Assembly (NCBI GenBank): GCA_013239625.1
Contig: MU053304.1
Coordinates: 1,984,001 to 2,048,000, forward strand
DNA length: 64,000 nucleotides
Reading direction: 5' to 3'
Origin: Lama guanicoe
Lineage: Eukaryota
A program made the translations under genes and the position numbers. A model generated the notes under the pieces. The model saw only the letters and a list, made by a program, of their open reading frames with translations. It made no database searches and had not been told where the DNA came from. Shown in pieces: positions 1-64,000 of this stretch; the stretch's first letter is position 1, and each line of letters opens with the position of its first letter.

Positions 1-46
1 TGCTGCTGCTGCCGCTGGTCGGGGGACCACACTTGGAGAACCACTG
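1..46 (+). mobile_element. MER5A-like hAT-Charlie DNA transposon, 3' end (truncated by the window edge)
   Basis: gctgccgctggtcgggggaccacacttggagaaccactg resembles the MER5A terminus (…GACCACACTTTGAGAACCACTG). Confidence 0.7.
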
Positions 47-2007
47 CTCTCAACTGCCGGTTAAAGACTGAGAGACCAAACAATATTGGCACAGTGCTTG
101 TCAATGATAAAATCCCTAAGTTAGTCATTCGCTATATTGAGCCCCACACAATGAAGGCTTTGGGGGTTCAAGGGTGCACTTGGTAGAGATGGCTCCTGCT
201 GTTCGGGGTGGCTCCCTCTCGGTACGACTGTCCTGCAAGCCAGGTGTGATCGTTATCCCCATTTCATCCACGAGAGGGATGAAGATCCAAGTCAGTCCTC
301 TGATGCTGGACTGTCACTCGGCTGATCATTGTGTCACGATCCGCGACCTCTGACTCTCCGAACCACCGTCCTTTCCACTGTGCCTCTTGCCTACCTGCTG
401 AGTAGATGTGGTTGCTTTCTTCCCCTAACACTGAGGTTAATTCTTCTGCGTCTGCTGAATGCCAGCTTCCTTTCCTGCTTTTCTTTCTGTCGCCTATTCC
501 CATCTTAATTATATCTTACTGATCGCCTTTCACAGATGACCCTCCCCTGCCTTCCTTTCTGTACCTTTGGGTTTTAAATCACGCTTGCATTTGTTCAGGT
601 GTGTTTGTTCTTCCCCTGCCAGCAGATCTTAGTGGTTTTTTTCTGTTAAATAATTTCTGCTTTCCGACTTAGAAATTGGATGCCTCTGAGATTGGTGGCG
701 CACAGATCCCTGCTATTTATTGCTTGCTTCTGCTTGCTAATATTAGGCACTTCATCTCTGCAGTGGCAGCTGTGGCCCTGGCCCGGCTGATCCCCCCCAG
801 GGCAAGAACTAAGGCATTAGGCTTTCAGTACACATCCGGCAGCTCCTCCTCGCTGCACAGGCCAGGCTATTAAAAGACCAGGAGCGTTAAAAATAGCTCT
901 CACCACACTTCCCACCTTGGTAGCTTTCAGGACAGCTCTCCAAAGAAACCATTAGATTCTGCCTCACAGAGTCAAAGTGACCGCAGAAGAATCTTTTTAT
1001 TTCGGTGGAGAAATTAGAAAGTAAGGCTCCTACCCCAAAACAGTGGTTGCAGAGAAGAGTATTTGGAAAAACAATGGATCTATTGCCTTGTTTTTAATAG
1101 TCGGACTCATTTGGCCAACTTCCTTTGTGCCTCACGTAATTTGCACTGAATTCTGGAAGGTTTTTCTTCATTTGAGGAGAACAGCCAGTGCATAATGATC
1201 TGGGGGATGCTAAGGGGTGTGGTTTTTTTTTTTTGTTATATTGCTGGCTGTCGAAAAACACTGCTAGGACTTAGTTTTCCCCAAACCGTTCTGATATTCA
1301 CGGGGAAAAGTCGCTATTTTTCTCTTTACGTATAGCGATAAGTTTTAATTATATGTTGTACTTAGATTCAAAAAACTCTAAAGTGAAATACTCCCAGTCT
1401 ATGTTAGGCCGAATCTAACCCGGTAACACACCCTTGTATGGATGATTTGGTTCAATGCTTTTCCTTAAAGCCATCTAGTCATTGTCCCCATCTGGCGGGC
1501 TTCTATCACGGGCACGTGCACTGTATTTCATCTAACAGCATTTCTCGTGCTCAGACGCCTTTAAAAGCACGGAGCCTCGGTTTAGAACTCTCTCGATTGT
1601 CCCTTATGCCCTTGAAAGTCATCCTTATCGTATACATATCCCAAGGCACAACTTACAGCTTTTTTGTCATATGAGACTGTTCTCCAGAAACAATAAAACC
1701 TCTGATTCCCCAAGAGATCAGCATTTCCCGTAGCATCTGTTTTTGAACCAGTGATTTTACTTCGGCCTTGCCGATCCCAATTGTAAATTCCTCAGTACCT
1801 TAAAGTCTTTGGAGTCAAATAATTTATTTTAAAATGGTCTTTGACTTGCTAGAAGTTATAAATATTCCTAAGGACTTTGAAGTTTTAGAATGTTTTGAAG
1901 GTGCTATTTCCCTGTTTTGTGAAGGATGGATGTCTAAGGTCAGGTAAGAGGCATTGAGATAAAAGCAAGGGCTTTTAGTCTGAAGGACCAAGGTCTCATT
2001 GACCTAA

Positions 2008-2220
2008 ACTGGGATTTCTCAGCTGTGACATCAGGGACACTTGGGGCTGGATCATTCTTTGTTGCAGGGGATTGTCTTGTGTCTTGTAGGATGTTTAGAA
2101 GCATCTCTGGCTTCTGGCCACTAGATGCCAGTAGCGTCCCCAGGGATGTGACAATAAACAGTGTCTCCAGACATTGGCAGATGTTTCCTGGGTAGAGAGT
2201 CACCTGGTGGAGAACCACTG
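2008..2220 (-). mobile_element. MER20 (hAT-Charlie) DNA transposon
   Basis: Reverse complement of the MER20 consensus: tgtaggatgtttagaagcatctctggcttctggccactagatgccagtagc…tctccagacattggcagatg…gagaaccactg. Confidence 0.85.
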
Positions 2221-2659
2221 ACTCAAGGAATTGAACTTGAATAGAGGCTTTGGTGGGAGAAAGGAGTTATGTTTCATATCTGCTGATGCCATATCGCAGG
2301 GACCTGTTGAATTTGCTGAATGCTAGCTAGAGAAGCAAGACTGAAGTTCAGAAGAGGGTCAGCAGAGTTCCACCCCTCCCAGTCTGGCTGGGGAGGGGGG
2401 GCCCATCAGCGGGGCAATGGCGCCATTTTGGTTTCCAAAACTGGAAGTATGGACCGTTACAGAGCACACGGTGATTTTAGATAGTGCATTTTTGAGATTC
2501 ATTTTTATTTTAATGGCTCTACATTTATTTTAATGTGCATTAGGAAGAAGAGTAACTAGCACATTTTGCCCGTGCTGTTCTGGGTATTACTGCCTAGGAA
2601 GAACCTCAGTCTAACCTGAAAGGTATAGTTGGCTTTAAGACAAAAGCTTTAAGTAAGTT

Positions 2660-3110
2660 GATTCATTTGTGCCGGGAATGTCTGAGTGTTAAGGATCCGG
2701 TGGTTAACAAGGCAAAGTCCTGGAGCTCAGGGAGTTTATATTCTTGAAAGGGAACCAAAAAAGAACATAATTTGAGGTAATGATGAATATGATGTGGTGG
2801 AGCAGGCAGAAGCTGCCCCCCACTCTGCATCAGGATGGGGGCAACAGGAGACTCCAGGGATAAAGCCCTGCTCCCATGGGGCCGCCTTCTAGGTGGGGAG
2901 GTAACAAGTGTGTGTTGTCAAGTAGAGATAAGTGCTAAGATGAAGCATAAAAGGGGGTGAGAGGTACAAGATCTGAGCAGATGATTTCTGAGTGGAGACG
3001 TGACTAATGAGAGGGGGCAGCTGTGGAAGGGTGCAGGGTCAGAGGGAACAGCCCGTGAAAAGTGGTGATGAGATGCCAGGGCTGAGGTATGTGATGTCCT
3101 AGATTGGCTT
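2660..3110 (-). mobile_element. L2 LINE fragments (3' region)
   Basis: Degenerate L2 3' motifs (attcatttgtgcc…aacaaggcaaagtcc…gagtttatattct; ccctgctcccatggggccgccttctagg). Confidence 0.5.
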
Positions 3111-3229
3111 TTATGCACAGGAAGACTATCTAAATTTTCTTTTGTGTTTGTTCCCTTGCAAGAATTAAATTTATAAATTATAATGATCCTTAAGCCCCAT
3201 TAAACTTCTCAATGTGTGCTGCCTTATCC

Positions 3230-3338
3230 TTCTTCTTTTTTTTTTAATTGAAGTATAGTCAGTTACAAGGTATCCATTTCTGGTATACATTACAGTGTTC
3301 CAGTCATGCATTTACATACATATATTTGTTTTCATATT
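3230..3338 (-). mobile_element. Lineage-specific L1 3' tip, heavily 5'-truncated
   Basis: Poly(T) followed by aattgaagtatagtcagttacaa…; flanked by the direct repeat ccttatcc (3222-3229 and 3339-3346), a likely TSD. Confidence 0.8.
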
Positions 3339-4165
3339 CCTTATCCCTGTCTTTCAACTGACATTCATCAAAAAAATCAATTACTCAACTAAATATTTTA
3401 ATTGAAATCCCAAGGCTGATGGATGCTCTCATGCACCACATTTTCCCCATTGTGACACTGTCTTTGCACACCAGCATGCTCAGATCAGCCTATGCCAGGC
3501 ACCAAGTGGCCGTCCCAGGGCTCTGATCTCTGTCACCACATCATCATCTCCATATTTGGCTCTATCTCTTTCTGGGTTAAAAGACTCATTCCACTGAGGG
3601 AGAAGCTTTATTACCCCTAGCTAATTGCAGTTCTTGGCCCAAATGAATTAGATTTGGAGCTCAGACGACCAAGGTTGTTTCTGGGAGAGAGATTTTCAAG
3701 TGTCTTACAAGACCTGGGCATCCAGGGTGATTCTCTTGTCAGTAGTGAGCACAGAGGGGCCATCCTCTTCCTTCCTGTCTCCAATTATGGTAAACTGTGG
3801 TCTGGACTCTGGATATGGGGCTGATTTCACAATGCACAACCCGGGGGTTCAAGAAGCATCTTGACCTAATTGTTCTGATTTTATCTATAACCCTCACTAG
3901 GGTTATAACCAACTTCCTTCTCTATTTAGTTGGATTTCCCATTTCTTTAGTTCCCTGAAGACATTTTTACATCTCCCCAACTGGTTGTAGGGGTGACTTT
4001 AATGCTCTTCTATTAAATCCTCGTCCCCTTTCTGCAATTCATTTTTTAACCTTTCCTGTTTTTATCTCCTGATTTTACAGATGAAATTCCACCGTATATC
4101 CATCTCCACTCATTCTCCCATTCTCCCAAAGTTAGTTACTAACTTTCTTCTCAGTAGTGTCTCTA

Positions 4166-4554
4166 TTTTTTTTTTTAAATTGAAGTATAGTCGATTTACA
4201 ATGCTGTGTTAATTTCTGGTATACAACATAGTGATTCAGTTTATTCAGAATTCAGAATATTCAGATTCAGAATATATATATATATTCCTTTTCATATTCT
4301 TTTTTGTTATTGGCTGTTACATAGTATTATATAGTTCCCTGTGCTATACAGTAAGACTTTGCTGTTTATCTATTTTATATATAGTAATTAGTACCTGCAA
4401 ATCCCAAACTCCCAGTTTATCCCTCTCCACCCCATCTTCCCCACTGGTAACCAGAAGTTTGTTTTCTATGTCTGTGAGTCTGTCTCTGTTTTGTAAATAA
4501 GTTCACTTGTGTCCTTTTTTTAGAGTCCACATATAAGTGATAGCATATGGTATT
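4166..4554 (-). mobile_element. Lineage-specific L1 3' UTR fragment
   Basis: Poly(T) followed by aaattgaagtatagtcgatttacaatg…ttccctgtgctatacagta…agagtccacatataagtga; same family as the copies at 31.8, 35.3, 39.8, 56.0 and 63.8 kb. Confidence 0.85.
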
Positions 4555-7319
4555 AGCAGTTTCCCTGTTACACAACAGTTTAAAATTTGAGCCATTCTTC
4601 TCTTTCTAGGGCAGAATCATTTAACTGCTTTTGTTTCATACAGTGGTCTCTCCTGTCCTTGTGTGGTCCTGAGACCACAGCATGAAAACAATGCTAAAGG
4701 CCGTGAGAAGGAGCTTGGTGAATTTGGGAACAGAACGAGACCTGACCCGGGGCGGGGCTGGGGGTGCTGCTGCATGGTGGTCAGTGGGGAGAGTCGGAAG
4801 ATGTGGGCGTAGGAGCCAGGTTATGTGGTGCTTTTTAGCCATGGGGTAGAGTGTTTGAGTTTTCGTCCAAGCTTCTGGGGAAGCCACTGGAAGTTTTAAA
4901 TATAAAAGTAATAGGATATAAATTATGTCTTATAAAGATCTCTCTGGTTACTCCCATGTAGAATGGATTGTGAAAAATCAAATGTAGTGATAAAGAGATG
5001 GGCTGGGGAATTATTGCTTGAATCTTGGTGGGAGGCAATGATGCTTAGAACCAGATAATATGAAAGGTGCCGTATGGTTGTGACAATAATTTGGAAGGTG
5101 ATCCATGAGTGCCTATGGTTCAGTTATAAGGAGGGGCTGTATTGCCAGCTAGAAGGGAAGGAATGTAGACGGTTACTGATACTGGCCTCTGTAGTTAGGT
5201 GTAGACTTCTGTCATTTGGTCATTTGGGAATCAGAATGAAGTTTGTCACTACTGTGCATTTTTAGGAAAGTCTAAATGACAGTCGCACCGTATTTTAAAA
5301 ATCTTTAATACAGTGCTTTGAAAGCTCAGGAACCAAAAGCAATGATACAGTGACTGATCCTGACTGGCGCTGTTCCTCATTGGAGGGGACTGCTGGCATT
5401 CGAGTGAGAAAACTGTGTCATTCTGGACCATCTTAGGCACGTGCAGGACTCAGCATCTCCACCACTGAATGCCAGTGCGACCCCCAAACCATCATGACAA
5501 TCCCAAACACCCACGCATTGCAAACGTGGATTATCCTTTTTGACTGAAATCTTTCTGAACTTGTATATGATATTAAAGCATTCAACAGCACTGAAGAGCA
5601 CTTTGCTTAGAGGTTTAATTTAGTATTAGATCTATTAGATAATAAATTAAAGGTATGAGAAGATTTGTGTATTATCAGACAGCATGGTTCTTAAAGATAA
5701 ATTGTTGACATTAATAAATATATAGTGTTTAATTAAATTTATAAACAGGACCAGACATTAATTAAGGGGCCATTAAAAGCGATCTTTTCAAAAATCTTCT
5801 TTAGTTAGGAATATATAATGAGGTCTTTATAGGTGAAATGAAATTTTGTTTTTTGATACCATCCCAGGGAAAATATGAAGGGGCTGGAGGAAATTACATG
5901 GACAAAATGTTACTAATTCTGCAATTAGAGATTTTATTTACAAATATGTTCTTAATATAATATTATCATATTAAGATACTCTGTTCTGAATTTTGAAATA
6001 GTATTTTGTCCCGGTGTTGGGATTTTTAGGTTACACGATTATCTTTCTCTTCTGGTCACACTCATGAATTCAGTAGAGTCCCCTGGACTGTTCTAAAGCA
6101 CGTAAGGAAGATGGGGATTGCAGACAAGTGCCCTCCCATTCAGTCTGTAACTTAGACTGGTTTGGCATGTCATTGAAGTTCAGGCAAATCATCTCTCTCC
6201 TAACATCATTGATTTATTTTTGCAAATCTCAAATACAAGTGCTAATAACAGTCTTTCAAAACTAGTAATTCAGAAAGACAAGTTTTTATGTACTTTATGT
6301 TCATCCTGGAAAGATATAAAATGTTACAGTATGATTATAATTTTGTAGGAAATATCTGTGCATAAATATTTCTGATAGGACTGATCTCCAAAGTATTAAT
6401 AATACTGTCACTCAGTATAACTAAGGGCAACTTTTTTCTCTTTCTGTTTTACGTCCTGTGTTTTCCAAATTTTCTTTCATAATCATTTTCCACTTTAAAG
6501 TGAAAACCATAATTGCGTGCTGCTTCTTAAACTTGCCTTTCTGGAGGGCTTTGTTTTCAAAGCTAACCAAATATTTGGAATTTATTTAAAGCTTCTTGGC
6601 TGCACAGGCATTCTGAGAGATTCAAGTCCTTAATTCCTCTTCACGCATATGGGGCCATGTTGTTGCCCAGAGAAATCACCACTGGAGGCGTGCTTCACAG
6701 AGACAATTTCCTGAGCTGGGTTTGCGCTTCAAATTAGAATTAAAATGAATATATTAACGTGCTTGGTATTATATGTGTCTCAGTCTGTTTATCTTTCAAA
6801 TGAAGGGATAAGGCATGGAGTGAACACAGAAGTGCCTTCTAGCTCTCAAATATTATAAGTTAAAAAATTATAATACCTACCTAGCAATTTTCCTAGTATT
6901 TTTTTTTTAATAGGTACTGCGATGACCTTGGGAAAGTGCCATCATCTCGGTGGTCAAGTGAGACTTTGCAGAATCTGTTTCTCCTTATGTCAGAAGGAAA
7001 CTGTAAGAGGGATGGTGGTGTTCAGTCCCAGCTTCTGAGGGTTCTGATTTTCCAAAATAGAAGGCAGAGCTAGTGCTGAAAAAATAGTCTTTCTTTGTAA
7101 TGAAGATTTTTGCAGAGCAAATGACTTTTGAACTATGATTCTGAATGAGTATGATTGTTTCTGGTTGCAAAACCAAATTAGATCAAGGAGTGTCTGAGAG
7201 ACTAGCTTAAGGCTGCTGGCTTTATTGGATGGCTACCAGCTGGCTCCATCAATTTATGGGATGGTTCATCACAGTTTTGGAATGAAATAGTTTATAAATG
7301 TCTACCTTGTTTTATTCAG

Positions 7320-7433
7320 GTTATACTGGAGAGCTCTGCCAATCCAAGATTGACTACTGTATCCTAGACCCATGCAGAAACGGAGCAACATGCATTTCTA
7401 ATCTCAGCGGATTCACCTGCCAGTGTCCTGAAG
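7320..7433 (+). CDS. DNER: DNER internal coding exon (probably exon 7), EGF-like repeat; (G)YTGELCQSKIDYCILDPCRNGATCISNLSGFTCQCPE(G)
   Basis: Acceptor ttgttttattcAG ends at 7319; donor GAAG|GTAAAT starts at 7434; 114 nt, phase 1-1; EGF cysteine spacing. Not shown in the ORF track. Confidence 0.96.
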
Positions 7434-9334
7434 GTAAATATTATTACCCCAGGAATAACTTCCATTTTAAATCATAATCTAATTTGATGAGCTTTGTACT
7501 TCAATTATCTGAAAAACTCTACTCAAGAGAACTTCTTATTTTGTTCCATTTATAAAACCAAATATAAGATGGTCCTTTTTTAAGCTCTGTGCTAGAATAG
7601 CTTGGAAATTATGTCTATTAGGCATAATCAGAAATTTCTGTGATTTTCACTTATATATTGAAAACGAATAACTGTAATAAAATGGAATTTTTTTCTAATG
7701 GTGAATTTCACTTGTTAGGATTCCTATTTTTTTAATTATGCATTTGGTTTTTGATACCAGTTTACATTAAAAAATTTTTCAACATAAAATTCACCTGCTT
7801 TTATTTTTAAATTACTTTTGTAACATCTTTGAGACTTCCAGTCACCTGGAAAGCTACGTCTTTAGAGCTACTTTTATTTTTAAAAAGAGTCTTACTGTTC
7901 AAATAGTTTCATCTGAAGAAGCAGGCAGATAATCACAGCTATGGAGCTGGCGTTCAAAGAATAATTTTGTATTTGGAGGAAGCTTTGTTCCCATTTGTTC
8001 TTGGAGGGACGTTGTGGAAGAGATTACTTTAAACCTTTAATACTGTAAGAATAATACGATATTAAAACCAGCACATGTGCCCCTGATCCACGGAAGTGAC
8101 ACTGACAACCACACAGAGTAGCATGACACCCTCTGCAGAGATGAAGTGTGCAGTCGGGTGTGGAAGGAAGCATCTCTGTACTCAGAATTACCTAAACTGC
8201 CCCTCCCCAGCTGAGAGGCTGGCGGCAACCAGGGATGGGTGATGGTAAAAGGCCACTGACCTCCCAGGTAACCCAAGCTGCCGTCGGCAGTGCCTCGTCC
8301 TCATATTTGGAAGCCTGAGCAGCGACTAAAGAGGTGGCTTCCGTGTCCTGGCTTCTCGCCTGGGCAGGGAGGGGCAGGAGTGGGTGGCTGTGGCTGTGGT
8401 TATCCCCTCAGCTGGGTGTGCTTGTGAGGCACGTGGTTACCATGACGATGGTGTTATATGCGCTGGATGATCTTCGCTTGGGAAACAAATGGGAAAACTG
8501 GAAACACTGGCAGGTGGATGATCGATCCAGCAACAGCCATCACTTTCTGCGTACAGAGCACGTGACAGTCTCTCGCAGCTTTGCCGCACCCTGGCTTAGT
8601 CAGTTGCCACCTAACTTTGAGTCTAGGCTGTGCTTACAGTCAGGGGCAGGCTTCGTGGTCATCTGCTGATTGACTGTTGGTGAATCATTAATTCCCTTCC
8701 CCAACCCAGTCCTCCTTTTCCTTTTCTACTGAATGTGAGTGATGGTGCCCTGGGTTCCTCGCAGGGCCATTCTGGGATCGAATGGGAGTTTGGGGAAAGA
8801 TCTTTGAAAACTCCGGAGTGCTTTATTAGCATGATTTTGATTGCTACCAGAAAGTTAAATGTGGCCCCAGAGGCTCTGAGAGGTCGCGACTTACACAAAA
8901 TCACACTGGTGGTAAAAGGTGGCCCTTGAACGAGAGCCCAGAAGTTTTGTTTTCACTTACACTCCATTTTTCTAGTTAATAAAGATTTGCCAAGCATGGG
9001 CTGGGTGCGAGGCTGCAGGGTCAGCAAAGCTGAGATGGCCCCTCCTGTGATACGGACACAAGTAAGTCTGCAGTGACAAGCAGGAACAGGTGCCTTGAAG
9101 ACGTATGACAAGGATCTGCTTAGCCTTGGGGACCTGGGGGAGATGCCCATGTACAGAGACCCTGAGTGAGGAGAGGGAGGAGGAAGGCGAAGATGAGGGC
9201 GTCACCGAGGAGCAAAGGGAGCGGGGAAGAAGGCGGGCGGCCAGGGCTGAGTCCTCAGGGCTTCACGGGGCTTTGTGGGCAGGGGTGGGGCATGTCCTCT
9301 TCATCCCGGGGGCCGCGGAGAGGGCAGAGGCTGG

Positions 9335-9556
9335 GGTTCCGAGCCTGTTCTGCCTCTCGCTTACCAGCTCTGTCCCATGGGCAAGTGAGTTCACACTTCT
9401 CTGTGCCTCAGTTTTTTACCTGGTAAAATTGGGGCGATGATAACCGCCACTTCCTAGGGTCCATGCGACTCAATGAAATGAGAAGCTGCTTAGATAAAGT
9501 GCTTAGCACGGTGCCTGGCTAAGTGCTCAGGGAATATTAGCCACCTTATCATTATT
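9335..9556 (+). mobile_element. MIR SINE
   Basis: MIR core ctctgtgcctcagttttttacctggtaaaattgggg and 3' part aaagtgcttagcacggtgcctggc. Confidence 0.8.
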
Positions 9557-10974
9557 GTTTTCCTGGTATTGATTATTATGAAACCATTGATACATTTAAA
9601 CAGGCATTTGTAATCTTCATTCCGGAGCAGCGTGGAAAGTAGTTGGGAGAGAGACGAGAGTGGGAAAAAGGAGGGAGGCCTGGGGGACTGCGGTAGAAGT
9701 CTGGGAAACAGACATTGACTGCTAGGGAGAGAAGGCAGAATTTGAAAAGGAGAGAAGCTGCTGGATTTGGGAGAACTTGAGAGGGAAAACAGAGGGGCCT
9801 GGGGATGGCTGGGGGTGGGTGAGGGAGAGCCAGCTCAGGGCTTCTGTTACTTTATGGTTGGTTGTGCCATTCGTGGAGAAAAAGCTATGTGGAGGAGAAG
9901 GGTTCTGTTTTGGACCTGTTGAGTGTGACGTTCAATTGGAGACAGCGGCTGGGCAGTTGCTATGAGTCTGGAAGTGACTGCGGACGTTCGGGCCAAGTCT
10001 GTGCACAGAGACGCTGGTCTATAGATTGTCATTTAAACCTGGGTATCAGTGGGGTTGTCTGGGGACCTTCTCCTTTATCCAGTAGCCCGTCAGTTCCTGC
10101 GTGTTGTCTAGACAAAGCCTCGAGAAAATGTGACCATCTGGAATGCAAAGGATGGAGATGGATTTCCCAGCAAGTCTTTGTATGAAGACTTTCATTCGGA
10201 GGCGTCCCTTTACTGAAGACTGACCAGGGAAGGACGCTTCAGTTATAATTCTGAGGGTGTCCTTGCAATGTTTCGAAGCCTCTTAGCAGCCAGCGTTTTT
10301 AAAGCAGCCCCTCCCACTGACCTGTTCTTCGGGTGCTTGTTGTAGAGGCTAATATTTATAGGGCACCTGGCACTTACAGAAAAGCCTGTGTCTCCGAGAG
10401 CCCGCTGATATCAGCCGCGCTGTAGAAACAAGTTTGAAAGTGGTTCAAGTCCACACTACGTTCCAGAATTCTCAGCCAGCCCTTGATCCCTGCCCACCTC
10501 CTTTTCTTTCTATTTTTTTTCCTCCAGAGATTTACATTTTGGCATGTTTGCTTTATATGTATGTATTTACATATATAGTTTGGTTTTTGGCAAACTGACT
10601 TGAGGGTCAGTTACAGATGTCACGACCTTCATCCCCAAATAAATCAGTTAGCGTTTCTGAGAGTAAGGACATTCTCCTTGGCATCTACGTTACCATTCCC
10701 ACACCTAAGAAAGTTAGTAATTATTTCCTAGTATTATTTGCTACCTGCTCCCTTTTCATGGGCGCCTTTGCATGTTTGGGCTGATTCCGTCAGCCCTTCC
10801 CTGTTACATCCTTCGGGGGCGGGAAATGTAGCTTATTCACCTCTCTGTCACCGACTCCCAATACCTCATCACAGGGCTTTCAGTTCCATATTTTACGTTA
10901 GTAGGAGGTTAATAAATATTTGTTAAATAAATTAATTATATAAGTCAACACTTAGATATCACTCACTGGGTTTA

Positions 10975-11130
10975 AACACTCATTTGATTCTCACAATGCT
11001 CCTAGGAAGCAAGCACCATTAATACTTCCATTGATCAGATTGGGAAAACTGAGGCATGAGAGGGTAAATAACTTGCCTGAGATCACATAGCCAGAAATTT
11101 CAACCCAGGCAACTTGGCACTAGTGTTCTT
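10975..11130 (-). mobile_element. MIR SINE
   Basis: Reverse MIR core cagattgggaaaactgaggcatgagagggtaaataacttgcctgagatcacatagc. Confidence 0.8.
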
Positions 11131-12679
11131 AACCCCCAGCCTGTAGCATCTCTGAAGATACTCGTTAAAATAAATTTTAATTTGTTTATTTTTAAAGATA
11201 GTCTTTGTAACCACAGTCATGAGTAAAATAAAATGCAAAGTTTGTTGGGTTCTAAAACTTTTAAGTGTCCTTGCTAAAAATTCTTATGTCAGGATAGTTT
11301 TTTCCTTTTTTTTTGGTGAGTTCAGTGAAATCCTTCTGCAACAATCCCTCCCAGTCCAGGAAGCTGTTGAAGCTGGGGTTTTCCCTCGGGATGGTGCTTT
11401 CAGTACAGTTCGTTCATATCCTTGCTCTTTTCCATCCTTTCATCTTCATCCGATTTCCTTCAAGGGTCCTTTTCCATCCGATCGGGGCCGTGTGCTTAGA
11501 GGCTGGGTTCCTTCCTGGGTCCCCGTCGCTCTGACTCTCGCCTTCTCTTTAACGTCTCTCCAAAAGTTCAAGGTCAGGCAGGCCTGCGAGACGGCCTGTG
11601 GCGCCGTCATCACATGAGCTGTGCTTTTGGGAGGTGTCAGGTCTTCTCCTACACTTAGATTTTTATCCTTCATCCACGGGCTCTGTCTCGTCTTTGAGTT
11701 TCTGCTTGATTTTCACCAGGTCCATATTTGAAAAGTGCAGTTTCAGACTCTGGTTAGAGTCGGGGTGATAAGAAAGAAAAGGAAACTTGCCATGAGTGTT
11801 TTCTTATATTTAACTCATTGAATGATGGCAACAAAGATGATTAGGAGCTGGTTTCATTGCCTCTGTGTATACTTTTTATGTTGATACTGTCTTTATGTTT
11901 GGTTTAGAACTTTGAGGTCCTTAAATTTTAAGCTCAACGCATTTTAAATCTGAGAAGATTGAATTATAGGTACTTACCATCCCTGCCTATTGGTAGTTAA
12001 GTAGGTATGTTTAAATATATGAGTATATTTAAATCCACATACAAATAAAATCTGAATATTACTGTCTTGCCATCACCTTTGCTTCGGTGTCTTATTAAGT
12101 TTTTTTCCCCCCTGGGAATTTGAAGTAGAAGAAAGAACAAGAGGAAGTCAGCAGGGAGGAAAACACTCAGCAGTAAAGGGCTTTGTCGTCTCTGCCTGTG
12201 TGACCGGTGGCATCAAGCCGGTGCAACTCGTAGAGACTGAGCTCCTTCCTGGCATCTACCGGTCAGAGAAGGCGGATGGTAACCAGGGATGAAGTGAGGA
12301 TAGGGGGCTTCATGACTCTTTGGAGGAAGTATTATTTTATCCAATGTATTTCAAAGGCACTAATGTAAAGACGTTTTCTGGGGTGACGCCTTGGGCTAGG
12401 ATCACAGATAAATAGGATTTGTATTAACTGCCGTTATAATCACCAGGGCGAGTACGGCACGGGGTAGAGGACTCAGAGCTCAGTCCTCTAACTCTCAGAA
12501 TGCAACGCGGGATCCACCACCTGGCAGGCAGATCTCGTAGCGTGGAAACTCCACGTCCAGGTGTGGAGGGCTGGTGTCCTTCTGTGGCCCGGAGATCTGG
12601 AGACCTGAGTCTGGGCCTGATGAGAGTGGGAGAATGGAACCAGCATGCATGTGGGTTTAAAAACGGCTTGGGGGCACAC

Positions 12680-12868
12680 GGCTTGGGTTTGAAGTCTAGA
12701 CCCGCCTCTTTTACAGCTCTTTGCTTCTCTGAGGCTCATTTTCCTCATGTAGAAAAGGAGAGTGATAACTGGTATGCTTTTTATCAGTTGATGTGAAGAA
12801 CAGAAAAGATCCTAAAAGCCCTCGGTACTGTGCTTGGCGAGTAGTAAGTGCTGAATAAATGTTGGCTG
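12680..12868 (+). mobile_element. MIR SINE
   Basis: ctctgaggctcattttcctcatgtagaaaagg…gtactgtgcttggcgagtagtaagtgctgaataaatgttggc. Confidence 0.7.

Positions 12869-12870
<2 letters not shown>

Positions 12871-12912
<42 letters not shown>
12871..12912. repeat. (ATG)14 perfect trinucleotide microsatellite at the MIR tail
   Basis: Directly visible; 42 nt without interruption. Confidence 0.97.
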
Positions 12913-15900
12913 GTAATGAATTTAGTCCCATCACCTTGGGTGAGTCGTGTAATGTTTATCCCTTCCAGCCGTATTTTCTTGTTATAAAAGGATCTTGTTA
13001 TAAAAGGGTCCCTATTCCTGTCTTTGATTCAAGTATACCCGTTTAAGAGCCTCTTGCTGAGTCAATAAATCCATCTTGTCGTTTCAAGGAAGGTTTATAG
13101 AGAAAAGTTTCATAACCTCTAAGCAACTCTTAGGAAGGCCTGAGTCTCAAACTTAATGTCGGCCCAAAGGCCCTGTGGGTTAAATCCCACTGCAACCTGC
13201 TCCAAGAGTTTTATCCAAACGATTTTTGTTTTTCTACATTGTATAACCCTGAGTAATCTAGCCATATAATCCTTTTGTCCAACTCAAATGTCAGTGGTAA
13301 CGCCTTTCATCTTAAAGGGGTTTATAGGCAATAGCCACACATGTCATAAAAATTATCTCTGAGATAATGTGTGTTGTTCAGAACCTGGGCACGTTACCCA
13401 GTAAGGATTCAGGAATCCTGGAGTTCTGCGACTCGGTTGTTTCCCCTAGTCTCCTAATATGTATGATCTGGTGAGAGCTCTCTCTTAGGCTCATATAAAA
13501 CTGCGTGTATTTACTTAAGAGACGTACAGCGTGTCCTCATAAAAGCCCTGAACAAAACACTGTTCTTACTCTTTTAAAATTGGCATTGTCCCTAAATCAC
13601 TTCATTTAGGAATCGTAGCAGCTGAGACCCTTGGAGTTCCAAGTGGTGTCTAGTTTCCCCTTTTGGAAACAAAGCAGGGTATTAGGACTTATTAAGTGTG
13701 AGTAAAATTTTATTTCTGTGTTTGGTGCATGCAGATTAATTTTTGATTTATGGTGGAGTTCAGATTTCTTTTTTGTCCTTTTCTTTTTCTTTTTTTTCCA
13801 TGTAGCACAACTTCTCTGAGATTGTTTAAAAATATTACCAGGGATTTTGTTTGCCTGCTTTTTCCATTAACAGTGGGGACCAGCTGTACTCACTTTAGTG
13901 AGCGATGGGTCCTCTTCCTCACCTTTATCTCTCCTTCCCCTTTGGAATCGTTCCGAGATGCTCGAGATGCTCAGTGTAGTGCTGGCAGATGGCATCAGAA
14001 GTCAGTGTGGTGAGTGAATGAGAAGCAGACAATGATATCTTGGTGGTTTTCTTTTCAAAAAGAGGAAGGCTATACCTAAACAAGTCACCACAAATTCTGA
14101 TTTCTTAAGGTGTATGTCCAGATATGCAAATGAAAATTACTTAGCATGAATTCAGGTAAATGCCTTGAACTTCAACTCCTGCTTCTCTCTTGCGGCTCCT
14201 TGTTGTCGCAGTGGCATCAGCAGTAACAGTGACAATAAAGATGATACCTGCCACTTGTTGAGTGCCTACCCTGCGTTAAGCTCTGTGTTTGGTGCCTGAA
14301 GTTCAGCGCAACTCAGAGTTACCAGCTGCAGCTCAAGCAGACTTGCTGCTCAAGTTTGAATCTGTGATCACTTACCACTTGGTGACCTTGGGCACGCAAA
14401 CTGATGTTCCCTGTGCCCCTTTTCTGCCTCTGAAGAGTGAGGTTAGTATCAATATCTTCCCACTGAGGTTGTTATAGGGACTGAGTATCCAGTGCACAGG
14501 ACAGTGCTGAGCGCGGAGTAAGCGATTACTGTAAATGTCATGATTTAATCCCCGCAACAGCTGTGCTATCCTGAGGCTCTGGGTCCTGGTGGACCCAGGA
14601 CGCGAGCCCAGGTTTGTCTGATTCTGGAGTCCATGTTCTCTCTGTGACAGCAAGCTGCTCCTCTGGTCAAGCTCTACCTTGTGTGACGCTGGGTACGTGT
14701 CTGCTCATCCTCATGGGGCTCCAGACTTGCTCAGGGCAGTGGTGCTAAACTTTTTCTGTATCCCTGGAGTGCCTAGCACTTAAATACCTATGAGCCACCA
14801 TGAATGCATGAATGAGCAAATACCTGGATACAGTTGCAACAGAACCATTTCATATGGGAGGACACCGTAGCCAGATGGATTAACCAGTGTTCACTAAAGT
14901 AACCAGGTGACTCTTATTGGTTTCAATCCATTGCTAACTTACTACTAGGGGCAGTGAGGGGGGCTCGGATCTCAACCTTTTGCTTTCAGTGCCCCATTTG
15001 TGTATGGCTTAGGGGTCACCGAGACATGGGCAGAGTTCAGAGACAGAATTTTGGGATCCCCTTCTCTGACTCTTCTTTCCTGCATCCCTCCTCACTCCTC
15101 AATGTGTGCCTGTCCTGGACCCCTCCCCGGGCTTCTTTTGGACAGAAAGAGCAGGTTTAACACGAGTGTCTTGGTCTCCCTGTGACATAGTCACAGCTGG
15201 GGATGCCTGTGGGGGGGCGGAGGGCTCCCTAAACATGAAACTCAGCCCATGATGGCTGCTGCTTCCGCATTTTGACTCTTCTCCCAAACCTGCCTGCTTT
15301 TGTTCAATTTCAAGCCATGAGGCCTTTGTAGGGTATTTTGGCCTGGAGTTTACAGTTATTTGTGGGATAATCGATTTGTTAGAAGTTTACTTTTCCATAT
15401 CAGAAGCAGAATGTCCATCTGATTTTTCTTGAAAGCAACCAATATCCTTTCCAATAGAAATACATTTACTGGAAATAAATGACATTCTAATTTTTCCCTA
15501 CAGCAGATTTTATCTCCTTATACATACCCTCTCTGTAGACCACAACCATTGGAGGAGGCTAGAGTGAAATTTTTGTCTACCTTGAACCAAGATACCACGT
15601 GATCCAGTCCTGGGTCTGATTCTGAACTATTCAGATCCAGGCTTTGACTCCTACAAGCATCTTAAAGTAGGACTCACAGAGGGGCGCAGACCCAAGAGAC
15701 ATTGAACAAAGAAGATTGTGAAAGTGAAGGAATGCTTGTTTATTACTTTATCAGATTCGAGTTTTGGTTCAATAAACCTTTCTTTGACTCTTTTTCCAGT
15801 CTAGTTCTCATGTGACCTAATGTCACATTGCTAAAAGGCAGATGAAGGCAGATGCTTATATCTACGAATAGGTACTTACTGGGTATTAAGTAAGGCTTCT

Positions 15901-18089
15901 CCTGACGTAATACAGCCCCTCTCTGGAGGTACTTTCCAATGCTCTTCTTTTGAATTGCCCTAATTATATTTGATTGTAATTTCTATGAAGAACTTGTCAT
16001 TTTTAGAGTCCCTTCCTCACTTTTGACTCCTAACTTGTCTACACATAGCAATACGTCCGGTCCCTGGAGCCAGGGGATCCTCTCACCACTGGCCTCTGTC
16101 ACCGCATTCAATTATCACCCTCTTTTCTGTTACAGCCCCGGACTTGGTATAACAGTTTATATTTTTTAAATCATTTCCCCCTGATTATCAGAGAAATCTG
16201 TGCTCGGATAAACTCGAAGGAAAAAAAAATAAAGCTATAATTCTGCCCTCAAGAGAGATCTCTTTAAATTTTAGGTGAACATCTTTGAAGTCTCTTCTCT
16301 AATGCACATTTTAGAAAACTGAAATTGGGTCTTACTGTGCCTTGTCTTTTGTAATGAGTTTCTTAAAGTGAACAATGTGTCCCAAATATTCTTCTCTATT
16401 GTTAATTATTTTTCTACAGGGTTGTTATTAAGGCTTGCCTTTTATTCCGTCATACGAATGTAGCATAATGGACTTAATAAAAGACTTAATCATTCACATA
16501 CCATTTATTGATTGTCTGGGGACAGCTGATCGCAAGGGATCCAGGAGGGAAGGAGACAGATGGGGAGCTGGCTCATGGGGCTTCGGGAACAGCAGGTGTG
16601 AAGGTACGACCAGGAGTCTGATGGGGCTGTGCTGGGGTGATTGGGTGGCTGAAAAGAGGGACTCCTCCTCCAGACTGGGGGCTGGGAGGGAAGTCAGTTC
16701 CAAGGGAGCTGTTGTTTCAACTGAGACCCGAAGGAGAAGCAACAGCAAGATGAATCATTAGGGCTGTGGGCAGAGGAAAGAGCCTCCCAGGAAGAGAATC
16801 AACAGCAAGTATCAGGCAGAGGGGAGGGTGGGTGGCATATCTGAGGAACAAGAGGAAGTTCAGCAGACCGTAACGCAGAGTGTGATGGAGGGAAGATAAA
16901 GGCTCCGGACATGGCAGGAGCCAGCTCAGGCCGGCCTGGACCCACTGGCCAGGCAGGCCTGAGACACAAGGTCACCCGTGGAGCTGGTGTTTGGAGTCAG
17001 TTCCACCCAAAGTATAAGGGCTGAGAAAAGGGGCTTGTTGGTTCATGAAAAGAGGAAACTTGGAGCCCAGCTGTCAAAATAAAGCACAATGGAACTTGGG
17101 GGCTAAAAGTAGTGAATAAACACTGTAGCAGGAGGTGCTATCAGACAGCCTGCAAAGATTAAATCTGTTTTGGTTGGGAGAAGAAAGATAATTAGTAATA
17201 GTTTATGGATTTTCCTCCTCAGGACCAAATCAAAAGAAACACTGTGGCTACCAGCATAGGAAAAAAGCAAAACTGTACAAAAGAAAGGTGGATCTGCCTC
17301 AAAACATCCTGATGGCAGAGCAATTAAGTCAGTGTCTCCAGAGGTGGAAAGCCGGCAGTGAATTTTCTGAAGCTCTTCTGGGGGTTCCAGTGCAGCCAGG
17401 GCCCAGAGCCACTTGCCTGAAGAACAAAGCTACAGAGCTCCCGCGGGGATGAATTACACGGGGTAGCCCGGGAAAGTTTCTGCAAAGCCTTCTTTGCCAG
17501 CAGAGGCCTTGACATCCACCAGGAAGGCGACAATGGCCCTGTGCCTCGTCTGGTCTCAATCCTATGAACCTCGCAGCAAGGCCTGGCACCACCTTGGTGT
17601 TCCTTGCATGGAAGCGGAAACCACATTACACTAGGCCTTTCCACACATGCGCCTATTTAAAATTCATGAAGATGAGTGTCTTTAAAAAAAAAAAAAAGCA
17701 GATGAAGAAACCGAGGCTAAAAATTCATAAGTCCTTGGAGAGGGACAGACATGTTGAATTTCTCTTCTGTCAATTACTGGCTTTGGTCAAGTTACTTAAC
17801 CCTCCTGGACCTCAATTTCATACTATGGAAAAGGAAGTGCTTGTCTCAGGGAGCTGTTGGGTATGACGTGGTAGGGATTCAGGGCCTGTGTCTTTCTCCC
17901 ACTTCCCATTTCTTAGCTTGTGACTTTTTTTTTTATAAATTTTCTCCAGACTTAGAATTTCCACGAGTTGAGACATCAAGATCTTTCTTATGTGTGTAAG
18001 GCAGTCCTCTGACTCTCTTACAGGGGGATTTTCCTGTGTTCATGTCAGACAGAATGGTTATGTAGTTGACCCAAGATTCCCAGCATCTT

Positions 18090-18690
18090 GGGTTCTTCCA
18101 GATTCCAGTCCTATCTAGACACCTGTCGAAGCGTCCTGTCTTCTCTTTCTGATTCACTCTTGTCCCCTGCAGTCTGTTCTCCACACAAGAGCCAAAGTGA
18201 TCTGTCTATAAAATGGAGAGCCCATGCTCTCACTCCCTGCCTCTCAAACTTTGGGTGATTTCCCATCCAAAGGGAGGTCCAGGGCCAACATGTCCCTCGC
18301 TGCCTCTCAGCCTCTTTTCTTGCTACTCTCTTTGCTGGATGCTTGCTGTTCTTTGAAACACGCCGAAGTCTTGAGACTTGTCCTCCAGGGGGTGCCATCC
18401 ACCTCAGAACACAATGCTCTTTGGGCATTTGCACCTGCTGCTCCGTTTACCGGAACCCGTCCTCCCGGCTTGAATACAGCTCATTGCCTCTCCCTTCGGT
18501 CTCCGTGACAGCGCTGTTGAAGATGGCCTCCATCAGGCTCTACCCCTTACTGGCTTCAGCAGCGGGTAGCGCTAGTGATGATACGTATGTACTTACCTTT
18601 CTCTTTGTTTTCCTCACCGGAATATAAGTTCTTGAGCGGTGCCTGGTACTTGATTGGTCTCCATCAGTTCAGGTTAGAGAAATGAATGCT
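18090..18690 (+). mobile_element. L2 LINE fragment
   Basis: Pyrimidine-rich L2 3' region (tctgttctccacacaagagccaaagtgatct…gggcatttgcacctgctg…gtgcctggtac…gaaatgaatg). Confidence 0.6.
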
Positions 18691-19769
18691 CAAAGGAAAA
18701 CGCAGAACTTTCTGACTAGACCTCTAAATTTCCATTGTTAATAGCCAATTATTTTTGCGCATATAGCTCGTCTACTTTAAGTAAGCTTCCTCTCTTCTGC
18801 CTTTTCTCTATTTTGACTAAACTGGGGCAAAGTTGACTTGGCATTCCTCTGACAATTTCCTAGTTATTTTTCATTTTCCTGTCTTAGATCTAAAATTGTC
18901 TTTCTGTTCTGCTAAAGAGAAAGTCCTTCAGGTGGTTTTTACTCTCTCAAATGGATTTTCTTAAAAATTGAAAGTCACATTTTATATGTAGTTGTCTTGG
19001 GCCTTTTCCAGCTGACGGTTGCGTAATTGCTTTTCCTAGATCCCCCCACCCCCTCTTTATCTTACACAACTGTCTGCTTTCTTAGAACCAGAACAAATGT
19101 GGTCCCAATTAAGTTTTCCATAAACCTCGGCCAAAATCCCTTCTCTGGGTCTAATTTCACTCCTCTTCCTTCTCAGCCCAGCCAAATCTTGGGCTTTCTT
19201 TGAAGCCCAGCACAAAACCCCACTCTCTCATGAGATTTTCCCGGCCTGCCCCACCCAGTAATCGCCCTTCCTTCTTTGGATTCACTGCTGCCGGCCCCTC
19301 TGTCAATATCTGTGCAATAGATGAAGCGGTGCGGCATGCACCGATCCCACCCATGCTGACAGGCTGGCCTGGTCCCTCCAACCCCACATCACACTAGACT
19401 CGTTCTATAAATGTTTGCAGAATGAAAACACGGCCTCACGTTGTCCCCTCATCATCTAGATGTGTCTTTCTGAAGGTCTCTTCTGTTGGAGATTAAGCTT
19501 TTGGAGAGTCGTGGTTCTGCCCTGTCCTTGCTCCCCTTTGCTGCTCATCCAGGTGCTTAGATGAACTATATTTTCTGCCTTCACCTTGATGCAGTGATTT
19601 CTCACTTACACTTTTGTCATCGAAGCAGCTAGTGACCGATCATCTTTTCCATATTCCCTCACTGTAACTCTGCAAACTTGAGGTTAGGCATTATTTATCA
19701 GTCCTCTTTCACTCACTGCACTATTGTCTAACAAGTCTGCACAAGACTATGTCCTCTGTCACTCATCCA

Positions 19770-20600
19770 TCCATTTGTTTGTTCATCTATCGCACAGATG
19801 TTGACAGAGTGGCCACCATGCTGGGTGCTGGGGCTTGAGGGTGACAGGAACCAGCATGGCTCCCCCTCCTCTGGGAAGCCGGTGGTTGTGGTGGGTCTAG
19901 GAGACAGATGACGGGCAGGTACCTCGTACGTAACTGTGCCATTACAAATTCAAGACAGTGCTATGGAGGTAGCAAGCAGGGCGCTGTGATACATACAGAA
20001 CAAGAAAGGGATACGTACCTAGAATGGGGTGATCAGAGAAGGCCTGTCTGTTTGAAGCTGGGAACCCAAACCTGAGAAGGAGCAGCTGTGAAGCAGGTGG
20101 AAGCAGGGACGTCCGGGTCGTGGAGACGGCTTGTTGCACGGCTCTGCACGGGCGACGGCTTGTCTTTCCTGGAACCGACGGAGGCCAGTGGGCTGGCTCC
20201 TAGAGAGCGAGGGGCCAGAGTGGCAGCTGAGTTGTAGCCCGCGGGGCTTGATCCCGTGGAACGGAGGTTGGATTTTATTCTAAGAGCGATCGGAAGCCCT
20301 GACAATATTTACGTCTTAGGAAATTATGCTCATTGCTGTTTGGAGAATTGGTCGTAGGGGTGAAACAGAACAGGGAATCTCATCAGAGGAAACTACTGTA
20401 ATGGGCGAGCGGAGAAATAAGAGTGCCTTTGGCTGGGATGGTGGCAGTGGAGATGAAACAGAATGTTCAGGGTCACGAAGTACATGGGAGAGAGAATTAA
20501 TATCCACTGATTGATTCAATATGGGGATTGAGGGAGAGGAAGCAATCAGGTATGACTCCTGGGTTTCTGACTTAAACCATTTGCCAAGACAGGGAAACCA
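19770..20600 (-). mobile_element. L2 LINE fragment
   Basis: cactcatccatccatttgtttgttcatc tail, then typical L2 antisense text (gatcagagaaggcct…ttggattttattctaagagcgatcggaagcc…tatgactcctgggtttctgactta). Confidence 0.7.
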
Positions 20601-22584
20601 CGAGCTGGGTTTTACACGCCTACACACAGTTTCCTCTATGTAAATTGCCTTTACACTGTCAGCAAATATGCCAGTGTCACTTTATTCCCTATTTCCTTTA
20701 TTAATATTGCAGGAGCTTCTGACGTCTAGATAGCTTTCTAGAGAGAATGACTTCATTGTCTTGCAATTTAACATCTTCCGACAATGTTTTCTTTTGGTCT
20801 TAAATATCTGATTTCCATAATGTGTGTATCTCAAGGGTGTTGATTTTTATTTATGTAATGAATATTCAGCAGGCATATTCATATAAATATTGGTTCAGAT
20901 GCAAAATTTAAAGCAACAGTCAACTAGCTAATTCATAGTTTTTTTTTTTTTGCATTAGCTCCTCATTCCTTAGATTTCCTTCGTAGTTCTGTTTTATTTT
21001 CTGTTTGAATCCTTCAATCTTTCATCCTGTGTTTTTCACTTTTTACCCTGTAAGTAGGACTGTAAATCCAGATATTCTTGCCATAATCCTCCAGTTAGGA
21101 CTACGTGCCACCCTCTGTTGTAGTATTTACTAACCTTTTAGTTCTTTCAGAGAGATTACTGTTACTACTTGCATTGCTAATATTATGATATTCCACAGAA
21201 CAGTATTTCATTTGTTCTCCTCCATAGAATTCTTCATGTTTTAGAATTTGAATGTGTTTAGGGATGTAGCTGAATCCAAGAATGTTCAGTTTTGTTTTCC
21301 AGTCCTCTTGCCTTTGCCACCGTAACTAATTTGGTTGGCATATTCTGCCAGGGGAATTTTCAAAAACATTTACCTTAAGAGATTACCGATAGATTGGCCA
21401 GAACTCTTAAAGAGTTCTGTTAATAAAAAGAGAAACTTTACCAAAGGTCTAAAGTAACTGCTTTTAGACTTGTAACATTATTCAGGAACAGGAAAATGCA
21501 GTTAAGTTCTTAGTATTGGCGATGGAGTTTTATTAAACTCTTTCTATGTTATGTGTGTGTGTGTTGGGAGAGAGAGGATGGAGGGAGAGGCAGAGGAGAA
21601 AATGGAGTGAATGAGAATCTTGGTTCATTTTTAGAATGTTTCTTGGAAAGATGAAATAATGTCTGGCTGAGTGTCAGCTACAGATGATCCAAGACCTTTT
21701 CTACTGCGTGATGTAAAACATCTTTCTACCAGCACTATTAGAACTGCCCTGTACTCTGAAAATTCAGCTCAAAGGGGCACGTTATAAGAATCTTTGCTGT
21801 GGCTTTGGATCACTGGCTTCCACATGTTTATATTAAGAAATTAGATTCATACAACACTACATCTGAGTGAGTTCCCTTCCATAGGTACTTACATTTATAT
21901 ATCTAGTAATAAATGTACATTATTTCTTATCTCGGCTGCAGTTTAGTTTTTGAAACTACCTTCAGGCAATATGCAAGCTTTCTGTGATTAGTAATATATT
22001 TACAAGCCAGTTTTGATTCAAAATTTCAAAAACTTCCACGTTAATACCCCTATAACATGCATTGTGATGAGAACCATAAACCGGCCAACGTCTGGCTTTA
22101 GTCTACATATTGGAAGGTCATCCTGCATTGGTTGGCATCAGGACTCTGAGTTTTGTATTTGGATGATTTTAAAGATGACTTCTGATTTCATAAGGAGTTG
22201 GTAGGTAAGGTAGTATGTGATATGTTTATTCCTTAGGATTCAAGTTTCATCCTTGTATTTTTAAAATACCTTCCATGTGATATTGGAAATACTGAGAACT
22301 AGTTAAGCTCAGGACCTTTCATATGCACTGAGTTCAAAATTCATCATGGCTAAGTAGTTTCTGTTTTCTAAAGCTATCTTAAATTTAAGAATTCAGGATA
22401 CTAATGGGTCTATCTGGTCCTAATTTCTTGTTAGTTAGTACAATGTCTTCAACTTTTCAAGTGCCTTTATGTAGACTCATGTGAGGAAGCCTATCATGGG
22501 GCTTAAGAGCACAGATTTTAAGAGCACAGATTTTCTTAATTGGGCCATCACTGACTTCTCTTGTGTGCAGTAAAGTGGAGCAGT

Positions 22585-22805
22585 AAGAGCTTGCAGTTTG
22601 CAGCCTATCTCTGTTATCCGCTAGCTACGTAGACTTGAGCAGGCTACTTCGTATTTCTGTGTCACTGTTTTCTCATCTGTAAAAGAGGGCTACTAACAGT
22701 TCCTGTAGCATACAATTCAGCAGGGTTAAATGAACTCTTGCGTGTGAAGGCTTAGACCGTCTGGTGCATCTCAGCCCCCAGTAATGTCACCTGTTGTTGT
22801 TATCA
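22585..22805 (+). mobile_element. MIR SINE
   Basis: ttctgtgtcactgttttctcatctgtaaaagaggg…gggttaaatgaac…gtgaaggcttagac. Confidence 0.7.
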
Positions 22806-23669
22806 CTGCCATCTTTCATCCATTCATTCAGCATTGGACTGGGAGCTGTTCCAGGAATTTCGATAGACATCACTTTAGAATCCACAACCACTTTATGAAG
22901 AAAATAATTTCAGCCCTGTTTTGGGGGTGAGGCAGTAGAAGACCAGAGAGGTCAGGACTTGCCTTGGTTGTTCAGTTCGTTATACGGTACTACGTGTTTA
23001 AGTATGTTCTTTGCATTCAGAGTAAAATGGAACACATCTCATGAAGGGCAGAACTATGTTCCACTCTAGGCTAGGAAGGGACTCTTGGGAGAATTCAAGT
23101 GTTATTAAAACTGACCGTGTGGTACATTTTTAGTATGATGTTTAAATTTTAAAACCTATAGGGAAGTTTACAAGATGTTGAATAGCATTAGATTTTTTTT
23201 TGAGTTTTCTATTTCTGTACAGAAAAATACCAAGTTCATTATGACAATTTATGAGTGATGCTTTAGATGAAGTGTGGGAGCTGTTTTTGTTTGTTTTATG
23301 TATCCACCTTATCTTTAACAATAAAATTGCCAATACTGCTGGGAGTTGTGGGTGAAGATGGATAAATATAAACTTAAATCTAGATAAGAGAAGTGAAATA
23401 GAATATTGAACTACAAACTGTATAGGAGTAAAATTATTGAAATTTGTTTCTAAAATTTGAAAGATCTTCATTTAATTTTCAAAGTGCTCTTAAGATATTG
23501 AAAGAATAGCCTTAACCAAAGCATTATTAAATGCCTACATGGACACACAGACCTACAGATTCAGATATCCATGTATGTATAATTTTTAAAGTTGAGAAAT
23601 ACAAAACATGGGCACACAAAACAAAATAATAAGTCACCCTTACAAGAAATACATTTAAATTTTTTAAAA

Positions 23670-24020
23670 AATTGAAGCTTTATTGAAGTAGTATTTACAT
23701 ATCACAAACTTCATTCATTTTTGAGAGTAAAATTCAGTGCTTTTTAGTAAATATACGGAGTCATGCAACCATCACCACAACCCACAATATCAGAACATTC
23801 ACATCAGCCCCAACAGATCCTTCATGCCCGTTTTCAGTCAGTGCCTCTTGCCACACCAGGCAACTACTAATCTACTTTCTACAGCTATAGATTTACTTTT
23901 TTTTTTTTTTGGACATTCTTATAAATGAAATTATATGCTATGTGGTCTTTTGTATTTGGCTTCTTTCACTTAGCATATGGCTTTTAGGTCCATCTCTGTT
24001 GGAGCACGTGCCAGACCTTA
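23670..24020 (-). mobile_element. Ancient L1M (L1MB-like) 3' end
   Basis: ctttattgaagta…tttttagtaaatatacggagtcatgcaaccatcaccacaa…tggacattcttataaatgaaattatatg…tggcttctttcacttagcat. Confidence 0.8.
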
Positions 24021-24669
24021 ATTCCTTTTTGTGGCCAAATAGTATCCCATTGAGCGGATACATCACAGTTTGTTTTCGCATTACAATAACCAATTTTTTT
24101 TAAGTATATATTCAAAAAACTGCTAACAGTAGGTATGTCATTTTTTAAATTTAATTCAATTAATTAATTTATTTTTATTTTTTGGGTAAACAAAGTTTAT
24201 TCTAGGTGCTTCTTGAGAAGGGAGTGAGGGACAGAGGGACAAAGGTGGGAGAAAGATGTTTTCATTGTTTACTATTTTGTGTGGGTTTTCGGTTTTAATT
24301 CAGGATTGCATCTTTTCTCTATTAAAGCAAAGTGAGGCATGTCTTCCTCCAGCAATGTGTATTAAATAAGAGGTCAAACTCCCTCCACGGACCCCAGTCC
24401 CACCTTCAGATTAATTTGTTTTTGGCATTTTCAAGTCTCTAGAGGCACATCTACACATGTATCCATTTAAATATATTTATCCCCTGTCCGTCTGTACATC
24501 TGAGCAATCATATATTTTGCATTTCAACAGAAATAGCAGCACAGGGCGTCATCATTTAACCCCAGTTACCAAAGCCAAGAAAACCCACACCTAGTCGGGT
24601 TGTGCCTACGTGGAAACAATTCCGGAATGAATCCTAATTCGTTGATCCAGTCACGTTGGAAAAGAGATA

Positions 24670-25005
24670 AGCACAGCGGCCCCAGGTCCTTGGGCGTTAC
24701 GCGTCGCACGGCTAAATTTCTGTACCCCCGCGTCCTCCCGCAGGGTACCTGGGCGCGGCCTGCGACGAGAGGGCGGACCCGTGCGCCTCGGCGCCCTGCC
24801 GCAACAACGGGACGTGCTACGCGGACGGGCCGCACTTCGGCTGCAGCTGCGGCGCGGGCTTCACCGGGCCGGCCTGCGCGCAGCTCGTCGACTTCTGCGC
24901 GCTCAGCCCCTGCGCCCACGGCTCGTGCCGCAGCGTGGGCACCAGCTACAAGTGCCTCTGTGACCCAGGTTGGTACCATCCCCGGCCCGAGAGCCCCGTC
25001 TGGCC
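24670..25005. promoter_or_regulatory. Small intragenic CpG island / GC peak centred on the 225-nt exon
   Basis: About 33 CpG counted in the 225-nt exon, and more in the flanks (gcgttacgcgtcgcacgg), against AT-rich, CpG-poor intron on both sides. Confidence 0.8.
24744..24968 (+). CDS. DNER: DNER internal coding exon (probably exon 8), two EGF-like repeats; (G)[74 protein letters not shown](G)
   Basis: Acceptor cgtcctcccgcAG ends at 24743; donor CCAG|GTTGGT starts at 24969; 225 nt, phase 1-1, open frame, 12 Cys in EGF spacing. Confidence 0.96.
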
Positions 25006-25294
25006 CCAGCCTCAGAGCCTTTCAGCTTTGCCTTTGCGTCTGAGCACAGGTTGGCCCGCTGAATGTGCTGGCTTGACCAGGGGAACTCCACCCCTTTTAA
25101 CAGACACCCTTCCTCTTGAGGCTTCCTCTAGGCAGGCTTGGAAACGCACCCTCTCCCCTTTGCCTGAGCCGTTCACAGTCATTGTAGAAAAATAGGAAAA
25201 TGCATGTAAGCAAAATGAAGAAAATTGAAGACAGGCTTGATCTCGTAACAGCCTAATTATTTAAAGAAAATTTTTAAACAGTGTCTTTTATTTG

Positions 25295-25437
25295 TTTGTT
25301 ATAGTTTATTTTCTTGGGGGCATAATTAGATTGGCTTATTTATTTGTTTTATTTTTATTTTTACAGGGGTACTGGGGACTGAACCCAGGACCTTGTGCAT
25401 GCTAAGCATGTACTCTACCACCGAGCTGTACCCTCCC
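25295..25437 (-). mobile_element. tRNA-derived SINE, camelid Vic-1-like
   Basis: The minus strand reads gggagggtacagctcggtggtagagtacatgcttagcatgcacaaggtcctgggttcagtcccc (Pol III A and B boxes) followed by an A-rich tail. Confidence 0.85.
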
Positions 25438-26632
25438 AACCACAGCTTAATTATTTTTAACAATTACTCTAGGTCACTGCAGCGCCTTTACTGCATTGCA
25501 TATATTTTAATACTTGGGGTCTTAGGTCAACAAAATGTTTTTCATTTTAATGTGCATACACTGCAGAATGCAGTCCATTCAGAATTTTACCATCTTTGAA
25601 AATTCTTACTCTGGGTACAGTATGTGGACCTGTGACTTCCCGTGTGAATCTTCCAAAGTACCACCATTTATTTTATGAATGTCTTCTGCATTGGTATTGC
25701 CAATTGTTTATTGTGAAAGCTTTGATACTCAGACGTCCAAGCGGTTACTAGTCAAAATTTGTGTCTGCACAGCCTCCTGGTTGGTCTGAAAAGAAGGCAC
25801 ACGGGCAGCTCTTTCTTTCCTCTTGTTTCTATTCTGCCCACGTCTCCATCCTTGCACGAGCTGGCGCTTTAGAATGTTTCCCAGCACGATTCCCTGTGCA
25901 TGTCCCTGGCCCATCAATCAGCGTGGCTGGCTTGTCCCTTGGTTTGCTTGATTCCTGCTTCTGCTCATGCAGTGCCCTCCGCCTGGAACACCTGTTCCCC
26001 CGTCACCCTGTCTCACCCGCAAGGTTCCCCTTCTGGGGCTGACTCAGTTTTCATTCCTCTGAGTCCCCACAGTCAGTTGCAACATCACTGTTCCGGTCTT
26101 TAAAATACAACATTAATTATTCTTGTCTCTGTCTCTCTCCCCCTTGGTGGGTAGGAGGAAGTATATTTTATTAGTAATTTTTGTATAACGATCAGCTACC
26201 ACTTAGTGAGCTTAATCTCTAGGTTTTGAGCTGGGTGCTCCACATACCTGGGCCTTTGAGTGCCCTCCCTGCCAGGGAGATGTAGGACCACATTTCCGCT
26301 GAGGTATGAAATGTCTCATTCCTGGTTTGGTCACGTGCCTGTGGCCACACACCCAGTTGGGGGCTGCATCCAGGTTCCAACCTAGGTGCCCTGGGTTCAC
26401 TGTCCTGCGCCTGGTCCCATAATTTAAGGGACATGTCTCATATTCATGGATCACTTAAAGGAGTGAGTGGGAAATGCAACTGAGCATCTGAAAGGTACTG
26501 GAAAGCCTTTTTCATATGGACTTTGAATTCTCTGTTTTTTAAACAACCATAGAACTGATATTTTGCCAAGTGCCCCTTTCTTCTTTGTTCTAAAATACAG
26601 AGGGAATGAGACTGTTTAATCTGCCTGGTAAC

Positions 26633-27036
26633 TGTATTAACGGGATTCTCCAGAGAAACAGAAGAGAGAGAGAGGAAAAAAAAAACCCCAACAGATTGTT
26701 TGATTTTAAGGAATTGACTTATGCAGTTGTGAGCAAGGACTGGCCGGTTCAAAATGCAGTACAGGCTGTCAGGCTGGAAACCCAGGCTGGGTTTCTATGT
26801 TACAGTTTTGAGCCCAAATTCCTTCTTCTTCGGGAAACCTCAGTCTTTGGTCTTAAGACCTTCAGCTGATTGGACGAGGCTCACCCACATTCTGGAGGTT
26901 ATCGATTTACTCAAAGCCTACTGGTGTAAACGCTGATCTCATCTAAAAAATACCTTCACAGCCTCTAGACTGGTGTTTGACCGGATATTTGGGACCTGTG
27001 ACTTAGCCAAGTTCATATATGAAGTTAACTATCCCA
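26633..27036 (-). mobile_element. MLT2-family (ERVL) solo LTR with 5-bp TSD
   Basis: The minus strand starts TGGGATAGTTAACTTCATATATGAACTTGGCTAAG and ends …TCTCTGGAGAATCCCGTTAATACA; gtaac is duplicated at 26628-26632 and 27037-27041. Confidence 0.85.
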
Positions 27037-30000
27037 GTAACATTTTGAGATTTCTCATTAACCTTGTGGTGAAGGGGTTTCTCCACCTCTACCCATGACA
27101 CAAGGAGACTTTTCTGCGGGTACCCGCGTCCTCTCCTGTCAGAGTCATGTGGAAATGGAGCTGCTTCCCCCTGGGGCCAGCGATCCTCCGTGCGCTTGGT
27201 GTCCTTGCCTTTTGGGAACGTGAGGCACTCAGGCCACTGTGTTTGCCAGTGAAACAGAGTACACTTGTGCTGGGAGAGCAGTCTTCCTCACGTCACGACC
27301 CACGAGCACGCTGCTCTCAGCGTATGTGGACGTCGTACCGTGGGGTCGATGAGCCCCTTGGCAGTAGTTGAAGCAAAGCCTTTCTGTCCAGAGCATCCTC
27401 CACGCCCATCCCGCAAGAGTCCCGGGTCCCTCAGGGGACCCCACAGAGAAGAGTCACATGTCACAAGACTGGGAGGCTGTTTTGTTTCTCCTCCCCTTCT
27501 CTGACTTCTGTTCTTAAACATATTGAACTTTCCCTTATAGTCAGTTGGTTTATCTTAAAAACTTGAAATGGAATGTCATTATTTAGAGATAAACGTTGCT
27601 GTTTAGTAACATCAAGTAAAGTCTGTAACATGTGTGAGGAAGCTTACAAGGTCCCAAATAGAAAATCTACCACCCAGTGTTTCTCTGTCCACACAGGCAG
27701 GAGTAGCCGAGGGTGGGAGGAAGAGCCTAGGAGATCCCCGCTCGCTAACTGTTAGAGTAGGAATTTACAGGGCGTTTCTGGGCCTCAGTGTTTATTTTCA
27801 GAAATAACGTCTTAGATGTGCATCGATTCCGCTGCAGTTGGGGTCCCAGGCTAGACTGGGGGCAAGTTGCCCACCGTGTCCTGCTGACCATGACCATCTG
27901 TTGTGTCTGAGAGCATCAAATCCCGGATGTGGAGCAGTGAGAACACTTCAGTTTCTTTCTATCCATTTACATTCCAACATTTCTCCTCAAGCCACAGAGG
28001 GGAGAAGTATCTCCTGTTCAAGTTCCTCTTTTCCCTCCCTTCATTCCTGTCCATTTGGAGCATTTAGCTTGGTAATAGCCAATGTGCAGCCTCTAAGGAG
28101 CCCTGAAAAACCTGAAGAAGCACGTCTTGCATCCCTCAGTGCCTTCATATGCTAGGTGGTGCCCCGGGGTGGAGCCTTGTAGTTCTGTGAAGGCTCTTTC
28201 CTTGAACTTGGGAAATCAGATTGCTTTTAGAGGGGTTGCTTCCTCAGATCATTAGGTGACATTGTCTGAAATAAAAAAGGCATCTTTACATCTGGCAAGA
28301 ATTTACATTTTAAGAGGTGAAAATGACAATTCTCTGAATGCGAAATTTCTAGTCTTAATCTTTTGGAGCACGTAATTGCTTTACTGCTAGTTTGCATAAT
28401 AGAAGAATCTCATGAGAGCAGGTGAAATCGGGTGTCTAGCTGAAGAGCGGCAAGCCTGATCATCTTTAGAGAGAGCAAGCGGACCCCGTTTCATAAAATG
28501 GCAGCAGATTGAAATCATGTCAAGTTGATAATTAGCTCCCGTCTGACAAAGTGCCATTTAGATGGTTCTGCACATCAGATTTGCCAGGTGCTTTATTTTC
28601 AAACCTCATTTTTTAGCTTATCAGGCTCGGGGTTTCTGATGGGATTTTAGTATTAAATAATAAAATGTCAGCAGTGAGTAATCACCGAAAGGTTGCCTTT
28701 CAGTGTCAAATGATAGGCCACACATCCTCTAAAAAAATTGAAAATTGAAATCTCCGAAGGACTGGAGCACGTGAGAACATGGTGCCCAACAAACAGAGCG
28801 GGAAGCAGTGTCACGGTGCCTGGAGTCGCCTGGGGGCCTGCCATTGTCCCTGCAGATGGGAGTGCTGGTGTCTCATGTTCACACAACAGTGGGGCATCTG
28901 GAGATGCCATTTGGATGATGACCAGTGCTGGAAGGAATCGCTGGTAAAAGGGAGCTGTTCTGCCCCAGTTCACTGGTGTTGGCCTCTGCCTAGTACCCTT
29001 GAGTTATAACTCTAACCCTCTTTGTTGCATTGTGTTAACCCTGCCGTCAGAGTGTGTGCCTTAAGTTACTATTTCAGGAATTTAAAGTTCAAGGCATTAG
29101 AGGATTTTTTCATGGAAATACAAATAACAGATTTTTTTTTTCCTCGTAAGTAATCTTAACTGCTTGCCTGTTGTTACACGTTAGACCTGGGACAAGTTGC
29201 CGATCATGCATTTCTGCTGATTCTTCTCCACCGTAGGGCTGGCAACTCAGTTAGAGCCTCCAGCCTATAAAGGAGAGGATGTTTAGACTTTCCCCAAGTG
29301 AATTTTTTAAGGAAATTGTATTTTTAAGCCTTGCAGATATGTTTTTTCCATCTTTTACACATGCCCTGCACATGGGCTGCATTTCCGGTCTCTAAGGGCC
29401 TAAAAGACACAGTTGGCATTGCTTCCTTCTGTTAAGCTCAGACTTGGCGATCCCAGCCCTCTGATAGTGTCCACTGGAAACAGAATCTAAGGTAAGACTT
29501 AATGGTCAAGATTTTAATAGTCATTCAACAGTAAGGTTTTTAAAAGTACACCTACAATGATGTGAGAACATTTAGCTTGATAACAAATGACTAATTGCAT
29601 TTAGATTCTGGGAGAAGTACACTGGACAACTTTCATCTTTTATGAACCAGAAAACCTTATCAGGTAGACTAGGATGAAGACAGTTCTCATGTTAAACATG
29701 CACTTGGAGGGTGCTGATCGCTGCATCACATTATTCTTGCGAGTTGTTACTTTTGTAGAATATATTGCCTCCTTTCCACCCAGCCTAATCCTGTTGTCAC
29801 GCCCTTTCTTTGTCATATTCCAAAATGTAATCTCTGCCTTCACGGAGATCCCAAGGAGAATCTTGTCTACCTCGCTGCAGCTGCAGCAGCTCTGCATAAG
29901 CCATACTCTCCCTAAGAAAATGCTTAAAACTAACATTGGCATCGTGATGACACTAAGAACGGAGAAAAAGAGCGGCACCTGACATCTGGGGGCTGGGTGG

Positions 30001-30119
30001 ACATTTACAAGCAGGCCTTGGAGGTGTTCAGCGCTGGCTTGGCACTCACAGCTGGGCCGCGGTGACTCCTGTTGGCGTGTGGGCGAAAACACGCATCCAG
30101 AACACCGACATCAGGCATG

Positions 30120-30548
30120 GCCATGCATAGGCCGTGGTAAAGTGAGACAAACAAGACCATTTTTAATTTTGCCTAAGTACAAATGAAAACAAGGTCACCA
30201 TGCAACCTACAAAATACCAAATCTCCCCTTTTAGTGCAAGTAAAATGAGGGCCAGCTGCTGCTTCACCAGTTACAGCTTTAGCCTTGCCCTAGAGTGCCC
30301 GCCCCCTGTCCTACAGACAGGATTTACTGAAATACTCAAGCATAGAGTCACTCTTGCTTTCTGATGAATCCTCCCCAAATCACCCAGCCAGAGTTTAAAC
30401 CCTGTAATAAGCCCCATCTAACACCCTCTCACTGAGACACCTAATGATTCCCCATGGTGTTCGTGCTGCCTCACTGCAATGAGCTAGAAACCCAACTGAT
30501 TCAGCTACATGATTGTCCCTGGTGGTCTTCGGTTTGAGAGCATTGGCA
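30120..30548 (+). mobile_element. Probable ancient ERV LTR (MER68/MER77/MER21-like)
   Basis: LTR-like 3' end (aaacccaactgattcagctacatg…ccctggtggtcttcggtttgagagcattggca); subfamily and 5' boundary are uncertain. Confidence 0.5.
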
Positions 30549-31651
30549 GGACTTAATTGATTAAAATGCTCAAAATAGTGAGGTTTCCAATTGATTGACT
30601 TTTCATATTAATAATAGTTCAATCAGAATTTCCAGTGAACTAGGCTGAATTATTGTTTGGATTTATACTTGGAGGAAGGTTGCTATGGAACGAGAGTCCT
30701 AGGTGGGGCAGGATGGAGGGAAGTTCAAAGAACAGGAGATCCAGCTGGCCACAAGTGTGCGATGCATTGGATGCAGTGGTGGGTAGTAAGGCTGAAGATG
30801 CTCGTAGGGGCAGGTTGGGGAAGTGTAGATACTAAGGAGTTTGGGAAATGGAGACTTGAAAACATTTTGCATCAGCAGTGTATGCGAATGGATCTATATT
30901 TTAGAAAGATTATTTTGATAGAATTGGGTGATTTCTAGAAAGATTAGCTGACTTTCAGAGAGATTATTCTGACAAAATTAGCTGTTACAGTCAAGAAGAG
31001 ATGGTGAGACAGGAGTTCAAGTGAGGTCTTGAACTTGTGGCAGTGGGAATGGAAGGATGGACCTGAAGTCTGTTTGAGCCGCGGAAGCATCAGAGTTGAA
31101 TGTAGGGAACAGAGGTGAGAGTGGAGCCAAAGGTATTGCTCGGGTTTCACCTTGGGTCACTCAGAGAGGAAGCTCAAAAGGCTTTCGGGACCTGCAGGCC
31201 AACCAGGTGGACGTGCTGTTCAATAGTTGTTACTTGAGACCAGAACTGGGTCGTGAGGCTGATGCCAGGGGAATAAGAATAAGGAGTTTCTGGTGTGTGG
31301 GGGCTGGAGAAAGTCAACAGAGCTGTTCAGATAGATGGGGTAAGAGTATGAAAAGAAGGGGAAGGTTGGTGGGAGTGTTAGGGAATTCTTGCTCTGAGTA
31401 GGGAGCTAGAAGCTGCAGAAGAAGAGGTTGGAGGAGGCAGCAGGGGGGTGGGCGGGGCTCTGGGGGAGGGCGGTGCCATGGGGGCCCGTGGGAGGGGAGG
31501 GCACTGCGCAGCGGGGAGGAGCCGAGTCAGACCTGCCCAGGTGGCCAGGCGCCGAGGGACCTGTCCTCACGGTGTTCAGAGTCACTGCAGTGGCTCTTCT
31601 TCATCTCCATTTTGTTTTTCAGTTGCTATTTTTTTAAATTGAAGTATAGTT

Positions 31652-31791
31652 TTTTCCCATTTTGGGGGTGGGGGTAATTAGGTTTTATATTTAATTATTT
31701 ACTTTATTTATTTAATGGAGGTATTGGGGATTGAACCCAGGACCTCATGCATGCTAAGCACACACTCTACCACTGAGCTATACCCTCCCCC
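31652..31791 (-). mobile_element. tRNA-derived SINE, camelid Vic-1-like
   Basis: ggggattgaacccaggacctcatgcatgctaagcacacactctaccactgagctataccctcccc, with the tail motif ggggtaattaggttt. Confidence 0.9.
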
Positions 31792-31795
31792 TGAT

Positions 31796-31865
31796 TTTTT
31801 TTTTATTGAAGTCTAGTTGACTTACAATGTTATACTAGTTTCTGGTGTACAGCATAGTGATTCAG

Positions 31866-31897
<32 letters not shown>

Positions 31898-31995
31898 TTT
31901 TTCATTACAGGTTACTACAAGCCATTGCATATAGTTCCCTGTGCTGCACAGTAGGACTTGTTGTTTATCTGTTTTGTGTGGAGCAGTTTGTGTCT
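31796..31995 (-). mobile_element. Lineage-specific L1 3' tip with an internal (TA)14 at 31867-31894
   Basis: Poly(T) followed by attgaagtctagttgacttacaatg…ttccctgtgctgcacagtagg. Confidence 0.85.
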
Positions 31996-34900
31996 TCCGT
32001 TCTGCTTTGATTCTTGTTTGAGGGGTGTTCAGGGAGAATTTGTGGTGTTTGGCTTCTCAGGCTAGTGCCTGGGGGGATTAATATGGGGGCGGGAAGGACA
32101 GTGGTCACGAGTGAAGGGCACTTGCTGGTGTGGTTTATGGAATTTTGATGAGATTCTTGACATTAAAAATCTATTCACAGTCTATTTAACCTCACACTAA
32201 ATGGCTAATCCATATGTATGAAGGTGTTAATGAACTGGCCTTTAATTATGAGCAATTTCTGCTCCCTCTGCTCCCACAGCTCCCCTTAACATTCACATCA
32301 TCCAGAATTCGTTCTTTACTGCACTACTGTTGAAAGGAATGGGATTTACCTACGAGGGTAGGCACTGGATGGTCTGCGAGGACAGCAGGAATCGTTTTAT
32401 CCTGTCTTAACTGGAATGAAAGTCAGAAGTGGCAGCTGATGACAGTAGCCAGTGCATTTCTGAGGATGGCTCTGTTTGGAGCACTGCCAACTCTATAATC
32501 TCAGGAAATTCTCCTCCGCTATGGAAGTCAGATGGCGACTCATTTAAAACTGGTCTGTAACGAAGCCATTGACTCTTGCTTTGTGATTGGAAGTTACTAT
32601 GATCTGATCACTAGCGTGTTTTGGCTTGCGGAGGTCTGGGAATTGGCAATTGAGAACTGAAATTTAACATGCCTTTCCTCTCACCAGGTGTGATGCAAAG
32701 GGCTCTGGGCTTAGAATTGAGTAGAGCCGAACTGCAGTGACAGCTTTATCACTGACCAGCTGTTCCATTGGCCTCTGTTAGCCTTAGTTTCTTCTTCTTT
32801 AAAATGGGGGCAAACATACGAAGCTCAAATGAGATGATGCCAATGATGGACCAGCAGTGTGCTAAGGGTGCCAACATCAGATCCTCCTTGTCATGGGGAA
32901 GACTGTTAAGGAAACTATTAAATCTGTGCTCTGATTCTTTTCATGTGAGGCTCAAGGTTGGAGTCGGACTAGAGGTGGAATCAATTTTCGTGGCCATAGT
33001 GGCCATTCTTGAGTGATGGGTCAGGGCCAGCTTTGTGTGGGATTAGGGGACTGGCTCTTTGTGACTTCAGTGGTAAAGACTGCAACGCAGGGGCTGGGCA
33101 GAGCTCTTTGACTGCAGTGTCTCCTTGAATCCCCACTGGCCCCGTGAAGTGGGACCCACGCTTGCTGCCCTTTCCCGGCCCATGACTGTCGAGCTAGTTA
33201 GGGATGAAGCTGGGATTGACATCAGGGGCTCTGTTATCTCAGAGTAAACCGGAAACAGGGTCAAACTGTGACCCTGACTCACCGGCGGTCAATAACTGTC
33301 TCAAAAATGAAACATTAAGCCAGATTTTCTAAGTGGTGGTTGTCTTCACGGCTTCCTCCCATGAGCACATTAAATAGGTGTTTGTCCAGACATTGATGCA
33401 GCTCTGCTGACCCAGGTGAGGCATCTGGGTCCATGCTAGCTTTGCCTCCAGTAGTTTCCATCTATGAGAGCTTAACTACACTGAGACTCTGCTGAACACT
33501 GGACAAATGTTTTCTCTTACTGAGCCCCAGCTGACAGTATTCCCATCCTTTTATTTGAGGACGAGGACACTGAGGCATTGAGAGTCTAAACAGCAAGTAG
33601 AAGTGAATGAGCCCCAGGTTTAACCTAGATTTGCCCAACACCAGTCCCTGACCAATAGGCTAGACTTGGCAGAAGCCTAATCGGGCCCCCAAGTTACGTG
33701 TGGACATGGGCACTCACTCACGCGGGGTCCAGTCACAAGAACGGGCTTCGAGACCACCCTCATCTCAGCACAGCTCTGAGATGTGTCTCTGAGAGGACAC
33801 CTCAAAGCCACGCTTGAGAAGTGGCCTTGACTGTGGTCCAGCGAGTGACTTTTAACCAATGGTTTCTGACCTCCCGGCACAGAGAGGCACAACTTCGACC
33901 TCCCAGGAAGCTGAGCTGCTTGCAGGTGGGTGCACCTCTTCTGCTTTGGTTTCGCGGCAGATTCAGTGGCTTCAGAACTGGTGCTGAGGGCTACCTGGGG
34001 CTGACACTTGTGCTTTCATTTGACCTGATGTCTGCTGGATGCGCCGAATTCGAGAAACTGCTGTTCTTATGACTCAAATGGAAATGCAGGCATAACCACG
34101 TGACAGTTACGTCACCCTTCATCTTAGATAGTCTCTTGATGGATGCTTCTCACTTATGGGGCCCCCAGTGCTAGTCGCTATTGGACTTCTTTTCTTACCA
34201 CCCAAATCTCTGAAGCCTCCTGTGCTGATTACTCCATGCACGGATGCCTTTGATGCTGTTTCTGTTCACCTGGCCCTGGTAATACCCTTGATGTAATCCT
34301 TCCTATTCATATTTGACTTTTTGGTTTCTTGGCTCTCTGCCTCAAGCCAGCTCTGATGTCCAACGCTTTCCGTATCCCTCCTTCCCACAAGCCTGCCTCA
34401 GTGGCAGTGGTTTGCCATCCGTGTCAATGATGGAGCATGTACTGGGCCTCAGAAACCCAGGATTGGAAGGCCTATGACAATGTGCTGTCACAGGTGATGT
34501 CTGGGATATATTGTGACTGATGGCCTGCATCCTGAATCCCAACTGGACAGCCAATAAGGAGATTTGTCTGCATGTTTTACTTTGTTCCCTAGCCTTCTAG
34601 CCTTCAGTGTGCTTTCAAATTCTTCCTTGATACAGATTTGTATAAAAATCTGGGTACGATGCCCTGCATTTCTTCCATTGTTTTTCACTACAGCTGTGGA
34701 TTTTCCGTTTGAAAGTACACAATGAAAGTTGCTGCATGGACTGAGTGCTTTTATAAAATTGCTTCAGTGTTGATGACGACTCAGAGCTCCTAAGCCTGCC
34801 AGAAGCTGATTGATACATGACCTCTTTGTTATTCCGGTACATGGTCAGCTCAAAGCACTTACCGGTTTTTCAGAACAGCACGTCCTCCCCAGGTCACCCA

Positions 34901-35295
34901 GGTGCTTCCTTGTGCTGGGCCACGCTGCTCCACTTAGAGTCCCGTTTGGCTTCACAGGCGTTCCTAGAGTTCCCGAGCTGTTTGGACTGAAGTTTTAATG
35001 ATATGCTCGTGATTATCAGGATCACGTTTCCCTTTTTTCTTTACCAGATGGTTTTTGATGGTACAGATTGAAGTGAATGTCCCAGGCCTAATTCATTAGT
35101 AAAAGTGTTTCTTTTAGGTTGGATAAGCCCAGCAGAAAGGAAGTCTGGACTTAAGCAATATGTAGTGCCTGGTATGACTCCCCTTCATCCACCTCTGCCC
35201 CCAAATACCTTTCTTTCCTGGTCTCTGATGCCTAAAAATATAGTATCTGTGGTTTTATTTCTTTTTAAAAAATAGGTTTTGTTTCTTTTGTTAAT

Positions 35296-35476
35296 TTTTA
35301 TTTTTAAATTGAGGTACAGTTGATTTACAATGTTTTAGGTTTATAGCAAAGTGATTTAGTTACACTATATATATACACACACACACACACACATATATAT
35401 ATGTTGTTTTTCAGATGCTTTTCCATTATAGGTTATTACAAGATATTGAATACAGTTCCCTGTGCTAGGCAGTAGG
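35296..35476 (-). mobile_element. Lineage-specific L1 3' tip with a compound (TA)n(CA)n(TA)n microsatellite at about 35366-35402
   Basis: tttttaaattgaggtacagttgatttacaatg…ttattacaagatattgaatacagttccctgtgcta. Confidence 0.85.
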
Positions 35477-35504
35477 TTAGGCATGGTTCCTGGTAATTAA
35501 ACCT

Positions 35505-35975
35505 TACTATCAGTTAGCTCCTGTTGAGTAACAAACCAGTCCAAAAACTTGATGGTTTAATACAACCATTCATTGCTTATAATTCTGTGGGTGATAGTTT
35601 GGGCCAGCTTAGCTGGGATGTCTCTTCTCTGCTCTGTGTGGTGCTAGGTGGACTCATTCAGGCTTTTGTGGTCATCCAGCAAGTCAGCTGGGGATTGGCT
35701 GGTCCTGGATGACCTCATTCACATGTCGGGCAGTTGGCTGGAGTGAGGGGGCTGGGCCACACATCTCTCGTCACCCGGCATATCTGTCTGACTTTTTCAC
35801 ATGGCAGCTGGGTTCCAAGGCCCAGTGCACAGATGCTTTTTAAAGGTTCTTCTTCTTTTATGTTTACTAATGCCTCACTGGCACAAGCAAATCACAGGGC
35901 CAAGCCCATAGACTCCATTTAGTGATGGGAGGAGCTACAAAGAATTTGTGGCCTTTTTTTTTTTTTGCAATCTAT
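35505..35975 (-). mobile_element. MLT1-family (ERVL-MaLR) LTR
   Basis: tatcagttagct…gtaacaaacc…aaaacttgatggtttaatacaacc…cacatggcagctgggttccaagg…gcaaatcacagggccaagccca. Confidence 0.75.
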
Positions 35976-37365
35976 GACGACTTAACCTAAATATGTGAAA
36001 AATGTGAATGAGTCTCATATATATATATGTGTGTGTATATATATGTATTTATGTACATGCTGATTTGAAGAGAAGGAAAGTTGAAAAAACAGTATGCAAT
36101 CAGTGATTGCTTGAGGAAAGGGAGGAAGTCCCACTGAATTGACTCAAGTGATAAGGACTGCCTCGGAGACAACTGCTTTTCTTCAGTTCTGTGTAGATTG
36201 AGCCTTACCCCTGCTCTGTTTCAAGGAAGTTTCATTTTTCACTTTAGATTATTAAGGTACATATTCTACTAGTATCTTAAGTCACCAAATAAAACACACT
36301 TTTGATTTTCCATTGCTTTGTGACCTCTTAAATGAACAAATGCCTTATTTTTAGGTATCCTTAATACTCCTTCAGTAGAGGCACTAGAATAGAATTTAGG
36401 ATTTACTAAATATTCGGGTTCTCTGACTCCAATTTATTTGCAGTTTTGAAATTTTCTTTGTACTCCATTTGCCTCGAGGTACAGTTCTGGTGGTTAGTCT
36501 TCTCCAAGAAGTTCTTTAGCTGAAGCCCCAACACTAAGGGTCTGCCTTAGCCCTTAGGGATGGTGGCCAGGTGGGAGGCGAGTGCTTCCAAAAATATTCC
36601 TGAATGACTATGACCAATTTCCATAGAATTCGGCAGTCTTTAGGATCCAGCATATTTACTTGAGAATGACAATGACTAATAGGGAATTAGAGGATTGCAC
36701 TTTTGCCTTGTGCCTTTGAATGTCCTCGGTGATAAGAAAGTGAAAGTAAATACACCCTGGAGGAAAAAAATCTGCCGTCTGCATTGCAGAGTCCAGGTAC
36801 CAGAATTTTCTGGAAGAATCCTAATCACAATGTTTTGTTTTCCATCACACAGTACCTTGGTACCATTTTGTGTATATATATATATATATATCTCCATCAT
36901 GAGGCTGCATTTTCTTTTTCTTCTTCTTCTTTTTTTTTTTACTTTGAGCTCTATGGTGTTGTTGGCTTTGACCAGCCCTTTGGCTCTGATGTCCCGTGTT
37001 TGTTTCTTATGATTCAAACTCTGGAAAAGAAGAATTCATATTCTCAACTTGGGTCAACTGTCCACCTTTGAACCAAATTTTCTGTGGCTTGAACATTAGG
37101 ATCTCTGGAAACAAAAATAACCAGACTCACCCAAACCTATGGGGAGCGAGGGGCACTTGCCACACAAAAAAAATGTGGGCTAGGAACTCTGCCCCTTTGA
37201 TCTGGACGGATAACACTTGTCCTTTATTAAGTGTTCAGTTCTCTAAGAACATGAGGCTGCATTTTATCACTAGAAATAGCATAATCTTGTCAGATCATGT
37301 TTCCCAACTTTGGGTTCATAAAAATCATTGTAGATTGCCATTTTCTTAAAATTGTTTTCTTAAAT

Positions 37366-37463
37366 ATGTATTATTATTATTTTTTTAGTAGCAGTACTGG
37401 GGATTGAACCCAGGACCTTGTGCATGCTAAGCACATGCTCTACCACTGAGCTATACTCTCCCT
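37366..37463 (-). mobile_element. tRNA-derived SINE, camelid Vic-1-like
   Basis: gtactggggattgaacccaggaccttgtgcatgctaagcacatgctctaccactgagctatactctccc. Confidence 0.9.
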
Positions 37464-37497
37464 CCTTAAATTTTTTTTAAACGGAAAATTGTTTTCT

Positions 37498-37848
37498 GCT
37501 TTATTGAAATATAATTAACAAATACAATATTGATGGGTTTTAAGGCATACAGCATGTTAATTTGATACACATTTATATTGCAGAATGATTGCCACCAGAG
37601 TGTTAGTCAACACTTTTGTAATTATCATTTCTTTTTCATGGTGAGAGCATTGAAGGTCTACACTCTTAGCAACTTCAAAGTATATACTACAGTGTTATTA
37701 ACTATAATCACCATGCTGTATGTTAGGTGACTTCAGAACGTATTCACCTTATAACTGGAAGTTTGTACCCTTTGGCCAACATCTCCCCGTTTTACCCACC
37801 CCCAGCCCCTGGCGACCACTGCTCAACTCCCTGTTTCTATGAGTTCTG
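37498..37848 (-). mobile_element. L1MA-like 3' end
   Basis: ctttattgaaatataattaacaaatac…ttattaactataatcaccatgctgta…tataactggaagtttgtaccctttggccaacatctcccc. Confidence 0.8.
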
Positions 37849-38416
37849 CCTCCCATTTTCTGACAGTATTCCTTTCAGCTGAAATGTTGTTCCCATGGGC
37901 CAAGAAAGCTGCCTCAGAGATGTGGGGGAAATTGTGTTCACTAATCTGAATTTAGGCTTATTTCTTCTCATTCTGATTAAGTATATGTGACTTCCAGTCA
38001 CACAATGAGAAATTATAAATGTTTGCCCCTTCTATACCCCTGTTACCTTCCCTCATTTTAGCCTTCCTTTTTGAATCTGGCTTCTGCTGTCAGTTTGGAA
38101 TTTCTCTGCGTTGCTTTCTTCTCTTAAGCAAATCCCAAGAGGGGTGTAATTTCACTGAGTCTACATGACATCTGTGGCTGGCAGATTATTTAACTGTGTG
38201 TTTCACTCTTGGTTGATTTACATGCCTGTGACTGGTGCGCGTTCTGACTATGTGTTTTACGGTTGGTGTATTGATATGCCAAGGGGAGGCCATGGCTATT
38301 AAAAGATATTACTGTGTTATATGCAGCCCTTGCCATAGGTGACTGTTCCCATTTCCCTGCGTGTTTGAGAATCAGAAGTTGGTGGGAGACGCTGTGCACG
38401 TTGCTGTTTTATAGCT

Positions 38417-38605
38417 CAGATATTCTCAAACCTCAGTGTGCGTCAAAATCAGGCAGAGGGCTTATTAAATCTCAGAGTTCTGGGTTCCACCCACAGAGTT
38501 TCTGATCCAGTAGGTCTTGCGTGGGGCCTGAAAACTCACATTTCCACTAATTTCCCGGGTGATGCTTATGCTGTTGATCTGGGGACTATACTGTGGGAAT
38601 CACTG
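38417..38605 (+). mobile_element. MER5A DNA transposon
   Basis: ttctcaaacctcagtgtgcgtcaaaatca…cagagtttctgatccagtaggtct…ggtgatgcttatgctgttgatctggggactatactgtgggaatcactg. Confidence 0.8.
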
Positions 38606-39838
38606 GTATATGAACACAGACACAAACCCTTTTGAGGGCACACAGCTCAGAAGTATGTATCGTGATCACTCGGTGAGTGGCAAGTTAAAGCCAAATTTAC
38701 CCAATAGTTTGTGAAATAAATGAAAAGGAATGACATATTTAAAGAACTTCCCTGTACTTTAACCTTTTAAGATTCGTCTTTGCTAATATACATACTTGCA
38801 TGAAAACAGTCATTTAGGTTTTGTTTTCTCTCCAAAGTGCCTGTTAGAACCTTAATCTTTGATTTTTGCCCTGTCATCCAGCTGTTGCCTGTGCTGGGCC
38901 CTGTGTCCATCTTGAGGTGATCATTCTTTACTGAAAATCTCTGGAAGGTGAGGGCTTTATGCCTACCTCTTGTTTTCCAAATCTCCTTGTCCTCCTCCTC
39001 ACCTCAACTACAGACCAAGCCATTTTTACATGAATAGAAACATCCTAGAAAATCAAATGAGGTTGTAGGATTTTTTTCATTAAAATATTTTATGTATTGT
39101 TTATAAGTAAACACATACCACAATAATCTTTAAAATCAGGTTGAAGCTACTGTCTTGCCATTAGACTCAATCTTGAATCTTGATGCTTTAGTCCTGGTGC
39201 TACAAGCATTTGCATTTAAAAAATAATTTTTATAGAGAATTAGTAAGAAAAATCGGTTACTTTGTATGGATAATTTTAACTGCAGCTACTATATGTTTAG
39301 AGAACATATCAGTGTGAATTTGTAGACTACAAAGAAATCCAGGAATATTAAGCTTTAATATTAAAGGAAACAATATTTCTTCTTTAAATATTTGCTTCCT
39401 CTTGTGCCCTACATTTCCCTTTTGTAAAACACATTTTTACATCGCTTCCTTTTTGTTAAACTGCTGAGCAACATTTTTTCTTTTAGCTGATAGAGATCAT
39501 AGGTGGAATCCACCCTCTAGTGGCCAAAAGCATCATGAAGAAAAAGACATAAGGCTAAAAAATTAGAAAGGGCTTGATTTTTTTCATGTGACTAGTTTGT
39601 GACCTAGTTCTGAAGGCAAATCCACGAGGAAACTTCTAGAAATGTTTGGATCCACGTAGTTAAAAAAATTCTCAAGATGATGGACAAGTTTAAGGGTAAA
39701 ATGTCTTTAGGGATGCAAGGGCTTCTGTTTAAGAGTGTTTGCTGCTGTTCTCTGGACTTTTGAGGCCCTTCACAAGCAGAGTCCCAATTCAGCTGTGTCG
39801 TCTACAGTATAGTCTTTCATTTGTTCTTAAGTGGTTTT

Positions 39839-40065
39839 ATATATAAAGTATAGTCAGTTATAATGCGTCAATTTCTGGTGCACAGCGTAATGTTTCTGTC
39901 ATACATATACATACATATATACATTTTCATATTCTTTTTCATTATAGGCTACTACAAGATAGGAATACAGTTCCCTGTGCTATACGGAAGATTTTTTTAA
40001 TCTATTTTATTTATAGTTGTTAGTATTTGCAAATCTCAAACTCCCAATTTATCCCTTCCCACCCC
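39839..40065 (-). mobile_element. Lineage-specific L1 3' tip with TSD
   Basis: aagtatagtcagttataatg…caaactcccaatttatcccttcccacccc; flanked by cttaagtggtttt (39826-39838) and cttaaatggtttt (40066-40078). Confidence 0.85.
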
Positions 40066-41948
40066 CTTAAATGGTTTTTGAAGCAGAATGCTAACTACTT
40101 GTATGGACATAAGTCAGAGTAGGGGCTGGTTGGTTTTGTGCCATGTATTTCATATGCCCTTATTATGGTGTCTTAGGATGGCTGTTCCTCGTGTTTTTAA
40201 AAAGTCTCTTCTTCTAATAAGACTGGATTTTTCCTCTGTGAGAATTGCTTTCACCTCCTTCCCCTCCACCTAAAAAAAAATACCCTTAATAAAGTCAGAC
40301 TTTTCCTAATGTCACCAGTTCTAGGGTCAAGTGTTAGACACAGAGCACAGTTGTCATCTCCCTTGGTCATCAGCAACATGGTAACAAGGTTTGGGGTTGT
40401 GATACTGCAAACAAGGTACCCATAAAGCATCTCTATTACCCCTTCTTAGCTACTTACACAAGTAATGTATTTTCCATTGTGGAAAATTAGAAAACTTGAA
40501 TAGTCATATTTAAAATCCAAAAAAAGGAATCTCTCGATTTTCTCATCCAACAAAAGCCACTGTCATTTTTGGAATATATTTTTCCCGGGCATCTTTATTG
40601 ATATTTGTACAAATCAGACATTTGTAAGAAAAAAGGACAACGTCCTGTGTTTATGCGTGCAAAGGACATTTTACCCTATGATTGCGCTTTCCTGTGTGAG
40701 TAACCCAACTTACCCACCGTGACAGAGCATCTTGTATATTCACCAGCCTGTGCCCTGAAGAAAGACGAGAACAGACAGTTGCTAGAGAGAAAACACAGTT
40801 TGGGATCAAAGACTGAGCAGTGAGTCAAAGGTTTATTGTCAAACAGGAAACGGAATCGAGCACAGAGGTTAGTATCAGGGAATGAGGCTGATGAAGGGTA
40901 AATGAGTAGGTTGTTAAAAAGCCAAACAGGAAAAGAGTATGTTTCATATACAGGACAAGCCAGGTGTTTGCGCTCTTGGCTGGTGAGCGCTGGGCTGGCT
41001 GATCAGGCACCGTGGAAGTGCAGAGCTGGGCTGCTGGTGTTGTTACGGGAAGCGGTCTTTGCTGCCCATGTGACGCAATGATTCAGGATAATGGCGCCCT
41101 TCAGGGTCACGTGGCTCTGTCCTTTGCTGCATACTCAAGGCAGGGCATCTATTTCAGAATTAAAGTACCCCATGTTGTCTTTTAAAATCAGGTTTGCTTT
41201 GAGGTCCACAGTGGGGTGACCACATACCACATTTATTAGATTCTTACTATGTGCCACACACTGTGGTTGGCGCCTTCCTTGGGTTACTGACCTCATGTTC
41301 AGTGCCAAGGGCGTGTCCCCCTGAGGGTGCGGGGCAGCAGCCCCTCCTTTCATAAGTGACCTCTGGTGCCACAAATGCCCCTGGGTTACTTTGATGGCAT
41401 CGAGCAGTGATACCTGGATGGCCCGGAGCTCTCCGCCTATATACACTCTCAACGCTAGGGGTTACAGAAGAGTTTAGAGAAAAGAAAATGATGTCAAATA
41501 CATTTTATCTGAATAAAGGATAACTTGAGAAGCAAGAATTCTACAGTGTCCCATTGCTTCTAAACTCATTGCACGAACAGTCAGAGCTGGCTCGCCATAG
41601 TCCATTCTCTCAGAAGCCCAGGGAGGGAGGTGGAAATTTGTAGATGGCCCAATAACATAAATGTTAGGGAGGCTGGAGAATCTAAAGCTTTAACTTAGCC
41701 TCTGTCTGTAGTCCTTTCCTATGGAAGGTTTATAGGAACCACAACAGTGGAAACATGGACTGATTTGGGTCTTTTCACATCTGTTTTCCCTCTGGCCCAG
41801 GCGCCCTCGATCACAGACTGACTCCTCGGTTCTGCCCTCCGACCCTTGTTCTCGATGAATTCACTCTCACTCTTCACAACAATGGTTTCGAACCTACACA
41901 TCTTTAAATCTCCTCAAGTTGCAATCATGTTATAAAAAGGATCTAGGA

Positions 41949-42165
41949 CAGTGGTTCTCAAGAGGGGGGTTTATCCTCCAGGGGACATGTGGCAATATCC
42001 GGAGGTGTTTCTGTTTGTCACAGCTGGGGAGGGGTGGTGCTACAGGAAACTGCTGGGTAGAGGCCAGGGAGGCCGCTCAGCCTCCTAATGATACACAGGA
42101 CAGCTCCCGACCGTAAAGAATGACCTGATCCAAAATGCTGACAATGTCACGGTGGAGAAATCTTG
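41949..42165 (+). mobile_element. MER20 DNA transposon (full length)
   Basis: cagtggttctcaa…ccaggggacatgtggcaat…gggtagaggccaggga…ccaaaatgctgacaatgtcacggtggagaaatcttg. Confidence 0.85.
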
Positions 42166-42173
42166 ATTCTGGG

Positions 42174-42562
42174 TGTTTTGGACTGAGTTATTTCCCCCCC
42201 CCCCAGCAATTCAGATGCTGAAGCTCTAACCCTACAATGTAACTGTATTTGGAGATAGGGCCTTTAAAGAGGTAATTAAGGTTCAATGAGGTTATAAGAA
42301 TGGAGCTCTAATTCGATATGACTGATGTCGTTTGACCATATGAGATGAGGAAGAGACACCAGGGAGGCACATGCTCAGAGAAAAGACCATGGGAGGACAT
42401 AGTGGGAAGGTGGCCGCCTGCAAGCCAAGGACAGAGGCCTCAGGAGACACCAAACTTGCTGACACCTTGATCCAGGACTCCCAGCCCCCAGAACTGTAAG
42501 GGAATACATGTCTGTTGTTTGAGTCACCTGGTCTGCTAGGGCAGCCCTAGCAGACTGATAGG
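42174..42562 (+). mobile_element. MLT1A-like (ERVL-MaLR) solo LTR
   Basis: gtatttggagatagggcctttaaagaggtaattaagg…gaaggtggccgcctgcaagccaagg…gacaccttgatcc…ggcagccctagcagactgata. Confidence 0.85.
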
Positions 42563-44744
42563 CTAAGTGATGTATTTTGAGGACGACCTGGGAAAGTAGG
42601 AAGAACATATAGGGTTGACTGTGTGGCCTTAGCAAGTTTCTTTACTTCTCTGACTCTTAATTCCTCATCTTTAAATTTGGGCTAGTCATGCTCATCATTT
42701 TGGGTTGTCATGACAGTTAAACTCCTTGTGGATGGAGACCTTGCCGTTCACTTCTGCAGTCACAGTCTCTGGAAGCTTCCGGCACATCATAGACACATCC
42801 TGACGATGTGCTGGTTCAATTAGTGGTACTCTGGGTACTGATTCAACAGCTCTTACCTGAGCACGATTTCCATACCAGAGACGGCAGGTACAGCCGTGCG
42901 CTCTGCAGTCACAGCCTCTGCCTTCAGGCTTACATTCTAGGGGAGGAAGAGAAATACTCATCAGTAAATAACAAAGTTAATATGACTTCAGGTCGTTATA
43001 AGTGTTGTGATGGAAATCAATTGGCTATTGTAATGAGTAACTGGTGAGGGAAGCTTCTTTGGATAGTGTTTTTGGAAAATTGTCCAAAGAACTGATTTTT
43101 ATTTTGTTTTGTTTGCTGATACAGGGGTGTTTATGGGTGACTTAAATTCCCCAAGATCTATTGGTCGTATGAAGCGATATTCCAAAATGGCGACCAACTC
43201 TTAGTACAGTCTTCTCTTACTTTACCTAGAGTATCAAGTACATATATGTGTCAGAATATATGTGTTCCAGGAAGACTCAGTATATCTTAGAAACTGTGGT
43301 ACATGTAAAGCAGTTAGGTTCTAGGCCTGGAAAGCTGTAAACAGGGTTTTCACCTGCGTGAATGTCCAGTGGGCTGGTCCAGAGCTGTGAAGGATGCCAG
43401 GCCATTGTTTGTCGTGCAGGGGAATCTCAGACATTGTGAGATGTTTAATATCTCTGGCCCCCACCCACCAAATTCTACTAGAGTCCTCCAATCATTGTGA
43501 TAAGCAACCCCTCCCCCTCCCACTCCCCAGTTTTCAAAATACCCTCTAAAGGGTTAACCAACCCCCGTCGGTTTCCTGTCCTCTCTTGGCTTCCATGACT
43601 GCACTGCTTGGGATTTCCCTCCACCTTCCCCCATCCCTGCCCAGGGTCCTGATCTGGCTGCTTGCTCTCCACCTGCCCATCCAGGTAGATCCGACCTTGG
43701 TTGCTTCTTTTTTCCTCTCCACGTTCTTCTTTGATGAAAACTGCAGCATCGCTTTTAGGCACCTAATTCCCAAAGTGCTGTTTCTATGCTATTCAAGCCT
43801 GTTTTTCCAACTGCCACGTGTACATGACTAAGCAAGCCACAAGTTAAACATGTTCAAATTCTAACTGGTCAGGTTCCTCTAAACCCTGTGATTCCTTTGG
43901 TCATACCTGTTGTATTAACAGCAGCATCATCCTCTCCCCCAGCCTAGACATGGCTGCCGTCTTCACCTCTTTTTCTCATTTCTCACATCCAGCTGGTTGC
44001 TGTGTTCTCTCAAATCTAGGGAAGTGCTTGGAGTAAATATTCAAGATCAAGTCATGCAAAGATCAGAGCGCTGGTGAAGATCAGCTGGAAGGGGCCACTC
44101 CAATCCTACCCTTCTGATCTCCAGCTTTATTTAAGAAAAATTTTTTGGACTTAGCTTAATTTTTCTAGACCCTGGGCACACTGCCCTGAGCTAATTTGTT
44201 TGCCCGAATTAATTACCAGCAGGGGGTGGCAGTCTCATGTTCACAGAAGCCTTCTGCTTTGGAAGAGATGCATTTTTCTTCAAACAGTCCAATTTAAGTT
44301 CTTTGGCAGGTGTAAAGGGTGTCTTGACATTTCCATAGACATTTAAATGTTACCATCTCTTAAGAAAACAATTTTAGAATATGAAGCCTTTTATTTTTTT
44401 CCCCCCAAGGAAGAAAAACATCACCAGCTTAATTATCTCTGTAAAATAACTTCCTTGTTTGCTTTTCACGTGGCTAGTGGAAGAAGATAATGATATTGTT
44501 TTCAAAAAACAAAAACAATTATGGAAGATTTCCAGAATTTGCTTTTGATTTTTGTCTGTATCGATAACACCACAGTTCCAAGGTCAGAGATGCTGGTAGG
44601 GTTATATATCATCCTCCCAGGTTGATTTTTGAAAGCTCTGCTGGGAGGGCAAATACTTCTGAAAAGATGCTGCTGGTGATCATTGCTCCACACTGAGAAG
44701 AAGCCAAAAGCCAAGAGACTTCACTCTACATATATATTTCAAAA

Positions 44745-45533
44745 ATTGTGATAAAAATCATATAACATGAAATATACTCTGTTAATAAATTTTAAGTGGA
44801 CAGTACAGTATCTCTAACAATATGCCCATTGTCATACAGTGGGTCTCTGGAACGTCTTCATTTGGCATAACTGAAACTCTCTATCCATTGAACGGAAACT
44901 CTCCATCTCCTCCACTCCTGAAGCCACCATTCTATTCTGCTCCTATGAGTCTGACTGCTTCAGATACGTCACATAAGTGGAATTGCAAAGTATTTGTCCT
45001 TCTGTGATGGGCTTATTTCACTCAGCTCATGGCCTCAAGGTTCATCCATGTTATAGCATGTGACAGGATTTCCTTCTTTCTAAAGACTGAGTAATATTCC
45101 ATTGTATGTGTAAATCATATCACAACTTCTTTATCCACTCATCTGCTGGTGGCCCTTTCCATTATTTCTACCTCTTGGCTATTGTGCATCATGCCACAGT
45201 AAACATGGGAATGCCGGTATCTCTGCAAGGTCTTATTTCACATTCTCTTGGATCCCAGATCTCTATAATCCCAGAAGTGGGATTATAGATCGTATGATAA
45301 TTCTATTTTTAGTTTTTGAGGAATCTCTGTGCTTTTTTTCCCGCAGCAACTAGAACCTTGTGCATTCCCACTAATAGTATATGAGGGTGCCAATTTTTCC
45401 ATTTCCTCGACAACACTTGTTATTTAAAAAAAAATAATAGCCATCTGAACAGGTGTGAAGTGATAATTTTGATTTGCATTTCCCTGATGATTAGTGATGC
45501 TGAACATCTTTTTGTGTACCTGTTGACCATTTA
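44745..45533 (-). mobile_element. L1MA/MB-like 3' end including the ORF2 C-terminal region
   Basis: Typical antisense L1 text (cttatttcactcagc…ggttcatccatgtt…gatttgcatttccctgatgattagtgatgctgaacatc). Confidence 0.85.
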
Positions 45534-45840
45534 TATTATCTTGCACCATTCACAGAAAACAACACAACTGAAGACTTAAACCCAAAATCTGAAACTAAAA
45601 ATCTTCTGAAAGGAGACATAAGGGAAAACCTTCATAACATCGATCTTGGCAATGATTTCTGAGATATGACACCAAAAGCATAGGCAACAAAAGCAAAAGT
45701 AAAGTGGGACTATATCAAACCAAAAGCTTCTGCACAGCAAAGGAAGTGCTCAACAGAGTAAAAGGCAACCTTCAGGATGGGGGAAAATGTTTGCAAACCA
45801 TGTTTTTGATAAGCAGTTAATATCCAAAACTCCTGTAAAA
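45534..45840 (+). mobile_element. L1 ORF2 fragment in the opposite orientation (inverted 5' segment of the preceding L1)
   Basis: Sense L1 ORF2 text: cttggcaatgatttc…atgacaccaaaagcataggcaacaaaagcaaaa…gcttctgcacagcaaagga…tttgcaaaccatg…ttaatatccaaaa. Confidence 0.85.
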
Positions 45841-45863
45841 AATATTTTCTGCTGAATTTAGAC

Positions 45864-46079
45864 CAGGAGTCAGCAAACTTGTTCTGTAATGGGTCAGATA
45901 GGAAAGATTTTGGACTCTTCAAGTCATATGGTCTCTATTGCAACAATCTACTGTCATAGTACAAAAGTAGCCGTACATAGTACATAAATGGATGAGTGTG
46001 GTTGTGTCCCAATAAAACTTTATTTATAAAAGTAGACTGGGATGGATTTAGCCTGTGGACCACAGTTTGGTGATACCTG
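45864..46079 (+). mobile_element. MER58A DNA transposon
   Basis: caggagtcagcaaacttgttctgtaatgggtcagatag…ccaataaaactttatttataaaa…tggaccacagtttggtgatacctg. Confidence 0.85.
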
Positions 46080-46087
46080 ATCTTGAG

Positions 46088-46294
46088 CAAGATTTCTCCA
46101 CCTGACTGTATTAACATTTTAGAGGGTAGGTTTTTTGTTGTGGGGAGCTATTCTGTGCGTTGTAGGATATTTCACAGCACTAAATGCTGGGAGCAACCAC
46201 TTCTCCTCCACCATAATTGTGATAACCCAAAATGTCTCCAAACATTGCCAGATATCTTCTAGGGGGCAAACTTGCTGTTAGCTGAGAACCTCTG
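46088..46294 (-). mobile_element. MER20 DNA transposon
   Basis: ttgttgtggggagctattctgtgcgttgtaggatattt…ccaaaatgtctccaaacattgccagat…gggggcaaa…tgagaacctctg. Confidence 0.8.
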
Positions 46295-47587
46295 ATCTAG
46301 ATGACTGAAATAATCTGATGAAGGGTGATAGGGAATATTTCCATAAAACTAGAAAAAGGATGAAGAATTGAAATCCCCAGTGTATTTGTCTTGGGATGGT
46401 CAAGGTCCCCTCCGAGGGGCTACTATCCCTGCCTCAACGTGGAAAGCAGTTCAGAAACAACTGAAATGGCAACATGCTTGAAAAGTGCTCTGTGAATAAT
46501 GCAAATATGAGCTTAACCTACTTTTGTGATAGGCACCAGAAACAGAACAGTTCAACACATTAGCATGTCCTAATGGGACTTTCTGAGCTGGAGAGCTGGC
46601 TCTGGGCTGGACAGGCTGGCTCTGAGCTGAAAAGGCTGGAAAAGAGCAAGTAGTTCCAGTTCCCACTTGAGCAAACGTTTATTTTTTCTGCTTATCTAAA
46701 TTCAGAACCAACACAGGCAGGGTGAGTTCTGAGAGCGCTCACATGTTTCTCATTGTTTGGACAGGGCCAGACAAAAATGGCCCAGTTTCCCTGCAAATTG
46801 GCAGTAACACATGTTTTTGAAAGTTAGAAACAGCCTAACATTCGTGCGTGCATCTCAAAGAATGTTGTCTTCTTGTCCTTTAGAATAAACACCTGTTTTG
46901 CAAAAAGGAGAGCAGACGCCATCTTTGTTGAGCAGTTGTTGGTTTCTCTTGCTTCATTGCTTTCGTTATATTTTTAATAATTAAAAAGTTTAAGCACATT
47001 TAAAAATATTATGATTTAGATAATTGTCATTTTAAATAAACAAACAAAAAAACTGCACATTTCATCAAGAATTTCAGATAAACCTTTTTAGCTGAGTTTC
47101 TTTTCTGACTTGAAAAACAAAGGAAATCATTGATCCTTTCCTTCTTTGATAAAATTCTCTCTAGTTAGATGTATTTTTCTAGTGGATTGGAGGGGATATG
47201 GGGTCCACATCCTTGAAAGGAGCTGTTCCTGCCATGCTGTAAGTCCTGTTTCTATTGCTGTCTCCTGTGACCACAGCAGATGCACTCAGTAACTCACGTC
47301 TCCCAGTCCCCAGTACCACTGGACATGACATCATAATGGGACCGCCTGGTGGATCAGTGAGGTCACTTCTTTTATACTTGGGATCATGAAAAGGGGTGAT
47401 AAGAACAGATTGTTCATAACCTTCCTGGAAGTGCACATTTCAGTGTACCCCAAGAGACCCATCTCCTTCAATCCCGTCTGTCTGGGCGTTATTTTCCAGT
47501 GAATACCCAGCTGCTTCCTTGCAGGCTGGTCCAGTGTGGGTTTAAATGGTACCAGTCTGACCGCAGACCTCTGTCTCTGTCCCTCAG

Positions 47588-47710
47588 GCTACCATGGCCT
47601 CTACTGCGAGGAGGAATACAACGAGTGCCTCTCCGCCCCGTGCCTGAACGCTGCCACCTGCAGGGACCTCGTCAATGGCTACGAGTGCGTGTGCCTGGCG
47701 GAGTACAAAG
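47588..47710 (+). CDS. DNER: DNER internal coding exon (probably exon 9), calcium-binding-type EGF repeat; (G)YHGLYCEEEYNECLSAPCLNAATCRDLVNGYECVCLAEYK(G)
   Basis: Acceptor ctctgtccctcAG ends at 47587; donor AAAG|GTGAGC starts at 47711; 123 nt, phase 1-1; contains NEC and the C-x-D-x4-Y-x-C hydroxylation motif. Confidence 0.97.
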
Positions 47711-49089
47711 GTGAGCACCCCCGGGCCGTCTGGTGCCGGATTGGCTCTGAATGACGTCATGGATTTCTCAGCCTCTGATTGGAGCATGAAACTGTTTAGC
47801 ATAAGAATCAAACGCTGGCAGTGGGATGATTTATGGGGCCGAGGAGAACAGTTTGCAAGTCTCAGGTTTCCTCTCTATGAACTGAAAAAAAGTCTCTCTC
47901 CTGCCTTTCCTTCTTCTCGTATCCTCACTCTCTTCTCCGTCGAATGTGTAAAAAGCTGGCGATAGAAGGTGATTTTAAGCGGACTGTCAGACACAGTGGG
48001 AGGACACGGCCATGGGGGAGGAAGGTGTCTGCTCTGTGGCGCTTGCTGGGCGAGGAGAGGATGCTGTGCTTTTTGGTGGAGGAGGCAGGTGGAGTCTCAC
48101 ATGTTGGCCAGAGAGTTAATTGTCATTAAATGAGTCATTAAACGGGAGGGAAATGTGAGTTCATTTGAGTGGACATGTGTCAAAGTCACTCTGGGGAAAG
48201 AGCCGACATGGAAGGAGTATTTACAATGTTCAGACCCTGTTCTAAGACCTTATGTGCATGAACTAATGCAAAAGGCCTCACGATAACCCAAGGGGCAGCG
48301 TGTTAGCCTTCGGGAGCCCGGCCAGCGTGGTCTGGAAAGCCCTTCCGTCTGCCTCCCCAGCAGGCTCATTGGTGTGACTTCACTGGAGCCCCGACCCCCT
48401 CAGATGGCACTAGGCCAGAGAGCCTGTTCCTAAGCCAAGACTTCAGGGCTGGGTTTAGATTTTTGTAATACTTCTGAGGACTCTATTTATAGCCATTTCA
48501 CTTAACCTCTTGCTCTCACCACCACTTACTTGATACCATCCATCTGCTGGTGACCTCATGTTGTAGCCGACATTGCTTCTCTTTGGATGGACCCACGTTT
48601 ATTTAGAGACCTTTCTGGTGAGCCTCGAGGTTTTGCAGGGCACACAGATAAACTTAATCTAGGCCCTGGATGGAAGGGCTGAGGCTGGGCCAGGTCTTTG
48701 CTTTTGTTCAGCAGATCTGTCGCTTCTCATGGAGTAGGATGTCCATTTAGATAGAGCTGAACTCCACCAGCTCCCACAAGGATGGATGTGCTGGCTTCAC
48801 CACATGGATTTCAGTTCTAGGCTGATCAGGGCATTGAGAAATAGGGAGTCTGCTAAGTCGGGAAAGAAGAATAAAGGAACAATGACTTAGGAGACCTAAG
48901 TAGTCATCCTGATAGTGCCACTAGCTTATAGAAGACCCTGGATGAAACTCTTCAACTGACCTGTCTTTATTTTGTCTGTTTAAAGAAAGGGCAGTCATGC
49001 TTATGAAGAGATTTTGAGATTCTTCAATGACAGAATGAATAGTGGTAGATATGCTTCAAAAATTTAAATTCTATTTAAATTTAAATAAT

Positions 49090-49152
49090 GGAATCACTCT
49101 GCTGTACATCAGAAATTAATGCAATGTTATAAACAGATTATACTGCAGTTAA
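49090..49152 (+). mobile_element. Very short L1 3' tip
   Basis: gaatcactctgctgtacatcagaaattaatgcaatgttataaacagattatactgcagtt matches the end of the L1 at 56451-56510. Confidence 0.65.
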
Positions 49153-49611
49153 AGAATTCATTCCAAGATTCTTTAGTTTATGATGGATCTTATGAAGTCA
49201 ATTTCGCCTTGATAAATGACAAAATTATTAATGAGGTAAGCTCTGAATATGCCTCTTACGTTCCTGTCTTTGGTCACCCTTGGTCATGTGATCGTGACCA
49301 AGAAATAGGAAATGAAATTGTATATGATGACCCACTAGTGACGCCACAAATTCATGGACTGTGATCCCAGCCTTTTCACCTTCTTCCTCCATTTTTCTCA
49401 GTGGGTATTCCCAAATTTTGCCACTTCTCTCAAGCCCTGTATTAAATCACTCACTTGTAGACTGTAACTGGCTTTACTTCCATCTTCATGGAATGAAAGA
49501 GAGGTTATCATTTGCAAACATTTTCAAATTTATCGAATTTTCCACATCCCACGGCAGTGGTTCTCAAACTTGAGTATGCGTCAGAGTCTGCAGGTAGGCT
49601 TGTTAAAACAG

Positions 49612-50560
49612 TCAAGGAGGGAGAAAAATCTAGGAAGTAAAAACAAAACTGCAACAAAAGCCAACAACTCTAAGCACTCAAGAGGGAAAGTGAAAAAATA
49701 ATATATACTACTCAAAATTGAGTTTCGATCTGGAAAAGCAAAAGGTGAAACTATGTTGTGATAAAGGTAAAAATATGAGGAAATGGAAACTGAGTGAAAA
49801 GACACAAAATGTGGAGAAAAGATCCAAGAGATACGTTTCATCCAAATGATGGACGGTGGGGAAGAGAAAGGAACACGTGAAAATAAAATCAGGATCAACT
49901 AGCTACTAGAAGGAGAAGTCTATGAGATGAAGATTGAAGTTTTCAAGTAGAATGGGCTTACAGAAGGCCAGGGGACTGAAGAAGAAGAGGAGACACAGTC
50001 TGAGATTTCCTGGTAGAATTTCCAAATTCTAGCAAGAATGCAGAGAATATTTTTTACAAGATTCTTTTTTTTAAATTAGATTTATTTATTTATCTTTTTT
50101 TTTTTTTAATGGAGGTACTGGGGATTGAACCTAGGACCTTGTACATGCTAAATACACACTCAACCACTGGGCTATACCTCCCCCTTAACAAGATTCTTCA
50201 TAGAGAGTTCAGGTTATACACAAAAAAAAGAATCCAATTAGCACTGAATTGCTCTTCTCTGTAATGAAGCTGAACAACAGTGAAGAGTGCTTTAGACTTT
50301 TCAGTGAACAACTCTGGTAGTTAAAGCTTCATTTGTATTGAAGAGCTGAAGAAAGACACTTTGAGCATTTAAAGATACAGGAAACATAACACCATGTGCC
50401 CTCTCTAGGAAACTTATTTTATAAAGTGTTTTCGTCAAATTGGAACTAAATCAGAACAAAAATAGCCAGATAGGGGAAGGTAGGGAAGAGGATGGAGAGG
50501 GTTAAGCAGGTGTCTTTAAGTGCAGGGATAAACCTAAATAGATGATAATTAATGTGGTTG
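49612..50560 (+). mobile_element. Ancient L1/HAL1-like ORF1-region remnant, interrupted by a SINE
   Basis: Long, strongly A/G-skewed degenerate tract typical of L1 or HAL1 ORF1; subfamily not resolved. Confidence 0.4.
50067..50185 (-). mobile_element. tRNA-derived SINE, camelid Vic-1-like, with TSD
   Basis: aatggaggtactggggattgaacctaggacc…gctatacctcccc; acaagattctt is duplicated at 50056-50066 and 50188-50198. Confidence 0.9.
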
Positions 50561-50609
50561 TGAATGCTGATTTAATGGTGAAGAAAACTATCTTGAAAAA
50601 GTAGGCATA

Positions 50610-51097
50610 TTTACTGTTTTAATGATCATTGCTGCACAATGAATTATTGTAAGATAGGGACTTGAAGCAACGTCTTTTTATTGTCTAACAGCTTCCTAGG
50701 CCCAGGCATAGAAATGGATTCCCTGGTTAAGGTCTGGAATCCAAGGCTGGAATCAAGGTGTTGGCTGGACTGAGCTCTCACCTGAGGCTCAGATAGGGAA
50801 GAATCAGCTTCCAAGTCTCCCCAAGTTGTTGACAGAATTCGTATCCTTGTGGCTGTAGAATTCTTGACAGTCTACTTCTTGAAACCCAGCAATGATGAGA
50901 GAGCACCTCTTTAAAGGTCTCACCTGGTTAGGTCAGGCCCACCTACAGTTAACTCAAAGTCAACTGATTAGAGACTTTAACTGCATCTTCAAAATCTCTT
51001 AACTTTGCCAAACGCTGTTGGTTAGAAGCTCACACTCAGTGGGAGGGAATTATACAAGGGAGTGACTCATTGCGAGTCACCCTAGGGTATGCCATTA
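50610..51097 (-). mobile_element. MLT1-family (ERVL-MaLR) LTR
   Basis: caaggctggaatcaaggtgttggctggactg…cttccaagtctccccaagttgttgacagaattc…ggttaggtcaggcccacc…actttaactgcatcttcaaaatc. Confidence 0.8.
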
Positions 51098-53889
51098 TAT
51101 TTGTTCTTAAGGAAAAATTTAAATGATCAAACTTAAATTTCATGTTATTTTAACCAAACCCATGAGTTGGAGGGTATGGGAAGGATTGGAAGGCATACAA
51201 GTGTATTAAAGATCTCATCCCAGTGGGCAGGTAAAGTGATTGTTTCATTTTGATATATACTTATAGAGAGCTTTACGTTAGGGTTTAAATAAGACTGCTG
51301 AAGATGGGAGTGTAAACTCTAGCAAAGTAGCAATAAGTGATAGAACTTCTAAACTAAGAGTGATGGGCAGACGTTGAGAGGTAGGATAGAAGGGATTAAC
51401 CCTCCCATCCAGAGGAAGAGTGAAGAAGGGGACGAGAGCCGTCACAAGATTTGGAATTTCTGGTGACAAACATTAGAAGGAAAATACTCCAATTTTTAAT
51501 TATGAAAATAATGTAGCAACAATAAAAATTTAGAGATAAGAAAATTTGATAGCTCACAGCTGTACAACAGACTGTAAGAGCAATCATAATCTGTATTATT
51601 TCCATTTTCTTTTAATATCCATGTTTGTATAGTTACAATTGATTATACCTGCCAGTCTGTATCATTCTTCTCATACTTAACATTATTTATGTTTGGTTTA
51701 GAGATTGATAGAAACTTTTAGTTCAATTTTAAATGGCTATGTAATGTTCCCATGGGGTAACATTTATGCATTCCTTTGTTGTATCTGATGTGAGGCCACT
51801 ATAAATAATTCTGGAATGAACACCTTTATTCATATAGTTTTCATAGTTTCTGGATTTTGGGGGGTGGGTAGGGTCTCAGAAAGAAGATCGTTGGGTTATG
51901 AGTTTCATCACATTGTACCTAATTGTTCATTTTTAAAGTCTGCAGAAATTTATAATTGAAAAGATGAAAACTTTTTCTTTGTTGGCTAGAATTATTTCCT
52001 CTGTGTAACCAGTGAACAAGAGTTTCTGGGTATTTTGTGTACGTGGTTCTTCTCAAGTACTGTGATAGACAGAAAAATGGATAAGTCAGGATTTCTTCTT
52101 TTATCAGGCTCTTATTTAACCAGAAGAGCAGACTGAGACTGGCCCACACAAGGAATCGTGAGGCTAAGGTCGGGATGTCAATTGTAATTTCTGAAGTGAC
52201 TTGGAGAGGTTGAGCTCTGCAAGGTTGAAATCCTGGGAAAGTTTTCACGGAGGAAAGCAGTTTGAGTAAAATAAGGTGATGGTCTTAGAGTAAATATGAA
52301 GTTCAGAGAACACTTCGGGTTAATTTTCTTTACCTGACTTAATTTTCCTGGAGGTAAAATAATGGTCTTTCAGTCTTTAAACATTAATCACGACCAAATT
52401 GTGATGACAACAAAGATTTACAATTGGCACAAGACTCTTTGAATTTTTACTCATTTTAATTCTAAAATTGACTGCTCTAAAGAGCCCCGTTGGAATAAAG
52501 ATCTTTTCAGAAATATAGCCCCTCTATCCCTTAATATGAAAAGTATGAATTTTTATTAGTTTTGACTGAATTACAGTTTATTTTTGCCTGAGACTAAACA
52601 GCACTTTCGTCATAGTGCGTGTCCCGTCCTTTGCCAACGGGTGATGCGTGTGTCATTCCCCAGACTTGGTTTGAAGTGCGGACCTGGTTTTTCCTGACAA
52701 AATAGGGTGTTTCTGAGGCAGATTTGGAATGGCTTCTCAGTCTGCTGGCAGTCCTACCTGCGTGTCAGCCAAAGTACACAGCCTGTCGCCCCTCCTGAAA
52801 GAACAGGATCCTGGTGATACACCACCATTTCTTCCACGCGGTGAGATATGGCTCTGCTCTAAAGGACCTCAGACAGCTGTGGGGGATCAGACAGGAGAAT
52901 AGATAAGTTATGATTTAACCATAAACTCTGCCATGATGGGAATCCCAATGTGCTCTCAACGCACGGCGGCAGAATGGAGTTCTCTTAGGAAGGTCAGTTT
53001 CAACTTTCAGAGAAAGAACATCAGATGGTTTGGCAGAAAGAACATCCCAGGGGCAGAGCAGGTTGGGGGAGAGGGCAAAAGAAGAAAGGACACAGGATGC
53101 CCAACACTCAAAATTGGGATGCAGACAGGTGGAGCCCAGGGGGCCCGAGGAGGAGAGTCGGCGTGGGCGCTCCCTCGGCACCTCAGTGGTGTTCACAGCT
53201 GTCTCTTCTCTACATTTCAGATTTCTAGCTCAGAGCTATTCAGTTCTAATCAGCAAGCTGAGCAACATGACAAATATATTTTTTTACAAAGGGATTAGCA
53301 AGGCTTAGCGTATAGAAACATGAGTAAGCAAAGTGCTCACTGGGGACTTTCGAGCCCACCTTGCTTCATAGTCACCGTGTTGCTGGGAAGATTAGCTTTG
53401 GACCGCTCTTGCTGCCAGAAACCTCTCAGTGAATCTCAAGTGGCTGAATGTCCTATCTTTTGAAAAAGAGAAATAACAAAGGATAAAATTATTGCTTCAA
53501 AAACATCCAAAAGATTGAAATGGCTTATTATCTTGGGTGTTTTCATCAAATCTGTCTTACTGAAGGCTTTTTAGGTTAAGATGCTTGCATACTTAGTCTA
53601 GAATGTGCTTTTCAGCCTTATTGGAAGAATATGGTAATTTGTGTGCTAGTGTATTAGTTACACTAATATTGTAAAGTTAGGTTGGTAAATGTATTACTAG
53701 AAACCCAGGAAAGATCTTCCTTGATTACTTTTACTTTAGGTCCAATAGATTCTTTTTTTTTCAGACATCTCTGAACCTTGGTTGTGGCTGTATTTCCCAT
53801 TACAAATTGAAAGTCTTTTTTGTCACCTGGTTCCCATCAATCAGCCTCCTGGGAACTTGTAAATAGCGAATCCTTTTGGGTTTTTTGTT

Positions 53890-54025
53890 CACACCTTTAT
53901 TATAGTATGATTCCTGTGTGGTAAGCTACACATATTTCAAATGTACAATTTGATGAATTTTGATAGGTGTATACACCCATGAAACCACTACCACAATCAA
54001 GATAGCTAGCATTTCCATCACTCCT
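53890..54025 (-). mobile_element. Ancient L1M 3' tip
   Basis: tgtacaatttgatgaattttgataggtgtatacacccatgaaaccactaccacaatcaagata…catttccatcac. Confidence 0.75.
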
Positions 54026-54029
54026 TAAA

Positions 54030-54436
54030 GGTGCAGATTTCAAACTACCAATTTTTCCTTTCCCACCCCACACTTTACCACCTGATAAACATGTTTGTTC
54101 TCTATGTCTTTGAGTCTGCTTCTGTTTTTTATATGAGTTTGTGTCCTTTTTCTTTTAGATTCCACATATAAACAATATCATATGGCATTTTTCTTTCTCT
54201 TTCTGGCTTACTTCACTTAGAATGACATTCTCCAGGTCTATCAGTGTTGCTGCAAATGGCATTATTTTATCCTTTTTAAGGCTGAATAGTATTCCATTGT
54301 GTGTATATATATATATGTGTGTGTGTGTATATGTAAACCACATCTTCTTTATCCAGTTATCTGTTGATGGACATTTGGGTTGTTTCCACATCTTGGCCAT
54401 TGTAAATAGTGCTGCTGTGAACATTGGGATACAAGT
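54030..54436 (-). mobile_element. Younger L1 fragment covering the ORF2 C-terminus and part of the 3' UTR
   Basis: ORF 54155..54424(-) reads MFTAALFTMAKMWKQPKCPSTDNWIKKMW…MPFAATLIDLENVILSEVSQKEKEK, the L1 ORF2 C-terminal motif. Confidence 0.9.
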
Positions 54437-56020
54437 GAATCCTTGTTTTTTTGATAAACGCTTTGAAGCTGAAAAGGCTCTTTTGCATTGTATTCTTTCA
54501 GTTCAGCCTGTGCTACGTGGGGATCAGTGGGAAAATGGAAACAGAGACTTCTGGGTGAAGAGGCTGTGCACACTCCAGTGAAGAACAATGACCAGTTTAT
54601 GCAAATAATTACTTTAATCGTCAAATGAGTTTGAGCTTGAATATTACCCTGAGTCCTGGGTGTGTTAAGGCTGTTGAGTCCTGGAGGCTCCATCAAGTCA
54701 CGGAGACAGAGGGAGCCAGGACATGGGTTGGGGCAGGGAGCACCTCCCACCAGGCATGAGGCAGGGGCGTTGCGGGGGGTGGTCAACTGGGGAGACGTAA
54801 AGCAAAGATCTGAAGACCGCTTAAGAAAAGTATCTGGCAGAATACTGTTTGTAGGTTGGCTATGAAGGGCAAAGAATAAAAAGAAACGAAAACCCATCCG
54901 TTGTAAAATGCTTTAGCAGGCTCAGCTAAATCACTGGTGTGACTACAGATGGCTAGTTCTGTTTCTATTTTCTCTTGCATTTTTCCCCTCCTTTTGAGCA
55001 TTGAAAGTTGAAAAAGAAAGGAGAGGAAAAAAAATCCCAGCAAGAATCATTTCAGTGACAAAAGGGTGAGTCACCGCGTGTGGCAGTCCTTTGGACAATA
55101 TGAGTGAAGTCAGGAGGTGGAAATTAAGTAAATATCATCCTGTCCTTATTTACTTTATGCTTATTTTTTCTTGAGGCTGTCGGAAAGGGAGAGCTTATCA
55201 TTATATACATTCTTACACAGAACGTAATTTATCTTTTTCTCCAAAGGGTGGGAGATGAGAGAGCGAGATTAGTTTATTCATCCTTCTCAACACTCCGCTG
55301 AACCACCACCAGAAATCCAAATCCTTTCGAATAGCATTGGATTTTCAAAGGTTTTGTTTGAATAAAATTATAAAATAATGTATACTTATTGTGAAAAAAT
55401 TCCAACAATATAGAAATACATAATGTGACATTCAAAGTAATTCATTCTCCTTTAGGTCCCACTTCAGACATTTGCAAACACACATGCACATGCAGACTAT
55501 TTTTTACACCAATGGGAACTGTTTTTGCTCTAAAATATTCTTTAATACCTCTTTTTCATTGAATGGGCACGGAGCTCCACAGAATGTTGTGCATTTCCAT
55601 GACTGTCTGAGCTCTGTCTCAGGGAAATACTCAGCAAGCAGACTCACATTCAAGTGGCCAGCATCCTCAGATCCCAGCTCCCTCCCTGCCAAACTGGTGA
55701 CCTTGCGTTCGGGTATTTGTCTCATGGTGTTGGTGTGAGGATCAGTGAGACATAAGGCACTGCACAAGGGCGTGGAGCATAGTAGGTGATGTGCACTACA
55801 CGCTACTTCAGCACGTGGTGAACTGATGTGGTCTTTGAGAATGGAGTCTAGGGACAAACGGTTCCTTCTCTCCCTTGCAGTTTTCCAAGGTACAACTGAG
55901 GCTTGTTTAAATATCTGACTGCAAATCTTCACCTTCAGGACGCTGCTTATCAATTATATTGATATTTTATCTAGGCTGTCTGGCTATTTTCTGTTTCTTT
56001 TGGAGACTTAGAAAGCATTT

Positions 56021-56517
56021 GACCCTAGAGAAGATGTGGTGTGTATATACAATGGAATACTGCTAAGCCATAAAAAGGAATGAAATAATGCCGTTTGCAG
56101 CAACATGGATGGACCTAGAGATTATCATACTAAGTGAAGGAAGTCAGACAGAGAAAATCAAATACCATATGGTATCACTTACATGTGGAATCAAAAATAT
56201 GACACAGGATAAGCTTATTTATGAAACAGAAATAGACCCACAGACATAGAAAGCAAGCTTATGGTTACCAAAGGGAAAAGCAGAATAGGGGAGGGACAAA
56301 TTAGGAGTTTGGAATTAGCAGGTACAAACTACTAAACTATACATAAAATAGATCAACCAGAAGATCCTACTGTGTAGCACAGGGAACTATAGTCAATATC
56401 CTGTAATAAACCATAATGGAAATATGAAAAGAATATATACATATATAACTGAATCACTTTGCTGTACGCCAGAAACTAACACAGCATTATAAATCAACTA
56501 TACTTCAGTTGAAAAAA
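56021..56517 (+). mobile_element. Lineage-specific L1 3' fragment in sense orientation, with 11-bp TSD
   Basis: gaagatgtggt…tacaatggaatac…gcagcaacatggatggacctagagatt…tcaactatacttcagttgaaaaaaa; agaaagcattt at 56010-56020 and 56518-56528. Confidence 0.92.
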
Positions 56518-56858
56518 AGAAAGCATTTATCACTGATACGTTTTATTTTTCAGAATTTTAACTTTCTGTTCCCCAAGCTTTGGGGTGTGTAATCAGAGAA
56601 GTACATAAAAGAATTTATGGTGGGACCTGTGAGCAGGTGCTGAATTTGTTATTTTCTCATAAGACGTGTTTTTGCAACAATCTAAACTCAAGGGTGGGCA
56701 TGTGGACACACACACTCGTTTACACGCATGCATACACACACCCCCTCTGGGAATCAGCCTCCACACTGTTAAAGGCTGTTCAAACGTCGTCCTTTCAAGG
56801 GCCCTGGGAGCTGGAGATTCCCTAACGAGTCACCCCTTTTGTGTCTGTTTCTTGGCAG

Positions 56859-56972
56859 GAATCCACTGTGAAGCCTACAAGGACCCCTGCGCTAACGTCA
56901 GCTGTCTGAACGGAGGCACGTGTGACAGTGACGGCCTCAATGGCACGTGTGTCTGCACACCAGGATTTACAG
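56859..56972 (+). CDS. DNER: DNER internal coding exon (probably exon 10), EGF-like repeat; (G)IHCEAYKDPCANVSCLNGGTCDSDGLNGTCVCTPGFT(G)
   Basis: Acceptor gtttcttggcAG ends at 56858; 114 nt, phase 1-1; the exon ends at ACAG|GCAAGT, a GC donor. Confidence 0.94.
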
Positions 56973-58439
56973 GCAAGTGATCTGGGAACTGTTTTCAAAT
57001 TTACTGCAAGACCCCCGAGATTGTGGCTGTTAAAAAGCCCAGACGCCTCTATGCATACGTTATTGCAAAATCTGAATCCCATTGCAAAATGTAAAAGTAG
57101 GCATTGCTTGGATGAAGATCTGTTTTAAAACAGCCTACTGTGCTGTCATTAAGTGAGGCTCTTCTGAAATCAGCATTTGGTACGGACACTTGCCAAGACT
57201 ACCACTGCTGTACGTTTCCAGAGCCGTAGCCTTGAAACATGAGAGATGAGCCCTGACACGAACACCTGAAACATTTCAGTGCTGACGGAAGCAGGAAGGA
57301 GAGAGGAAGGATCAAATACGTCTTCCACAGAAATTGCATTTATTTTTATTGGAAGATACAGCAGTGACTGGATTTTGAATAATGGAGAGGTGGTGGTGGT
57401 GGTGGTGGGAAATAAGAGAGAGATGCTCTCAGTTCAGGGCTGAATTATTAGTGAAGATAAGGACGGGACAGGTGTGGGAAGGGAGACGGGATGGGGGCAG
57501 AAAACTGCCTGATGGCAACGCAGGTAGGGAGGACAGGGTTGGTTCATGAGGAGCCTCGGTGGCCCTGGGGCTCTGAGTGGGAAGAGTCACTTCTAGACTA
57601 GGGGATCCTGCTTAACAAGCGCTCCTTCAAAGTCGCCACCCACAAGGGTTTCAGGGAGTTTTTGAATCCCCCAAAATAGATGTGAAGTGTTGTATGAACA
57701 AGTACCTGCTGAGGGAAGGCTCTCAGATTATCATCAGATTCTCAGAAGGAATTATGAACCGCTGGGGCAGAGAAGGTTTCATTCTTTTCTTTTCCAGTCA
57801 AACCCAGGAGTCCAGAGCTGCAGAGTGTAAGTCAGGTCTCTGTTTTCAGCACTTTTTCAACCCACAAAAGCGTCAGGGTCAGTCTGGTTACAGGTTGGGA
57901 AGCTTGACATGTAAGGTGCCCGGTAGAAGAGGGCGGCACTGAAGTTGCAGAGAAACGTTGTCATTGGCTGGAGGGCACCTTGCATGCTGAGCGCCCCCCT
58001 GCTAAGCCCCTGTGGCCACCTCCCCAGCCCTGGAGCGTTCCTCAGAGCCTGGTCCTCAGTCCATCCCTAGGGAGCCTCATTTGTGCTTCTGGGGAAGATG
58101 CCAGCACTCAAGATGTAGGAGAAGCAACTTCTGATCTTCCTTCGATTTATCTGTGTCACATCCTGCATCTTCCTTTTGGGTTTTCCTGGGACAGAGAAGT
58201 GAGCTCACTCCAGAAAATGATTTTCAGACAGTTTTGTTTATTCTGACTGGTTTATAAACACGCACAGCCATTTATACTCATCAATGGATGCAAAAATAAT
58301 ACTGAGGAAGCATCCTGTTTTTTTATTTTTTTCTCAGACATTTATATCCCACAGACAATAAAAAGCATGGAAGAAAAATGAGAAAATATAGAGTTATAGG
58401 AAAAAACCCACCCTTTAAAACTGCACTACTAGGAGAAAG

Positions 58440-59330
58440 CATTGTTAAAATTTGGATACATTTATCCAGGGGTTTTCCTGAAGATCTGTGTGTGTATAAT
58501 ATGTAGTGTGTAGTGTAAATCCATGTACTTGAACATAAGAAGAACCATGCTGCTCGTACTATATTGAAATCTACTTTTCACTTAAAAATATATGTGTATC
58601 ATAAAGCATTAAGTAATGTGCTTTTGTTCTATTGTTTTTACTGGCTACCCTGTCATCCATTATGTGATATGTCATGATTTTTTTAAAAAAATCCATCTTC
58701 AGTTCAACTTTTGGAGAGTTGGGAACTTTCTCCTATTATAAACAACATCGCAGCGAATGTTCTCGCTTATGCATCTTAGTGAATATGTATGATTGTTTCT
58801 TTGAGCTTATTTCCATATTGTGCTCCAGGAAGAAACCTAGGGCCGGTATTCACTCCTACCCAGGGTAGCCTGGAGCTTTTATTCCCTTCTCTTCACACAA
58901 ATACTGAGAATTGTCCCTCTGGTGGCTCCACATTGCTATTTAAGTATTGTTTCAATTTCTAAGTCTTTGACTCCCAGTGAGATTAAATACTTTAAAAATA
59001 TGTTTATAGTCATTTGTATTTCTTCTCAAACAGCTCCCTATTCCTAGCCTCTGTTTGATTTTCTACCAGATCATTCACGTTTATCTTTATTCTTGATTTG
59101 AAATAGTCCTTGAAATTAAGTATATTGCATTTGATCTGCTTTAGGTTGTAAAATTTTTCCAATCTCATTTGCCTTTTAAATATATATAAAGTATTTTGTT
59201 TTTTCCTATATGTTGTATTTTAGTTTTATTAAATTACGTCTTAATATTTTCTTTTGATTTTTTGTTTCATGCCAGAAAGACTCTACATAGCAAGAATTTA
59301 TAAATATACTCCTATATTATTCTAATTACA
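58440..59330 (-). mobile_element. Ancient L1ME-like remnant
   Basis: T-rich degenerate antisense L1 text (atatgtttatagtcatttgtatttcttct; ttcttgatttgaaatagtcctt). Confidence 0.5.
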
Positions 59331-59339
59331 TACCTACTC

Positions 59340-59965
59340 AGCATTCCTCTCGGATGTCCCTCAAAGACCCCTCAAGCTCATAGATTTTCTTCTCCTTTCT
59401 TCTTTTAAATATTTGCTGGCTCGTTAAACGGTGTTACTACCACCTACGTTGTTCTGGACGGAAACTGAGAGATCACTTTGTGGCCCTCCCCTTCTCCCCC
59501 CTTACCTGCGACCAGCTGCCCAGGAGGCCTAGAAACCTCTAGACCCTTTCACTTCTTCCTGGAGCCCACACCTCCGCCTGCCCTAGAGCAGGGTCTCCCC
59601 ACCCCCATTCCCCTTCACCCCTAAACATTCCCCACACCGAAGAGACCTTTACAATGAAGATCTATGTTATCCCTCCCTGCTTAAAATCACCTACTGGCGT
59701 TTCATTGTCTTTAAGAAAAAGGTCAAAGCTCTTAACTTGGGAGCTCTTAACTCAAGACCTGGGAGGTCGGGCCCATCCAGCGTTTCCAGCTTGTCCTGGG
59801 CGCCCCCTGGCCTGCTGGATTCCTGAACACCCACGTCAGGCTCTGCTCAGTCACGTTCTTCCTCTCTCTCCCCTGCCTCCCTGTCCCCTCCGCCTTCCTC
59901 TCCTCCCAGAGACGCACTCCAGCTGGGAAGTCCACCCCTAAGTGTTTCCTCTTGGGGCTCACCCT
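59340..59965 (+). mobile_element. L2 LINE fragment
   Basis: Pyrimidine-rich L2 text (ctccctgcttaaaatcacctactggcgtttcattgtctttaagaaaaaggtcaaagctcttaac). Confidence 0.6.
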
Positions 59966-60284
59966 GATCACAGGGAGCAGTCAGGCTCTACCAGCTTCAA
60001 ACATCGGTCTAACTTGTCTTTGAAAACAACAAATGCCTATTTCTATTCAGCTCTGGTAATTTTTCAAGCTGCAGAGGACCATAGAATATTTCCTAAAGTT
60101 GTTTGGAGAGTTGTACTATTAATGTGTTTTACAGAACACTGGTCCCATGAGATACTCCATGGAAAAAATGTCTGTGACCAGCAAAGTTTGGGACATGGTA
60201 CATGCCATGTGGAGATTCAGAAAGGATGCCCACACACTAAAGGCTCTTAGTAAAGAGTCTTATGTGCCTTTATTTATTTTCCAA

Positions 60285-60290
<6 letters not shown>

Positions 60291-60316
<26 letters not shown>

Positions 60317-60439
60317 ATATATATGGAGGTAGTAAAGTTTATTTATTTAATTTTTTTTTTAATGGAGATAGTGGGGATTGAACCCAGGACCTCATGCATG
60401 CTAAGCACGCGCTTTACGACTTGAGCTATACCCTCCCCC
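60291..60439 (-). mobile_element. tRNA-derived SINE, camelid Vic-1-like, with a (TA)n-converted tail and TSD
   Basis: ggggattgaacccaggacctcatgcatgctaagcacgcgc…gagctataccctcccc; ttccaaatatat is duplicated at 60279-60290 and 60444-60455. Confidence 0.9.
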
Positions 60440-61359
60440 TATCTTCCAAATATATTTGATCATAGAACTTTTCTTTTTTCCCTTAAAAAAGAGCCTATTT
60501 TGAGAAGTAGCATTCTACAAGAAGGGCTGAAAAAATATTAGCTACCATCATCATGTAAGGAATGATGGTGCCTATACTCTTTGGGTTGCTACCTTGGGAC
60601 TAAATATCCTTTCATCATACCTGAGGTTTGGCAAAACTTACTCTTGGCCAACTAAGTGCTCAAAAGCTCCCTAACTGACTGAGCGGAGTGAATTAGGTAA
60701 CTCATTGTTACCTAATTAGACAGCCAGTCCAGTGTCACATTTACCTTGTGAGACTGGCCTTTTCAGTTGAGTCAAGACACTTCACTCTCAGGCCAGCAGG
60801 TTACTCTGGGAGGTGTATGTGCTGAATTCAGGCTCCTCCTTGAAAATACACTCTCTCCAGCCATCCGAACCCAGACAGGCTCCTTACTCTCTTACTCATC
60901 ATGATTTCCACACATCTCTCTCCTTAAGAACTGGCCTAAGTCCTCTCTATTTTCAGTTTTTAACTTATTTTGTGCCCACTCAAAAGAGTGGGAGGCTCTG
61001 TAATTCTGTTGCCTAGAATTATTTGGCTCAGGACCAGTAGACGGAAAGAAAGGACACCATAATGCAACCTCAATTCTCTGGGACCTGCTTTATTTCTGCC
61101 TGAAACCGCAGACTGGACCTGAGATCATTGCACTCCAACAGGGGAGCCAAAACTTCTTCCAGGCGCATTGCCAGTCCAAACGCAATACCGGTGACCTGCT
61201 GCTTTCTCACCATAGCAGAAAGTCTACATGCATTATTAAAAGTTGCATAATGTTATCATATTTCCCTCTGTTTTCTAACTCAACTAATTTTCAATAGTGG
61301 TCTTACAGTTCACAATACAGTGTTCTACAGTTTCAAGCTCATTTTCATGGATAAATGCC

Positions 61360-63317
61360 ATCAGTGTTTTATTCTCCTTGAGCTTTTAATTTGCATTTCT
61401 TTGATGATGATCTTTCATGTGATTATTGATCGTTCGTATGTCTTACCTTACGAAGTGTCTTTTCAAATCTTTTGTCCATTTTTTTAAAAGCAGAATTTTG
61501 TTCATATTGTTGAGTTGTTAGAGTTATTTACATATTCTAGATACAAACCCTTTGTCAGGTGAACCTTTTGCTCACTCATCCCTTCTTCACGGTATTTTTG
61601 TGGGAACAGGTGTTTTTATTTTTGGTCATCTCTGATTAATCAATTTTTTTCTTTTTTGGTTTGTTCTTTCTTTGCCTACCTCAGGATGACATTTTCCCCA
61701 ATGTTTTCTTCTAGAATTTTTAAAAAATAGGTTTTGCTTTTGGGTTTAGGTTTTGAGTTAAGTTTTTGTGTATGGTGTGATTAAAAGATAGAAGTTTCTT
61801 TCTTCCCTACATGAATATCTAGTTAGCATCTTATTGAAAAGATTATCTTTTCCCCACTGAATTCCATTAGGTCATTTGTTAGGAAACAGTAGGACTATTT
61901 ACGTGTCGTTTTTCCCTAGGGCTGCTTTTTTTTTTTATAAATCAAACTTCTTTGAGATAATTGAAACTTCAGACTTTATGAACAGTTTTAAGAAATAATA
62001 CAGAGGGATATCTTGTAGCCTTTACCCACTTACCCCCCAGTAATAACATATTGTACAGCTGTAGTACAGTACCACACCTGGGATGCTGACATTGATACAG
62101 TCAAGATGCAGGACATTTTCATCACAGGAATTCCTCATGCTGCCCTTTAACAGCCACCTTCATTTCTCTTCCACTTTAGGAAGCTTTCCTTAATCCCTAG
62201 AAACCACTGATCTGTTCTGCATTTTTATAAAATTTCGGTATTTCAAGAATGTTTTATAAATGGAATCATACGGCATGTAACCTTTTTGGATTTTTTTTCA
62301 CTCACCGTAATGCTCTAGAGATTCATCCAGATCATTGTGTGTATCAGGTTTCTTTCCTTTTATTGCTGAGCAGCGTTCCGTGGTATGAATATACCACAGT
62401 TTGTTTAACTAGTAACCTGTTGAAAGAAGCCTGGATAGTTTCCAGTTTTGAGCTGTTATAAAGAACGCTGCTGTAAACCTTCATTTACAGGTTTTTGTGT
62501 GAATGTAAGTTTTCATTTTTTTCTGGAACAGTTGCCCAGGAGGTCAAGTGCTGGGTCATAGGGTAGTTGCCTGTCTAGTTTTATAAAAAAAAAAAAAGCC
62601 AAAATGTTTCCAGAGTGGCTTAACCATTTTACCTTCCCATCAGCAACGTATAGTGACCCAGTGTCTCTCAATCCTTGCCAGTATTTGGTGTTGACTTTGT
62701 TTTTTATTTTAGCCATTTTGATATGTGTTTGGTGATACCTTGTGGTTTTAATTTGAATTCCCCTAATGATAAATGATGTTGGGCAATTTTCCATGTGATT
62801 GATCAACATCTGTGTATCTTCTCTGGCAAAGTATCTCTTCATGCCCCTTGTCCATTTTCTAATCATATCACATCACTTCAAGGCTACCTGCTATCAGTCT
62901 GCTTTCTGACTGCTGATGTTCACCTGGGCATCACCCACGGGAGGTGGCGCTTATCAAGTTCCACCCCACCCCCGCCCCCGGAACGTTGCTCTTTCCCCCT
63001 CTTTGCTTTGAAAAGTTATTGTGAATGAACCACACTTACGGAATGGGGAGTTGTTCTCCCCCTCTTTGAGGGTAGAGGAGCCACGTAAACTCTCTGAAAT
63101 TCTTCTGTATGAGAGATTTGTCTGTTTCCCCGTTTATTTATGTATTTGATTATTTATTTATATTAGTGTGGACTTGTGGATATTTATTTTATACTGTGAG
63201 TGATAATCCAAAACATTTTTATTTATTTTGTTGCTCCATGTGTTCCATGTTTGGGCCTTGAGAGCTCTTTCCGTTGGCTCCCGTGTCCCTCTGACATACC
63301 CCGTTATTACAGTGTTG

Positions 63318-63353
<36 letters not shown>

Positions 63354-63820
63354 AAACACTTCTGTACTCTCTGGCCCTGCAAGATGCTCCAGTCTTACCT
63401 TGTATATTTCCTGCTCCAGGCTTAGAAGCAGCCATTTCTCCAAGGAATCGGTGCCTTTTGTTGGAGAATGGCCCTGGAAACTGACATCTGGGCACTAGCT
63501 GTGCTCTCGTTCCGGGGGTACCGTGGTTTCCAGGTCCTCTCAGCCGACATAGCAAGGGAATATGTGTGTGTATATCAACCTGTGCATATATTCGTATCTA
63601 TAAAGATTACCATATGTAGCCACCTATGTCTAAATTAAGCTAAACATGAATTTATGCTGATATATCCAATTCTGATTCATTATTACCTGGATCATTCTAG
63701 CCTTCTCCCCTTATTTATCTGTAAATTCCCACACCAACAGCAAGGTACTTGGCTCCTACCATCCAACATCCATTTATTTGCTTGTTCAATTCCTATATAC
63801 ATGTAGAGCAGTATCAGAAT
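61360..63820 (-). mobile_element. Cluster of nested ancient L1M fragments (L1MC/MD/ME-like)
   Basis: Continuous antisense L1 text; ORF 62513..62866(-) gives decayed ORF2 (IRKW…CPTSFIIRGIQIKTTRYH…LPYDPALDLLG). Confidence 0.8.
63321..63350. repeat. (TG)15 microsatellite
   Basis: Directly visible perfect dinucleotide run. Confidence 0.97.
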
Positions 63821-63822
63821 TC

Positions 63823-64000
63823 TTTTTTTTTTTTAATTGTAGTCAGTTACAGTGTGTCCATTTCTGGTGTACAGTGTGATGTCCCAGTCATGCATATATG
63901 CATATATTCGTTTTCATATTCTTTTTCATTAAAGGTTATTACAAGATATTCAATATAGTTGCCTGTGCTATATAGAAGAAATTTGTTTTTTCTGATCTAT
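63823..64000 (-). mobile_element. Lineage-specific L1 3' tip (runs off the window)
   Basis: Poly(T) followed by aattgtagtcagttacagtgtgtccatttctggtgtac…ttattacaagatattcaatatagtt. Confidence 0.85.

Follow-up and report, generated by a model that had tools for sequence, protein, structure and literature searches.

An old CpG-island exon of guanaco DNER and a probable long-lasting bias towards G and C

Introduction

When one coding exon of a gene has almost no A or T left at its silent sites, was it recently rewritten, and its protein with it, or has it kept a composition that it inherited? DNER is a conserved neuronal Notch ligand, and one of its EGF exons in the guanaco (Lama guanicoe) raises this question in a sharp form. 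A preliminary description of the window, by which we mean the whole 64,000-nt stretch analysed here (assembly GCA_013239625.1, contig MU053304.1, positions 1,984,001 to 2,048,000 of the forward strand), proposed that the exon had been rewritten by a local burst of GC-biased gene conversion (gBGC) at a recombination hotspot, which also altered the EGF domain. The distinction has practical weight, since a genome scan of camelids would flag G/C-ward replacements clustered in one exon of a conserved neuronal gene as acceleration or positive selection.

Results and discussion

Identity of the exon

The target exon (Table 1) opens with the last two nucleotides of a glycine codon, continues through 74 complete codons and closes with the first nucleotide of another glycine codon. 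The encoded peptide finishes one EGF repeat, contains a second in full and enters a third, of whose six cysteines it carries five. A tblastn search with the Camelus DNER protein P0009 gave 71 of 76 identical residues over the target exon. In the assembly (2.05 Gb, 55,231 contigs) the DNER exons all lie on the same contig and in order. The Pfam EGF model PF00008 matches the translation with 32.1 bits against a cut-off of 21.5. Of the 128 candidates from a protein database search with the 74-residue translation, 119 reached E <= 0.001, and those with names are nearly all vertebrate DNER (delta and Notch-like EGF-related receptor), carp Notch1 being the one named exception; the closest protein match, at 93%, is that of Camelus bactrianus. 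We aligned 36 of the 119 hits together with 22 further cluster members, and all cysteines align in the gap-free rows (two rows are gapped). DNER orthology, an EGF domain and the conserved cysteines are all present in the target exon. Antisense open reading frames in spliced transcripts of other species (P0156, P0159, P0163 and P0164) span the next, target and previous exons, and by crossing the neighbouring exons they fix both boundaries and confirm them in those species.

Table 1. Target exon, adjoining intron and neighbouring DNER exons, in positions of the window
Feature	Positions	Strand	Description
Preceding DNER EGF exon	7320..7433	+	G/C at third positions in 18/39 codons read; 2 CpG; 0/39 residues differ from Camelus
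Upstream intron flank	24544..24743	+	Polypyrimidine tract and acceptor AG; GC 0.54; 15 CpG; CpG o/e 1.06
Target DNER coding exon	24744..24968	+	225 nt; acceptor AG 24742-24743, donor GT 24969-24970
Downstream intron flank	24969..25168	+	From donor GT; GC 0.60; 6 CpG; CpG o/e 0.34 (GC-rich, CpG-depleted)
Following DNER EGF exon	47588..47710	+	G/C at third positions in 37/43 codons read; 9 CpG
Next DNER EGF exon	56859..56972	+	G/C at third positions in 24/39 codons; 6 CpG; 38/39 residues identical to Camelus

A small CpG island within the gene

Our recount of the exon agrees exactly with the composition first reported for it: all codons but two (TGT and CCA) end in G or C, giving a third-position G/C content (GC3) of 72/74, and there are 33 CpGs in 225 nt, with a GC content of 74.7% and an observed/expected (o/e) CpG ratio of 1.05. 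At the pooled rate of the 11 other DNER exons measured in the same genome (408/640), at least 72 G/C-ending codons among 74 would occur with a probability of 3e-12, and the CpG density of the rest of the window predicts 3.3 CpGs per 225 nt, so that at least 33 would occur with a probability of 7e-22.

CpG islands are conventionally at least 200 nt long, with a GC content of at least 50% and an o/e ratio of at least 0.6. The upstream flank and the exon together (24544-24968) fall within this definition, with 425 nt, a GC content of 0.647, 48 CpGs and an o/e ratio of 1.08. Since this ratio holds across the exon and the 200 nt upstream of it, there is no CpG depletion of the methylation type here. 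The island is asymmetric and comprises only the exon and its upstream flank. The surrounding intron had been described as AT-rich, which is correct farther than 200 nt from the exon, where G/C drops to 0.36-0.40, but does not hold for the nearer sequence on either side (Table 1).

Decoding orthologous DNA

Orthologous exons were not read directly as DNA but decoded from translations of other-frame and antisense open reading frames (ENA, Logan contigs), which leaves 1-14 ambiguous bases in each. A query in the alternative plus-strand frame found P0143, P0144, P0145, P0165 and P0166, and one in the codon-aligned antisense frame found 19 proteins. The true third position is the middle base of a codon in the alternative frame and the first base in the antisense frame, so that the DNA is nearly fully recovered when the DNER residues are added. 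As controls, the target exon passed through the procedure returns itself save for two ambiguity codes, and the two pairs in which one species was found in both frames (P0143/P0146 and P0144/P0150) have no conflicting positions.

Duplicates were merged, and P0147, which shows a single difference from P0159, was set aside. This left 21 orthologues, with taxon labels that rest on the best-matching named protein only: five ruminants, a dolphin-like and a horse-like sequence, two mustelids, six bats (three kinds), a mole-like sequence, two rodents, two simian-like sequences and an unplaced laurasiatherian (P0161). The mammalian DNA compared here covers boreoeutherians, with the guanaco as the one camelid. 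A metagenome scan kept 78 loci, the sole orthologue among which is a bird DNER exon (L001, its protein 97% identical to those of duck, sparrow and pigeon), the rest being EGF repeats with 35-47% identity. A scan of prokaryote genome contigs for orthologous DNA gave 5 loci, all of them unrelated EGF-like repeats in MAGs.

Table 2. Third-position G/C and CpG counts of the target exon and its decoded orthologues
Sequence	G/C third positions	CpG
Guanaco target exon	72/74	33
Ruminants (five)	61-65/74	17-18
Unplaced laurasiatherian P0161	69/74	21
Bats (six)	57-64/74, one 46/58	11-21
Mustelids (two)	58/74	15, 18
Horse-like	55/74 and 9 ambiguous	15
Mole-like	57/74	13
Rodents (two)	55, 48/74	13, 9
Simians (two)	48/72, 32/46	8, 5
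Bird L001 (GC 47%)	28/74	4

The silent-site composition is old and shared

If the exon had been rewritten on the guanaco lineage, its G/C-ending codons should be largely its own. They are not. G/C is in the majority at third positions in 21 of 21 decoded boreoeutherian orthologues, at roughly 65-93%, although such sampling favours GC-rich orthologues, since other-frame open reading frames require stop-free frames and AT-rich exons are missed; the bird exon, for one, carries a TTA codon, which is a stop in the antisense frame. By site patterns, with no ancestor inferred, 0 of the 72 G/C third positions of the guanaco are private to it, and at 48 of them G/C is found in 10 or all 11 of the other lineage groups as well. 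A further 13 are G/C in only 3-6 of these groups, which makes the polarity of change uncertain at those sites. The CpGs follow the same pattern, 27 of 33 being present in at least one other lineage group. Because no G/C third position is private and most CpGs are shared, the silent-site richness of the target exon, as judged from these decoded site patterns, is inherited and not the product of a local burst.

The claim that the exon had been rewritten by such a burst accordingly fails for the silent sites, while the comparison on which the preliminary description had staked its reading, namely whether orthologues in most mammals are equally GC-rich, which would have told against it, comes out half and half: all of them have high GC3, yet all lie below the guanaco's 72/74. 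The remaining difference is strongly one-sided. In pairwise comparison the guanaco has G or C where the other sequence has A or T at 7-35 sites per orthologue, and the reverse is found at 0-3, with none at all for the five ruminants, the two rodents, the two simians and the dolphin-like and horse-like sequences. A CpG facing TpG or CpA accounts for about half of these differences, or more, in most orthologues.

Direction of change along the path to the guanaco

We mapped changes by parsimony on the accepted mammal tree, and the branch counts below rest on this mapping and on site-pattern counts. Eyre-Walker is said to have pointed out in 1998 that parsimony applied to G/C-biased sequence overcounts changes from common to rare states. 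With A and T termed weak and G and C strong, parsimony places 5 weak-to-strong changes on the guanaco branch, along with 1 weak-to-weak and 3 strong-to-strong changes, and none that is strong-to-weak. On the cetartiodactyl stem the weak-to-strong and strong-to-weak counts are 3 and 0, and on the stem below it 2 and 0, whereas the sums over all other branches are 23 and 64 (11 and 53 of these at third positions). The contrast between the guanaco branch and the others has a Fisher p of 0.002, which becomes 0.006 when P0161 is included in the tree. Along comparable paths, sister lineages have undergone about 4-9 strong-to-weak changes, and the probability of none where 4-5 are expected is about 0.007-0.018.

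All five weak-to-strong changes on the guanaco branch fall at codon positions 1-2 and alter the amino acid. No synonymous weak-to-strong change was found among its 9 unambiguous changes, and ambiguous sites leave room for 3 at the most. The weak-to-strong excess predicted for every class of sites is therefore seen at nonsynonymous sites (5 against 0) and not at synonymous ones. This shortfall speaks neither for nor against gBGC, since the inferred cetartiodactyl ancestor had no more than 2-5 weak third positions that could still change. Inferred GC3 is 69-72/74 for this ancestor, 61-66 for the laurasiatherian and 53-66 for the boreoeutherian one, and 23, possibly 27, of the guanaco CpGs would already have been in place in the first of these.

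Intron sequence next to the exon is more difficult to recover, because the alternative plus-strand and antisense frames both leave the first codon position undetermined there. An in-frame read-through (P0102) conflicts with the first ruminant at -19 and fits the second only from -51 to +17, and the two reading frames of the first ruminant conflict with each other beyond +164, those of the second beyond +17. Three frames agreed for one ruminant across the last 45 nt of the upstream intron, and here the guanaco has G/C against A/T in this second ruminant at 8 sites, with the reverse at 1, an unpolarised comparison with a single ruminant. Over about 130 nt downstream, likewise unpolarised, 7 sites are strong in the guanaco and 5 in the first ruminant, with 40 sites undetermined and no clear asymmetry.

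Amino-acid replacements

Positions in the protein are numbered along the 76-residue string that includes both split glycines. E8D and K10R are found in the guanaco only, no other aligned sequence having D or R at those positions; S37G occurs in no other mammal, although the gar has G; and A5 is peculiar to the guanaco at a variable site, where S, A, P and T all occur. Common to guanaco and Camelus alone are V11A, Q20R, P30 (L or V elsewhere) and T61S, and H31R and P5 are confined to Camelus, of which two accessions are identical to each other in this exon. Compared with decoded ruminant codons, the camelid-line replacement codons show A>G, T>C, A>G plus G>C, T>C and A>G, while T61S is A>T and E8D is G>C. 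The six CpGs private to the guanaco stem from E8D, V11A, Q20R, L30P and S37G and from one synonymous change of ACC to ACG.

The replacements are concentrated in this exon as well as one-sided in direction. Guanaco and Camelus differ at 5 of 76 residues here and at 5 of 472 in the other exons from residue 209 on (Fisher p = 0.006), and the neighbouring exons are identical to Camelus at 39/39, 42/42 and 38/39 residues, the following one (47588..47710) also being identical at all 42 to Callithrix, Cebus and Equus. Against human DNER, the preliminary description had counted about 16 differences in 75 residues, with about 1 in 38 and 0 in 41 in the flanking exons. Three simian DNER proteins bear this out closely (15-16 of 74 in the target exon, 1-3 of 39 in the preceding exon and 0 of 42, or 0 of 37 for Rhinopithecus, in the following one), and the decoded simian-like P0166 is compatible with N, the human residue given there for position 35. 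That the changes on this lineage run towards G/C is also upheld, as the branch counts above indicate. What does not stand is the attribution of all 16 to this lineage: about eight belong to the camelid line, about three (F3L, S17A and T33G) arose on the cetartiodactyl stem and are found in other cetartiodactyls, S17A in ruminants, and the rest are widespread or arose on the primate side. These are A27, A38, A44, V49 and S35, states widespread in Laurasiatheria or beyond, so that the difference from human arose elsewhere. When one species is compared with human alone, inherited composition and human-side changes can mimic a local burst.

What may have kept and enriched the exon

Set apart from what was inherited, the lineage-specific part, on the decoded and mapped sequences, is the absence of decay, the one-sided G/C-ward replacements, the six private CpGs, five of them arising from replacements, and the G/C-richer upstream flank. 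The reading that we prefer, with a probability of roughly 0.55, is that an old CpG-island exon has been held at saturation by a long-lasting bias in favour of G and C, probably gBGC. The locus would then be an ordinary expressed DNER EGF exon inside a small intragenic CpG island (about 24544-24968), whose near-saturated silent G/C and most of whose CpGs would predate the divergence of the sampled boreoeutherians and are absent in the bird. Most mammal lineages would since have been losing G/C and CpGs, largely by decay of CpG to TpG or CpA, while the guanaco lineage appears to have lost none and to have gained G/C-ward replacements in the EGF loops and the linker, with every cysteine kept. The most probable cause is a lasting fixation bias for G/C alleles at this spot, namely gBGC at a CpG island that is prone to recombination and probably free of germline methylation. 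It would have acted all the way to the camelids and have been active still after the split from Camelus; the one-sided direction continues in both camelid branches, H31R and P5 of Camelus pointing the same way. An unmethylated state would explain why CpGs are retained but not why 97% of silent sites are G/C or why strong-to-weak changes are absent, and it is for this reason that a fixation bias seems to be needed; of the candidates for it, the simplest is gBGC at a CpG island prone to recombination. A more specific version can be put forward tentatively, with doubt outweighing belief: a hotspot anchored at the CpG island, active for tens of millions of years on the way to the camelids and active still in both camelid branches, would hold the silent sites saturated and force CpG-creating replacements into the EGF repeat.

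Against this long-lasting bias stands the original proposal that a lineage-restricted gBGC burst at a hotspot raised silent G/C, CpG and amino-acid change together in camelids. Much of the lineage-specific evidence would suit it, from the 5 to 0 ratio on the guanaco branch and the private CpGs to the concentration of differences from Camelus and the upstream intron, which is G/C-richer than that of a ruminant (8 sites against 1). The silent sites, however, show no private third-position G/C and no unambiguous synonymous weak-to-strong change, orthologues from ruminants to simians being already at a GC3 of about 65-93% and about half of the differences from human having arisen elsewhere on the tree. 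For silent sites the burst appears already largely refuted, a single recent burst is less likely than long-lasting bias, and taken as a whole we consider the proposal rather improbable. An error of assembly or sequencing in a hard-to-sequence GC-rich stretch could be suspected because even the best sequencing run contains 0.92 and not 1.0 of the sampled words. Yet of the 31-mers sampled from 24444-25243, 83-92% are present in each of 14 DNA runs, which come from 5 organisms and several studies (a measure of word presence only), and such coverage, at least 83% in every one of them, makes an assembly artefact unlikely; with the reading frame intact, the cysteines conserved and the exon's protein 93% identical to that of Camelus, we regard it as extremely improbable.

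Selection on the island as DNA, and selection or relaxation on the protein, are possible explanations that account less well for the direction of change. In the former case the island would have a function of its own, for instance as an enhancer, a Polycomb target or an alternative promoter. Selection would preserve it, free of germline methylation and without any gene conversion, and the replacements would be tolerated by-products of the upkeep or gain of CpGs. The o/e ratio of 1.08 over 425 nt, the restriction of the island to the exon and its upstream flank, the wide sharing of its CpGs among mammals, and the private CpGs, five of six made by replacements and the other by a synonymous C>G change, a type with no advantage under gBGC, are all consistent with such a function. 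Nevertheless, freedom from methylation stops CpG decay and would not drive silent sites to 97% G/C, nor does it account for zero strong-to-weak changes outside CpGs on a long branch when sister lineages have 4-9, and a purely functional island is in our view unlikely. Adaptive or relaxed evolution of one camelid DNER EGF repeat, unrelated to base composition, would instead take its support from the protein: the replacements cluster in the first 44 residues, a stretch that is variable also in Pteropus, Jaculus and Ailuropoda, and the cysteines and the Pfam EGF match are retained. But a sequence of 75% G/C offers far more opportunity for strong-to-weak mutation, and change driven by the protein would not predict a ratio of 5 to 0, nor the same direction in H31R and P5 of Camelus, so that it seems a poor prospect as the main cause. 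One-sidedness of this kind makes it more likely that the replacements are by-products of fixation bias.

Relation to known cases of G/C-ward evolution

A familiar case of a recent GC3 rise in one lineage is Fxy/Mid1 of Mus musculus, where the rise is tied to the relocation of the 3' part of the gene to the highly recombining pseudoautosomal region. The DNER exon resembles it in that part of a gene has near-saturated GC3 and many G/C-ward replacements while the rest is ordinary, and differs in that its richness predates the boreoeutherian radiation; we know of no relocation of the DNER exon like that of Fxy. In species without PRDM9, such as dogs and birds, recombination hotspots are stable at CpG islands, with runaway gain of G/C. 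Here too a CpG island seems to have kept or gained G/C over tens of millions of years without erosion, although, unlike at the stable hotspots of birds, the bird orthologue of this very exon is GC-poor (28/74). The intragenic "orphan" CpG islands offer another likeness, with about 425 nt at a GC content of 0.65 and an o/e ratio of 1.08 inside a long AT-rich gene body; the target island differs in coinciding with coding sequence whose silent sites are saturated.

Closest among described kinds are the gBGC episodes confined to one exon and one lineage (Riffis, Saclier and Galtier 2025, PMC12290510), which are defined by a cluster of synonymous AT-to-GC changes on one branch and are short-lived. 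The likeness lies in the scale of a single exon and in A/T-to-G/C replacements in a conserved protein that could be mistaken for positive selection. The DNER exon departs from such episodes in having no synonymous weak-to-strong change on the focal branch, an old and shared GC3 and a bias that seems to extend over several successive branches, and where sister lineages of an episode lack the enrichment, third positions of the DNER orthologues are G/C at 48/74 to 69/74. The missing synonymous cluster is partly explained by there being hardly any weak silent sites left to change.

A full-text literature search returned no paper joining DNER with biased gene conversion, DNER was absent from the papers found on DNER, camel and positive selection, and the titles and abstract openings retrieved for PRDM9, alpaca, camel and gBGC held nothing specific to camelid hotspots. 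If the bias did act along the whole camelid path, this would be a useful locus for the study of long-lived CpG-island hotspots in a placental mammal. A lasting hotspot would be unusually long-lived for such a mammal, and it would show, as an experiment of nature, what load of conversion a conserved domain can bear.

Other DNER exons

The preceding exon provides a contrast with the target exon that had been described as 18 of 37 G/C-ending codons and 2 CpGs, which our count supports apart from the number of codons read (Table 1). Two DNER exons outside the window have GC3 values of 0.82 and 0.89 and AT-rich flanks. With the following exon, this makes three other DNER exons at 0.82-0.89, so that the target is the extreme of several and not a lone case, and the AT-rich flanks of the two outside the window hint at an exon-level cause other than conversion tracts.

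As a separate observation on splicing in this gene, the intron after exon 56859..56972 appears to begin with GC and not GT, the 3' boundary reading ACAG on the exon side and GCAAGT on the intron side.

GC-rich third positions across DNER exons

A high proportion of codons ending in G or C (GC3) is a recurrent feature of DNER exons and is not confined to the target exon, the EGF-encoding exon at 24744-24968 of the window, since three further exons of the gene are also GC3-rich, one of them in the window and two elsewhere in the Lama guanicoe genome. These three differ little from the Camelus protein, and the flanks of the two that lie elsewhere in the genome are AT-rich, with a GC of about 0.39-0.44 over the nearest 200 nt. 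Among these DNER exons it is thus the target exon alone that combines high GC3, a CpG island and amino-acid change. Its near-saturation is nevertheless not unique to the Lama guanicoe lineage, because the orthologue decoded from P0161, an unplaced laurasiatherian sequence on a Logan contig, has a GC3 of at least 69/74; this orthologue carries 21 CpG, and its flanks are likewise GC-rich.

DNER exons besides the target exon in the Lama guanicoe genome
Feature	Location	GC3	Residues differing, Lama guanicoe vs Camelus
GC3-rich exon	window 47588-47710	37/43	0
GC3-rich exon outside the window	L085:1507-1674	46/56	2
GC3-rich exon outside the window	L081:1504-1749	73/82	1
Alternative first exon, isoform X1	L080:1501-1821; C593:1804558-1804887		10/107

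The fastest-diverging part of DNER between the two camelids is the alternative first exon of Camelus isoform X1 (residues 1-107), which was also found in the Lama guanicoe genome.

Introns and related sequences elsewhere

More local GC peaks lie in introns of the window at 8001-10000 and 33001-34000, where 1-kb bins have a GC of 0.51-0.54; the window as a whole has 0.43. In the ruminant orthologues (flanks of P0146, P0148 and P0150), the downstream intron holds, at a distance of about 150-250 nt from the exon, both a TG microsatellite and a stretch resembling a ruminant SINE; a search for these repeats at the corresponding place in the window found neither. At window 56972-56978, directly 3' of the DNER exon ending at 56972, the sequence reads GCAAGT, which suggests that the intron that follows is of the non-canonical GC-AG type.

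A DNER exon from a bird, together with introns, lies on the 11.5-kb metagenome contig Ga0181612_143155 (L001), which is therefore host or environmental bird DNA inside a metagenome assembly. EGF-like repeats with 37-50% identity to the target exon are encoded on contigs assigned to bacterial MAGs (loci L091-L095, labelled Bdellovibrionales, Myxococcales and Metamycoplasmataceae); they may belong to genuine EGF-like proteins of bacteria, or they may stem from contamination with eukaryotic DNA.
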